Assembly (NCBI GenBank): GCA_028826165.1
Contig: JAPDFW010000086.1
Span: forward strand, 62,001-126,000
Length of the DNA stretch: 64,000 nucleotides
Source of the DNA: Anaeramoeba ignava BMAN
Lineage: Eukaryota; Protista; Anaeramoebae
Reading direction: 5' to 3'
The translations under genes and the position numbers were made by a program. Below, one piece after another: positions 1 to 64,000 of the stretch. Positions within the stretch are counted from its first letter, which is position 1; each line of letters begins with the position of its first letter. A model generated the notes under the pieces. The model saw only the letters and a list, made by a program, of their open reading frames with translations. It searched no databases and was not told the origin of the DNA.

Positions 1-385
1 ATCAAAATCAAAATCAAAATCAAAATGAAAATGAAAATCAAAATCAAATCAAAATCAAAATCAAAATCAAAATGAAAATCAAAATCAAAATCAAAATCAA
101 AATCAAAATCAAAATGAAAATGAAAATCAAAATCAAAATCAAAATATAAATTAAAACCAAAATCAAAATCAAAATCAAAATCAAAATCAAAATCAAAATC
201 AAAATCAAAATCAAAATCAAAATCAAAATCAAAATCAAAATCAAAATCAAAATCAAAATCAAAATCAAAATATAAATCAAAATCAAAATCAAAATATAAA
301 TCAAAATCAAAATCAAAATCAAAATCAAAATGAAAATGAAAATGAAAATGAAATTCAAAATCAAAATCAAAATCAAAATCAAAAT
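1..385. repeat. (AAAATC)n hexamer microsatellite, probably intronic or encoding a QN tract of a gene that starts before the window
   Basis: Direct: near-perfect AAAATC/AAAATG tandem array. Confidence 0.9.
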
Positions 386-388
386 AAG

Positions 389-488
389 ACCATCTTTTGT
401 GACTTCGATTAAGCTAAATTGTGGCGATAAAACAAGTTCTTATTGGATTAAATTTGGAGTTGCTCTTTTACTTTCATTGAAGAACTAA
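389..488 (+). CDS. Probable terminal exon of a gene starting upstream of the window (product unknown)
   Basis: Higher-GC island after an AAG at 386-388; reads PSFVTSIKLNCGDKTSSYWIKFGVALLLSLKN* to TAA at 486-488. Frame not independently confirmed. Confidence 0.35.
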
Positions 489-571
489 AAAAAACAAATT
501 TTCAAAAATTTCCACAATTTTTTTTTCATTTTTTTTTTCTCATTTTTTTCCTTTTCTTGGTTCTTCTTTAA

Positions 572-3500
572 ATGTCACAAAAAAATACAAAACTTGTTCG
601 AACAAAATTGAAAGTAATTTTTTAATTAATTTCTAAGAAAAAAGCCAAAATTAATTTTTTTTTTGGTTTAAATAGAAAAAATCAAAATCAAATTTGTCAC
701 TTTTTATAAACAATTCCAAAAATAAATTTAAAGGAAATGAGCAAAAACAATTACAAAGTCTTCTTCAGGCTTTAAACTTACATTTTAAAAGACATCCTTT
801 TTTAATAAAGAAAGAATTAACTTTATATGAATCAATTGGTAAAAAAATTATTAAAAATTTTTTCAAATTAAAATTTAATTAAATTTGTTTTTTAGAACTT
901 CCTTTAAAAATTTTGAATAAAAATTCTCGAGAAATTATTACAAAATTTCTTATGGAATTTTCAGACAATTCAATTATTGATTTTGTGCCAACTCTTATAA
1001 AATCCATTTTTAGCGGAGAAAAGGAAGGTAAATTTTTTACAAAAGATTTTAGTAAGAAAAATCTCTATAATTCTTTTTTTTTTTCAAATTAGAAATTTTT
1101 AGTGTTACAACAAGAATAAGTGTTCGATTACTTTTCCAGTTAATATTTAGGTTACGCTATATGATTTTTCAACCTCAAGTTGTTCACGAATTATTTAATT
1201 CTTTGATGCATTTAGAAAGATATGATTTATTGAAAATGGGGGTTGTTGATAATCTCATTTGGAGTTTTGGGCAATTAGTATCTGTTGAGCCAGCGAATTG
1301 TTTAAAAAGTAGAACAAAATACAAAAAATTATTAAATTTAAATTAAAAATTAATTATTAAATTTAAATTAAAAATTAATTATTAAATTTAAATTAAAAAT
1401 TAATTATTAAATTTAAATTAAAAATTAATTATTAAATTTAAATTAAAAATTATTTATTAAATTTAAATTAAAAATTATTTATTAAATTTAAATTAAAAAT
1501 TATTTATTAAATTTAAATTAAAAATTATTTATTAAATTTAAATTAAAAATTAGTTTGGTTGATTGAGTTTCTTCCAATAATAAGTTTTGAAAAAACTGAC
1601 AAAATAATTTTACTTAAATTATACAGTTTTCTTGAACTTATACTTCAAAAATTAATGTAAAACAAAATCTAACAAAATTAAATCAAACAAAATTAACGAA
1701 AAAATCTAACAAAATTAAATCAAACAAAAAAATATAACGAAATTAACAAAATATAACAAAAAAATCAAACAAAATATAAAAAATAACAAAATTAAACAAA
1801 AATAAAATATAACAAAATTAAACAAAATTAAAAACAAAATCTAATTAAAATTAAATCAAACAAAATTAAACAAAATATAACTCAAAATTAAATATAACAA
1901 AATTAAATCAAACAAAATTAAATATAACAAAATTAAATATAACAAAATATAACAAAATATAACAAAATATAACAAAATTAAATATAACAAAATTAAATAT
2001 AACAAAATTAAATATAACAAAATTAAACAAAATTAAATCAAACAAAATTAAATATAACAAAATTAAATTAAACAAAATATAACAAAATTAAATATAACAA
2101 AATTAAATCTAATTGTTTATAGATTGAATAATATGTCAGAATATCATTATAAAAGTTTAATTTCTCCAACATTATTTGAACAATTATTAAGAATTTATAT
2201 TAATGAAATTTATATTAAAAATAATCATGAAAAAATTGCAAAAAAATTGAAGAAAATATTTCCATTACTTGTTAATATTTCTTTATTTGGAGATCCAGAA
2301 TCTCCAAGGAGATATTTTATTCAATTATTATCGCTATTAGCGACTTCTTTAATTCCTTTAAGGACATTAGTTTTAGATTATATTTCACAATGTTTAGAAA
2401 GAGATTTTTTTTGTTTTCAAGTTTGGTGTAAAGCTTATCCTCTTTATATTCCTCAATCAAATAATTTAATTTTGCATATTATGACTGAATCTCCAAAATA
2501 TAAGGTTGTATATATTTATTAAATTAAATATAAAATTATTTATTAAATTATTTATAAAATTATTTATAAAATTATTTATAAAATTATTTATAAAATTAAA
2601 TATAAAATTAAATATAAAATTAAATATAAAATTATTTATAAAATTAATTATAAAATTATTTATAAAATTATTTATAAAATTAATTATAAAATTAATTATA
2701 AAATTATTTATAAAATTATTTATAAAATTAATTATAAAATTAATTATAAAATTATATATAAAATTAAATATAAAATTATTTATAAAATTATATATAAAAT
2801 TATATATAAAATTATTTATAAAATTTATAAAATTATTTATAAAATTAATTATAAAATTAATTATAAAATTATTTATAAAATTATTTATAAAATTATTTAT
2901 AAAATTATTTATAAAATTATTATAAAATTATTTATAAAATTATTTATAAAATTATTTATAAAATTATTTATAAAATTATTTTATAAAATTAATTATAAAA
3001 TTAAATATAAAATTAATTATAAAATTATTTATAAAATTATTTATAAAATTAATTATAAAATTATTTATAAAATTATTTATAAAATTTTTATAAAATTATT
3101 TATAAAATTAAATATAAAATTAATTATAAAATTATTTATTAAAATTATAAAATATAAAATTAAATATAAAATTAAATATAAAATTATTTATAAAATTATT
3201 TATAAAATTATTTATAAAATTATTTATAAAATTATTTATAAAATTATTTATAAAATTATTTATAAAATTAAATATAAAATTAAAATATAAAATTATTAAT
3301 AAAATTAAATATAAAATTAATTATAAAATTAAATATAAAATTATTTATAAAATTATATATAAAATTAAATTATAAAATTAATTATAAAATTATTTATAAA
3401 ATTCAAATATAAAAATTAAATATAAAATTATTTATAAAATTAAATATTAAATTATTTATAAAATTATTTATAAAATTATTTATAAAATTATTTATAAAAT

Positions 3501-4455
3501 TATTTATAAAATTATTTATAAAATTATTTATAAAATTAAATATAAAATTATTTATAAAATTATTTATAAAATTAAATATAAAATTATTTATAAAATTATA
3601 TATAAAATTAAATATAAAATTAACATAAAATTATTTATAAAATTTTATTTATAAAATTATTTATTAAATTATATATTAAATTATTTATAAAATTAAATAT
3701 AAAATTAATTATAAAATTTATTTATAAAATTATTTATTAAAATTAATTATAAAATTATTTATAAAATTATTTATAAAATTATTTATAAAATTAAATATAA
3801 AATTAAATATAAAATTAAATATAAAATTATTTATAAAATTAAATATAAAATTAAATATAAAATTATTTATAAAATTAAATATAAAATTATTTATAAAATT
3901 ATTTATAAAATTATTTATAAAATTAAATATAAAATTAATTATAAAATTAATTATAAAATTAATTATAAAATTAATTATAAAATTATATATAAAATTAAAT
4001 ATAAAATTATTTATAAAATTAATTATAAAATTATTTATAAAATTAAATATAAAATTATTTATAAAATTAAATATAAAATTATTTATAAAATTATTTATAA
4101 AATTATAAATTTAAATTCGGATAAAATTTTTTCATTTTAGATTGATCTTAAAAAATGCACAGAACTTTGTAAAACGTTTACTAAAATAAATAAAGCTATT
4201 CTTTCAGGAAAATTTAAACAATTTTTAAATAAAAATCAAAATCAAAATCAAAAATCAAAACAAAATTTTGAAAAAATATTTGATAATAAATTTTCAAAAA
4301 AAGATATAAAAATGGCAACAATTACTTTTAAAGCATTTAGAAAAAAAGCTTCAAAAAAAAGAAAGAAAGCATTACTTTTATTATTATTACTTTCATTAGC
4401 ATTAATTTTATTATTTTTAAGGAATTTATTTTTTGATTTCATTTATTTTTTTTGA
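572..4455 (+). CDS. TMEM214: TMEM214-like ER membrane protein, 7 exons (572-613, 676-838, 896-1027, 1093-1308, 1554-1656, 2123-2504, 4141-4455)
   Basis: GT-AG introns join all exons in frame. Motifs LIWSFGQ, LKIWLIEFLP and QCLERDFFCFQVWCKAYPLYIPQSNNLILHI resemble recalled TMEM214 motifs; there is a C-terminal hydrophobic helix. Confidence 0.7.
1325..1550. repeat. 25-bp minisatellite in TMEM214 intron 4
   Basis: Unit AATTAATTATTAAATTTAAATTAAA with a 25-nt period, about 9 copies. Confidence 0.85.
2515..4105. repeat. 12-bp minisatellite (ATAAAATTATTT/ATAAAATTAAAT) filling the 1.6-kb TMEM214 intron 6
   Basis: Direct tandem periodicity; lies between GT at 2505 and AG at 4140. Confidence 0.9.
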
Positions 4456-4791
4456 ATAAAGATTTAAAATAAAAATAAACAAAGAAAAGGAGAAAAAATA
4501 AAAATAAATTTTTTTTCTCCTTTTTCTCTATTTTTTATTAAAATTTAAATATTTAAATTATTTATTTTAGAGATAAAAGAAAAAAATTAATTGAAAAATA
4601 AAAAAAAAATAAACACTTTGCCCGCATGAATAAAAAAATTTTTTTTTAATTAAAAATTTTTCTTTTTTTTTTATATTTTTTAATTTTCATTTTTTTTTCT
4701 CTTTTATTTTTTTAATTGTTTTTTTCTTTTTTTCAATTTTCTTTGTTATATTTTAAAAAACCAAAAAAACTTTTTCTTTAATTTTATTATA

Positions 4792-5973
4792 ATGGCGTTA
4801 ATTATGAAATTAGTTGTACTTGGAGGAGGAGGAGTTGGAAAAAGTGCATTAACAATACAATTCCTTCAAAAACAATTTTTAGAAACGTAATTATAATATT
4901 TTTTTTATTTTAAAAAATTTTTTTTATATTTAATCTCCCTTTTTTATTAATTTTTTCTCCTTTTTTTTCTTTTTCTCAAATAAATTAATAACTGAAAAAT
5001 AAATTAAAAATCAAAAATTAAATTGAAAATTAAATTGAAAATTAAAAATCGAAAAATAACGTAAATTGATTTTGATCTAATTTAAATTTTTCTTTGTTTG
5101 TTTTTTTTTTGATCATAATTAGATATGATCCAACAATTGAAGAAAGTTATAGAAAACAAATGGTAATTGATAATGATAGTTATGTTCTTGATATTTTAGA
5201 TACTGCTGGACAAGAAGAATATGCACCAATGAGAGAAAAATATATGGCATCAGGTCATGGATTTTTATTTGTTTTTTCAATTACATCTCGAATTTCTTTT
5301 GAATATTTGAATGAACTTTATCAAACAGTAAATAATTCAATAATTTAAAAAATAATTCAATAATTTATAAACATGATTTAAAAATGATTTAAAAATATTT
5401 TATAAACATGATTTAAAAATGATTTAAAAATATTTTATAAACATGAAATGAATAAAATGAATAAAAATAATTCAAAAACATGAAATGAATAAAATGAATA
5501 AAATTAATTTAAAAATGATTTAAAAATAATTTATAAACATGAAATTAATAAAATGAATGAAATGAATAAAAATAATTAAAAAATAATTTATAAACATGAA
5601 ATTAATAAAATGAATAAAAATGAAATAAAAATGAATAAAAATGAATAAAAATGAATAAAATTAATTTAAATAAAAAAGTTATGAATAAAAATTAATTAAA
5701 AAGAATTTCCTATTGTTGTCGAATAAAAATAAAATTAATAAAATTAATAAAAATGAATAAAATGAATGAAAATAAAAAAAAATAATTTATCAACTTTTAA
5801 ATGCCCATAAAATGAAGCATCAGCAAAAACAATTAAAAATGTTGAAAAATAATTTATAAAAATAAAATTAAGTTAAAATGAATAAAAAATTGTTGTTGGC
5901 GGTAATTCAGGAAAAAAGAGAAGAAAAAGATTGTAAAATAAAAATCGTTGGAAATAAATTTACGTTCTTTTAA
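4792..5973 (+). CDS. Ras-family small GTPase; exons 4792-4886 and 5123-5327 intact, 3' exon (about 5690-5973) disrupted
   Basis: [16 protein letters not shown] (G1), YDPTIEESY (effector), DTAGQEEY (G3). Only fragments KEFPIVV and [11 protein letters not shown] survive downstream, with stops. Confidence 0.8.
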
Positions 5974-6140
5974 TACTTTTTCATTCTTTTTTTCTTTCAA
6001 CATTTTCAAAAACAAGAAGATTATTTTCTAAAAAGGATTCTTTTTCTTTTCGTAATTTTTATTTTCTTTCCAAATTGAAATTTGTTTTGTCTTTTTTTTT
6101 TCTCTCTTTCTTTTCCTTCAATAAAAATCAAAAAAAAATT

Positions 6141-6170
6141 CATCATTTTTCATTTTTCATTTTTCATTTT
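6141..6170 (+). promoter_or_regulatory. Tandem TCATTTT initiator-like array with no downstream protein-coding gene
   Basis: The same sense-strand motif array precedes most ATGs in the window; here no credible ORF follows. Confidence 0.4.
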
Positions 6171-6980
6171 TAAAAAAAGAATTGAAAAAAAAAATTTTTT
6201 TTCTCAAGAAATTTATCAAAAATTTCATACTCGGATAGCTTTTCTCTAAACCCTTATTGGGATGATTTCCACTAAAGTTCGATTCTTGCCAGAAGATAAT
6301 ATCGAAATTTTGTTATTTTCAATAAGCTCATTCACATTCCATTTGCAAATCAACATTTTGTTTTGATTTCTTTGCTTTTTGCATTTCGGGAATTTAAAGA
6401 AAAGTTCATTAAATTGAAAATAATATGAAAAAAAAAATTTCTTGAAGGACTAGAAAATGTTATTTCATTCCCAATGGAATCATTCCCCAAGAAGTTAGAA
6501 AATCCAATATATCTTCCAAAAAAAATTGTTAAATTTTCTTCTTGCTTCATTTTTTCATCTTCTTTTTGATAATCTAATTTATAGGAAATTCAATCTTTGG
6601 AAAAGTTTGTGAAACGTTTACACATTCGATCAAAATAAATAGATAGCAATTGAATATTCGTTAAAATATTTGAATTGAAATGATTTAAAAAAAATGAAAA
6701 TAAATTTTTTCAATTCAAAATTTAAATTTTGTTTGTTAAAAAATTTACCGTTAATTCAATAAAAAATTAAAATGAAAAATGTGTTCTTTCCATTTTTAAT
6801 CGTAAAGAAGAGAATAATAACCATTTTCTGGGAGAATTTGTTCCAGAACATTCTGTAATGGATAATATTCATGGAAACCAAACAAAAAGACCTTCTAATT
6901 CCCCAAAAACTCAAATATTGTTTCATTCAAAAAATTTGAGCTATTCAAAAAAGAAAAAAGCAAAATTTTTTTTTGTTTGA
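6170..6980 (+). ncRNA. Candidate structured non-coding RNA, possibly telomerase RNA (template-like CTAAACCCT at 6246-6254)
   Basis: Non-repetitive sequence of coding-like complexity without a convincing ORF. Hand-found complementarities: 6204-6214/6435-6445, 6223-6229/6424-6430, 6313-6323/6413-6423, a pseudoknot-compatible segment at 6336-6404, and 6514-6539/6583-6602. Boundaries are approximate. Confidence 0.35.
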
Positions 6981-7003
6981 TTTTCATTGTTTTTTTGATT
7001 GTT

Positions 7004-9493
7004 TTAAAGAAAAGCAATTTTCTTAGAAAAAAAGAAAAATTCTTTGATTGCTTTTGAAAGTTCTTTTTCAGATTTAAAATTAATTTCTTTCGCTTTTAGA
7101 ATTGTTCCTTTTTTGAATTTGAATGAATTTAATTGATTCATATTTTTTGAAATGATTTCCAAAACAATTTTTTTCTCAATAATTGTTTGTTTTGTTTGTT
7201 TTTTTGTTTCCTGTAGTTTTTGAATTAGAAACTTTAAAACTTTCAAAATAAAATTTAAATCATTTGAAACAGAATCTTGAGTTTTGATGAAAATGGAGTG
7301 ATGTAGATTAAGGAAAAGCTTGAAACCTTTGAGGAGATAATAAAGAAATAATTTGAAAAAATCATCTTCTTTTGTTCTTGAAAAATTTTGTTTTTATTTT
7401 GGAAAAATAGGATAATAATTTCGAAAATTTGAGCAATAATTGGTAAATATAAAGGATTTTGATTTTGAATTTGAATTTGATTTTTTTGTGATTCCATTAA
7501 TTTTGTTTGTAAATTGAAATTATGAGATAAAAAACGAATTAAAAGTCTGAATAATTTTTCCCAATCTTTTTCAAGTTTGATATTTTGTTGAACTAATTGA
7601 ATTATAATTCTTTTGATGATTTCAAGAATTTGGAAAGTAATTTGTGAATTTGTTGATTCTAAATCATTAACTGCCAAAAATTGGATTAATAAATCAAAAA
7701 TGATTGAGATGAACAATTCATTATCTTTTTCTTTTATTTGTTCTCGATACTTTTTGGCAAATGTAGAGTGTGTTTGAATTTGTGTTGTTTTCTTGTATAA
7801 AATATCAATAAAGCTTGAATTTTTTGTGAGTGAATCTATTATGCATATTAGGGATTTATCAACAGAAGAATTTCTTGGAAAATTTGGGATATTCCAAAAA
7901 ATGTTTGAAGTTAAAATAAGGAAGTGATCCAAAATATGAATTTGATTTTGATTTTGATTTTGATTTTGATTTTGATTTTGATTTTGATTTTGATTTTGAT
8001 TTTGATTTTGATTTTGATTTTGATTTTGATTTTGATTTTGATTTTGATTTTGATTTTGATTTTCTTTTTCATTTTCATTTTGATTTTCATTTTGATTTTT
8101 GATTTTGATTTTGATTTTGATTTTGATTTTCATTTTGATTTTCAATTTGATTTTGATTTTGATTTTGATTTTGATTTTCATTTTGATTTTCAATTTGATT
8201 TTCATTTAAATTTTCATTTAAATTTTCTTTTTCATTTTGATTTAAATTTTCTTTTAAATTTTCTTTTAAATTTTCTTTTAAATTTTGATTTTCATTTTGA
8301 TTTAAATTTTCTTTTAAATTTTCTTTTAAATTTTCTTTTAAATTTTCTTTTAAATTTTGATTTTCATTTTGATTTTCATTTTCATTTTGATTTTCATTTT
8401 GATTTTGATTTTCATTTTGATTTTCATTTTGATTTTCATTTTGATTTTCATTTAAATTTTCATTTAAATTTTCTTTTAAATTTTCTTTAATTTCTAAATA
8501 CTTCACTAATGACTTGATTCCAAATTCTTCAATAATCCTTAAAAATTCCCATAAATTTAAGAAAAATCCTTCAATATATTGATTCAATTTAGATTCTTCA
8601 TCAATCCATGAAAATTTGCCTTCTTTTTTTGAATCTTGATTTTCTTGATCTTTTGATTTGTTGAAAAAAATTGAAGAAAAACTCAAGATTGCAGAAGCAA
8701 AGAAAAACGGATTAAAAGAAGAATTATCTTGCTCAAAAATTTGAAGCAAATTGATATTAAAGCCTGAAATATAATGGTCAATAATTTCCAATAATTTTAA
8801 TGTGAAATCATCTTCATTTTTATCAATCATATCAATACAATTATCAACTAAAATATTTTTTTCTTGTGATTTTTGAGAAGATGATAAAAAAACAACCAAA
8901 ATAACAAATCCATGCAAATGAATAATAGGATGAATTATTGGATCTTGATCCGAAATTATATGATTAAGAATATAAAGAATATTTCTTGAATTATTGGCAA
9001 AAATGAGATTGAATTGTTTGTCTTGAAGAAATAATTCATTTCCATTAATTATTAATGATTCAAATAAACCAAGTAAAGCAATTTTGAACTCCAAATTTTT
9101 CAAGTTGATTTTTTTGATTTCTTGGAATAAACTTGTTAAATATTCTTCAATTTTTTGTTCTTCACAAATTAAATTAACAACTTCTTTTTGGAAATTTTTT
9201 GGTTTTCTTCTTGAAAAGGCTCTAAAAAATGTTGAAATGAATTGAATTGAATGAGTGATTAAAAATTCGTTTTCTGAATTTAAATTATTAAGTGCTTTTT
9301 GAAATAATTGACGAATTGGATTTTTTAAATTGTTTAAAATTTCTGTTTGCATTTCAATTATTTTTGTGTAAATGTATTTTTTATTGATTTTGATAAGAAA
9401 GAATTGATGCAATTCATTTTCTGGGATTTGCCTTTTTGGATGTAAAAATGTATCAAATAAAACAATTGATTTTTCTTGGTGTTTCTTACTCAT
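7004..9493 (-). CDS. ARMH3: ARMH3/C10orf76-like (DUF1741) armadillo-like protein; intronless, with two 1-nt frameshifts in A-runs (about 8095 and 7371)
   Basis: N-terminal QEKSIVLFDTFL...FFLIKINKKYI and C-terminal VLEIISKNMNQL resemble recalled C10orf76 motifs. The three ORFs join after single-base homopolymer corrections; there is an internal EN/QN tract. Confidence 0.6.
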
Positions 9494-9539
9494 TATTTTA
9501 AAAAATGGAGTAAAAAAATGAAAACATGAAAAAAATTTT

Positions 9540-10135
9540 TAATATTTATTTTAATATTTAATTTAATATTTAATTTAATATTTATTTTAATATTTATTTT
9601 AATATTTATTTTAATATTTAATTTAATATTTAATTTAATATTTAATTTAATATTTAATTTAATATTTATTTTAATATTTATTTTAATATTTATTTTAATA
9701 TTTAATTTAATATTTAATTTAATATTTATTTTAATATTTATTTTAATATTTGAAAACATTTAATAAAATATTTTATTTTAATATTTATTTTTTATTTTTT
9801 TTAATATTTTAATTTTATTTTATTTATTTTTTTTAATATTTATTTAATTTAATATTTATTTTTAATATTTATTTTAATATTTATTTTAATATTTATTTTA
9901 ATATTTATTTTAATATTTATTTTAATATTTTTATTAATATTTATTTTAATTAATATTTAATTTAATATTTATTCTAATATTTATTTTAATATTTATTTTA
10001 ATATTTATTTTAATATTTATTTTAATATTTATTTTAATATTTATTTTAATATTTATTTTAATATTTATTTTAATATTTAATTCAATATTTAATATTTATT
10101 TTAATATTTATTTTAATATTTAATTTAATATTTAT
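9540..10135. repeat. 12-bp AT minisatellite (AATATTTATTTT) in the divergent intergenic region between ARMH3 and GPAA1
   Basis: Direct tandem periodicity. Confidence 0.85.
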
Positions 10136-10180
10136 TTCATTTTTCATTTTTCATTTTTCATTTTTTCATTTTTTCATTTG
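10136..10180 (+). promoter_or_regulatory. Tandem TCATTTT initiator-like array upstream of GPAA1 (representative of a window-wide motif)
   Basis: About six TCATTT copies 20-65 nt before the ATG; equivalent sense-strand arrays precede most genes. Confidence 0.55.
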
Positions 10181-10202
10181 TTTTTAAATAAAAATTAAAA
10201 AA

Positions 10203-12467
10203 ATGAGATTTATAGTAAATGGAACAATATCACCAAAATTAACAGAATTTTTCAAAAAGAAAATATTACCATTTTCAACAATAATCTGCATAATATTATT
10301 TTCAACAACAATAATATTAGCAACAAGAAGTCCAAAACTAGCAAGAAAAACATACATTTCAGAACAAGGATTAACAATAAGAAATTCCAAAGCAGAATAT
10401 TCAAGACAAGAATTACAAACTGCATTTTTAATACAAGAACAATTTAAATCATTAAAAAATAATAAAGAATTTCATGATTGGTTTTTTTCACTTTTACAAA
10501 AATTTTCAGATGATTTTTTCGTTCACAAATTTTATGCAAATAATACTTGGCAATATAATTATTGCGGTATTATTCGCGCTTCAAAATCTCCAGGAATTGA
10601 AAGTGTTGTTTTTTCTTCAAATTATTTCTTACCTTTAAGTCAAAAAGTTCTTTCTAATGATTTTGATGGTTTTTCTATTGGTTTAGCTTTTTCTTTAATG
10701 GATTTTTTTCAATGTAGAAAATCAATATTAATTTTAATTTTAATTTCAAAATGAATTTTAATTTCAAAATGAATATTAATTTCAAATTGAATTAAATTAT
10801 AAATTCAATTTAAAAATGAATTTCAAATTTAATTTCAAAATGAATTTCAAATTTAATTTCAAAATGAATTTAATTTCAAATTTAATTTCAAAATGAATTT
10901 AATTTCAAAATCAATTTCAAAATGAATTTAATTTTAATTTCAATTTAAAAATGAATTTTAATTTCAAAATGAATTTAATTTTAATTTTAATTTCAAAATC
11001 AATTTTAATTTTAAAATCAATTTCAAAATGAATTTTAATTTCAAAATCAATTTTAATTTCAATTTCAATTTCAAAATCAATTTTAATTTCAATATTAATT
11101 TTAATTTCAAAATCAATTTTAATTTCAATTTTAATTTTAATTTCAATTTTAAATTTAATTTTAAATTTAATTTTAATTGTGTTTTAATTTAAAAAGATGC
11201 AAAATGGAAATCTAAAGATATAATATTTCTATTTACAAACGGTGAATCTTTTAAAGGTGTTCAAGAATGGCTCAAAGAATATCATAATCCACAAGAAAAA
11301 AATAACAATAATTTCAAAAGAGCAGGAGTAATTCATGCAGGAATTCATTTAGAAATGAACAATCCAATAATAACAGAAATAACACTTAAAATAGAAGGAA
11401 TAAATGGTCAATTACCCAATTTAGATTTAATAAATACAATAACAAGAGAAATCCCTTATTTTCCAATTTCACTTGATGAATTCAGTTCAGAAACTCAAAA
11501 ATCAAAACTCAATTTCATCTTCAATTACTTGAAATCAAAAAATTTGCAATATTTTACTAACATGATCAAAAATCAAGCACTTTCAATTCCAACAGGAGTT
11601 CACAGTTTCTTTCAATCATATAAAATTGATTGTGTTACAATTCAAACAAATTCAAATCCAAAAAATCCAAATAATTTAAATCCAACTTCTTTAATTAGAT
11701 TTATTGGTGGAATCGAAGTTGTTTTTCGTGATTTATCAAATCTTATTGAGCATCTTCATCAATCATTCTTCTATTATTTACTAATTGATCCTATTGTTTA
11801 TATTCCTATTGGAGACTATTCTTTGTCCTTTTTATTTTCTCTCTTGGCTATTGTTATCCGAATGCTGGATTTCTATTTAAATTTTGGTTTTGGTTCTTCA
11901 AATCACATCATTTTCATTTTATTCACAAATGTTTTCTCTCATTTGTTTGGATTCGCAAGCTATTTAATGGCAATTCTATTCAGAAACTCTCAAAATTGGT
12001 TGGTTTTCCATTTTGGTTTTACTTTTATAACTGAATTAATTATTTTCCCTATTTTCCGTTGGATTTTCCTGTCAAAAAATTCCGGCAAAAAAAATGGAAT
12101 TAATATTTGGAGTGGTCAATATACTTATAGCGGAATTATTATTCTTTCTTCGCTTACTTTTGTTGCCATTTCAAATATTTCTTTGGCTTTGATTTTCTCC
12201 TTCTTTTTAGTTCCTATTGTTCTTTTTATTCGATTCAGTCAAACAAAAAAATTTTGGAACTTTTTGCAATCTATTTTTCTTCTCATTTTTTCTCCTTATT
12301 CTTTTGTTCTTCTTTATTGCTTTCTTTTTCAGAAAAATCTTTTTTCTGTTATTGATTTGTTGGTTGATTCTCATGTTCTTTTTGGATCTTTAATTTTCCC
12401 ATTTTTAATCATTATTTGGATTCCAATTTCACAAACTTTTATTCGAATTTTAATTCAAGAAAAATAA
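10203..12467 (+). CDS. GPAA1: GPI transamidase subunit GPAA1/Gaa1, 2 exons (10203-10713, 11197-12467)
   Basis: TYISEQGL, WKSKDIIFLF, WLKEYH, EGINGQLPNLDLIN and NLIEHLHQSFFYYLL motifs; multi-TM C-terminus. Confidence 0.92.
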
Positions 12468-12506
12468 TAAAAAATTTTTTTTCATTTTTTTCATTTTATT
12501 TTTTCA

Positions 12507-13756
12507 ATGGCAAGTCTTGTTACTTTAGATAAAATTCAATTTTATCTTCGAGATTTTAGAAAAGGTTTAATTTTATCTTGGAAAAATGTTTTTGAAAATT
12601 ATCCAAATTTTCATGTAAAAAGAAAAATTCATTTCTATAAAAAAAAAATTTTAATTTACAAGACAATTTTTAAAACAAAAAAATTATCATCAAAAAGATT
12701 GCAGAAGGAGATATATTTGGAGTTGACGCAGATGCAGTAGTATCTCCAGCAAATAGTTTTGGGTAAAATTTAATTAAAATTTTTTTTCAAATTAAAATTG
12801 AAAAAATTTTTTTCTTTCTTCTTTCTTCTTTTTCTTTTTAGTTTTATGGATGGTATAAATAAATAAATAATAAATCAATAAGTAAAACAATATTTAACAA
12901 ATTTTGTTGAATAAAAATTTAAATTTTTAATTGAATTTTAGGTGGAATTGATGCTTATTATACAAAGTAAAAATAAAATATAAAAAATAAAAATTTAAAT
13001 ATAAATTTATATTTAAAAATAAAAAAGAGTTTTTGGAATTCAATTACAAAATCGATTACAAGAAATTATCCGCAAAGAACATGATGGAGAATTACTTGTT
13101 GGAAAAGCAGTAATTTTACCAACAAATGTTACAAAAGTAAAAAACAAAAAAACAAATAAATAAAATTATTTTAAGAAATTTGGAAAATGAATGAAAAATA
13201 AAACAATTCATTTTGAATTTAGCCAAATGTTAAATATCTTATTTCAGCACCAACAATGAGAATTCCATTAGATATTAGAATGACAGCAAATGCTTTTCTT
13301 GCTTTTAGAGCAATTTTACTTGAATTAGAAAAATTTAATAAAAATGCATTTTTAAACAAAGAAGATCAAATTAAATCTGTATTATGTTGTGGATTAGGAA
13401 CTGCTGTTGGACTTTTGGAATATGATGTTTGTGCAAAACAAATGGTTGAAGCATATAATATTATAAGTGGATTTTCAAATGAAGAAAATAAAGAAAATAA
13501 AGAAAATAAAGAAAATAAAGAAAATAAAGAAATTAATCCAAAACATGAAATGAAAGAAAATAAAGAAAATAAAGAAAATAAAGAAAATAAAGAAATTAAT
13601 CCAAAACATGAAATGAATGAAATTAATCTAGTTCAAAAAATTCATCAAATTAAACTTCATTTTCCTAAATCTTTAAATGAAGCTATTAAAAAACATATTC
13701 AATTAATTACTCCTGATCCAGATTTTCAAGATTTAGTTAGAAAAAATAATCTTTAA
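12507..13756 (+). CDS. Macro-domain (ADP-ribose/Appr-1''-p processing) protein, 6 exons (12507-12614, 12698-12762, 12842-12852, 12942-12966, 13028-13136, 13223-13756)
   Basis: The spliced product reads EGDIFGVDADAVVSPANSFGFMDGGIDAYY...YLISAPTMRIP...CCGLGTAVG, which are canonical macro-domain motifs. Confidence 0.88.
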
Positions 13757-13881
13757 TTAATTAAAAAAAAAAAACAAAAAAAATGACTAATTTTTACGAA
13801 AAAGAAAAAATAAATTAAAAAATTTTTTTTCATTTTTTTTTTTCATTTTTCTTTTTTATTAACTTTTCTTTTTTATTAATA

Positions 13882-16800
13882 ATGAATGAAAAAAATATTT
13901 CTGTTGAAATTTTTACAATGAAAGAAAATGAATGGAAAAGTGAAGGAATTGGAATTTTAAATATTGAAATCAATGAAAAAGAGATTGAAATCAAACTTTT
14001 ATATGAAAATCAAAATCAAAATCAAAATCAAAATCAAAATCAAAATCAAATTCAAAATGAAAATCAAAATCAAAATCAAAATCAAAAAAATCAAAATCTA
14101 AATCAAAATCAAAATGAAAATCAAAATGAAAATAAAAATCAAAATCAAAATCAAAATCAAAATGAAATTGAAAATCAAAATCAAAATCAAAATCAAAATC
14201 AAATTCAAAATCAAAATCAAAATCAAAATCAAATTCAAAATCAAAATCAAAATCAAAATGAAAATCAAAATGAAAATAAAAATCAAATTCAAAATCTAAA
14301 TGAAAATCAAAATCAAAATGAAAATAAAAATCAAAATCAAAATCAAAATCAAAATCAAAATCAAAATGAAAATGAAAATAAAAATAAAAATGAAAATAAA
14401 AATCAAAATCAAAATCAAAATAAAAATCAAAATGAAAATCAAAATGAAAATCAAAATCAAAATCAAAAAAATGAAAATCAAAATCAAAATCAAAATAAAA
14501 ATCAAAATCAAAATAAAAATCAAAATGAAAATCAAAATGAAAATCAAAATCAAAATCAAAATCAAAATAAAAATAAAAATAAAAATAAAATTCAAAATAA
14601 AAATAAAATTGAAAATGAAAATAATATTCAAAATAAAAATAATATTGAAAATGAAAATAATATTGAAAATAAAAATAATATTCAAAATAAAAATAATATT
14701 GAAAATAATATTGAAAATAAAGAAATAAAATATAAATTAGAAAATAATTCAAAATGTACAATTCAACAAGGAACAATATTAATGTGTGAATCAAGTAAAA
14801 AAACACAACCAATCTTTGCAATAAGTTTTCAAACATCAATTGAATGCAAACAAACACTTGAATTTATAAAGAAAAACATAGAACTTGAAAATCACAAGGA
14901 AAATAAAATTATATTAAATGAAAATATCATAGAAGATCCTTTAGATTATGAATTTATAGTTTCAAATGATATTATTGATTTCCCAGAAACAGAACATGAT
15001 ATAACTGTTCCTGTTTCACCAAATACAAGTAATAATTCTTCTATCAATTTGCAAGAAATGGAAAAACTTCCTTTTCCTTATGAAGAAAATCTTAAATTTA
15101 TTGCAACTTTACTTTCAGATCATCCTTTTTATTTAAAATTTAAATTGATTTCAGAAATTCTTGAAAATGTAAATTTGATTTCAAAAAATAGTATTTTTTA
15201 AAAATGAATAATTTATTTTTTTTTTTGATTTTTCTTTTTAGGAATTCATACTCAATTTAATCGATCTCTTCCACAAAATCAAAGAAAAATTCATGCAAAA
15301 TAAAAATACAAAATCTTGGGAAAGTTTAGTATTTATAGCTTCCATTTTTAAAGCGTTAATACTTTTTGGAAACTCAAAAATTTTGGATATTATTTTTTCA
15401 AAAGATTTAATATTATCAACAATTGAAATATTAGAATATTATTTTCCAGACATAGAACATTGCAAAAAAAAGCTTGAAAAAGCAAGCAATCATTTAGAAT
15501 TTTTAACAAAAAAGGCAAAATTCCAAACAATAATTGATTTTGGAACACAAATTACAGAAACGATCCAATACATATATCACTTGGATTATCTCAAAGACAC
15601 TGTTTTGCCAAGTTTTGTGGATGAACCAATTTTATTTTACATCAATAACATGTCAATCACAAACAAGCAAGAAATCCTGAAATACATATACGGTGACACA
15701 AAATTTGTTTCGAATGTATTCAAAAAATTCAAATCAACAAACCCTACAAGCAAAGAAAGAGAAAAAATCATTGCATTTCTTTACGAACTTTATAAAACAA
15801 CTGCCACAGTTGAAATGAAGTTTGAGTTTTCATTTGCAAAAGAATTCAACGAGGCAGAAATTTTTGATATTCTTTACGAATCACTTCAAGATGAGAAAGA
15901 AATCATCAAAAAAAACAGTTTGAGTATTCTTTCTGTTTTCGTTTCGCGGAATTCAAATCTTTTTCGCAAATATTTGAAAAGTAGAGCACAAATAAATTCA
16001 GGATATTCTTTTGCTATGCTTCTTGTCAAAATTATCCATTCAGATCCTCACTCAGGAACTCGCATTTCTATATTGAATCTGTTTCGCAATCTTGTTGATC
16101 CCTCTCAATTTATTGATTTTATTGAAAAGGAAGATTGGGTTGAATTTTTCTTCCAAATTATTTTCCCAAATCTTTTGAATCCCATTTCGTCTCAAAAAAA
16201 CCTCAACAAAAACATAAATTTACAAAATAATTCAAATTCAAATTCAAATTCTCAAATTATATTCAATGATTTTGTTTCTTGTTTGTGCGATTTTCTTACT
16301 TTTTGTAACTCAACTTACCTCCAAAAAACACAAAATCATCTCATCCAAAATCAAATTCTCCAAAAAATACTATTGCAGCTTGAATTATCAAATGCAAACC
16401 ATACAAAACTTTCAATTCTGAGATTTTTTAGAGAAATTTTACTTCTAAATAATGCAAAATATTACAGCAACATTATTCAAAATAATTTATTCATCCACAT
16501 TTTCCATCTTATTGACAAAAACATACAAAAAGATAATATGCTTAATTCGGCTTTGAGGAACTTGTTTAAAACAATTTTGCAAAAGAAGATCAAAATCATT
16601 CTGGATCATTTACTTTTGGATCATTCAAAATATATTGAAAAATATTTAAAAATTGAATCATTTGGTTCAATTTTCCAAGATTTACTGAATTCAAATTTAT
16701 TATTAAATGAAACACCTACATTAAATCCAAATAATCCATTTGAAGAATCTTTATTAAATGAAATTCCTTTATTGAAAAGACAAAATGATTCAAAAAATGA

Positions 16801-17260
16801 AAAAATTATTGATTCAAAAAATATTCAAAATTACTCCAATTTAAGTGAATCCAAATTTCTTCAAGACAAACTTGATTCTCTTTATAAAATGGCAGATCCA
16901 AATCAACCAGAATTTCAAATTGAAACAAAAATAAGAAATACAAATGAAAAATTTACAAATTCATTTTTGGATATTTCTAACTCAAGTTGGATAACAAATA
17001 TGAAGATGAAAAAAAATGATCAAAATGAAAATGAAAATGAAAAAATATTAAAGAAAAAAAAGAAAAGAAAATCATTAGTAATTTATGATTCAGATTCAGA
17101 TTCAGATTCTGATTCAGATTCTGAAAATGAAAAAGAAAAAGAAAAAGAAAAAGAAAAAAATTCATTCCAAAAGAAAAAACATCGAATTCGTAAAAAGAAA
17201 AATAAGATTAAATCAAAACTTCAAAAAGAAATTTCAGAAACTTTTAATTTAAAAAATTAA
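13882..17260 (+). CDS. PPP4R3: Protein phosphatase 4 regulatory subunit 3 (PP4R3/SMEK/Psy2)-like, 2 exons (13882-15168, 15242-17260)
   Basis: EVH1-like N-terminus (W..EGIG, QQGTILM, AISFQTSIEC), SMK-1 region YHLDYLKDTVLP, DNMLNSA. The intron restores frame. Confidence 0.8.
14005..14725 (+). repeat. Coding QN/EN/KN hexamer repeat (about 240 codons) in PP4R3
   Basis: In frame, with no flanking GT/AG. Confidence 0.85.
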
Positions 17261-17335
17261 TTAATTAATTAATTAATTTGTGATAAAAATTTTTTATTTT
17301 CATTCTCATTTTTTTTTTAAAAAATAAAAAGAAAA

Positions 17336-17754
17336 ATGAATCAAACAAAAATCAAGAAAATTCATTTGAAATTTAATTAAAAAAAGGAAGAAAAGGAATA
17401 ATAAAAGATTTATCCAAATTATATGAAGAAAATGAAACAAAAGATTTTACAATAATTTTTGATAATGAAAAAGAAATTAAAGTTCATAAATTAATATTAA
17501 TAATAAGAATTGAATTATTTAAAGGAATGTTTTTAAATGTTCAAGATTCATCAAATCAAGTTCATGATTATTCAGGAAAATCATTTCAAACAATTCAAGA
17601 ATTCATTTATTTTATTTATCATGATAAATTTTCAAAAAATATCAAAAAAGAAAAAGAAATTATTTTAGAAGAATATTTTGATTTAAAAGATTATTATCAA
17701 TTAAATCAAAATTCAATAATTGATTTATTATTAAAAGAAGAAAATGAAAATTAA
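17336..17754 (+). pseudogene. Internally deleted ankyrin-BTB paralogue: start region fused to the last BTB domain
   Basis: ATG AAT CAA ACA plus short ankyrin fragments joined at AAAAAAGG to KKGRKGIIKDL...; in-frame stop at about 17376. Confidence 0.75.
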
Positions 17755-17808
17755 AATTAAATTTTCAAAAAATTCATTTTTTCATTTTCAAAATAATTAA
17801 ATAAAAAA

Positions 17809-19767
17809 ATGAAACAAACAGAACTAAATAAAGAATTAATTTCTAAATGTGAAAATGGAACATTTAAAGAAATTGAAAATTTAATTTTAAAAGGAGCTAA
17901 TGTTAATTCAATAAATTATAGAAATGAAACACCTTTACATTTAATTTGTAGATATCAACAAAATCAACAAAAAATATTTGAAATTATCAAATATCTAATT
18001 GAAAACGGAGCTGGTATTAATTCATTAAATTCAATAAATGAAACTCCTTTACATTATGCTTGCCAAAAAAATTCAATCGAAATTATTAAATATCTAATTG
18101 AAAACGGAGCTGATATTAATTCAAAAAATAATAAAAATGAAACATCTTTACATTATTCTTTCAAATATCATCAAGAAAATCTAATTGAATTAATTAAATA
18201 TTTAATTAAAAAAGGATCTGATATCAATTCAAAAAATAATAGAAATGAAACTCCTTTACACTATGCTTGTAGAAATAGAAACAAAAATACATTTGAAATT
18301 ATCAAATATTTAATTAAAAAAGGTGCTTATATCAATTCAAAAAATAATAGAAATGAAACTCCTTTATATAATGTTTGCAGATTTCAAGATCAAGAGGCAT
18401 TAGAAATTATCAAATATTTAATTTCAAAAGGTGCTGATATTAATTCAAAAAATAAAGAAAATGAAACACTTTTACATTATATTTCTAGATTACCAAGAAA
18501 TCAAAAAAATACATTTGAAATTATTAAATATTTAATTGAAAATAAAGCTGATATCAATTCCAAAAATTCATGGAATGCAACTCCTTTACATCTAATTTGT
18601 AAATTTCAAGATCATGAAAATACACTTGAAATTATCAAATATTTAATTGAAAAAGGAGCTGATATCAATTCCAAAAATTATCAAAATGAAATTCCTTTAC
18701 ATTTAATTTGTCAATATCAAGATCAAAAAAATTCATTTGAAATTGCTAAATATTTAATTAAAAAAGGTGCTAATGTTAATATAAACACAAAATATAATAA
18801 AACTCCTTTATATTTTGCAATTAAAAATCGATTAACAAAAATAATTAAATATTTATTGATGAATGATGCAAATATTCTTTATTTAAAACTAGATTCTCCA
18901 ATTACTTCAGAAATTATTGAAATATTTAATCAAATTTATTCAATTAATGATGATTTAAATAATTTATTAAAATCAAATGAAAATTTATCAGATTTTCAAA
19001 TTCAATCAAATGATTCTTTCAAATTTCAAGTTCATAAACAATTTCTTTTATTAAGATTTTATAATAATGAAACAATTTTACAAAAATTTATTGATATTTG
19101 TTCTCAAAAATCAAAAGAATATGTTCAAATTGCTTTAAATTTCCTTTATACTGGATTTACTAATTTTGATAATTATATTAAATTATTTGATACAATAATT
19201 GATTATTCTAATCAATGTAAACAAATTGGAAAAGGTTTCATTGAAGGAAGAATTACATATATTGAATTTAATCAAACAAGTGAAAAATTCAATAATTTAT
19301 TTGAAAAAGAAATTGAAACATTTCAAAAAGAAAATGAAATTATTTTAACATTATTTAAAGAAATTGGAATTGATTCAAAATGGATTGAAATAAAAAAAGG
19401 AAGAAAAGGAATAATAAAAGATTTATCCAAATTATATGAAGAAAATGAAACAAAAGATTTTAAAATAATTTTTGATAAAGAAAAAGAAATTAAAGTTCAT
19501 AAATTAATATTAATAATAAGAAGTGAATTATTTAAAGGAATGTTTTTAAATGTTCAAGATTCATCAAACCAAGTTCATGATTATTCAGGAAAATCATTTC
19601 AAACAATTCAAGAATTCATTTATTTTATTTATCATGATAAATTTTCAAAAAATATTAAAAAAGAAAAAGAAATTATTTTAGAAGAATATTTTGATTTAAA
19701 AGATTATTATCAATTAAATCAAAATTCAATAATTGATTTATTATTAAAAGAAGAAAAAGAAAATTAA
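17809..19767 (+). CDS. Ankyrin-repeat + tandem BTB/POZ protein (copy A), intronless
   Basis: About 10 ETPLH..C...IIKYLI.KGADIN repeats; BTB motifs SDFQIQ...FQVHKQFL and KDFKII...IKVHKLILIIRSELFKGMF. Confidence 0.9.
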   Translation: MKQTELNKELISKCENGTFKEIENLILKGANVNSINYRNETPLHLICRYQQNQQKIFEIIKYLIENGAGINSLNSINETPLHYACQKNSIEIIKYLIENGADINSKNNKNETSLHYSFKYHQENLIELIKYLIKKGSDINSKNNRNETPLHYACRNRNKNTFEIIKYLIKKGAYINSKNNRNETPLYNVCRFQDQEALEIIKYLISKGADINSKNKENETLLHYISRLPRNQKNTFEIIKYLIENKADINSKNSWNATPLHLICKFQDHENTLEIIKYLIEKGADINSKNYQNEIPLHLICQYQDQKNSFEIAKYLIKKGANVNINTKYNKTPLYFAIKNRLTKIIKYLLMNDANILYLKLDSPITSEIIEIFNQIYSINDDLNNLLKSNENLSDFQIQSNDSFKFQVHKQFLLLRFYNNETILQKFIDICSQKSKEYVQIALNFLYTGFTNFDNYIKLFDTIIDYSNQCKQIGKGFIEGRITYIEFNQTSEKFNNLFEKEIETFQKENEIILTLFKEIGIDSKWIEIKKGRKGIIKDLSKLYEENETKDFKIIFDKEKEIKVHKLILIIRSELFKGMFLNVQDSSNQVHDYSGKSFQTIQEFIYFIYHDKFSKNIKKEKEIILEEYFDLKDYYQLNQNSIIDLLLKEEKEN

Positions 19768-20102
19768 AAAAAGAGGAAAGGAGAAAAAATTTATTTCTTT
19801 TTTTTAATTAATTAAATAAATAAAAAAAAAGCAAAAAAAAATTTTTCATTTTAATTTTTCAATTTATTTTTTTCATTTTTTTTTTCTATTTTCTTTATTT
19901 TTATTTTGTGTTTTAATTTTAAACAACTTGAGTAAATTATTTTACACACAAAAACAAATTAAAAAACAAATCAAAATAAAAAAATTAATAAAAATAAAAA
20001 AATTAATAAAAATATAAATTAATAAAAATAACGGTTTTTTTTTTTAAATAAAAAATTTGGAAAAACAAAAACAAAAACAAACAAAACTTAAAAAGATAAA
20101 AA

Positions 20103-22006
20103 ATGAGAGAAATTGTTCATTTACAAGTTGGTCAATGTGGAAATCAAATTGGAACAAGATTTTGGGAAGATGTTTGTGGAGAACATGGTATTTCACATAG
20201 TGGAATTTATGAAGGAGATAATGAATTACAACTTGAGAGAGTAAATGTTTACTTTAATGAAGCAACTGGTGGTAATTATTTTTATTTTTCAAATCAATTT
20301 AATAAAACAAAACTCAAAAATTTGAGAAAAATTAAATTAAAATTAAAATTAAAATTAAAATTCATTTTGAAATTAAAATTAAAATTAAAATTAAAATTAA
20401 AATTAAAATTAAATTTAAAATTAAAATTAAAATTCAAAATTAAAATTAAAATTAAAATTAAAATTTAAAATTAAAAATAAAATTAAAATTAATATTGAAA
20501 TTAAAATTAAAATTCATTTTGAAATTTAAATTTAAACAGGAAAATATGTACCACGTTCAATCTTAGTTGATTTAGAAAGTGGAACAATGGATAACATTCG
20601 TTCAGGCAAATTAAAAACACTTTTCAAACCCAACAATTTTGTATATGGAACTACAGGAGCAGGAAACAATTGGGCAAAAGGACATTACACAGAAGGAGCA
20701 GAAATCAGCGAAAGCGTATTGGAAGTTTTAAGAAAAGAAGCTGAAAATTGTGAGTGCCTTCAAGGATTTCAGGTTACTCATTCTCTTGGTGGTGGAACTG
20801 GATCTGGATTGGGAACACTTCTTCTCTCTCGAATTAGAGAGGAATTTCCTGATAGAATGATTGCAACATTTTCAGTTGTGCCTTCTCCTAAAGTTTCTGA
20901 TACTGTTGTTGAACCTTATAATGCAACTCTTTCTGTTCATCAATTACTTGAAAATACTGATGAAGTTATGTGTATTGATAATGAGGCTCTTTATGAAATT
21001 TGTACAAAAACATTGAAACTTCCAAATCCTACTTATCCTGATTTAAATCATTTGGTTTCTTTTGGTATGAGTGGAATTACTTCTTGCTTAAGATTTCCAG
21101 GTAATTAATAAAAATAAAAATATTTTCAAAAACATGAAATTAAAAATAAATAAAATATTTTCAAAAACATGAAATTAAATAAAAATAAATAAAATATTTT
21201 CAAAAACATGAAATTTAATTAAAATATAAATAAAAATGAATTTAATTTAAATATTAAATAAATATTATAAATATATTTGTAAAATAGGTCAACTTAATTC
21301 TGATCTTAGAAAACTTGCAGTAAATCTTGTTCCATTCCCAAGACTTCACTTCTTCTTAATTGGAGTAGCACCACTAACAAGCATGAATTCACAAAATTAT
21401 ACAGCAGTATCAGTTGCTGAATTAGCACAACAAATGTTTTCACCTAAAAACATGATGGCAGCAGCAGACCCATCAATTGGTAAATACTTAACAGCATCTG
21501 CCATGTTCAGGGGAAGAATCCCAACAAAAGAAGTTGACGACAACATGCTTAATTTATTGAATAAATATCAAACCCAATTTATCGAATGGATTCCAAATAA
21601 TATCAAAAGCACTATTTGCGATATTCCTCCAAAAGGTCAAAAAATGAGTGTTACTTTCATTGGAAATTCAACTTCGATTCAAGAATTATTCAAAAGAGTC
21701 GGATCACAATTTAATAAAATGTTCAGAAGAAGAGCTTTTATTCATTGGTATCTTAATGAAGGAATGGATGAAATGGAATTTACTGAAGCCAAAAACAATA
21801 TGAATGATTTAGTCACTGAATATCAACAATATCAAGAAGCAAAATTGGAAGATGTGTTTGGTTATGAAGATGATGACACAATGCCAGAAACAAGAGGTGA
21901 AGATGAAGATGAAGATGATGATGATGATGCTCAAGTTTCTGTTGATTCTGGTCAAGATGATGGTGATGGTGATGGTGATGATGATGATGGTGAAGATGAT
22001 GATTAA
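20103..22006 (+). CDS. TUBB: Divergent beta-tubulin, 3 exons (20103-20271, 20540-21100, 21288-22006), 482 aa
   Basis: [76 protein letters not shown]. Confidence 0.97.
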
Positions 22007-22265
22007 ATTGTTCTTTTCAAAAAATAATAATAATAATAATATTATCAAATTTAAATTTCAAATTTCAAAATCCCAAATCGAGAAAAAATCCTTTTTTGAA
22101 GAAAACAAAAAAAGAAAAACAAATGAAAAAAAATGTTTCTTTGTTTCTTTCTTTTCTTTTCTTTTCTTTTCTTTTCTTTTCTTTTCCTTTTTTTTTGATT
22201 CATTTCATTTCAATTACAAATTTTCTTCAAAAAAAAAAATCAATTAAAAAATCAATTTTTTAAAT

Positions 22266-24872
22266 TTAAATTTTTAATTCTTTTAAAAATAAATCAATTA
22301 TTGAATTTTGATTTAATTGATAATAATCTTTTAAATCAAAATATTCTTCTAAAATAATTTCTTTTTCTTTTTTAATATTTTTTGAAAATTTATCATGATA
22401 AATAAAATAGATTAATTCTTGAATTGTTTGAAATGATTTTCCTGAATAATCATGAACTTGGTTTGATGAATCTTGAACATTTAATTGAAACATTCCTTTA
22501 AATAATTCACTTCTTATTATTAATATTAATTTATGAACTTTAATTTCTTTTTCTTTATCAAAAATTATTTTAAAATCTTTTGTTTCATTTTCTTTATATA
22601 ATTTGGATAAATCTTTTATTATTCCTTTTCTTCCTTTTTTTATTTCAATCCAATTTGAATCAATTCCAATTTCTTTAAATAATGTTAAAATAATTTCGTT
22701 TTCTTTTTGAAATAAATTATTGAATTTTTGAATTTTTTGATTAAAATAGTTTTTGTTTTTGTTTTGTTTATATTGATTAGAATAATCAAATAAATTATGA
22801 AATAATTTAACATAATTATCAAAATTAGTAAATCCAGTATAAAGGAAATTTAAAGCAATTTGAACATCTTCTTTTGATTTTTGAGAACAAATATCAATAA
22901 ATTTTTGTAAAATTGTTTCATTATTATCAAATCTTAATAAAAGAAATTGTTTATGAACTTGAAATTTGAAAGAATCATTTGATTGAATTTGAAAATTTGA
23001 TAAATTTTCATTTGATTTTAATAAATTATTTAAATCATCATTAATTGAATAAATTTGATTAAATATTTCAATAATTTCTGAAGTAATCGGAGAATCTAAT
23101 TCTAAATCAAGAATATTTGCATCATTCATTAATAAATATTTAATTAATTTTAAATTTCCTCTCTCGATTGCAAAATATAAAGGAGTTTTATTATATTTTG
23201 TGCTTATATTAACATTAGCACCTTTTTTAATTAAATATTTAGCAATTTCAAATGAATTTTTTTGATCTTGATATTTACAAATTAAATATAAAGGAGTTTC
23301 ATTTTGATTATTTTTGGAATTGATATCAGCTCCTTTTTCAATTAAATACTTGATAATTTCAAATGAATAATTTTGTTGAAATTTACAAGCTAGATGCAAA
23401 GGAGATTGACTTTCTGTGTTTCTTGAATTAACACTAGCACCTTTTTCAATTAAATATTTGATAATTTCAAATTCATAAATTTGTTGATATTGGTTTGTTA
23501 GATAATATTGAAATGAAGAATGCAAAGGAGTTTCATTCAATGAATTTTTGGAATTGATATCAGCACCTTTTTCAATTAAATATTTAACAATTTGGAATGA
23601 ATGTTCATTTTGTTGATATTGACAAATCAAATGTAAAGGAGTTTCATTTTTTTTATTTTTTGAATTAACATAAGCATCTTTTTCAATTAAATATTTGATA
23701 ATTTCAAATGATCTTTGGCTTTTGTATTTGCAAAAGGAATGTAAAAGTGTTTCGTTTTCAGTATTTTCAATATCAACATAAGTACCTTTCTCGATTGAAT
23801 ATTTGATAATATTAAACATATTTTGATTATTTTTTTGATATCGGAAAATTAAATGTAAATGTGATTGGTTTGATTTTGTTTTTGAATTAATATCAGCTCC
23901 TTTTGAAATTAAATATTTGATAATTTCTAATAATTTTTCATTTTTTTGATATTGACAAATATAATGTAAAGGAGTTTCATTTAATTTTGTTAATGAATTA
24001 ATATCTGCTTTGTTTTCAATAAAATATTTGATAATTCTCAATATATTTTCATTTTTTCCTTGAAATTTGCAAATCAAATGCAATGGAGTTTCATTTCTAT
24101 AATTTTTTGAATTAATGTCAGCTTTGTTTTCAATGAATAATTGGATAATTCTAAAGAATATTTGTTTTTTTCGATTTTTTCTAAATTGTAATCTAGAAAT
24201 ATAATGTAAAAGTGTTTCATTTTCTTTGTTTTTGGAATTAATATCAGCACCTTTTGAAATTAAATATTTGATTATTTCAAGTGTGTTTTCTTGATGAAAT
24301 CTGCAAGAATAAAATAATGGAGTTTTATTTTGGTTATTTTTTGAATTGATATCAGCTCTGTTTTTAATTAAATATTTGATAATTTCGATTGAATGTTTGT
24401 TTCTATTTCTACAACAATAATGTAATGATGTTTCATCTTTATTATTTTTTGAATTAATATCAGCACCTTTTGAAATTAAATATTTGATTATTTCAAGTGT
24501 ATTTTCTTGTTGATATTTACAAGAATAATGTAAAGGTTTTTCATTATAAATATTTTTTGAATTAATATCAGCTCCGTTTTTAATTAAACATTTAATAATT
24601 CTGATTGAATTTTTTTGACAAGCATAATGTAAAGGAGTTTCATTTATTGAATTTAATGAATTAATATCAGCTTCTTTTGAAATTAGATATTTAATAATTT
24701 CAATTGAATTTTGATGGTTTTGTTGATATCTACAAATTAAATGTAATGGTGTTTCATTTATTGAATTTATTGAATTAATATTAGCTCCTTTTAAAATTAA
24801 ATTTTCAATTTCTTTAAATGTTCCATTTTCACATTTAGAAATTAATTCTTTATTTAATTCTGTTTGTTTCAT
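22266..24872 (-). CDS. Ankyrin-repeat + tandem BTB protein (copy B), intronless
   Basis: Intact 868-aa ORF with about 16 ankyrin repeats; N-terminus almost identical to copy A. Confidence 0.9.
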   Translation of the reverse strand: MKQTELNKELISKCENGTFKEIENLILKGANINSINSINETPLHLICRYQQNHQNSIEIIKYLISKEADINSLNSINETPLHYACQKNSIRIIKCLIKNGADINSKNIYNEKPLHYSCKYQQENTLEIIKYLISKGADINSKNNKDETSLHYCCRNRNKHSIEIIKYLIKNRADINSKNNQNKTPLFYSCRFHQENTLEIIKYLISKGADINSKNKENETLLHYISRLQFRKNRKKQIFFRIIQLFIENKADINSKNYRNETPLHLICKFQGKNENILRIIKYFIENKADINSLTKLNETPLHYICQYQKNEKLLEIIKYLISKGADINSKTKSNQSHLHLIFRYQKNNQNMFNIIKYSIEKGTYVDIENTENETLLHSFCKYKSQRSFEIIKYLIEKDAYVNSKNKKNETPLHLICQYQQNEHSFQIVKYLIEKGADINSKNSLNETPLHSSFQYYLTNQYQQIYEFEIIKYLIEKGASVNSRNTESQSPLHLACKFQQNYSFEIIKYLIEKGADINSKNNQNETPLYLICKYQDQKNSFEIAKYLIKKGANVNISTKYNKTPLYFAIERGNLKLIKYLLMNDANILDLELDSPITSEIIEIFNQIYSINDDLNNLLKSNENLSNFQIQSNDSFKFQVHKQFLLLRFDNNETILQKFIDICSQKSKEDVQIALNFLYTGFTNFDNYVKLFHNLFDYSNQYKQNKNKNYFNQKIQKFNNLFQKENEIILTLFKEIGIDSNWIEIKKGRKGIIKDLSKLYKENETKDFKIIFDKEKEIKVHKLILIIRSELFKGMFQLNVQDSSNQVHDYSGKSFQTIQELIYFIYHDKFSKNIKKEKEIILEEYFDLKDYYQLNQNSIIDLFLKELKI

Positions 24873-24927
24873 TTTTTTATTTAATTATTTTTGAAAATGA
24901 AAAAATGAATTTTTTGGAAATTTAATT

Positions 24928-26959
24928 TTAATTTTCTTTTTTTTCTTTTAATAATAAATCAATTATTGAATTTTGATTTAATTGATAATAATCTTTTAAA
25001 TCAAAATATTCTTCTAAAATAATTTCTTTTTCTTTTTTAATATTTTTTGAAAATTTATCATGATAAATAAAATAAATGAATTGATGAATTGTTTGAAATG
25101 ATTTTCCTGAATAATCATGAACTTGATTTGATTTATCTTGAACATTTAAAAACATTCCTTTAAATAATTCACTTCTTATTATTAATATTAATTTATGAAC
25201 TTTAATTTCTTTTTCATTATCAAAAATTATTGTAAAGTCTTTTGTTTCATTTTCTTTATATAATTTTGATAAATCTTTTATTATTCCTTTTCTTCCTTTT
25301 TTTAATTCAATCCAATTTGAATCAATTCCAATTTCTTTAAATAATGTTAAAATAATTTCGTTTTCTTTTTGAAATATCCCAAACCCCTTTTCAATTTCTT
25401 TTTCAAATAAATTATTGATTTTATTATTTTCTTGATGATATGTGAACCATGTAACTATATCTTCTTGGAGATTATCTTCATTTTCTTGGAATTGATTGCA
25501 ATAGTCAAATAAATTATGAAAAATTTTCATAAAGTTATCAAAATCGATAAATCCAGTATAAAGGAAATTTAAAGCAATTTGAACATATTCTTTTGATTTT
25601 TGAGAACAAATATTAATAAATTTTTGTAAAATTGTTTCATTATTATCAAATCTTAATAAAAGAAATTGTTTTATGAACTTGAAATTTGAAAGAATCATTT
25701 GATTGGATTTGAAAATCTGATAAATTTTCATTTGATTTTAAAAACTTATTTAAATCATCATTAATTGAATAAATTTGATAAAATATTTCAATAATTTCTT
25801 TTTTCACTACATTCATAGGTAAATCAAAAATATTTGCACCATTCATTAACAAATATTTAATTAATTTTGTATTTCTTTTTTGTATTGCATAATGAAAAGG
25901 CGTTTCTTCGTTTTTATCTTTTGAATTAATATTAGATCCATTTTTAATGAAATATTTAGCAATTTGGAATGCTTTTTGTTTATTTTCTTGGAATTGACAA
26001 ACATAATGTAAAGGTGTTTTATTTTGGTGATTTTTTGAATTGATATCAGCTCCTTTTTCAATTAAATATTTTGTGATTTCGATTGCTATTTTTGGATTAT
26101 GGAAGTGGCAAATATAATATAAAGGAGTTTCATGATATTTATCCTTAGTGTTAACATCAGCACCTTTTTCAATTAAATATTTAATAATTTCAAGTGAATT
26201 CTTTTGAATTTGATTTTGATTTTGAATTTGATTTTGAATTTGATTTTGATTTTGATTTTGATTTTGGTTTTGATTTTGATTTTGATATTGATTTTGATTT
26301 TGGTTTTGATTTTGATTTTGATTTTGAATTTGATTTTGATTTTGATTTTTATTTTGATTTTTATTTTGATTTTGATTTTGATTTTGATTTTGATTTTGAT
26401 TTTGATTTTGATTTTGATTTTGATTTTGATTTTGATTTTGATTTTGATTTTGATTTTGATTTTGATTTTGATTTTGATTTTGATTTTGATTTTGATTTTG
26501 ATTTTGATTTTGATTTTGATTTTGATTTTGATTTTGATTTTGATTTTGATTTTGATTTTGATTTTGATTTTGATTTTGAATATAATATTTAAAAGCGAAA
26601 TTTAAAGCAGTTTCGTTAGATTTATCTTTTGAATTAATATCAGCACCTTTTTCAACTAAATATTTTGTAATTTCAAGTAAATTCTGATGTTTTTGAAATC
26701 TAAAAAGATAATGTAAAATTGATTGTTTATCAAAAATTGTTTTTGAATTAACATCAGCTCCATTTTCAATTAAATATTTTGTAATTTCAAATAAATTTTC
26801 TTCATTTTTTTTATATTTAAAAATTAAATGTAAAGGAGTTTCATTTAATGAATTTTTTGAATTAACATTAATTTCTTTTGGAATTAAATTTTGGATTTCT
26901 TTAATTGCTCCTTTTTTGCATTTTAAAATAAATTCTTGACTTATTTCTGTTTGTTTCAT
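24928..26959 (-). CDS. Ankyrin-repeat + tandem BTB protein (copy C); (QN)n insert; +1 frameshift at about 25670
   Basis: ORFs 25646-26959 and 24928-25731 join after removing one A in CATAAAACAA. Confidence 0.85.
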
Positions 26960-27056
26960 TTTTTTTATTTTTAATTCAAAATAAAAAAAAAAAAAAAAAA
27001 ATAAAAAAATAAAAATCGAAAATCATTTTTTTTATTTCATTTTTTTTTTTTAGTAA

Positions 27057-29927
<2,871 letters not shown>

Positions 29928-30008
29928 AAACATTTTTTTTATAACATTTTTTCATTTTTTTACATTTATTTTTTTTTTCATTTTTTCATTTTCAAAAATA
30001 ATTAAAAA

Positions 30009-31661
30009 ATGAATAAAAATGAAATTCAACAACTTAAATTAAATAGAAAATTAATTTTAGCTTGTCAAGAAAATTCAATTGAAAATGTTAAATTATTAAT
30101 TGAAAATGGTTCTAATATTCATTTTAAAGCTGCTAAAGGGAAAAATCCATTACATTTTGCTTGTCAAAATCAAAAACAAAATTCATTTGAAATTATTAAA
30201 TATTTAATTTCAAAAAAAGCTGATGTTAATGCCCAAACTAATAAAGGAGAAGAAACTCCTTTACATTTTGCAATTCAATTTCAAAAAAATAAAGAAAATT
30301 CATTTCAAATTATTAAATATTTAATTGAAAATGGTGCTGATGTAAATGTCAAAAATAAAAGAAAAGAAACTCCTTTACATTTTGCAATTCAATATCAAAG
30401 TCAAAATAAAGAAAATTCATTTGAAATTATTAAATATTTAATTGATAAAGGTTCAGATGTAAATGCCAAAAATATTACCAATAAAACACCTTTATATTTA
30501 TTATTCCAATATAAAAATGAAAATGCATTTGAAATTATCAAATATTGTGTTGAGAAATATCCAAATCTTAATTTTGAAAATGAAACACGAAAATTACTTG
30601 TTCCAGTTTGCAAATTTCAAAATCAAAATTCAATTAAAATTGTTAAATATTTAATTGAAAAAGGATTTGATATTAATGCTAAAATTGGTTTTTATGAAAC
30701 TCCTTTATATCTTGCTTTACAAAACAGAAATTTAAAATTAATTCAATTATTAATGATGAATGATGTAAATATTTATGATTTATCACAATTTGAAATTATA
30801 CAAGGAGTTCATGAAGTATTTCCTCAAATTTACTCAATTAATGATGATTTGAATAATTTATTAAAATCAAATGATAATTTTTCAGATTTTCAAATTCAAT
30901 CAAATGATTCTTTCAAATTTCAAGTTCATAAAACAATTTCTTTTATTAAGATTTGATAATGATGAAACAATTTTACAAAAATTTATTGATATTTGTTCTC
31001 AAAAATCAAAAGAATATGTTCAAATTGCTTTAAATTTCCTTTATACTGGATTTACTAATTTTGATGACTTAATGAACATTTTTCATATAATAACTGATCT
31101 CCAAGAAAAATTCAAAAAAAATAAACCTAATAAGAAAAATGATAAAGTTTTCTGGCATAGATATTATGTAAAATACAATGAAATAAATGATTTATTTCAA
31201 AAAGAAATTGAAAAATCCAAAAAAGAAAATGAAATTATTTTAACAATATTTAAAGAAATTGGAATTGGTTCAAAATTGGATTGAAATAAAAAAAGGAAGA
31301 AAAGGAATAATAAAAGATTTATCAAAATTATATAAAGAAAATGAAACAAAAGATTTTAAAATAATTTTTGATAATGAAAAAGAAATTAAAGTTCATAAAT
31401 TAATATTAATAATAAGAAGTGAATTATTTAAAGGAATGTTTCAATTAAATGTTGAAGATAAATCAAATCAAGTTCATGATTATTCAGGAAAATCATTTCA
31501 AACAATTTATCAATTAATCCATTTTATTTATCATGATAAATTTTCAAAAAATATTAAAAAAGAAAAAGAAATTATTTTAGAAGAATATTTTGATTTAAAA
31601 GATTATTATCAATTAAATCAAAATTCAATAATTGATTTATTTTTAAAAGAAAGAAAATTAA
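30009..31661 (+). CDS. Ankyrin-repeat + tandem BTB protein (copy D); frameshifts at about 30930, 31272 and 31652
   Basis: ORFs 30009-30956, 30871-31284 and 31259-31717 are colinear with the paralogues; the stop homologous to other copies is at 31659-31661. Confidence 0.82.
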
Positions 31662-31709
31662 AATTAAATTTCCAAAAAATCATTTTTTCATTTTCAAAAA
31701 TAATTAAAA

Positions 31710-33354
31710 ATGAATAAAAATGAAATTCAACAAATTAAATTAAATAGAAAATTAATTTTAGCTTGTAAAAGAAATTCAATTGAAAATGTTAAATTATTAA
31801 TTGAAAATGGTTCTAATATTCATTTTAAAGCTGCTAAAGGGAAAAATCCATTACATTTTGCTTGTCAAAATCAAAAATCAAAATTCATTTGAAATTATTA
31901 AATATTTAATTTCAAAAAAAGCTGATGTTAATGCCCAAACAAATAAAGGAGAAGAAACTCCTTTACATTTTGCAATTCAATTTCAAAAAAATAAAGAAAA
32001 TTCATTTGAAATTATTAAATATTTAATTGAAAATGGTGCTGATGTAAATGTCAAAAATAAAAGAAAAGAAATTCCTTTACATTTTGCAATTCAATATCAA
32101 AGTCAAAATAAAGAAAATTCATTTGAAATTATTAAATATTTACTTGATAAAGGTTCAGATGTAAATGCCAAAAATATTACCAATAAAACACCTTTATATT
32201 TATTATTCCAATATAAAAATGAAAATGCATTTGAAATTATCAAATATTGTGTTGAGAAATATCCAAATCTTAATTTTGAAAATGAAACACGAAAATTACT
32301 TGTTCCAGTTTGCAAATTTCAAACTCAATTCAACTCAATTAAAATTGCTAAATATTTAATTGAAAAAGGATTTGATATTAATGCTAAAATTGGTTTTTAT
32401 GAAACTCCTTTATATCTTGCTTTACAAAACAGAAATTTAAAATTAATTCAATTATTAATGATGAATGATGTAAATATTTATGATTTATCGCCATTCAAAA
32501 TTACACAAGGAATTATTAAAAAATTTCCTAAAATTTACTCAATTAATGAAGATTTGAATAATTTATTAAAATCAAATGATAATTTTTCAGATTTTCAAAT
32601 TCAATCAAATGATTCTTTCAAATTTCAAGTTCATAAACAATTCCTTTTATTAAGATTTGATAATAATGAAACAATTTTACAAAAATTTATTGATATTTGT
32701 TCTCAAAAATCAAAAGAATATGTTCAAATTGCTTTAAATTTCCTTTATACTGGATTTACTGATTTTGATTATTTTATGAAAAAGTTTCATAATTTTGCTA
32801 ATTATCGAAAGCAACTGATTACCAATCAAAAAAATCTAGATTTAAATAAAATTTTATGGCCTGAATATCATCAAAAAAGTGAAGAAATCAAAAAGTTATT
32901 TACAAAAAATGATGAAAAATTCAAAGAAGAAAATGAAATGATTTTAACATTTTTCAAAGAAATTGGAATTGATTCAAATTGGATTGAAATAAAAAAAGGA
33001 AGAAAAGGAATAATAAAAGATTTATCAAAATTATATGAAGAAAATGAAACAAAAGACTTTACAATAATTTGTTCAAGAAAAAGAATTAAAGTTCATAAAT
33101 TAATATTAATAATAAGAAGTGAATTATTTAAAGGAATGTTTTTATTAAATGTTGAAGATAAATCAAATCAAGTTCATGATTATTCAGGAAAATCATTTGA
33201 AACAATTTATCAATTAATCCATTTTATTTATCATGATAAATTTGATAAATCAAAAAAAATAAGACAAGAAACAAAGAAAGAATATCTTGATTTAAAAGAT
33301 TATTATCAATTAAATCAAAATTCAATAATTAATTTAATTTTAAATAAAAATTAG
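31710..33354 (+). CDS. Ankyrin-repeat + tandem BTB protein (copy E); +1 frameshift at about 31880
   Basis: Ankyrin half almost identical to copy D; BTB motifs as in the other copies. Confidence 0.85.
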
Positions 33355-33410
33355 AGAGAAAAATTTCATTTTTTTCATTTTTTTCATTTTTCATTTTTCA
33401 TTTCAATAAA

Positions 33411-35582
33411 ATGAGTGAAAAAGATATAAATCAAGAATTCATTTCGAAATGTGAAAATGGAACAATTGAAGAAATTCAAAATTTAATTAATTTAAATGGA
33501 TCTAATATCAATTTAAAATCATTAACAACCCAAAGATCAATACATTTAATTTGTCAATTTCAAAATCAAGAAAATTCACTTGAAATTATTAAATATTTAG
33601 TTGAAAATGGGATTAATGCAAATTCAAAAAACAATAAAAGAGAAGCACCTTTACATTTAATTTGTCAATATCAAACCAAAAACGAATATTCAATTGAAAT
33701 CATGAAATATTTACTTTCAAAAGGAGCTGATATCAATTCAAAATGTTTTGGAAATCAAACACCTTTACATTATGCTTGTCAATATAATTCATTTGAAGTT
33801 ATCAAATATTTAATTGAAAATCAAGCTGATATTAATTAAAAACAGAAATAATGAAACTCCTTTGAATTTAATTCTAAAAACAAAAAAGATGAAACTGTTT
33901 TGCATTTGATTTGTCAGTATCATTTCCAAAATGAACAAGAGAAAGAGAAAGAAAAATCATTTGAAATTTTCAAATATTTGATTGAAAAAGAAGCTGATAT
34001 TAATGCAAAAAACAAAGAAAATGAAACTCCTTTACATTTGATTTGCGAATATCAACAAAAAAAAGAAAATCTTTTTGAAGTTATCAAATATTTAATTGAA
34101 AAAGAAGCTGATATTAATGCAAAAAACAAAGAAAATGAAACTCCTTTACATTTGATTTGCGAATTTCAAAACAAAGAAAATGCACTTGAAGTTATTAAAT
34201 ATTTAATTGGTAAAGGAGCTGATGTAAATGCAAAAAATGATAAAAATGAAACTCCTTTGCATTATGCCTTGAAATATTACTTCCAGTATCTATACTTAAA
34301 AGAAAATGCATTTGAAGTAATCAAATATTTAATTTTAAGAGGAGCTGATATTAATATTCCAAATAAAACTAATGAAACTCCTTTGCATTTAGTTTGCAAA
34401 TCTCAACAAAATCAACAAAATTCTCTTGAAATGGCAAAGTATTTAATTAAAATGGGTTCAAATGTTAATGCAAAAGCAGATCGAAATGAAACTCCCTTAC
34501 ATTATGTTTGTGAATTCCAAAAAAGTCAAGAAAATTCAATTAAAATTGCTAAAGCTTTAATTAAAAATGGTGCTAATGTTGATGCAGCAGCTAAAGGAAA
34601 TCGAATTGCTTTGTATTTTGCAATTCAAAAAGGGAATTTAAAATTAGTTGAATTATTATTGATGAATGATGCTGATCTTGTTGATTTAGCAACTGCTCCT
34701 AAGCTTACTCCAGAAATTAATGAAAATTCTTCTCAAATTTATTCAATTAATGAAGATTTGAATAATTTATTAAAATCAAATGAAAATTTTTCAGATTTTC
34801 AAATCCAATCAAATGATTCTTTCAAATTTCAAGTTCATAAAAAATTTCTTTTATTAAGATTTGATAATGATGAAAAAATTTTACAAAAATTTATTGATAT
34901 TTGTTCTCAAAAATCAAAAGAAGATGTTCAAATTGCTTTAAATTTCCTTTATACTGGATTTACTGATTTTGATTATTTTATTGAATCTTTCAATAATTTT
35001 ATTCGTTATTATAATGAACATCAAAAGATTACAAAAGCTGTTATTGAAAAAAAAATTAGTTATCCTCAACACAATCGAAGAGTTGTGATAAATAGTGAGT
35101 TATTCCAAAAAGAAAAATCCAAAAAAATTGAAAAATCCAAAAAAGAAAATGAAATGATTTTAACATTATTCAAAGAAATTGGAATTGATTCAAATTGGAT
35201 TGAAATAAAAAAAGGAAGAAAAGGAATAATAAAAGATTTATCCAAATTATATGAAGAAAATGAAACAAAAGATTTTAAAATAATTTTTGATAATGAAAAA
35301 GAAATTAAAGTTCATAAATTAATATTAATAATAAGAAGTGAATTATTTAAAGGAATGTTTTTAAATGTTCAAGATAAATCAAATCAAGTTCATGATTATT
35401 CAGGAAAATCATTTGAAACAATTCAAGAATTCATTTATTTTATTTATCATGATAAATTTTCAAAAAATATTAAAAAAGAAAAAGAAATTATTTTAGAAGA
35501 ATATTTTGATTTAAAAGATTATTATCAATTAAATCAAAATTCAATAATTGATTTATTTTTAAAAGAAGAAAAAGAAAATTAA
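33411..35582 (+). CDS. Ankyrin-repeat + tandem BTB protein (copy F); interrupted by a stop and a collapsed repeat at 33837-33900
   Basis: ORFs 33411-33839 and 33900-35582; the junction contains two partial ankyrin starts. Confidence 0.8.
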
Positions 35583-35637
35583 AATTAAATTTCTATTCAA
35601 AAAATTCATTTTTTCATTTTCAAAAATAAATAAAAAA

Positions 35638-37328
35638 ATGAAACAAAATCAAAATTATCAAATTAAATTAAATAGAAAATTATTTTCAGCTTGTCAAGAG
35701 AATTCAATTGAAAATGTTAAATTAGCAATTGAAAACGGTTCTGATGTTAATTTTAAAAGTGATAAAGGAAAATCTCCTTTACATTTTGCTTGTCAAAATC
35801 AAAAATCAAATTCATTTGAAATTATTAAATATTTAATTTCAAAAAAAGCGTCTATCAATGTCAAAACAAAGAAAGGACAAGAAACTCCTTTACATTTAGC
35901 TTGTCAATTTCAAAAAAACAAAAACTCAATTGAAATTATTAAGTATTTAATTGAAAATGGTGCTGATGTAAATGTCAGAAATAAAGAAAATGATTCTCCT
36001 TTACATTTAGCTTGTCAATTTCAAAAAAATCAAAAAGCATTTGAAATGATCAAATATTTAATTGAAAACAAAGCATATGTAAATGCCAGAAATGCTAATA
36101 ATAAGACTCCTTTGCATTTAGTTTGTCAATTTCAAAATCAACCAAACTCAATTGAAATTGTCAAATATTTAATTGAAAAAGAAGCTGATGTTAATGTCAA
36201 GTCACATCCTTTAATTCAAACTCCTTTACATTATGTTTTTCAATATCAAAAAATCAAGAAAATGAATTTAAAATTGCTAAAGCTTTAATTAAAAATGGAG
36301 TTGATATTAATGTTAAGAATAATAGAAAGGAAACTGTTTTATATCTTGCAATTCAAAAAGGGAATTTAAAATTAATTAAATATTTATTGATGAATGATGC
36401 AAATATTTTTGATTTAAAACTAGATTCTAAAGTTACTTCAGAAATTATTGAAATATTTAATCAAATTTATTCAATTAATGATGATTTAAATAATTTATTA
36501 AAATCAAATGAAAATTTATCAGATTTTCAAATTCAATCAAATGATTCTTTCAAATTTCAAGTTCATAAAAAATTTCTTTTATTAAGATTTGATAATGATG
36601 AAACAATTTTACAAAAATTTATTGATATTTGTTCTCAAAAATCAAAAGAAGATGTTCAAATTGCTTTAAATTTCCTTTATACTGGATTTATTAATTTTGA
36701 TAATTATGTTAAAATTTTTCATACAATAATTGGTTACCAAGAAAGAAACAAAAAAATCGAAGAAGAATATAATAAATATCAAAGTCCATTTTATCGATCT
36801 TATCAAAATCGTCTCGAAATTACTATTTTATTCCAAAAAGAAATTGAAAAATCCAAAAAAGAAAATGAAATGATTTTAACAATATTTAAAGAAATTGGAA
36901 TTGATTCAAAATGGATTGAAATAAAAAAAGGAAGAAAAGGAATAATAAAAGATTTATCCAAATTATATGAAGAAAATGAAACAAAAGATTTTAAAATAAT
37001 TTTTGATAATGAAAAAGAAATTAAAGTTCATAAATTAATATTAATAATAAGAAGTGAATTATTTAAAGGAATGTTTTTAAATGTTCAAGATTCATCAAAT
37101 CAAGTTCATGACTATTCAGGAAAATCATTTCAAACAATTTATCAATTACTCCATTTTATTTATCATGATGAATTTGATAAAAGAAGGAAAATAACTCAAA
37201 AAATTAAAGATGAATTTTCTGATTTAAAAGATTATTATCAATTAAATCAAAATTCAATAATTGATTTATTATTAAAAGAAGAATATAAAAAGAAGAAAAG
37301 AAAAAGAAAAAACAACAAAAAAAATTAA
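35638..37328 (+). CDS. Ankyrin-repeat + tandem BTB protein (copy G); -1 frameshift in the A-run at about 36250
   Basis: ORFs 35638-36288 and 36387-37328 join through KIAKALIKNGVDIN...; basic C-terminal tail KKKKRKRK. Confidence 0.85.
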
Positions 37329-37408
37329 AAATTTCATTTTTTATTATTTTTATATTTGAAAGAATAAAGGGAAATTTTTGATTAAATTTTAAAGAGAAAA
37401 AAAATTAA

Positions 37409-38161
37409 TTAAAATTCATCAAAATTCTCATCAATAATTTTGAGTTGGGATTTTTTAGAAGGAGAAACTGAATAAGTTTTTCTTTTCTTTTCTTCTTGTT
37501 CATCCAATTTATCGTTTTTATTTTGATTTTGATTTTTATTTTTATTTTTATTTTTATTTTTATTTTTATTTTTATTTTTATTTTTATTTTGATTTTTATT
37601 TTTATTTTTATTTTGATTTGAATTTTCATTTTGATTTTGATTTGAATTTTGATTTATATTTTGATTTTCATTTTGATTTGAATTTTGATTTGAATTTTGA
37701 TTTGAATTTTGATTTGAATTTTGATTTGAATTTTCATTTTGATTTGAATTTTGATTTGAATTTTGATTTGAATTTTGATTTGAATTTTGATTTGAATTTT
37801 CATTTTGATTTTGATTTGAATTTTCATTTGAATTTTCATTTTGATTTTTATAACTTCTTTTTTTATTTTTTCTTTGTCTTCTTTTTCTTGCTTTTTTTTC
37901 AGTTTTCAAATATTGTTGCAGTTGTCTTTGTGTTCTTCTTTTTTGAAATTCTTCTTCTTTGATTTTTGCTTGATATTCTTGTTCTAATTTTCTTTGTCTG
38001 TATTGTTCATGAAGTTTCATTGTTCTGTAATAATGAAAATCTCCAGATCCTGATCCGGCTGTTGATCCAGAAATATTGGTTAATTTTAATTCATTTTGTT
38101 TTATTACTAAATGTTTTTCTTCTTTATTTTCTTTATTTTCTTTATTTTCTTTATTTTCCAT
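37409..38161 (-). CDS. PRKRIP1: PRKR-interacting protein 1 homologue (spliceosomal exon-ligation factor, DUF1168)
   Basis: NISGSTAGSGSGDFHYYR..K..E..R motif followed by a coiled coil and a basic RKRRQRK stretch. Confidence 0.88.
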   Translation of the reverse strand: MENKENKENKENKEEKHLVIKQNELKLTNISGSTAGSGSGDFHYYRTMKLHEQYRQRKLEQEYQAKIKEEEFQKRRTQRQLQQYLKTEKKARKRRQRKNKKRSYKNQNENSNENSNQNQNENSNQNSNQNSNQNSNQNSNQNENSNQNSNQNSNQNSNQNSNQNENQNINQNSNQNQNENSNQNKNKNKNQNKNKNKNKNKNKNKNKNKNQNQNKNDKLDEQEEKKRKTYSVSPSKKSQLKIIDENFDEF

Positions 38162-38508
38162 TTATAATTTGTTTTGTTTTGTTTTTTTGAAATGAAAAAA
38201 ATGAAAAATGAAAAATGAAAAAAAAAATATTTTTTCCGATTTTAAATAATTAAATTAAGAATTAGATAATTATTAAAAAATCAAATATTTAAATCAATAA
38301 TTAAATCAATAATTAAATCAAAATATTTAAATTAAATATTTAAATCAAATATTTAATTTAAATAATTAAATCAAATATTAAAATCAATTATTTAAATCAA
38401 TTATTTAAATTAAATATTTAAATCAAATATTTAAATATTTAAATTAAAAAATATATTCAAATTCATAATAAATTTATTAAAAAAATAATAAAAATAATAA
38501 AAATCAAA

Positions 38509-39790
38509 TCAATCAAAAAGTAAATGAGAAGTAAAATGAGCTCTACAAATAGGGCATTTGTCTATATGATGAAGACATTTTTGGCAAACACACATGTGCC
38601 TACAAGGAATTAAAACAACATTCCTTCGATTTTCCAAACAAATAACACATTCACTAACATCAACTTCGTCATTGCCATAAACATCTCCTGTAGAAAAAAT
38701 ATTACTACCAGTCACAATAACTTGCTTAATTATAACAGGATTCAATGATTCATTTGGAAAATGTACTAAAACAATTTCGTATTTTGTTTCTTGAATTGAC
38801 TCTTTTTGTTTATCAATAAATCTTAAAATTTTTTTTGCTTCATGTTTTTGTGGATTTGGAAAAAAGGAATTTTCAAAAAAACTTGAATCGAATTCTGAAC
38901 TAGTTGATGTTTCATTTGTTGAAGTTAGATCTAATTCTAAAGCTTCTGATTTTGTAAATTCTGAATCATGAAATTCCATTGAAATTTTTTGATTTGAAAA
39001 TATTTGATTTGAATTTGTTTGATTTGAAATTGTTTGATTTGAAATTGTTTGATTTGAATTTGTTTGATTTGAATTTATTTGATTTGAATTTATTTGATTT
39101 GAATTTATTTGATTTGAATTTATTTGATTTGAATTTTTTCCATTTGAATTTTTTCCATTTGAATTTTTTCCATTTGAAATTGTTTGATTTGAATTTTTTC
39201 CATTTGAATTTTTTTCAATTTCTTGAATTGAAATTTGTTGATTTAAATCATTTTGATAATTTTCAAAAAATTCATCCTTTTTCTTTTTTTTAGGAGAATA
39301 AAAATATTGATCTGAAGGTTGGAAAATAATTGCTAATGGATAATATTGTGATAATCTTGATCGAAATCTAAATTGAAAATTTTCAAAATATTTTATCGGA
39401 AAAAATTCTGAAGAATATTCAACTTTTTCTGGTATATATTCTATTGTTTTCATTTCAGAACAAAATAAAAATGCATCTCTTGTTAAAAACATTTGTTTAT
39501 CATCTTTATCTATTTCTGAATCCAATATATTTTTTATTTTCAATTCATTTGATTTTTTAAAAATTTGATTCATTTCATTATTTTGGATTTTTTGTTGAGA
39601 TTGTTTTTCAAAAAATTTGAAAAGAGATTCTTCTAATGTTTTTATATTTAATCCCCAAAATAATTGAATTTTGATATTTTTGGAAACGAATTTGATGTTA
39701 AATTTGACTTGAATTGAGTGTAATCTTTGAAAGTCTTGAATCTGAAATGAATTAATATTTTTATTTAAGTTATTATTATTATTATTTTTA

Positions 39791-39834
<44 letters not shown>

Positions 39835-39892
39835 GTTATTATTATTATTATTGTTATTATTATTATTGTTATTATTATTATTGTTATTATTA

Positions 39893-39930
<38 letters not shown>

Positions 39931-40709
39931 GTTATTATTATTTTATTATTATTATTTTGTTCATTGTTGTTATTATTATTATTATTGTCATTATTATTAC
40001 ATTATTATTATTATTATTATTATTTATTATTTATTATTATTATCATTATTATTATTATTATTATTATTTTGTTATTATTATTATTGTTGTTGTTATTATT
40101 ATCACTATTTAAATCATTATTATTGTTGTTGTTATTGTTATTATCATTATTATTATTGTTGTTGTTGTTATTATCACTATTTAAGTTATTATTATTGTTA
40201 TTATTATTATTATTATCATTATTTAAATTGTTATTATTGTTAGTTAAATCCTTCAATGATTCTAAATTTTCATCAATTTTTTTATTTGATTTTTTAATTG
40301 GATTTTTAGTTGATTTTGATTTTGATTTTGATCTTGATCTCGATCTTGGAATTGACTTTTTCAATTTAGAATCCAAAGTTTTTTTAATTTTCTTTTTTTT
40401 CATAACTAAAGACAAAGTACTTTCAATAAAAGATAAAGGAGTAACAACTTTTTGAACTAACCGATTAGGATCGTTATTATTTGAATTGAGTTCTTTTTGT
40501 CTTTGTAATTGAGCAAATTGTTCTTTTGAAAACAAAGGAACAAAAGGAAAATCATCTCCAAAATTATCATAAAGTGTAATTTGATTAGTTGATAAAGAAA
40601 AAGTAACTGAAAATAAAAAAGCAACTCTTTTTCCAAGTCGAATTAACCAAAAAAGGAGAAATAAACAAATAAATAATAAAATAACATTCCAAACTCCAGA
40701 ATCTAACAT
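38509..40709 (-). CDS. Membrane-anchored RING E3 ligase (CGRRF1/MGRN1-like); frame broken inside a poly-Asn tract
   Basis: N-terminal TM helix; QLFWGL, YYPLAII, IIKQ; C-terminal CVICLENRRNVVLIPCRHMCVCQKCLHHIDKCPICR. The two halves are linked by an (AAT)n run with indels. Confidence 0.78.
39768..40240. repeat. (AAT/AAC)n trinucleotide tract, poly-Asn on the minus strand
   Basis: Direct. Confidence 0.9.
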
Positions 40710-41412
40710 AAATTTTTGTTTATTTAATTCTTTCTTTTTCTTTTGCTTTTGTTTTCTTATTTAGTTTTTTATTTCTGTTTTTTTTTTTATTTCAAAATTA
40801 ATTTATTTTTTCTTCTTTGTTTAAATTAATTTGAATCAATTTAAATCAATTTGAATCAATTTAAAAGAAAGAATTTTTTTCAAAAAGAACAATTTTAAAA
40901 GAAAATTTAAAAGAAAATTTAAAAAAAATTCTTTTCAAAAATTTAAAAGAAAAGAGAAAAAGAAAAAAAAAAAGAAAAAAATGATTTTTAATTATTCAAA
41001 AAAAAAATTTTTTAAAAACAAAAAAAAAATAAAGATTTGCAAATTTTTTAAAGGGGGATTTTAACAATCACATATTCTATTCAAAATCTAAATAATTTTA
41101 CTTTTCAATTTTTTAAATTTTTGGATTCGGGATTTTTTGATTTTTTGATTTTAATTTTAATTTTAATTTTGATTTTGATTTTAATTTTAATTTTAATTTT
41201 AATTTTAATTTTAATTTTAATTTTAATTTTAATTTTAATTTTATAAATGATTTTAATTTTATAAATGATTTTAATTTTAATTTTAATTTTGATTTTAAAT
41301 TTAATTTTAATTTTAATTTTGATTATGATTTTAATTTTAATTTTAAATTTAATTTTAATTTTAATATTAATTTTAATTTTAATTTTATAAATGATTTTAA
41401 TTTTATAAAATT

Positions 41413-44400
41413 TTAATTTTGATTTTGTTCATCTCCAATCTCTTCAAAATCATCATCTTCAAAAATATCAAAATCATCATTATAATCATCATCTTCTAAA
41501 ATAACTAAACCATCTTTATCATTAGTATCATGAGCTTCTAAAACAATTACATTATCTTTATTTAAATCATTTTGCAAATAATCTTTATAATCATCATCAT
41601 CATCATCTTTTAAATTGTCAAAATTATCTTCATTTTTTAAATTATCTTCAATTTTTAAATTATCTTGATTTTTTAAATTATCTTCAATTTTTAAATTATC
41701 TTCAATTTTTAAATTATCTTCAATTTTTAAATTATCTTCAATTTTTAAATTATCTTCATTTTTTAAATTATCTTCATTTTTTAAATTATCTTCAATTTTT
41801 AAATGTTCATTTTCTAAATCATCAGAATCTGATTCAAAATTCCGTTTTGAATTATAAAAAGCACTAACTAAACCATTTGGAGAAATTCCATGAGATAATA
41901 ATTGAGGTCGAAATAATTGTTTTAAATTCTGAAACTTATGTTTTAAATCAGAAGCTCTATAATTTGTAGAAGTTGGTTTAAGAAATTCTTTTTGATCAGG
42001 ATCTTGTGAAAAAGCATATCCAGTTAATCCTGGAACTAATCCTCTTGTTGATGAATAAAAAGGTAATTCTAAAGAACTTAAAGTAGAATCTTGTTTGTCA
42101 ATTTGTTTATCAGTTATATCATTATTATCCTTATTGTCTCCATCAATTTCTAATGAAAAGCTTGATCCTGATCTTGGGAATTGATTTTCTTGAAATTTAA
42201 TATTTTTTGATTTTTTTGGATTTTTTTGATTTTTTGGATTTTTGATTTTTGATTTTGATTTTTGTTTTTCTAAATCTGCTAATGATTTGAAATAAAATAC
42301 AACTTTGTTATAAAAAGTTGGGAAATAATTTTCTTGGATAAATTTTGTAAAAAAATCTGGAATCAAAGCAAGCATTGTTGTCACAATCAAAAGGAAATAA
42401 AAGGAAGGTGTTGAAAGAACACGAAAACCAACATAATATAATTTTGAAGAAAGCGTATTAGATAAACTGTATAAAATTTCACATATAAAAAGAAGAAGCA
42501 AAGAACCCCAATAAACAATATGATGAATTTTAGTCCAAGTGACTGTTTCTATTACCAGTTTGAAACTAACTGTAAAAACAACAACAAAAGCAGTTACTTC
42601 TCCTTGAACAGCAATTCCAGTTGATAATCCATCTTGTTTAGTTGAAACTTGCGATGAAAAACCATAAAAAACCATAAGTGATATTATTGCTGAATGATAA
42701 ATTGCATCAAAAACCCAAATCATAAAAGTTCTAATATTAAAACCCTGATTTTTTTGTCCATATTCATAAAGTCGTGGGAATTTCAATGATTCTTTTGCTG
42801 GTAAATCTTGTTCTAAAATGGCAACAACAATGATTTGTAATGCTGTGAAAAATGTATTATAAACTGCTATCATCCAAGAGTCAAATAAACTGACTCCTGA
42901 AAATCCTGAATATAAACCATACCAAAAATGGCATAATGCAAATACTAAATTTTTGTAAAATGAATAAAGAATTAACTTTGAAATTCTTTTATAATTCCAT
43001 CTTCCATGAATTAATAGAAGGCTATTTTTTTTAATTTTAATTTTGATTTTGATTTTGATTTTAATTTTAATTTAAATTTTAATTTTAATTTTAAATTGAA
43101 TTTTAATTTTAAATTTTAATTGATTTTGATTTTTGGATTACCGTTTTAAAAATCTAAATTTTGCTATTGCATAATCACTTGCCATTACAGCATGCATACC
43201 TTCTTTTCCACTAATTCCAACACCAACATTTGCAGCTAATTTATATATATTTATTTATTTATATTTATATATTTATTTATTTTTTAATTAGATAAATAGA
43301 AATAAATTGAAATATAAATATTATCTTTCTAAATTTACATTGAAGCATGCTAACATCATTGGCTCCATCACCAATAGCTAAAGTAACTGCATCAAGTTCT
43401 TCACGAATCAAATTCACTAATAACGCTTTCTGAAGAGGAGCACATCTTGCAGCAATAAGTGAACAACATGATTTTGTTAATTCTGCAAATAAATATTTCA
43501 TTTCTAAAGATTCTGTAATATAATGAATAGCTGTTCCATCCAAAACAATTGCAACTTCAGAAATATTTGCAACTTCCTCAATTTTGACTTTTGCTTTGTG
43601 AAGAGCAATATAAATTTCTGAAGAATCCTTCCCATTTATTGTGACAATTTCTGTATTTGAATTCAATAGCCTGCATGAAAACCCAATATTGATTGCAGTT
43701 TCTTGTTTGTCGCCTGTTAACATCCAAACTTTGATATTCGCAGCAAAAAAAGTTTCAATTGTTTCTGGAACACCTTTTGATAATTTGTCCTCAATCGCTG
43801 TTGCTCCAAGTAAAATCAAGTCCTTCTCAATTAATTCAGCAACAGCTTCAAGTTTTTCTTCTCTTTTTTGCAAGGCAACAGATGCCTTATAATGGAAACG
43901 GTTCCATTTCTGATAAACTGATAAAGGAATGATTCGCATTGCACAACACAATGTCCTCAATCCTTCGGATGCAAATTCCTCTAATTGTTCAAGTGTTTTC
44001 TGTTTTAATTCCAGATTTTTTTCAAATTCTGTTTCTTTTTTCTTCAATCGAGGATAAACCACTGATTCGGCTCCTTTACAAAATAATATAATCTCGCCTG
44101 TTGGAGATGAGCAAATTATTGACATTCTTTTTCTTTTGCTTGTGAAATCCAAAATATTCAATATTTTATAAATTTTCTTTTTGTTGTTGATCGATAAAGT
44201 GATATAATCAGTTTTTCTTTCTTGGAAAACATATCCACAATGTTTTGCTGCTTCAATCAATGCAATTTCATCTGGAGATGAAGCTCTGTAAATGATCTCA
44301 TCAGAACCCTCGTTTTTTTCTGGTATTGCTGTGTGGCATAATGATAAAACAAGCAAAAAATTATGGATGTATTTCTTGATTTCGGAATTTTTCAAATCGT

Positions 44401-46954
44401 GGATAAGTTGGGTATTATCAAAATTTACATGAGACAATTTGGGTTTTAAAGGGATTGATTCCATCTCAATTTCATCTTTATCTTGTTTTGTGGGTTTTTC
44501 ATTAGGAACAACATCTTGATTTTCATTTGCGTTTTGAGGATCTGTAAGATAAACAATATTGCTTTGATCTTTTTCTTGGAAATTCAAATTGTCATCATTT
44601 TTATAAGAATTATTTTCTTCTTCTTGTTGATTATTATTATTGTTATTATTATTATTATTGTTATTGTTATTGTTATTCATATTTATATCCGTATTTTTTA
44701 TTTCTTCTTGATCTGAATCAAAAGTATTTCCATAAATATTTGCTCCAATACTACATTTTCTAAAAGTCATTAAATTTTCTGTGAGAGTCCCAGTTTTATC
44801 AGTGAAAATATATTCAATTTGTCCTAAAGTTTCATTTAAATTTGATGTTCTTGCTAAAGCTGGTGTTTTTGTTTCAGGATCATAAATTTTAGTATCATTT
44901 TCAATGAAAAATGCCTGAATAACTTTAACCATTTCTATTGTGACATATAAAGATAATGGGATCATTGTGTTAAATAAAATTAAAAAGGCAAAGAATGCTA
45001 AAGCACCACTAGCTAATGGTGAATCAACAATTTCTAAATAAAGAGCTTTATTTTTATTTTTGGAAACCCAAACAAATGATAAAATTGACATGATTCCACA
45101 AAGAAGCATTTGGATTGTAAAAATTCCAAGAACATAAGTATTAACTTTTTTATCGATTGTTGATAATTTTGAAGGAGGAGACCTTTTTTTAATATAAATA
45201 TTTGAATAATTTTAATTTAAATATTTTAATAATTTTAATTTAAATATTTATATAAATTTAATTTAAATATTTATCTACATGGAATTCATAGATAATTTTG
45301 TATCTCGACCTGTATAAATCACAATTCCATAAATATATGAAGTATTTCTTAATTGAGAACCTCTCAAAACTAACTGTTTCAAAGATAAAGGAAGAGTTTT
45401 ATCAGCAATTGTTAAAGTTCCATCAAATTTATGCAATCTTGTTGAAGGTGAATCACATTCAACAAGTAAATCAAGTTGAGTTAATTCTGATGCTGTTTTA
45501 TACTCTGCCGTTTCTGGAAGTGCTTGTCTAATTTTGAGACTTGTTTCGCCATCCAAATTACAAGTTTCAATATAACAATTTCCTTGAGGAAGACTTGAGG
45601 TTAATAATATTAAATCGGCAGGAATTTCCGATTCATTCTCAATTTTAACAATATCTCCAACTGCAATATCCTGCCATTGCAATTGCATTAATAACTCCTC
45701 TTTTGATTGAGAATCATTCCGCGAAACATTTGTGTCCAAAACTTTGCTATTTGTTGCATTTTTTTGGGAATTAACTATTTCATCAAGCTCAATTTCATCA
45801 ACTGAATATTCATTTTCATCACTTAAATCATCAGTGTTTTTTTGGGCGTTTTGGTTCTTATTATTCTTTGCTTTATTGATATCCGCCTTTATATAATTGA
45901 TTCCCTTTTTGGATTTTTTATTTGCTTGATCGATATCAAATTTGCCTCGAATTGCAGAAACAATTTGATGGTTAATTTTTTTATCCAATTTTTTCCTTCT
46001 GTGATCCTCAACAGCCTCACGAATTGCAGTAATAGTAAGTACAACAACAAGCGGCAAGATGCCTGTGTATTTGCCTGTTGGGGATAGAGCTGAAAAAGTT
46101 TGCAAAATTGCAATGACAAGAAAATAAAAATTGCAAAGTCGACGAAATTGTTCAAATAAATTTCGAGGAAGAAAAGTTAAAAATGTGTATTTATGCGTCT
46201 TGATTTCATTAAGAGGATATTTTGAAATATTTTCGGAATAATTATGCTGTTTATTGTTTTGCTTGACAATTCTAGAATCCTCTTGTTTCCCAATTTCCTC
46301 TGTAAATGAACTATTAAAACTTGGTCGATCATTTAAACTTTTCATTTGAACTGAATTTGTTTTTTGAGTTTGTGTTTGTTTTTCCAAAAATTCAAGAAAC
46401 TCCAAATCAAAAGAGAGATCTTCATTTTCTACTTGATTTTCTTTTGAATTTAACCCAAAGTGAACTTGATCCAAATTTTTTGATTCATTTAAAAAATTTT
46501 CATTTGAATCAACTCTTAATGATTTATTTCGTTTTCGTCGTATATGTCCATTTGAACTTAGTAATTCCCCACTATATGTTTTATGTAGTTTAGTTGTGCT
46601 TGTTTTATCTTCCTCTTTCTTGGGTTTTTTTTTCTTATTTTCATTATTTACATTTAAATTTTTATTTAAATTTTTATTTGAATTATTATTTGAATTTTTA
46701 TTTATATTTTTATTTGAATTATTATTTGTATTTTTATTTGAATTTTTATTTGAATTTTTATTTGAATTTTTATTTATATTTTTATTTATATTTTTATTTG
46801 AATTATTATTTAAATTATTATTTAAATTTTTATTTGAATTTTTATTTGTATTTTTATTTGAATTATTATTTGTATTTTTATTTGTATTTTTATTTGAATT
46901 ATTATTTAAATTTTTATTTGTATTTTTATTTGAATTTTTATGATGATTTGACAT
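41413..46954 (-). CDS. P4-type phospholipid-translocating ATPase (flippase), 4 exons (46954-45279, 45182-43339, 43235-43142, 43021-41413)
   Basis: [70 protein letters not shown]. Introns restore frame. Confidence 0.95.
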
Positions 46955-47357
46955 AAATTTGAAATAAAACAAAAAAAGAAAAAAACAAAAAAAAATGAAA
47001 AAGAAAAAAATAAAAAAATGAAAAATTTTTTTTTGGGATCTTTTTATTTTCCATTTTATTTGCCATTTGATCAAACTAAAAATAATAAAAAAAAAAGAAA
47101 TTTACTCTTTTTTTATTTTTGAAATCTTTTTTTTTTTTTATTGAGTGGTTTTTTTTTATTATTTAAATCTTGTTTTATAAAGAATCCCTCCAAAAAAAAA
47201 AAAAGCAAATAAACCCAAAGAAAAATCAAAAGAGAAACTTGATCCAATTTAAATTTAAATTTAAATTTAAAAGGAAATTTAAAAAAAAGAAAGAAAAAAA
47301 AAAAACGGAAAAAGTGAATTAATTAATTATCGTTTCTTTTTTTTTTTTCTTTTTGAT

Positions 47358-50300
47358 TTAAACAGTTTTGATTAGAATTAATTGATCATTTAAAATAACT
47401 TCATTTCCATTATTAGGAACTAAAGTGAAAATTCGAGTGAAAAACAGTTTTACATTTAAACCTACAAATTGAAAAACACCATTAAATTTAACAATCACCA
47501 TTTCGTTTGAATTTGATTTAATAATATAATGTTTGATATTTTGAATATCAATTTCAGTTGAAGTTTTTGGAATAATTTGAAACATTTTTTGGATATCAGT
47601 TCCTTTTATTAAAATTGAATTTGAAGCATCTTTTGATATAATATTATGATGATAGTTTAACCATTCATTGTTTTGAAAATTTGGATCCAATGTTTGTTTC
47701 ATTTCTTGAGAAGTTTGAAGTGAAAAAGCTGAATTATCTTGATATTTGATTTTAAGATTTTCCCGATTTTGATCAAAATTTTGTGCAAAATTTAATACTA
47801 AATCTTTGATTGGTTCAATATATGAGAATTCTTCTTTGATTGAAATTGGTTCTTCATTTGAAATCATTGATGAATCTGTTAGTGATATTGTATCAAAAGA
47901 AATTGGTTGAGAATTTCCAATTTCTTCCATGTTGAAAAATTTCAAATTTGGGAAAATTCTTTGTATTTGTTGAATATGATCTCTATTTTCAGAAATTGGA
48001 TTTTCTAGTAAATTTAAATCGCTTAAATTGGTTAAATTTGATAAACTTTCAAATTGTCTTGAATCTTCAATTAAATTTCTTGCAAAGCTTAATGCAGTTA
48101 ATTTTGGAAATTGTTCTGTTGTTAATATATCGAATCCATTGAGTTTTTTAATGTTATTTTCTGAAAAATCAATAACTTCAACCTTTAATTATTAATTATT
48201 AATTTTTGATTTAATTTTTGATTTTTGATTTAATTTTAATTTTGAATTAATTTTTGAATTAATTTTTGAATTAATTTTTGAATTAATTTTTGAATTAATT
48301 TTTGAATTAATTTTTGATTTAATTTTTGATTTAATTTTAATTTTAATTTTTGATTTAATTTTTGATTTAATTTTTGATTTAATTTTAATTTTTGATTTTT
48401 GATTTAATTTTTGAATTAATTATTAATTTTTGATTTAATTTTAGATTTTTGATTTAATTTTAGATTTAATTTTAATTTTTGATTTAATTTTAATTTTTGA
48501 TTTAATTTTTGATTTAATTTTAATTTTTGATTTAATTTTAATTTTAATTTTTGATTTAATTTTTGATTTAATTTTAGATTTAATTTTTGATTTAATTTTT
48601 GATTTAATTTTAATTTTTGATTTAATTTTAATTTTTAATTTAATTTTTGATTTAATTTTTGATTTAATTTTAGATTTAATTTTTGATTTAATTTTAGATT
48701 TAATTTTTGATTTAATTTTTGATTTAATTTTTGATTTAATTTGATTTAATTTTTGATTTAATTTTTGATTTAATTTTTGATTTAATTTTTGATTTTAATT
48801 TTTGATTTAATTTTTGATTTAATTTTTGATTTAATTTTTGATTTAATTTTTAATTTAATTTTTAATTATTAATTTAATTTTTGATTTAATTTTTGATTTA
48901 ATTTTTAATTTTTGATTTAATTTTTGATTTAATTTTTGATTTAATTTTTGATTTAATTTTTGATTTAATTTTTGATTTAATTTTTGATTTAATTTTTGAT
49001 TTAATTTTTGATTTAATTTTTGATTTAATATTTAATTTTTAATTTAATTTTTGATTTAATTTTTGATTTAATTTTAATTTTTGATTTAATTTTTGATTTA
49101 ATTTTAATTTTAATTTTTGATTTAATTTTTGATTTAATTTTTGATTTAATTTTTGATTTAATTTTTGATTTAATTTTTGATTTAATATTAATTTTTGATT
49201 TAATTTTTGATTTAATTTTTAATTTTAATTTTAGAATTAATTTTTGATTTTAATTTTTGATTTAATTTTAATTCATTTCTAATTCATTTCTTCAAAATAT
49301 AAAGATATTGTTTGTACTTCAGGAAACTTCTTTTGAATAACACTGAAAATATCATGAGCAAAAGGAACATAATGAAAATTCCATCCTAATTGTTTTGCTG
49401 AAATTGTTTGTGATTGTGATTGTTGCATTTTTTCTTCTACATATTTTATAAAACCGGATAAATTTAAAAATTTTTTTGGCATATCAAATAAATTATTCAA
49501 CAAAGCGGAAATTGTTTGTTCTTCTAATTTTTTCTATATTTTTGTTTAGAATTAAAATTAAAATTAAAATTAATATTAAAATCAAAATTAAAATTAAAAT
49601 TAATATTAAATTAGAATTAAATTAGAATTAAAATTAGAATTAAAATTGAATTAAAATTAAAATTAAAAATTAAATTAAAATTAAAATTAAAATTAAAATT
49701 TAATTAAAATTAAAATTAAAATTTATTAAAATTAAAATTAAAATTAGAATTAAAATTAAATTTTAAAATCAAAATTAAAATTAAAATTAAAATTAGAATT
49801 AGAATTAAAATTAGAATTAAAATTTAAAATTAAAATTAGAATTTGAATTTGAATTAGAATTAAAATTAAAATTAGAATTAAAAATTAAAAAATTAAAATT
49901 AAAATTAAAATTAAAATTAAAATTAATATTAAAAATTAAAATTAGAATTAATAAAATTAAAATTAGAATTAGAATTAGAATTAGAATTAGAATTAGAATT
50001 AGAATTAGAATTAGATTATTAGAATTAGAATTAATAAAATTAAAATTAAAATTAAAATTAAAATTAAAATTAAAATTAAAATTTAATAGAAATTAAAATT
50101 AAAAATTAGAATTAAATTAAAAGAATTAGAATTAAAATTAGAATTAGAATTAAAATTAAAATTAGATTTAAAATTAAAAATTACATAATGATTTTTTTTT
50201 TGAAAAGGATAAGGTTTTTTATTTGGCATAAAATTATCATCATTTTCATTTCTTTTTCTTGTAAAAGTTCCACGAGGAGTAAAACCATCAGAAAATCTAT

Positions 50301-50463
50301 TACGAGGAGGATCTTGATCAAAATTTCCTCTTTGATAATTTCCACGATGATTAAAACCATTAGAAAATCTATTACCAGAAAAATATTGACCAGAATTTCT
50401 TCCTCTTTGATAATTTCCAGTAGAACGTGAAGGACGATAACTTCTTGAACGTTCAGTAAACAT
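47358..50463 (-). CDS. NXF1: mRNA export factor NXF1/TAP/Mex67-like, 3 exons (50463-50185, 49533-49318, 48182-47358)
   Basis: RG-rich N-terminus, LRR (VIDFSENNIKKL, IKLARNLI, LNLLENPI), NTF2-like domain (FDQNRENL..Y...AFSL, FFTRIFTLVP, ILNDQLIL). Confidence 0.72.
48190..49270. repeat. 12-bp minisatellite (ATTTTTGATTTA) in NXF1 intron 2
   Basis: Direct tandem periodicity. Confidence 0.85.
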
Positions 50464-50788
50464 TTTTAATTTCCAAAAAAAAGAAATGAAAAAAATGAAA
50501 AAAGGAAAAAAATGAAAAAATGAAAAATTTTGAATTAAAAGTCAATTTGTTTATTTGTTTTTTTTTTTTTTTGTTTTCCAATTTGTTTTTCAATTTGTTT
50601 TTGTTTTTAATGTTGTTTGTTTTTGTTTTTATTTTTGTTTTTATTTTTGTTTTTAATGTTGTTTTTAATGTTGTTTTTGTTTTTATTTTTGTTTTTATTT
50701 TTGTTTTTAATGTTGTTTTTGTTTTTGTTTTCAATTTTGTTTTTGTTTTTGTTTTTGTTTTTGTTTTTGTTTTTAAAATCAATTTATT

Positions 50789-53700
50789 TTAAATTGAACA
50801 TGTTCCATCTTTACATGTTGTAACAAATGGCGTTTCTATTCCACCAACTGTTCTTTGTTTATCATTTTCTTCTCCATTTTTTTTATCATTTTCTTGTTTT
50901 TCATTTAAATTTAATACTTGCATTTTTCTTGATTTATCTCGATAAACAGTTGCTCCTTTACATCCTAATTTCCACGCTTCTATAAATCCTTGTTTTATTT
51001 CTTCAAGAGTTGCTGAATTTGGATGATTTATTGTCTAAAAAATTTTTAAAAAAGAAAAATCGGAAAAAAATTTTTAATTTAAATTTTGATTATTGATTTA
51101 AATTTTGATTTTTGATTTTGATTTAAATTTTGATTTTGATTTTAATTTAAATTTTGATTTAAATTCTAATTTTGATTAAATTTTGATTAAATTCTAATTT
51201 TGATTTTAATTTTAATTTTAATTTTAATTTTAATTTTGATTTTGATTTAAATTTTGATTTAAATTTTGATTTTGATTTTAATTTTTGATTTTAATTTTAA
51301 TTTTAATTTTAATTTTAATTTAAATTCTAATTTTAATTTTAATTTTAATTTTGATTTTAAATTTAAATTTAATTTTAATTTTGATTTTGATTTTAATTTT
51401 AAATTTAATTTTAATTTTAATATTAATTTTGATTATTGATTTAAATTTTAATTTTTGATTTTAATTTTAATATTAATTTTGATTAAATTTTGATTAAATT
51501 CTAATTTTGATTAAATTTTTAAATTACTTTGGAAATTGCATTGTCACAATACTTTTGGAAAGTAGATTGCATTAAAATATGGTCTTTAGCAGAAATATCC
51601 ATTGCAGTTACAAAAACATCTTTAATATTTTGAGGAATTTCTGGAATATCCTTTAAAGAGCCTTTTTGGATAATCTTTTGCATCAATTCATCAGAATAAA
51701 CACCAGCTTCTTTGAGCCTTGAAACAAGAATATCATTTGTATAGCTTAATTCGACCTTTCCACCAAGAATATTTTTAATATTATAAGCTAAAGCAAAATA
51801 AGGTTCAATTCCACTTGAAACATTAAACAATAAAGAAATACTTCCTGTTGGAGGAACATTAGTAACAGCAGCATTTCGCATGAGTATCCCTTGAGATCTC
51901 CAGATTGAGTAATCATAATTGGGGAAAACCCCTTTTTCATGAGCTAGTTTTTCAGATGCTAAATGTGAATATTCTTGAATAAATTTCATCACTTCTTCAG
52001 CTAGATTTACCGCCTTCTCAGTGTTATATCCAATATTTAATTTATAAAGCATATCGGCAAACCCCATAACACCAAGTCCGATTCTTCTGTTGGATTGAAA
52101 TATCCGCTGCACATGCTCAACTGGGAACACAGTGAGGTCAATAACGTTATCGAGCATTCTGACAGCTAAATCAATAACTTCTTTTAATCTTTGATATTTG
52201 ATTTCTCCATTTATTACAAAATTCGATAAATTCAATGATCCGAGATTACAACAATCACCGTCGTGCAGGAATTGTTCTCCGCAAGGATTGCATGCTTCAA
52301 GTCTTCCGAGTCCAGGAAGGGGATTGGATTTGTTAACAAGATCTAAAAAGACACAACCTGGTTCACCATTTTTCCAACTATTTTCAATTATTTCATCAAA
52401 TATTTGATTTGCTGTTAAAGTAACAGGATTTATGTCAATTAGGTTGAAATTGTTATCTCTTTTGATTCTTCTTGGCTTGATTTTCTTTCCTTGCCATTCG
52501 CATACCCATGGTTTTTGTTCTTTAGAAATTACTTGTTCCATAAATTTATCTGTTAATCCAATTGAAATGTTGAAGTTTTTTAAATCTCCTTCTTTTGTTT
52601 TACAATTAATAAATTCTAGAACATCTGGATGATCAACAGAAAGAACAGCCATATTTGCACCATTTCTTCCATCTTGTTTTATAACACCGAAAGTACTATA
52701 AAATTTAAATTTAAATCAAAATTAAAATTAAATTAAAATCAAAATTAAAATTAAAATTAAAATCAAAATTAAAATCAAAATTAAAATTAAAATTAAAATT
52801 AAAATTTAAATCAAAATTAAAATTAATATTAAAATTAAAATTAAAATCAAAATCAAAATTAAAATCAAAAATTAAAATTAAAATTAATATTAAAATTAAA
52901 ATTAAAATCAAAATCAAAATCAAAATCAAAATTAAAATTAAAATTAAATCAAAAATCAAAATCAAAAATCAAAATCATTAAAATTAATATTAAAATTAAA
53001 ATTAAAATTAAAATTAAAATTAAAATTAAAATTAAAATTAAAATTAAAATTAAAATTAAAATTAAAATTAAAATTAAAATTAAAATTAAAATTAAAATTA
53101 AAATCAAAATCAAAAAATTAAAATTAAAATTAATATTAAAATTTAAAAAAAATTATTAAAATCAAAATTAAAATTAATATTAAAATCAAAATAAAATTAA
53201 AATTAAAATTAAAATTAAAATTAAAAAAATTAAAATTAAAATCAAAATTAAAATTATTAAAATCAAAATCAAAATCAAAATTAATATTAAAATTAAAATT
53301 AAAATAAAATCAAAAATTAATATTAAAATTAAAATTAATTTAAAATTAAAATTAAAATTAAAATCAAAAATTAAAATTAAAATTAATATTAAAATCAAAA
53401 TCAAAATTAATATTAAAATTAATATTTACGTATTATAAATATTCATAAAAGAAACAGGACCACTTGAATGATATAATTTAGTAGGAGTACCAGCAGGTCT
53501 TAATTTATGGAAAGGAAAACCAATTCCACAACCAGCTTGTTGTAAAATTGCAGCATCTCTCAAAGTAGAAAAAATAGATTCAAGACTATCATTCATATGC
53601 AAAACAACACAATTACTAATAATTTTAGAACCAGGAACACCAGTTGAAGCAAGTGTTCTCCCAGCAGGAATAAACTCAAAATGACTCATTACATTTGAAA

Positions 53701-53944
53701 ATTTGTTTTGAAATTCGAAAACTTGTTGATCTGTTTTGTCATAATTTTGTTCCACTTCTGCTAATCCTTTTGATACTCTTTGTATAAATTGTTCAGGTGT
53801 TTCCATTAGTTTGTTTTTGTATTTTCCTGTTCCTTTTCGTAAATATCTTTGTGCTAAAACTTGTAATCCATTTGCTGAAAATGGTAGATTTGTTGTCATT
53901 CCTTGAAGTATGATTTGTTGTTGTGCTAAATTTGCTATTGACAT
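50789..53944 (-). CDS. nrdJ: Class II (adenosylcobalamin-dependent) ribonucleotide reductase, 3 exons (53944-53430, 52695-51528, 51034-50789)
   Basis: FIPAGRTL, ISNCVV, RPAG, SSGPVSF, RNGANMAVLSVDHPDVLEFI, NFNISIG, NGEPG, NPCGEQ..CCNLGSLNL, PPTGSIS, ISKTIN, KGATVYRDKSR..QVL, terminal CKDGTC. No ATP cone. The layout matches recalled prokaryote-type dimeric NrdJ rather than eukaryotic RRM1. Confidence 0.85.
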
Positions 53945-54232
53945 TTTTTTATTTAGTTCGTTAAAAAAAATTTTAATTCAAAAGAAAAAGAAAAAGAAAA
54001 AAAATAAATTTTAATTTTAATTTTAATTTTAATTTTAATTTAATTTTAATTTTAACGGTTAAATTTTTTTTTTAACGAAATAAAAATAAAAAGAAAAAAA
54101 GATAAAAAGAAAAATTGTTTTAATTTGATTTGAAAAAAAAAATAAAAAAAAAAAAGTGGAATAATGAAAAAAGTGGAATAAAAAAAAAGTGAAATAATGA
54201 ATAATTGGAAAAAAATTAATTCATTTTCATTT

Positions 54233-56318
54233 TCATTTTAATTTTAATTGTTTTTTTTTATCAATAATTTCTCTTAAAGATCCAACAAGTGAAATATCCA
54301 TAGGAACAAAAGCAACAATATTATTAGCAGAATTAACTAATTTTCTTAAAGCTTCTAAATACTTAATAGAAAGGATATATTGAGTTGGATCAGCTCCATA
54401 ATCCTAAATATAAAATTAAAAATTAAATATTGAATAAAATATTGAATTGAATATTAAATTGAATATTAAATATTAAATATAATATTAAATATTGAATTAA
54501 ATATTAAATTAAATATTGAATATTGAATTTTAAATTAAATTAAATATTAAAATTAAAATTAAATATTAAATATTAAATTGAATATTAAATATTAAATATT
54601 GAATATTGGATTAAATTAAAAATTAAATATTGAATTAAATTTACAGAAAGTGCTTCTGAAATAATCCTTAAAGATTGTCCTTCTGCTTCAGCAATCAAAA
54701 TTTTAGAATCAGCTTCTCCTTTTGCTCTCAAAATTGCAACTTGTTGTGCACCTTTTGATAATGCAATTAATTTTTGACATTCTCCCTCAGCTTTTAAAAG
54801 AAAAAAAACAAAAGAGAAAAAAAGAAATTTTTAATATTTTTTGTTCCACTTTTTTTTTTTGCTTTTTTTTATTACCTTTTGTTTTTGAGCTTTCTCTTAT
54901 TCCATCTGCACTAATAATATTAGCTCTTCTAATTCTTTCTGCAGAAATTTGTGAATCCATTGCATTTTGTACATTACGAAATGGAATTATTTCTAAAATT
55001 TCAACTTGATTTAATTTGAAACCCCAATTAAGACAAACTTGTGAAACCTTTTGTTGAATTAAATTATTAATTTCTTCTCTTGAAGCAAGTGTATCATCCA
55101 AACCCTTTATAAAATTAAAATTTAAATTAAAATTAAAATTGAAATTAAAATTAAAATTAATATTAAAATTGATATTAAAATTAAAATTTAAAATTAAAAT
55201 TAGAATTAAATTTAAAATTAAAAATTAGAATTAAAATTAAAATTAAAATTAAAATTAAAATTAAAATTAGAATTAATATTAAAATTAAAATTAAAATTGA
55301 AATTAAATTTAATATTAAAATTAAAATTAAAATTAAAATTAAAATTAAAATTGATATTAAAATTAAAATTAAAATTAAAATTAAAATTAAAATTAAAATT
55401 AAAATTAAAATTAAAATTAAAATTAAAATTAAAATTAATATTAAAATTAAAATTAAAATTAAAATTAAATTTAAAATTAAAATTAAAATTAAAATTAAAA
55501 TTAAAATTAAAATTAAAATTAAAATTAAAATTAATATTAAATTTAAAATTAAAATAAAATTAATATTAAAATTAAAAAAATTAAAATAAAAAATTAAAAT
55601 TAAATTTAAAAAATTAAAATTTAAAATTAAAATTAAAATTAAAATTAAAATTAAAATTAAAATTAAAATTAAAATTAAAAATTAAAATTAAAATTAAAAT
55701 TAAAATTAAATTTAAAAATTAAAATTAAAATTAAAATTAATATTAAAATTAAAATTAAAATTAAAATTAAAATTAAATTTAAAATTAAATTAAAATTAAA
55801 ATTAAAATTAAAATTAATTTAAAATGATTCACCATTCCACCAATAACTGATCTCAAAGTAGTTTGAACGAATTTTTCAACGGCAAAAGACAAATCAACAA
55901 CTTCATAAACAACACGAATAGGATCAACAATCTGGTACAAAATCATTGCATCAACTTTAATTTGGACGTTATCACGAGTAATAATAGTTTGAAGAGGAAA
56001 ATTAAAAATGGATTCTCTCAAATCAATTCTTTTAATCCAAGATTGATGAATAGAAACTTGCTCTTCTTGATAACGGTCAACAAAAGAATCAGAAACTCTC
56101 CAAATTATTGATCTTGGTTTGTCTCGAAATGGTCGAAGAACATGTAATCCTGGTTGTAAAACTTCATGAAATTTCCCCCATCTTTCTACTATTACTCGTT
56201 CATTTTGTGATACAACTAAACAATTCTTACAACACATAATTAAACAAGTTAAAAGAAATAAAACAAGTATTCCCCCTATTGTAGCTATAATTGCAACATA
56301 AAAAGTATCAAATGCCAT
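54233..56318 (-). CDS. SPFH/band-7 (stomatin-like/QmcA-like) membrane protein, 4 exons (56318-55833, 55104-54876, 54790-54645, 54403-54233)
   Basis: N-terminal TM, IVERWGKFHEVLQPGLH, ITRDNVQIKVDA, TTLRSVIGGMGLDDTLASREEIN, QISAERIRRA..ADG, AEGE. Confidence 0.9.
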
Positions 56319-56732
56319 TGTTTTGCTTTTTTGTTTTTGCTTTTTGTTTTTTTTTTGCTTTTTGAAAATAAATTAAAAAATTTAATAAAAGAAAAAAATG
56401 AAAAATAAAAAAATGAAAAATTAAATAATCAAATTAAAACAATTTTTTAAATTAGAAAAAGAAAAAGAAAAAGATGAAAAAAAAAAAAAATTTGTTTTAA
56501 TTAAATTTTTGGATAGTTCAAATTTAAATAAATAAAAAGGAGAAAAAATAAAAAAAAAATAAAAAGGAGAAAAAATAATTTAATTTTTTTATTTTTTTTT
56601 CTGATTCATCTTTTTCCATTTTTTTCTTTTTTATTTTTCTTTAAAACGTTCAATCAAAATTTTTTAAAATCATTTTACCATTCAATTCATAAAACAATTT
56701 CAGCAAAAAATTCAATCCAAAGCTTAATTAAA

Positions 56733-59700
56733 ATGAGTTTTTCAAAAATTAAAGAAATTTTAAAAGAAAGAATAATGATTCTTGACGGCGCAATGGGAAC
56801 TGAAATTCAGAAGCTAAATTTAAAAGAAAAAGATTATAGAGGAGAGAGATTTTCATCTCATGAAATTGATTTGAAAGGAAACAATGATATTTTAAATTTA
56901 ATAAATCCGAAAATAATTGAAAAAATACATTTAGTAAAAAAAATATTTGTAGTTGGATTATAAGAAATAATAAATATATTCACACTCAGAAAATTTTTAT
57001 CAACACATAATTTCAAATCAGGATTATTTGGAGGCAGGGGCTGATATTATAGAAACAAACACATTTAATGCGAATGCAATTTCGCAAAAAGATTATAATT
57101 TGGAGGATTTTATATTTGAAATGAATTTTGCTGGAGGATCTGTTGCAAGAAGTGCTTTGGAAAAATTTTTAAAAATTCATCCTGAAAAAGGTCCTAAATT
57201 TATTGCAGGATCAATGGGGCCTACTTCTTCAACTACAAGTATTAATCCAACAAGTGATAATCCTATTGAAAGATCAGTTTATTTTGAAGAATTAAGTAAT
57301 ACTTATTATATTCAAGCTAAAGGTTTGTTTGATTTTGTTGATTTGTTTTTGATTGAAACTTGTACTGATGTTTTAAATGCAAAAGCTGCTGTTTTTGGGA
57401 TTCAGAAATTGTTTGAAGAGAAAGGAGAAAAGAAGCCACTTATTGTATTTAAATATTAATATGAATTTTAATTTTATAAATGAATTTTAATTATAATAAT
57501 TGAAAAAAGATTTCAGCAACAATTGTCGATCAATCAGGAAGAACATTAACTGGACAAACAATAGAAGCATTTTTCACAAGTGTTCTTCATGCAGATCTTT
57601 TAGCAGAAGGATTAAATTGTTCATTTGGATGTTACGAACTACGGAAATACATCCAAGAATTATCGCAACATTCAACAAAAAATGTGATTTGCTATCCAAA
57701 CGCAGGAATGCCAGATTCACTTGGAAATTACAATCAAAAACCAAAAGAAATGGCGGAATGCATTAAAGAATTTGCAGAAAATGGATGGGTTAATATTGTT
57801 GGAGGATGTTGCGGAACAACACCGGAACATATCAAAGAAATATCACAAATGATTCGGTCAATCCGACCCAGAAAAGTACCTGAAAAGCCAAAAATATTTC
57901 AATTATCAGGTCTTGAAAAATTATCACTTGATAAATACACAACTTTTATTAATGTTGGAGAAAGATGTAATGTTGCAGGATCAAGAATATTCCAAAAATT
58001 AATCAAAAATCAAGAGTATGAAAAAGCTATTTCTGTTGCAAGAGAACAAGTTAAAAATGGTGCTCAAATATTGGATTTGAATATGGATGATCCCTTGATT
58101 AATGCCAAAAAAGAAATGAGGGATTTTATCTTTAGAATTGCAATGGAACCTGATATTGCTAAAGTTCCTTTAATGATTGATACTTCAGATTTTCAAGTTG
58201 CTGAAGAAGCTCTTAAGGCAAATCAAGGAAGATGTATTATTAATTCTATTAGTTTGAAATCTGGTGTTGATGATTTTGTTGAGAAAGCTAAGAAAATTAA
58301 AAGATATGGAGCTGTGGTTATTGTGATGGCATTTGATGAGAAAGGGCAAGGTAGAATTCAAAATCAAAATTAAATTAAATTTAAATTAAATTAAAAATTA
58401 AATTTAAATTAAAATTAAAATTAAATTAAAATTAAATTAAAATAAAATTAAAATTAAAATTAAAATTAAAATTAAATTAAAATTAAATTCAAATCAAAAT
58501 TAAATTTAAATTAAAATTAAATTTAAATTAAATCAAAATTAAATTAAATTCAAATTAAAATTAAATTAAATTAAAATTAAATCAAAATTAAAATTAAATT
58601 AAAATTAAATCAAAATTTAAATCAAAATTAAATTCAATTCAAATTAAAATTAAAATCAAAATTGAAAAAAAAAAAGCTGTTACAACAGAAAGAAAATCGA
58701 AATTTGTAAAAGATCTTATGATATTTTAACACAAAAATGTGGATTTGATCCTGAAGAAATCATCTTTGATCCAAATGTTTTAGCAATTGGAACAGGAATT
58801 CCTGAACATAATAATTACGGAATTGCATTTATTGAATCAGTGAGATCAATCAAAAAGAATTACCAGGAGTTTTATGTTCAGGAGGAGTTTCAAATCTTTC
58901 CTTTTCATTTCGAGGAAATAACACAATCAGAGAACTGCTTCATTCAGTTTTCCTTTATCATTCAATATCTGCTGGACTTGATATGGGAATTGTTAATCCA
59001 GGTCATCTTACAATTTATAATGAAATCCCCAACTTTGAAAGAGAAATTGTTGAAAATGCAATTTTAAATAAAAATCAAGAAGCATTTGATAAACTTTTAG
59101 AATTGGCTCAAAATCAACAAATGCAATCCAAATCACAAGCAACTGAATCAGAAAGAAAACAAAAGGAAAAAGAACATTGGAAGAAATTAACCGTTTCAGA
59201 AAGAATTCAATATTCATTAATTCACGGAAGAAATGATTTAATTGAAGAACCACTTTCTTTATTTCTATCAGAAAAACCTGATCCAATGGAAGCAATTAAT
59301 GGGCCTTTAATTTCAGGAATGAATGAAGTTGGAAGACTATTTGGATCAGGACAAATGTTTTTACCCCAAGTTATTAAATCTGCACAAGTTATGAAAGCTG
59401 CTTTTAATATTGTTCTTCCTTTATTAGAAAAACAATCCAAAAATATCAATGAGATTCAATCAAAACAAAAAACTATTCTTATGGCAACAGTTAAAGGTGA
59501 TGTTCATGATATTGGAAAGAATATTGTTGGTGTAATTCTTTCCTGTAATAATTATAGAGTTATTGATTTAGGTGTTTCTGTTGATGCGCAAACAATAGTA
59601 GATAAAGCAATAGAACTTGGAGCTGATATTATTGGACTTTCTGGTTTATATTCAAATCAAATATAAATTTAAATTAAATTAAATTAAAATTAAAATTAAA

Positions 59701-61172
59701 ATTTAAATCAAATTAAATCAAATTAAAATCAAATTTAAAATTAAAATCAAATTCAATTTAAATTAAATTAAATTTAAATCAAATTAAATATAAATCAAAT
59801 CAAATTAAATTTAAATCAAATTAAATTTAAATCAAATATAAATTAAAAATTAAAATTAAATTAATCGTTTTAGGTTTAATAACTCCAAGTTTGGCAGAAA
59901 TGATAACAGTCATCCAAGAAATCACAAGAAGAAAACTAAATATTCCAGTAATAATAGGAGGAGCTGCTACTTCTAAAATTCACACAGCAGCTAAAATGGA
60001 TATCTTTTATCCAGGAAGAATATTCCATGTTGCAAATGCTACAAAAGCAATTCCAATTGTTCAAAACATTTTAAGTGAAAATAAAGAAACTCTTTTTGAA
60101 GAAAATGAAGAATATCAAAAAAAAACTAGAAATCAATTTTATTCCACTTTGTCAAACTCTTCATTGATTTCTTACAAGGAAGCAATTGAAAATCCAATGA
60201 AAACAAATTGGAATAATCTTGATTTTCAACCCAAAAAACCCAATTTGTTAGGAATCAAAATTTTTGAAGATTTCCCAATTAAAACACTTGTTGATTATAT
60301 TGATTGGGATCCGTTTTTCGGTTTTTAAATTAAAAGGAAAATTCCCCAATCGTTTTTATCCCAAAATTTTCCAAGATGAAAAAGTTGGAAAAGAAGCTAA
60401 ACAATTATACGAAGACGCAAAAGGATTACTAGAAGAAATGATAGAAAAGAAACTAGTGATTGCAAAAGGAATTTTTGGATTATTTCCTGCAAATCAAAAA
60501 GGAGATGATATTATTGTGTTTAATGATGAAAACCGCAAAGAAATTATCGGAACATTGCACGGATTAAGACAGCAATTTGTAAAGGAATTTTCAGATAGTG
60601 TTAATTTATGTATAAGCGACTTTATTGCTCCTCCTAAAGATCAAAATGGAGCCGATGATTATATTGGAATTTTCGCAGTTTCAGGTGGTTTTGGAATTGA
60701 AAAATTTATAAACGAACTAAGAAAATCAAACAAAACCTACTTGGAAATACTTGCAAAGGCTCTAACTGATAGAATAGCTGAGGCTTTTGCTGAATATCTT
60801 CATTTGGAAGTGAGAAGAAATTATTGGGGATTTGAATCCAAAAACGAACCAATTAAAATCGAAAAGTTGTTCAAGCATAAATATCAAGGAATCAGACCCG
60901 CAGCAGGTTATCCTAGCCAACCTGATCATACAGAAAAGAAAATTATCTGGGATATTTTAAATGTTGAAAAAAATATCGGTATTTCACTTACTGAGAATTT
61001 TGCAATGAATCCCCCTTCAAGTGTTTCTGGTTTAATTTTTGCTCATCCAAAATCTTCTTATTTTTCCGTTGGTAAATTGAATTTGGACCAAATTGAAAGT
61101 TATGCGAAAAGAAAAGGAATGAAAGTTGATGAAGTTAAAAAGTGGCTTGATCAAAATATTAATTTCAATTAA
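56733..61172 (+). CDS. metH: Cobalamin-dependent methionine synthase, 5 exons (56733-56933, 57022-57444, 57510-58350, 58677-59643, 59874-61172); three homopolymer frameshifts (about 58696, 58856, 60318)
   Basis: LDGAMGT, GLNC and [11 protein letters not shown] (Zn ligands), GERCNVAGS (pterin domain), [15 protein letters not shown] (B12 DxHxxG), [25 protein letters not shown] (reactivation domain). Confidence 0.95.
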
Positions 61173-61278
61173 AATCCAATTTAAAAAAATAAATAATAAA
61201 TTTCAAATTAAAAAAAAAAAAGTTTTATTTTATTTTTTCATTTTTTTATTTTTTGATCAAATTTATTTTTGAAATTCA

Positions 61279-63744
61279 ATGAAAATTTTTATACACTTAC
61301 TCAATACAACAATAATAATAAAATTAGAAGTAAATCCATCAGATAAAATTGAAAAAATAAAAGAAGAAATTGAAGATGAATTAGAAATTCTTCCAAACAA
61401 ACAAAGATTATTTTTTCAAAACAAATATTTAGACTATGGAAGAATTTTAAGTGATTACAATATTCAAAAGAATTCAACTCTTCAATTAAAACAAATATTA
61501 GGAGGAAGTCCTCCTAATTTTCATGTTTATGTTAATATTTCATCTGAGAAAATGATTCATTTTGAAATTGAAAGATATACTTTCATAAAAGATATTAAAC
61601 AAAAAATTCAAGATGAAACAAAAATTCCTTTTGAAAAACAAAGACTTTTCTTAGAATCAAAAGAATTGTTAAATGAAATTACTTTTTTTGATTATTCTTT
61701 TTATCATAATTGCGATTTAGATTCATTGATTCTTATGGATCTTGAAACTGGAGAAGATGAAAAAAATCAAGCAAATCAAAATCAAAATCAAAATCAAAAT
61801 CAAAATTATCAAAATCAAAATCAAAATCAAAATCAAAATTATCAAAATTATCAAACAAATCAAAATTATCAAAATTATCAAACAAATCAAAATTATCAAG
61901 CAAATCAAAATCAAAATTATCAAATTTATCAAAAACAAACAATTCAAGGAAAAAGATACAACAACCCTTTGGATATATTTTATGAAGTTCAAAAAAAATA
62001 TACAGTTGAAAAAGAACCAAATCATCAACCATATGAAAGAAAATCCAAATTATTTGAAAAAAAAATTGAGAAAAATGAACCAATTCATGTTTTTATTAAA
62101 ATGAAAAAACAAAATGGAGAAGAAATTACTTTCGAAATTGATATTGGTTCAATGGAAAAAATTTCAGATTTAATGGAAAAAATTGCAGAAAAAAAGAATA
62201 TTTCAATCGATAAACAAAAATTATTTTTTGAAGAATTAAGTTTAAGAAAAGAAAAAGGATTGAATGAATATGGAATTAGAGATTATTCTGAAGTTAATTT
62301 AGTTCCTGAATATAGAGGTATTTTTTTAAAAGATGAAAGAGAACAAAAATGGTTTATTGAATGTGAATTAACTGATAAAATTTCAATTATTAAATGGAAA
62401 ATGCAAGAAGAAAATGGATTCCCTTTCCCAAAAATTAGATTATTTTTTGAAAAAGAATTATTAGAAAATGATAAAACACTTTATGATTATGGAATCAAGA
62501 TTAATTCAATAATTACAATAACTTTGGGTTATATGAGAACTACACAAATTTACATTAAAATGCAACCTCAAAAATCTTTACGAGTTTTTTTATATCGATG
62601 GGATCCTATTATTGAAATTATGAAAATTATTGAAGAAAGAAAAGGAATTCCAATTCAAAAACAAGTATTACTTTATTCAGGAAATATTTTAGATCCATCA
62701 AAAAATTTGAAAAATTATGGAATTAAACCATCTCAATCAATTATTTTAGATCTTGAAGTATTGAGAATATCTCAAAATATTAAATCAATAACAGATCGAG
62801 ACATCCCAATAACAGTTAGAATTGCGTTTATTAAACCATCAGATAAGTTAACTAGTGTTTATGTGAAATCAAATGGGATTATCCAAGATTTAATGAATAT
62901 AATCGAAAAATTTGAAGGAATTTCAATTGAAAATCAAATTTTGTTTCATAAAACAACAATTTTAGAAAAAGGTGTAGAAATTAATGAGTATCAAATATTA
63001 GATGATGCAATAATTAATTTAATTCCACAATTTCCAGGAATATTTGTGAAAACATCAACAGAGAAAAAACTATTTATTCCATGTAATGAAAATGATACAA
63101 TTGAATTCATTAAACAATCAATCAAAAACAAAGAAAAAAAGAATGAAAATGAAATCAAATTAATTTATCATGGAAGACAATTAGAAAATGAAAAAAAACT
63201 TTTAGATTATGGAATAACAAGTGGATCAGTTATTTTTTGGGTTTTACCTTCAAATGAATTAGGAATAAATCTTCAAATCAATTTACCTTCACGTAATCCA
63301 CTTCAAATTCCTTTTGTTCAACCAAATAAATCTATTGTTGAAATTATGTCAGAGATTGAAAAAAGAAAAGGAGTTCCATATTATAATCAAATTTTAAGTT
63401 ATTCAGGAAAACGTTTAGAACCTTTATCAAATTTAACAAATTATGGAATTGATTTTCAAACAAATCAATCAATTATTTTAGATTTAGAAATTGTGGAAAC
63501 TACACGAAATATTCAACCTCTAAAACAAATTGTAATTTCTTCTATTGAAAATCCATATAAATTTATTGAAATGAAAATTGCATTAAATGAAACTGTTTAT
63601 GATTTAATGGAAAGAATTAAAAAAACTGGAAACATTGAAAAGTTTCAAACTTTGATTTTTAAATCAAAAGAATTATTTTCAAACCGAAAACTTTATGATT
63701 ATGGAATAAAAGATGGTTCAATAATTTATTTCATAAATTATTAA
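61279..63744 (+). CDS. Protein of nine tandem divergent ubiquitin-like domains, intronless
   Basis: Nine roughly 75-aa units with I..IK..I....GIP...Q.L.(F/Y).G..L....L..Y.I...S.I.L pattern; Q/N/Y linker after unit 2. Confidence 0.88.
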   Translation: MKIFIHLLNTTIIIKLEVNPSDKIEKIKEEIEDELEILPNKQRLFFQNKYLDYGRILSDYNIQKNSTLQLKQILGGSPPNFHVYVNISSEKMIHFEIERYTFIKDIKQKIQDETKIPFEKQRLFLESKELLNEITFFDYSFYHNCDLDSLILMDLETGEDEKNQANQNQNQNQNQNYQNQNQNQNQNYQNYQTNQNYQNYQTNQNYQANQNQNYQIYQKQTIQGKRYNNPLDIFYEVQKKYTVEKEPNHQPYERKSKLFEKKIEKNEPIHVFIKMKKQNGEEITFEIDIGSMEKISDLMEKIAEKKNISIDKQKLFFEELSLRKEKGLNEYGIRDYSEVNLVPEYRGIFLKDEREQKWFIECELTDKISIIKWKMQEENGFPFPKIRLFFEKELLENDKTLYDYGIKINSIITITLGYMRTTQIYIKMQPQKSLRVFLYRWDPIIEIMKIIEERKGIPIQKQVLLYSGNILDPSKNLKNYGIKPSQSIILDLEVLRISQNIKSITDRDIPITVRIAFIKPSDKLTSVYVKSNGIIQDLMNIIEKFEGISIENQILFHKTTILEKGVEINEYQILDDAIINLIPQFPGIFVKTSTEKKLFIPCNENDTIEFIKQSIKNKEKKNENEIKLIYHGRQLENEKKLLDYGITSGSVIFWVLPSNELGINLQINLPSRNPLQIPFVQPNKSIVEIMSEIEKRKGVPYYNQILSYSGKRLEPLSNLTNYGIDFQTNQSIILDLEIVETTRNIQPLKQIVISSIENPYKFIEMKIALNETVYDLMERIKKTGNIEKFQTLIFKSKELFSNRKLYDYGIKDGSIIYFINY

Positions 63745-63903
63745 ATCAAAATCAAAATCCAATTTAAAATCAAAATCCAATTTAAAATTAAAATTAAATT
63801 TAAAAAATCAAAATCAAAAATCAAAAATCAAAATCAAAATCAAAATCAAAATCAAAATCAAAATCAAAATCAATATCAATATCAAAATCAAAATCAAAAT
63901 CAA
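63745..63903. repeat. (AAAATC)n intergenic microsatellite
   Basis: Direct. Confidence 0.8.
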
Positions 63904-64000
63904 TTTTTCTTTTCTTTTCTTTTCTTTTCTTTTTCAAAAATAAACATTTTGGTCGGATTTCTGATAATGATTTTCAGTTTCAATAAAAGAATCAAAAAGT

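Follow-up and report, generated by a model that had tools for sequence, protein, structure and literature searches.

The interval between a Ras-family GTPase gene (plus strand) and an ARMH3-family gene (minus strand) of Anaeramoeba ignava raises the question of what kind of gene, if any, begins at a TCATTTT array, runs into complex sequence with no convincing open reading frame and carries close to its start the telomerase template word CTAAACCCT. The first-pass annotation of the window, i.e. the whole stretch of 64,000 nucleotides analysed here, had proposed a telomerase RNA. We find that the locus probably encodes an ORF-less RNA transcribed by RNA polymerase II (Pol II), and that the telomerase RNA of A. 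ignava, an anaerobic, free-living metamonad (PMC11550330), is the best single reading of it, unproven and held with a confidence slightly short of even. The non-coding Pol II RNA draws support from the promoter, the lack of coding signal, an RNA-like contig, the presence of TERT and the placement of other RNAs elsewhere in the genome, while the weak structure speaks against the telomerase assignment.

All genome counts refer to the A. ignava assembly of 42.8 Mb in 147 contigs, which is strongly AT-rich and of which contig C87 harbors the window; two proteins encoded in the window are recorded under A. ignava. Domain searches of the spliced genes (Ras, TERT) were performed piece by piece. The Ras gene (4792-5950) matches PF00071 in its exon 2, while its last exon (ca. 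5680-5950) is interrupted by stops and frame shifts and lacks supporting reads at 5790-5861, probably as a result of unpolished assembly. The ARMH3 gene (PF08427) extends from 9493 to 7004 on the minus strand, of which the annotated protein of 334 residues is a mere fragment: run X1, probably a DNA run (see below), has an additional T after 7369 with respect to the assembly, and once this is restored the frame is open to the real stop at 7004. Hence, the intergenic gap actually spans ca. 5950-7003, and the ORF-less gap previously drawn up to 6980 is smaller than it appears, although devoid of a convincing ORF as claimed. Concerning ARMH3 itself, four transitions within 19 nt (7813-7831) are common to both RNA-like runs and occur in neither DNA contig; they most likely represent a second allele, with editing as the alternative. 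Run X2 carries another difference at 7756. At the start of contig C87 (L018:1-150) there is a minus-strand sequence that, judged by eye, resembles a 5S rRNA gene. The candidate region is single copy, a genome-wide paralog search having yielded nothing beyond low-complexity matches to 6640-6790.

The longest ORFs in the region comprise 66 codons on the minus strand (6550-6350) and 34 codons on the plus strand (from 6262). A frameshift error hiding a longer frame was rejected, since a single X1 contig covers 6149-7022 with 0 differences to the assembly; the lack of an ORF is thus real, as the annotation had stated. A spliced plus-strand gene was rejected as well, there being no GTAA donor in 6171-6980. 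No frame is positive over 6200-6500 in the codon model, and a three-periodic model with frameshifts allowed, applied to 6180-6460, gives a z value of 0.4 on one strand and 0.1 on the other, similar to U1 and U2, whereas real exons reach 4-7. A mild coding signal (z 3.2) appears on the minus strand over 6460-6640. The coding score of the 66-codon antisense ORF is -3.5, corresponding to the 5th percentile of real coding sequence (95% of real CDS pieces score higher), and 24% of wrong-frame open stretches reach it; the ORF has no Pfam match and no Atlas match above 0.79, is absent from the protein collection and has two short ATGs upstream. GC content is 26-30% over 6204-6640, a level equal to that of coding DNA, compared with 9-19% in the flanks and 32-42% in U1, U2 and U6; both complexity and GC are far above those of the non-coding DNA of this genome.

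The array that precedes the region consists of four tandem TCATTTT units on the plus strand (6143-6171), an initiator-type Pol II start mark at which the RNA is predicted to begin. Its likeness to the arrays found before protein genes, pointed out in the first-pass annotation, is borne out: such arrays mark protein-gene starts, and resemble the Trichomonas initiator. An ATG follows within 60 nt in 25 of the 31 TCATTTT arrays of the window and the other loci inspected, including the one of TERT, and 5 of the 6 ATG-less arrays open into filler of 4-11% GC. The candidate is the sole array of the 31 that is followed by complex sequence with no ATG within 60 nt; the first ATG, at 6262, opens the above mentioned frame of 34 codons.

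The snRNA genes use a different element. U1, U2 (three genes) and U6 share CCATAATT, located 54-66 nt before the RNA start and between a T-run and an A-run (contigs C13, C57, C67, C70 and C115), and a motif built from U2 and U6 recovered U1 blind. CCATAATT is the A. ignava snRNA promoter element, common to Pol II and Pol III snRNAs. Near the candidate it is absent, the best match having 2 mismatches, so that no counterpart of the upstream sequence element (USE) of Diaphoretickes-type Pol III promoters is seen there; the RNase MRP gene shows no match to the tested form of CCATAATT either, and its absence at the candidate is therefore not decisive. Taken together, the initiator array and the missing CCATAATT imply that the candidate, if transcribed from here, is an mRNA-type Pol II RNA and not a type-3-promoter RNA; type-3 promoters are used by plant and ciliate telomerase RNAs (PMC8287931). 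Elsewhere, AAACCCT shows no enrichment downstream of initiator arrays. A role of CTAAACCCT as a general promoter box was considered and rejected, as it shows no enrichment in the 265 kb sampled.

Five sequencing runs cover the stretch, four from one sample and one (X5) from another. For the former sample, the deposited study lists two Illumina runs of DNA and two runs of RNA, the latter being a stranded, poly(A)-selected library and a Terminator-treated, poly(A)-depleted one. X1 and X2 hold 351 and 401 million letters and yield contigs of up to 170 kb with even depth, while X3 and X4 hold 29 and 24 million letters, with X3 contigs of up to 13.6 kb at depths ranging from 4 to 650. Judging from run sizes and from this contig and depth pattern, X1 and X2 are probably the DNA runs, and X3 and X4 the RNA-seq runs. 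The contigs placed on the locus are those of X1, X2, X3 and X5. X3 contains a contig of 435 nt and depth 18.7 at 6182-6614, whose 5' bound lies 11 nt beyond the TCATTTT array; it should be noted that assembled contigs carry neither strand, true ends nor level, and that holes between them prove nothing. This contig is four times deeper than its right-hand neighbours and has no counterpart to the left. X3 lists no piece over 6006-6077 or 6615-6730; the next one starts at 6731, with the pieces toward ARMH3 at depth 4-6 and the ARMH3 coding part at 36. The first AATAAA after the contig end, on the plus strand at 6634-6639, may serve as a 3' processing signal. At face value, the X3 contig suggests that the RNA likely spans from ca. 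6165 to 6615-6660, i.e. ca. 450-490 nt. In run X5, also RNA-like, no contig covers 6222-6365, and 6664-6898 is covered by a thin one. We consider 6664-7003 more likely to be the ARMH3 3' UTR than part of the candidate RNA. The 3' bound of 6980 proposed in the first-pass annotation is thus too far, as the X3 contig stops at 6614 and 6615-6980 is probably separate, and the stem at 6827-6849 that had been counted as part of the RNA falls within the likely 3' UTR.

DNA depth deserves a separate comment. In both DNA runs the ARMH3 contigs are about twice as deep as the one at 6149-7022 (76-84 vs 38 and 21 vs 11), depth in assembled contigs not being equivalent to copy number. No second allele over 6149-7022 was found in the DNA runs at 88% likeness. 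A duplicated ARMH3 behind the depth step was rejected, the assembly containing no second copy. If the segment were specific to one haplotype, this would be a point against an essential RNA.

The candidate template, CTAAACCCT at 6246-6254 on the plus strand, amounts to 1.3 units of TTTAGGG, that is one 7-nt repeat and 2 alignment bases, the same arrangement of seven bases plus two for alignment that makes up the Arabidopsis template word (PMC12133305). It is found once in the window, against 0.10 expected, and 30 times in the genome: 19 sites lie inside open frames of at least 85 codons, 5 inside an AT-rich repeat and 6 elsewhere. Only the candidate, out of these 30, has an initiator array before it and complex ORF-less sequence 3' of it. 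With 30 sites in 86 Mb (both strands), any one start would have the 9-mer within some 120 nt by accident in ca. 1 of 20,000 cases. The AT-rich repeat is itself ORF-less, several kb long and ca. 95% identical between copies; it carries CTAAACCCTTATT behind TCATTTT words (contigs C19, C31, C32 and C146), resides on contigs rich in another G-run repeat and has no Rfam match.

As regards the telomere repeat, the assembly contains no TTTAGGG array, no two consecutive units and no array with 2 mismatches. Other GGG- or TAGG-type telomeric tracts, TTAGGG included, are not found in it either, and none of 60 contig ends carries a telomeric repeat. Since TTAGGG tracts are equally absent and no telomere is assembled, the missing TTTAGGG does not by itself count against the template. 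The only telomere-like array seen consists of ca. 5 TTTTAGG units inside a contig (C64:1165606-1165642), one base off TTTAGGG. The literature searched reports no telomere repeat for Anaeramoeba; known metamonad repeats are TTAGGG, TAGGG and TATATGGTCT. TTAGGG is regarded as ancestral in excavates, hence TTTAGGG in Anaeramoeba would be a switch. Elsewhere in the genome there are ca. 45 TTAGGG-type template words, known by position only.

The protein partner is present. TERT occupies a single intact locus on contig C58 near 551 kb, displaying an N-terminal domain, the RNA-binding domain, the T motif and RT motifs A-E; the gene has introns and an initiator array in front. The T motif sets the A. 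ignava TERT apart from that of Giardia. With an intact TERT, a telomerase RNA should exist in this genome.

Could the candidate be some other housekeeping RNA? As the first-pass annotation had suggested, telomerase, RNase P/MRP and U3 families were checked against Rfam, and no model matches the candidate: no family is found even at E 10 on 561 nt, and no telomerase family lies above its gathering threshold. U1, U2, U6, MRP (C2:716055-716341), SRP (C76:163152-163401) and, probably, U3 (a weak match, C93:904848-905084) were located by model match on other contigs, and were hence rejected as identities of the candidate. RF00009 finds no nuclear RNase P RNA genome-wide, in a search of limited power, and inspection by eye reveals no CR-I/CR-V pair in the candidate. 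Two side observations concern the snRNAs: U2 comes in two types, one on C13 (L131:1501-1713) and the other as a near-identical pair on C57 and C67 (L132:1501-1627), with a different 5' end and a longer 3' part, and on C70 a second copy of the U6 3' half plus flank follows the gene in tandem.

Turning to structure, the words and helix arms on which the proposed core had been built are all in place. The outer enclosing helix (11 bp) pairs 6204-6214 with 6435-6445, with a predicted pair probability of 0.92 when 6195-6460 is folded and 0.64 for 6165-6660, and a second one (7 bp, probability 0.55) pairs TTTCATA at 6223-6229 with TATGAAA at 6424-6430. The 11-bp helix has a p value of 0.013-0.04 in matched windows, and the nested 11+7 arrangement one of 0.003, a post hoc statistic; the summed nested perfect helices give p values of 0.002-0.02 when set against genomic windows of like GC and of 0.02-0.10 when set against dinucleotide shuffles, with bounds picked afterwards. 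The predicted core-enclosing helices are therefore modestly in excess of chance (p 0.003-0.04), in agreement with the original proposal. A third perfect 11-bp helix (6313-6323 with 6413-6423), which is non-standard in a telomerase core, would surround the segment of the possible pseudoknot. All three long helices have their 3' arms side by side within 6413-6445 (33 nt, 29 paired positions). Directly abutting the 5' edge of the 9-mer, 6238-6245 is predicted to pair with 6398-6405 (8 bp, probability 0.79), a possible template-boundary helix missed in the first-pass annotation; it uses the 3' strand of the proposed pseudoknot helix P3 and so competes with it. Apart from this helix, only a 3-bp hairpin is predicted 5' of the template. 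On its 3' side, a small hairpin (TGGGA/TTCCA, 6258-6271) forms in the prediction with the template held open, followed by a hairpin at 6273-6312 (core 6278-6306, probability 0.66-0.68).

The pseudoknot fares worse. A possible H-type pseudoknot at 6344-6402 combines 6344-6349 with 6378-6383 and 6367-6373 with 6396-6402 (P3), leaving a U-rich loop 1 of 17 nt, a linker of 4 nt and a loop 3 of 12 nt, and competes with other helices. The longer version drawn originally loses its outer pairing, ATTCC/GGAAT, which would leave just 2 nt to reach the 3' strand of P3 and is incompatible with P3, unlike the inner 6 bp. Under an untailored score the pseudoknot does not reach significance (p 0.08-0.23); it looks rare (0.3-0.7%) when thresholds are fitted to it. 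In the 3' part, the stem 6514-6539/6583-6602 suggested earlier is outside the predicted ensemble; the likeliest stem-loop there is 6491-6548, with a small hairpin predicted at 6468-6479. This part shows no recognisable CR4/5, H/ACA or canonical Sm signature, and no C/D boxes in 6441-6700. Folding energies against shuffles, put forward in the annotation as a check, come out at shuffle level (z -0.35 for 6195-6455 and 0.02 for 6170-6980), whereas the U1 and U2 of A. ignava reach -3.9 and -5.1, respectively, and no local window in 6200-6450 falls below -2.2. The free fold buries the template against 6388-6396, from where opening costs 1.6 kcal/mol, while the originally proposed model minus its pseudoknot pairs costs 4.6 kcal/mol. 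A moss telomerase RNA is known to adopt both a closed and an open state of its template, a resemblance that does not amount to a test.

Comparison between species provides covariation evidence neither way, because no related locus was found. Synteny searches with the ARMH3 and Gaa1 homologs returned distant eukaryotes only, with other neighbours, and no A. flamelloides locus; metagenome scans with an ARMH3 peptide and a 20-nt core word were empty.

The reading as a telomerase RNA has to be weighed against three others. The promoter type, the non-coding signal and the RNA contig would suit any ORF-less Pol II RNA of the plus strand, such as RNase P RNA, a snoRNA precursor or a loosely structured long non-coding RNA, with the 9-mer present by chance. 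That RF00009 leaves RNase P RNA unplaced, and that the 9-mer followed by TATT also occurs after TCATTTT words in an unrelated five-copy repeat, adds to this possibility. We nevertheless regard it as unlikely, given the empty Rfam search, the missing CR-I/CR-V words together with a z of -0.35 that is poor for RNase P, the lack of C/D boxes in the 3' part, the fact that AAACCCT does not otherwise accumulate after initiator arrays, and the low odds of a chance 9-mer so near the start. Rather improbable is a small or decayed protein gene, be it the 66-codon minus ORF, whose mRNA the X3 contig would then be, contigs being strandless, or a pseudogene in which the array has survived and the ATG has been lost. 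The poor score of that ORF, its lack of matches in Pfam, Atlas and the protein collection, the two short ATGs ahead of it, the absence of signal in any frame over 6180-6460 and the missing paralog in the genome argue against such a gene, even though the GC content is that of coding DNA, the minus strand shows its mild signal over 6460-6640, initiator-like words near 6690 and 6770 are oriented toward the minus strand, and a dispensable segment specific to one haplotype would fit the halved DNA depth.

Least credible, with a low probability, is plain intergenic DNA crossed by a stray promoter-associated or read-through transcript (from the Ras 3' end or as ARMH3 3' UTR) with no function of its own. 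Folding at shuffle level, the low-depth contigs over 6664-6971 that look like ARMH3 3' UTR and the X5 gap over 6222-6365 would fit it; yet the sequence is too complex and too GC-rich for the non-coding DNA of this genome, the X3 contig stands out in depth from its right-hand neighbours with nothing to the left, and the nested helices are above background. In rough odds based on assumed numbers, the chance for the telomerase RNA of this organism to combine this template word with an initiator promoter and with a long closing helix comes to ca. 0.007, compared with ca. 0.001-0.005 for an accidental word within 120 nt plus a helix among some hundreds of ORF-less initiator loci, which favours the telomerase RNA by ca. 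2 to 7:1 before the negative results are counted. Our confidence in the telomerase RNA falls to the level given at the outset, slightly below even, once the folding energy at shuffle level, the non-significant pseudoknot, the reduced DNA depth and the strandless contigs are taken into account.

If the candidate is the telomerase RNA, a Pol II gene would start in the TCATTTT array near 6165 and end near 6615-6660, and the helices 6204/6445 and 6223/6430 would close a core of 240 nt. TERT would read CUAAACCCU, using its two 3' bases to align the chromosome end, and would add one TTTAGGG per cycle; copying would be stopped by the helix abutting the template 5' edge (6238/6405 or the weak local hairpin). 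The U-rich/A-rich segment 6344-6402 would act as the pseudoknot, while 6446-6615 would hold a second TERT-binding stem. On this tentative reading, the locus would be the first telomerase RNA from Metamonada, an initiator-driven Pol II RNA of ca. 450 nt whose TTTAGGG template is of the plant type and whose core is re-wired so that the pseudoknot sits inside its own helix, and would imply an independent switch to TTTAGGG telomeres in Anaeramoeba.

The literature searched, whose coverage is incomplete, yielded no metamonad telomerase RNA: a 2025 review of telomerase RNA evolution leaves metamonads unmentioned, and a Giardia review names TERT and accessory proteins and no RNA gene. If true, the assignment would thus provide a new telomerase RNA from a major lineage lacking one, in a strain for which public nanopore and stranded RNA reads exist, and would seed a model for those of Trichomonas and Giardia. 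As one of the proposed roots of the eukaryotes lies close to metamonads, it would also bear on the polymerase, Pol II or Pol III, that transcribed the ancestral telomerase RNA, and on the antiquity of the individual core elements.

How does the candidate compare with known systems? RNase P and MRP RNAs (RF00009, RF00030) are likewise mid-sized and universal, but MRP is placed on contig C2, and the candidate matches neither model and lacks the CR-I/CR-V words. Trypanosome telomerase RNA, a trans-spliced Pol II transcript with C/D boxes and no clear pseudoknot, is the nearest excavate example; it shares Pol II with the candidate, which differs in its template and has no C or D box words in its 3' part. 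The telomerase RNAs of Arabidopsis and other Diaphoretickes (PMC12133305, PMC8287931) have the same 9-nt template word, CUAAACCCU, and the candidate is alike in its predicted nested closing helices around the template, its possible 3' pseudoknot segment and its similar core size. They are, however, Pol III RNAs with a USE, in contrast to the mRNA-type initiator of the candidate, which lacks the snRNA element of its genome; the candidate pseudoknot segment lies inside an extra 11-bp helix, G-rich 5' and C-rich closing regions are absent and there is no sequence or model match. Among Pol II telomerase RNAs, the human one measures 451 nt and yeast TLC1 1.3 kb (PMC12133305). The candidate shows no recognisable H/ACA, CR4/5, canonical Sm site or Rfam telomerase match, and yet resembles the vertebrate and fungal RNAs in its Pol II-type promoter and a length near 450 nt. 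Finally, yeast telomerase RNAs have a helix that borders the template on its 5' side and an arm that separates the template from the pseudoknot, and the predicted fold of the candidate recalls both.

Follow-up and report, generated by a model that had tools for sequence, protein, structure and literature searches.

Organization of the gene array

We analysed a 64,000-nt window of the genome of the anaerobic amoeba Anaeramoeba ignava BMAN (assembly GCA_028826165.1, contig JAPDFW010000086.1, positions 62,001 to 126,000 of the forward strand); all coordinates below are window positions. Between positions 17336 and 37328, we located seven neighbouring paralogues (A to G), which encode ankyrin repeats followed by two BTB units (Ank-BTB-BTB), and one 3′ remnant (R), accounting for every copy that a first-pass annotation had placed within 20 kb. 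A self-blast of the region was dominated by simple repeats, and gene-by-gene blast was used instead. The coordinates of the variable segment between the two BTB blocks, the cassette, were recomputed from anchor motifs and agree with the earlier positions to within about 25 nt.

17371-17756, + strand: remnant R, BTB2 tail only (3′ part of BTB2 plus tail), left from a lost upstream copy
17809-19767, + strand: gene A, intact 652-aa open reading frame in which about nine ankyrin repeats precede BTB1, the hairpin and BTB2
18937-19159, + strand: BTB1 block of gene A, a putative degenerate BTB modelled without the third strand
19160-19329, + strand: cassette of gene A, predicted helical hairpin (helices at model positions 86-111 and 117-151)
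19330-19767, + strand: BTB2 block and tail of gene A, a canonical BTB (PF00651, 45.5 bits)
22266-24872, - strand: gene B, intact 868-aa open reading frame with about 15 ankyrin repeats
22704-22829, - strand: cassette of gene B, cut to 42 codons
24928-26959, - strand: gene C, with a long poly-NQ insert within an ankyrin loop
25366-25548, - strand: cassette of gene C
30009-31717, + strand: gene D, with two 1-nt frame breaks, in BTB1 and in BTB2
31054-31224, + strand: cassette of gene D
about 31720-33354, + strand: gene E, whose frame breaks N-terminally and whose BTB2 has a scrambled first strand (IICSRKRIKV)
32758-32928, + strand: cassette of gene E
33411-35582, + strand: gene F, with in-frame stops at about 33838-33855, within a partial ankyrin repeat
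34962-35144, + strand: cassette of gene F
35583-35637, + strand: intergenic spacer of about 55 nt, the F>G junction as an example
35638-37328, + strand: gene G, with a frame break at an A6 run near 36250
36690-36860, + strand: cassette of gene G

The earlier description of the genes as intronless holds for A and B, which are intact, and fails for the five of the seven copies whose assembled reading frames are broken (C, D, E, F and G). Genes C and D carry one extra A at the same site in BTB1, a shared 1-nt insertion. Among the public gene models, P0010 takes part of BTB1 of gene D in the wrong frame, and the model of gene F spans the in-frame stops with an intron. The number of ankyrin motifs varies from about 6 to 15 per copy, close to the range of about 6 to 16 that had been claimed.

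Remnant R lies immediately downstream of a PP4R3 gene. Its sequence shares 91-98% identity with the BTB2 ends of A, B, C, F and G. In gene-by-gene blast, the stretch formed by R and the beginning of A corresponds to that formed by the last part of C and the beginning of B. Matches of 95-96% identity extend from the BTB2 tail across the spacer and on into the following gene, and the spacers are near-identical at the R>A (17757-17808), C>B (24873-24927), D>E and F>G junctions.

Conserved BTB blocks enclose a divergent cassette

The near-identical BTB blocks around a variable segment that had been noticed in the first pass are borne out by pairwise DNA identities among the copies, which are 95-99% in the BTB1 block and 91-98% in the BTB2 block, versus 53-81% in the cassette, with sharp borders between conserved blocks and cassette. 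The corresponding maximum-likelihood tree lengths are 0.10, 0.19 and 3.06 substitutions per site, respectively, and 1.39 for the ankyrin cap. Genes D and E were correctly singled out as sharing nearly the same ankyrin half with different cassettes: their ankyrin halves are 98-100% identical and their cassettes only 42-70% (40-nt windows). Taken as a whole, the two genes are 98-100% identical outside four short divergent patches.

The hairpin sequence is unique in each copy of the cluster. The cassette cores had been called barely alignable, and this description does not hold, as the cassettes of A, D, E and G each have 57 codons and align without gaps with the long-form linkers of other clusters. 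Long-form hairpins share a common hydrophobic skeleton (xDFDxF..F..h..Y ... I.W).

Predicted domains and fold

Pfam profiles recognized ankyrin repeats (PF00023 and PF12796, E of 1e-45 to 1e-95) and a single BTB domain, namely BTB2, which matches PF00651 with 45-58 bits in A, B, F and G (cut-off 20.5). By profile comparison, BTB2 of A matches the BTB domains of KBTBD4 and KBTBD2, and its fold aligns with many BTB domains (VIA Z of 11-12, rmsd of 2.5-3.5). BTB1 has no Pfam match; apart from a profile match to the BTB domain of CP190 (E of 3.6e-4, positions 14-123), it was recognized by fold alone, and its model contains two strands and three helices, with the third strand missing.

The AlphaFold model of A residues 368-652 (pLDDT 86.8, pTM 0.86) agrees with the earlier guess of a helical hairpin, which appears in it as a protruding two-helix element with a pLDDT of 85-95. 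The cassette is accordingly predicted to be a helical hairpin of about 57 residues that tethers BTB1 to BTB2. When the double-BTB module was modelled without the hairpin, the pLDDT was 83.2 (86.8 with it), and the best match of both models was the same single-chain Miz1-BCL6 BTB heterodimer, 4u2m_A (VIA Z of 12.8 over 205 residues with the hairpin and 12.0 over 187 residues without). Foldseek returned single-chain heterodimers of the 4u2m/4u2n type as the best whole-module structural matches (E of 1.6e-5). Based on these models, we infer that the tail is a compact double-BTB unit, in which a putatively degenerate BTB1 would pack with a canonical BTB2 within one chain, as the subunits of a BTB dimer do.

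Aligned to KBTBD4 by HMMER, the family has V-Q-D opposite L-K-E, the phi-x-E Cul3 contact motif, with Asp replacing Glu. In this motif region, the alpha3-beta4 loop of BTB2, V215 does not vary and D217 is conserved to at least 90%; BTB1 is without the Cul3-contact loop. The cullin profile PF00888 scores above its cut-off at eight or more loci in the genome, which encode potential cullin partners. The family proteins may bind a cullin and are probably Cullin-RING substrate adaptors, and the ankyrin array is likely their substrate-binding part.

Constraint on the hairpin across the family

The comparison covered 62 family modules, which belong to roughly twenty genomic clusters spread over about 30 contigs. 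The Ank-BTB-BTB family has hundreds of copies in the Anaeramoeba ignava genome, and all of its sequence matches at E ≤ 1e-5 come from Anaeramoeba, consistent with a large family that appears restricted to this lineage; the genome paper (PMC11550330) does not discuss it in its main text. Nei-Gojobori dN/dS was dropped, as its ratios were near 1 even in clearly constrained BTB blocks because of the 80% A+T codon bias. According to codon-frequency-aware maximum-likelihood estimates on independent pairs, omega is 0.91 in the linker, which is not different from 1 (2dlnL of 0.08, 12 independent pairs), and 0.23 in the flanks. Silent sites of the hairpin have diverged as much as its replacement sites. 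When hydrophobic and exposed hairpin positions were compared, positive selection was not seen, with an omega of 0.72 at exposed positions.

The linker ranges from 8 to 71 aa in the family. Paralogues often have the hairpin shortened to 16-19 residues or swapped for (NE)n or (NS)n tracts, and it is missing in the aligned double-BTB tails of RCC1, WD40 and Sel1 proteins; the predicted double-BTB fold is the same after shortening. The hairpin is dispensable in these paralogues, and its sequence appears to be little constrained: it changes at close to the neutral rate and is frequently altered by insertions and deletions. In the other clusters, about half of the independent close pairs show no more hairpin divergence than neutral drift would produce over an equal time, and the ratio of linker to flank rates there is 0.6-4 versus about 2.9 expected. 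The strong mosaic is therefore specific to this cluster, which limits how far the explanation proposed below extends.

These measurements bear on whether the hairpin is a selected specificity element, either a second binding surface or an adaptor-pairing code, that is kept different against conversion. Such an element would be expected to differ in every copy, as the hairpins of the cluster do, with those of D and E having no donor elsewhere; it would account for a confidently predicted, protruding structure whose hydrophobic skeleton is held while other positions vary, and for its survival in each of the seven copies although the flanks on either side are converted. We nevertheless consider it improbable, given an omega that does not exceed 1 overall or at exposed positions, equal divergence of silent and replacement sites, the many paralogues that lack the hairpin or carry low-complexity sequence with the same predicted fold, its absence from the aligned RCC1, WD40 and Sel1 tails, and the broken appearance of five of the seven copies. 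The two roles that the first-pass annotation had offered for the cassette, as a diversified recognition element or as a determinant of dimerisation specificity, lack support on the same grounds: omega is near 1 with no signal of positive selection, paralogues cut or replace the hairpin, and the predicted fold is unchanged without it. Nothing in the data indicates that the hairpin is a selected recognition surface. We give slightly less weight still to a copy-specific code, carried by an otherwise constant, self-capped double-BTB module and held distinct in each paralogue by selection against gene conversion. Such a code would choose the adaptor's partner, be it a cullin isoform, a further adaptor or a second site on the substrate side, which, if true, could allow hundreds of near-identical adaptors to run in parallel without cross-talk.

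A caveat to the neutral reading is that an omega near 1 could conceal positively selected sites alongside constrained ones; the long-form hairpins do keep their hydrophobic skeleton.

Recombination among the copies

Trees of different gene segments are incongruent: the ankyrin cap groups D with E (100%), and the tail groups E with G (99%). The tail patch occurs as discrete shared alleles, identical in A, B, C, D and F and different in E and G. In the flanks, 438 of the 780 pairs of informative sites are incompatible, and the PHI test for recombination gives p=0.0005. In a BTB-block tree of 61 family modules, each genomic cluster forms its own tight clade, so that modules group by location, and the clade of the window's cluster is supported at 99%, its internal branches measuring 0.01-0.04. 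The median flank pS is 0.23 between clusters, and 0.02-0.05 within the window's cluster.

Among the copies of the cluster, the hairpin departs from its flanks. Implied dS is higher in the hairpin than in the flanks by 3.4-13 times, in 21 of 21 pairs. At identical residues, codons mismatch in 3.0% of flank positions and in 10.8% of hairpin positions (Fisher p of 0.0096, three independent pairs), the latter being near the 10.1% found in flanks compared between clusters. The non-coding spacers are homogenised like the coding flanks, and flank identity is therefore not a coding constraint.

Together, these patterns support a role for the conserved blocks as recombination arms on an evolutionary timescale. 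Judging from the sequences, germline recombination at these blocks does re-pair ankyrin arrays with hairpins, as in D and E, where one ankyrin array is joined to two different hairpins. The proposal of module shuffling stands to this extent. There is no sign of a dedicated source of cassettes: genome-wide searches with the D and E cassettes gave best matches of 70-74%, all inside the cluster and with no donor elsewhere, and a search for signal repeats around two cassettes gave only weak AT-rich matches, none of them convincing. A shared cassette pool was rejected, as nothing above 74% identity was found for these two cassettes. The first-pass annotation had also set neutral linker drift with congruent trees against its own proposal; we found the drift to be neutral and the trees to be incongruent.

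Could the copies instead be recent tandem duplicates, whose hairpins and parts of the ankyrin arrays diverged fast through a locally raised mutation rate or error-prone repair, and not through older ancestry? Divergence confined to short patches between otherwise 98-100% identical D and E, and hairpin silent and replacement sites hit alike, are what such a process would leave. However, neither a reverse transcriptase nor a template or signal repeat is found near the cluster, the sharp patch borders and the shared tail-patch alleles (A/B/C/D/F versus E/G) fit transfer between copies, the incompatibility pattern of the flanks in itself requires recombination, and the skeleton seen across the family is retained in these hairpins, as would be expected of old homologues, which makes this reading quite unlikely. 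It is less plausible again that flank identity is an artefact of short-read polishing, which in this assembly of Nanopore and Illumina data (PMC11550330) could have cross-corrected paralogues and made some of the several frame breaks that lie at A-runs within multi-copy blocks, as polishing cannot lift identities of about 65-75% (the level of cassette and ankyrin cap) to 97%, flank differences are phylogenetically structured with each cluster having its own flank sequence, the same pattern continues into unique spacers, and the transcript-derived protein P0041 matches another genomic family member at 100% over 315 aa that include both BTBs and the hairpin.

Proposed origin of the mosaic

We judge it fairly probable that the locus is a partly decayed tandem cluster of adaptor genes, in which converted BTB blocks surround a freely drifting tether, rather than a recognition system. 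In this reading, purifying selection acts on the BTB-coding blocks, and short-tract gene conversion or unequal crossing-over repeatedly homogenises these blocks together with the short spacer, while the little-constrained hairpin drifts at about the neutral rate. We infer that, once diverged, the hairpin would no longer pair in heteroduplex, so that conversion tracts would end at its edges. Tracts that stop there would leave an old, copy-specific hairpin sequence between young, near-identical flanks. The same recombination would re-associate ankyrin arrays, hairpins and tail patches among the copies, amounting to germline shuffling. This explanation joins the mosaic, the rate contrast and the recombination signal demonstrated above to a putative mechanism for stopping the tracts. 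The data do not show a programmed or selected diversifying system.

Against this mechanism, a hairpin of about 170 nt with homologous sequence to either side is one that double-strand-gap repair might be able to cross, and selection against homogenisation is then another possible reason why it has persisted in all seven copies.

Comparison with known systems

LZTR1 (Kelch plus BTB-BACK-BTB-BACK) and the RCC1-BTB proteins of the RCBTB/claret type likewise place a binding-repeat domain before two BTB-fold units in one chain. In an ESM Atlas shape search, they align with 218-230 of the 285 residues (TM by query of 0.61-0.68), including a helical element between the BTBs at the place where the BACK/3-box sits. 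Unlike in these proteins, BTB1 of the family appears truncated, without the third strand and the Cul3-contact loop, and what lies between the BTBs is just a hairpin of two helices, variable and often deleted. The sequence relationship is limited to the BTB fold, and the likeness described is one of shape. The engineered Miz1-BCL6 and Miz1-NAC1 chains (PDB 4u2m and 4u2n) also contain two tethered BTB domains packed as a dimer. In these artificial constructs, a designed linker fuses two complete BTB-ZF domains, whereas the family's arrangement is natural, with one half that appears degenerate and a predicted helical hairpin as the tether.

ABTB1/BPOZ and IBTK combine ankyrin repeats with two BTB domains, and their tandem BTBs assemble Cullin-3 ligases. 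RhoBTB, a GTPase with two BTB domains, is likewise described as assembling Cullin-3 ligases (PMC4931677, PMC3946479), and a literature search for natural tandem-BTB pseudo-dimers returned RhoBTB papers only. In all three, as in the family, tandem BTBs come after a domain for binding or regulation, but none was retrieved by the family sequence searches, and animals have one to three such genes compared to hundreds of copies in this genome.

The cluster resembles other tandem families under concerted evolution in its location-wise clades, mosaic sites, low silent divergence and homogenised non-coding DNA. In contrast to those cases, the segment that escapes is a neutrally evolving inter-domain tether, and not a demonstrably selected binding region.

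Implications

The cluster shows that a constant-hypervariable-constant pattern can form without diversifying selection, and it advises caution when interpreting receptor-like repertoires in the Anaeramoeba ignava genome. We consider a structural by-product of the analysis more interesting than the hypervariable pattern itself. The models predict that the tail common to large Anaeramoeba BTB families (ankyrin, RCC1, WD40, LRR, Rab and Sel1) is a single-chain BTB pseudo-dimer that would hold only one complete BTB. If so, each adaptor would be monomeric and would not cross-dimerise with its many paralogues, and this monomeric state could be what permits such family expansions.

A conserved-variable-conserved pattern in an array of Ank-BTB-BTB genes

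The seven Ank-BTB-BTB paralogues (A to G) and a 3′ remnant span 17371-37328 of the window, which lies on contig C87 of a 42.8-Mb assembly and has a G+C content of about 19%. The published Anaeramoeba ignava BMAN genome, assembled from Nanopore and Illumina reads, is 80.65% A+T, and the main text of that paper mentions neither BTB nor ankyrin (PMC11550330). In a protein search, every relative was named as Anaeramoeba ignava or A. flamelloides, and more than 117 modules of the family were counted at E<=1e-60. Copies A, D, E, F and G lie on the forward strand and copies B and C on the reverse strand, and genes and sequence unrelated to the family break up the array, namely a beta-tubulin gene, a long low-complexity repeat and a small-GTPase fragment.

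Remnant and interspersed features of the array
17371-17756 (+), remnant, a fragment of the BTB2 tail
20103-22006, divergent beta-tubulin gene between A and B, with at least three exons and an unusually long acidic C-terminal tail
27229-28700, tandem array of short degenerate units, about 1.4 kb, with about 90% self-identity at many offsets
29532-29927, Rab-like small GTPase ORF directly upstream of copy D, C-terminal half only, ending in CC

The tandem array yields a spurious 452-aa ORF and divides the inverted B-C pair from D-G. Gene C (-) contains a (NQ)n tract of about 130 residues within an ankyrin repeat (26190-26600), encoded by hexanucleotide repeats in a single unbroken frame.

Pfam searches of the paralogues recovered ankyrin repeats and a single BTB domain, corresponding to BTB2. 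When the C-terminal modules were aligned as DNA, two near-identical blocks were found to flank a divergent segment with abrupt borders. The first-pass annotation had described this arrangement, and the alignment confirmed it, with seven paralogues, a remnant and sharp borders where the variable cassettes had been placed.

Segment comparison among copies of the window cluster (pairwise DNA identity; maximum-likelihood tree length in substitutions per site)
Ankyrin cap: identity 65-92%; tree length 1.39
BTB1 block: identity 95-99%; tree length 0.10
Cassette: identity 53-81%; tree length 3.06
BTB2 block: identity 91-98%; tree length 0.19
Tail: short patch with three alleles (A=B=C=D=F; E and G each distinct); tree length 0.44

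Over roughly 1 kb spanning the ankyrin repeats and BTB1, copies D and E are 98-100% identical; the cassette and three other short patches are the exceptions, at 42-70%.

The cassette is predicted to be a helical tether

The C-terminal 285 residues of A (368-652) were modelled confidently by AlphaFold from an alignment of 53 family members (pLDDT 86.8, pTM 0.86). In the model, the cassette folds into a hairpin of long antiparallel helices (model residues 86-111 and 117-151), which connects a truncated BTB1 of two strands and three helices with a complete BTB2. The top structure matches to the whole module are engineered single-chain BTB heterodimers, of which 4u2m is the closest likeness (Foldseek E 1.6e-5; VIA Z 12.8 over 205 residues), and the top matches in the ESM Atlas are tandem-BTB proteins of the RCC1-BTB and LZTR1 types (TM 0.61-0.68 over 218-230 residues). 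From these matches, the tail is predicted to be a BTB pseudo-dimer formed within one chain and tethered by the hairpin.

Paralogues can do without the hairpin, and its sequence is little constrained. Linker length varies between 8 and 71 residues in 62 modules drawn from other clusters; roughly half of these modules have a long form of about 57 residues with a common hydrophobic skeleton, and other linkers are 16-19 residues long or consist instead of (NE)n, (NS)n or K/E-rich runs. One member of 227 residues, its linker 16 residues long, still yields a confident model (pLDDT 83.2), and its best match is again 4u2m (Z 12.0 over 187 residues). The hairpin is absent from the Anaeramoeba RCC1, WD40 and Sel1 double-BTB tails in the alignment, and is present in P0041, a deep-branching, transcript-derived ankyrin member. 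Codon-frequency-aware maximum-likelihood estimates from 12 phylogenetically independent close pairs gave an omega of 0.23 for the BTB blocks (2dlnL 50 versus omega = 1) and 0.91 for the linker (2dlnL 0.08 versus omega = 1). When its hydrophobic and exposed columns were analysed separately, the linker gave no sign of positive selection in either.

The BTB blocks are younger than the hairpins and ankyrin arrays

High DNA identity could be mimicked by protein constraint combined with A+T-biased codons, and silent and non-coding sites were therefore tested. Synonymous differences (pS) in the flanking BTB blocks are 0.02-0.05 within the window cluster, with a median of 0.23 over all module pairs, mostly between-cluster. 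At identical residues, codons mismatch at 3.0% in flanks, 10.8% in hairpins and 10.1% in between-cluster flanks (Fisher P-value 0.0096, independent pairs). Using the fitted omegas, the implied dS is 3.4- to 13-fold higher in the hairpin than in the flanks in 21 of 21 pairs. Intergenic spacers of about 55 nt are near-identical at four tandem junctions (for example, 17757-17808, 24873-24927 and 35583-35637), with a conserved TTCATTTTTTCATTTTC just upstream of each start codon, and the sequences flanking the array edges are unrelated. This spacer element may be a core promoter that was copied with the BTB2 tail. By these silent and non-coding comparisons, the common ancestry of the flanks is much more recent than that of the hairpins and ankyrin arrays.

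Recombination within clusters

In the BTB-block tree, every genomic cluster forms a tight clade of its own. Among the window copies, D and E group together with 100% support in the ankyrin cap, whereas E and G do so with 99% support in the tail. Among pairs of informative flank sites, 438 of 780 are incompatible (PHI P-value 0.0005), and C and D have the same 1-nt BTB1 insertion despite their opposite strands. The remnant and the start of A match the end of C and the start of B, and thus the duplication units are out of register with the gene borders. Location-wise clades, incongruent trees, incompatible sites, a shared insertion and offset duplication units are the marks that gene conversion and unequal crossing-over leave. 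Germline recombination at the conserved blocks, which the first-pass annotation had proposed as recombination arms, is supported by the incongruent segment trees and the PHI test.

A strong mosaic is not universal across the family. The omegas alone predict a linker/flank rate ratio of about 2.9; the ratio is near this value (0.6-4) in roughly half of the independent close pairs, and in the others it is well above it, being 17-fold in A-B.

A shared pool of cassettes was also considered, and no evidence for it was found: a genome-wide search with the D and E cassettes returned no relative above 70-74%, those matches being within the cluster, and a repeat search around two cassettes gave only weak AT-rich matches and no signal-like flanking repeats.

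Gene integrity and annotation

Among A to G, only A and B have uninterrupted ORFs. There is one frame break in C, two in D and one at an A6 run in G; E carries an N-terminal frame break, and one strand of its BTB2 is scrambled; F has in-frame stops inside a partial ankyrin repeat. The breaks in C to G may be genuine decay or homopolymer errors. As a partial control on the assembly from a different family member, P0041 is 100% identical to its own genomic locus over 315 residues. Public gene models span the frame breaks with introns; in the deposited model for copy D (P0010, 30009-31717), a stretch of BTB1 is consequently read in the wrong frame and half the hairpin is left out. Public models of this family should be handled with caution.

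Function and evolution of the double-BTB module

BTB2 resembles the BTB domains of the Cul3 adaptors KBTBD4, KBTBD2 and SPOP, with V-Q-D at the position of their phi-x-E contact motif, and cullins are encoded at no fewer than eight loci. The Ank/double-BTB protein is a putative Cullin-RING substrate adaptor that would bind its substrates through the ankyrin array.

The proposal that the cassette is a diversifying recognition element is not supported: the linker's omega is 0.91 with no sign of positive selection, the hairpin is dispensable in paralogues, and the D and E cassettes gave no sign of a shared pool. Most likely, the BTB blocks evolve in concert, with the helical tether between them drifting neutrally.

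Four A. flamelloides proteins (P0061, P0068, P0070 and P0071) have BTB tails related to that of A to G following LRR (NLR-like) and Rab/Ras GTPase domains; the matches span just 35-44% of the query, and a double-BTB tail is putative in these proteins. If their tail is the same, it would serve Anaeramoeba as a general-purpose module.
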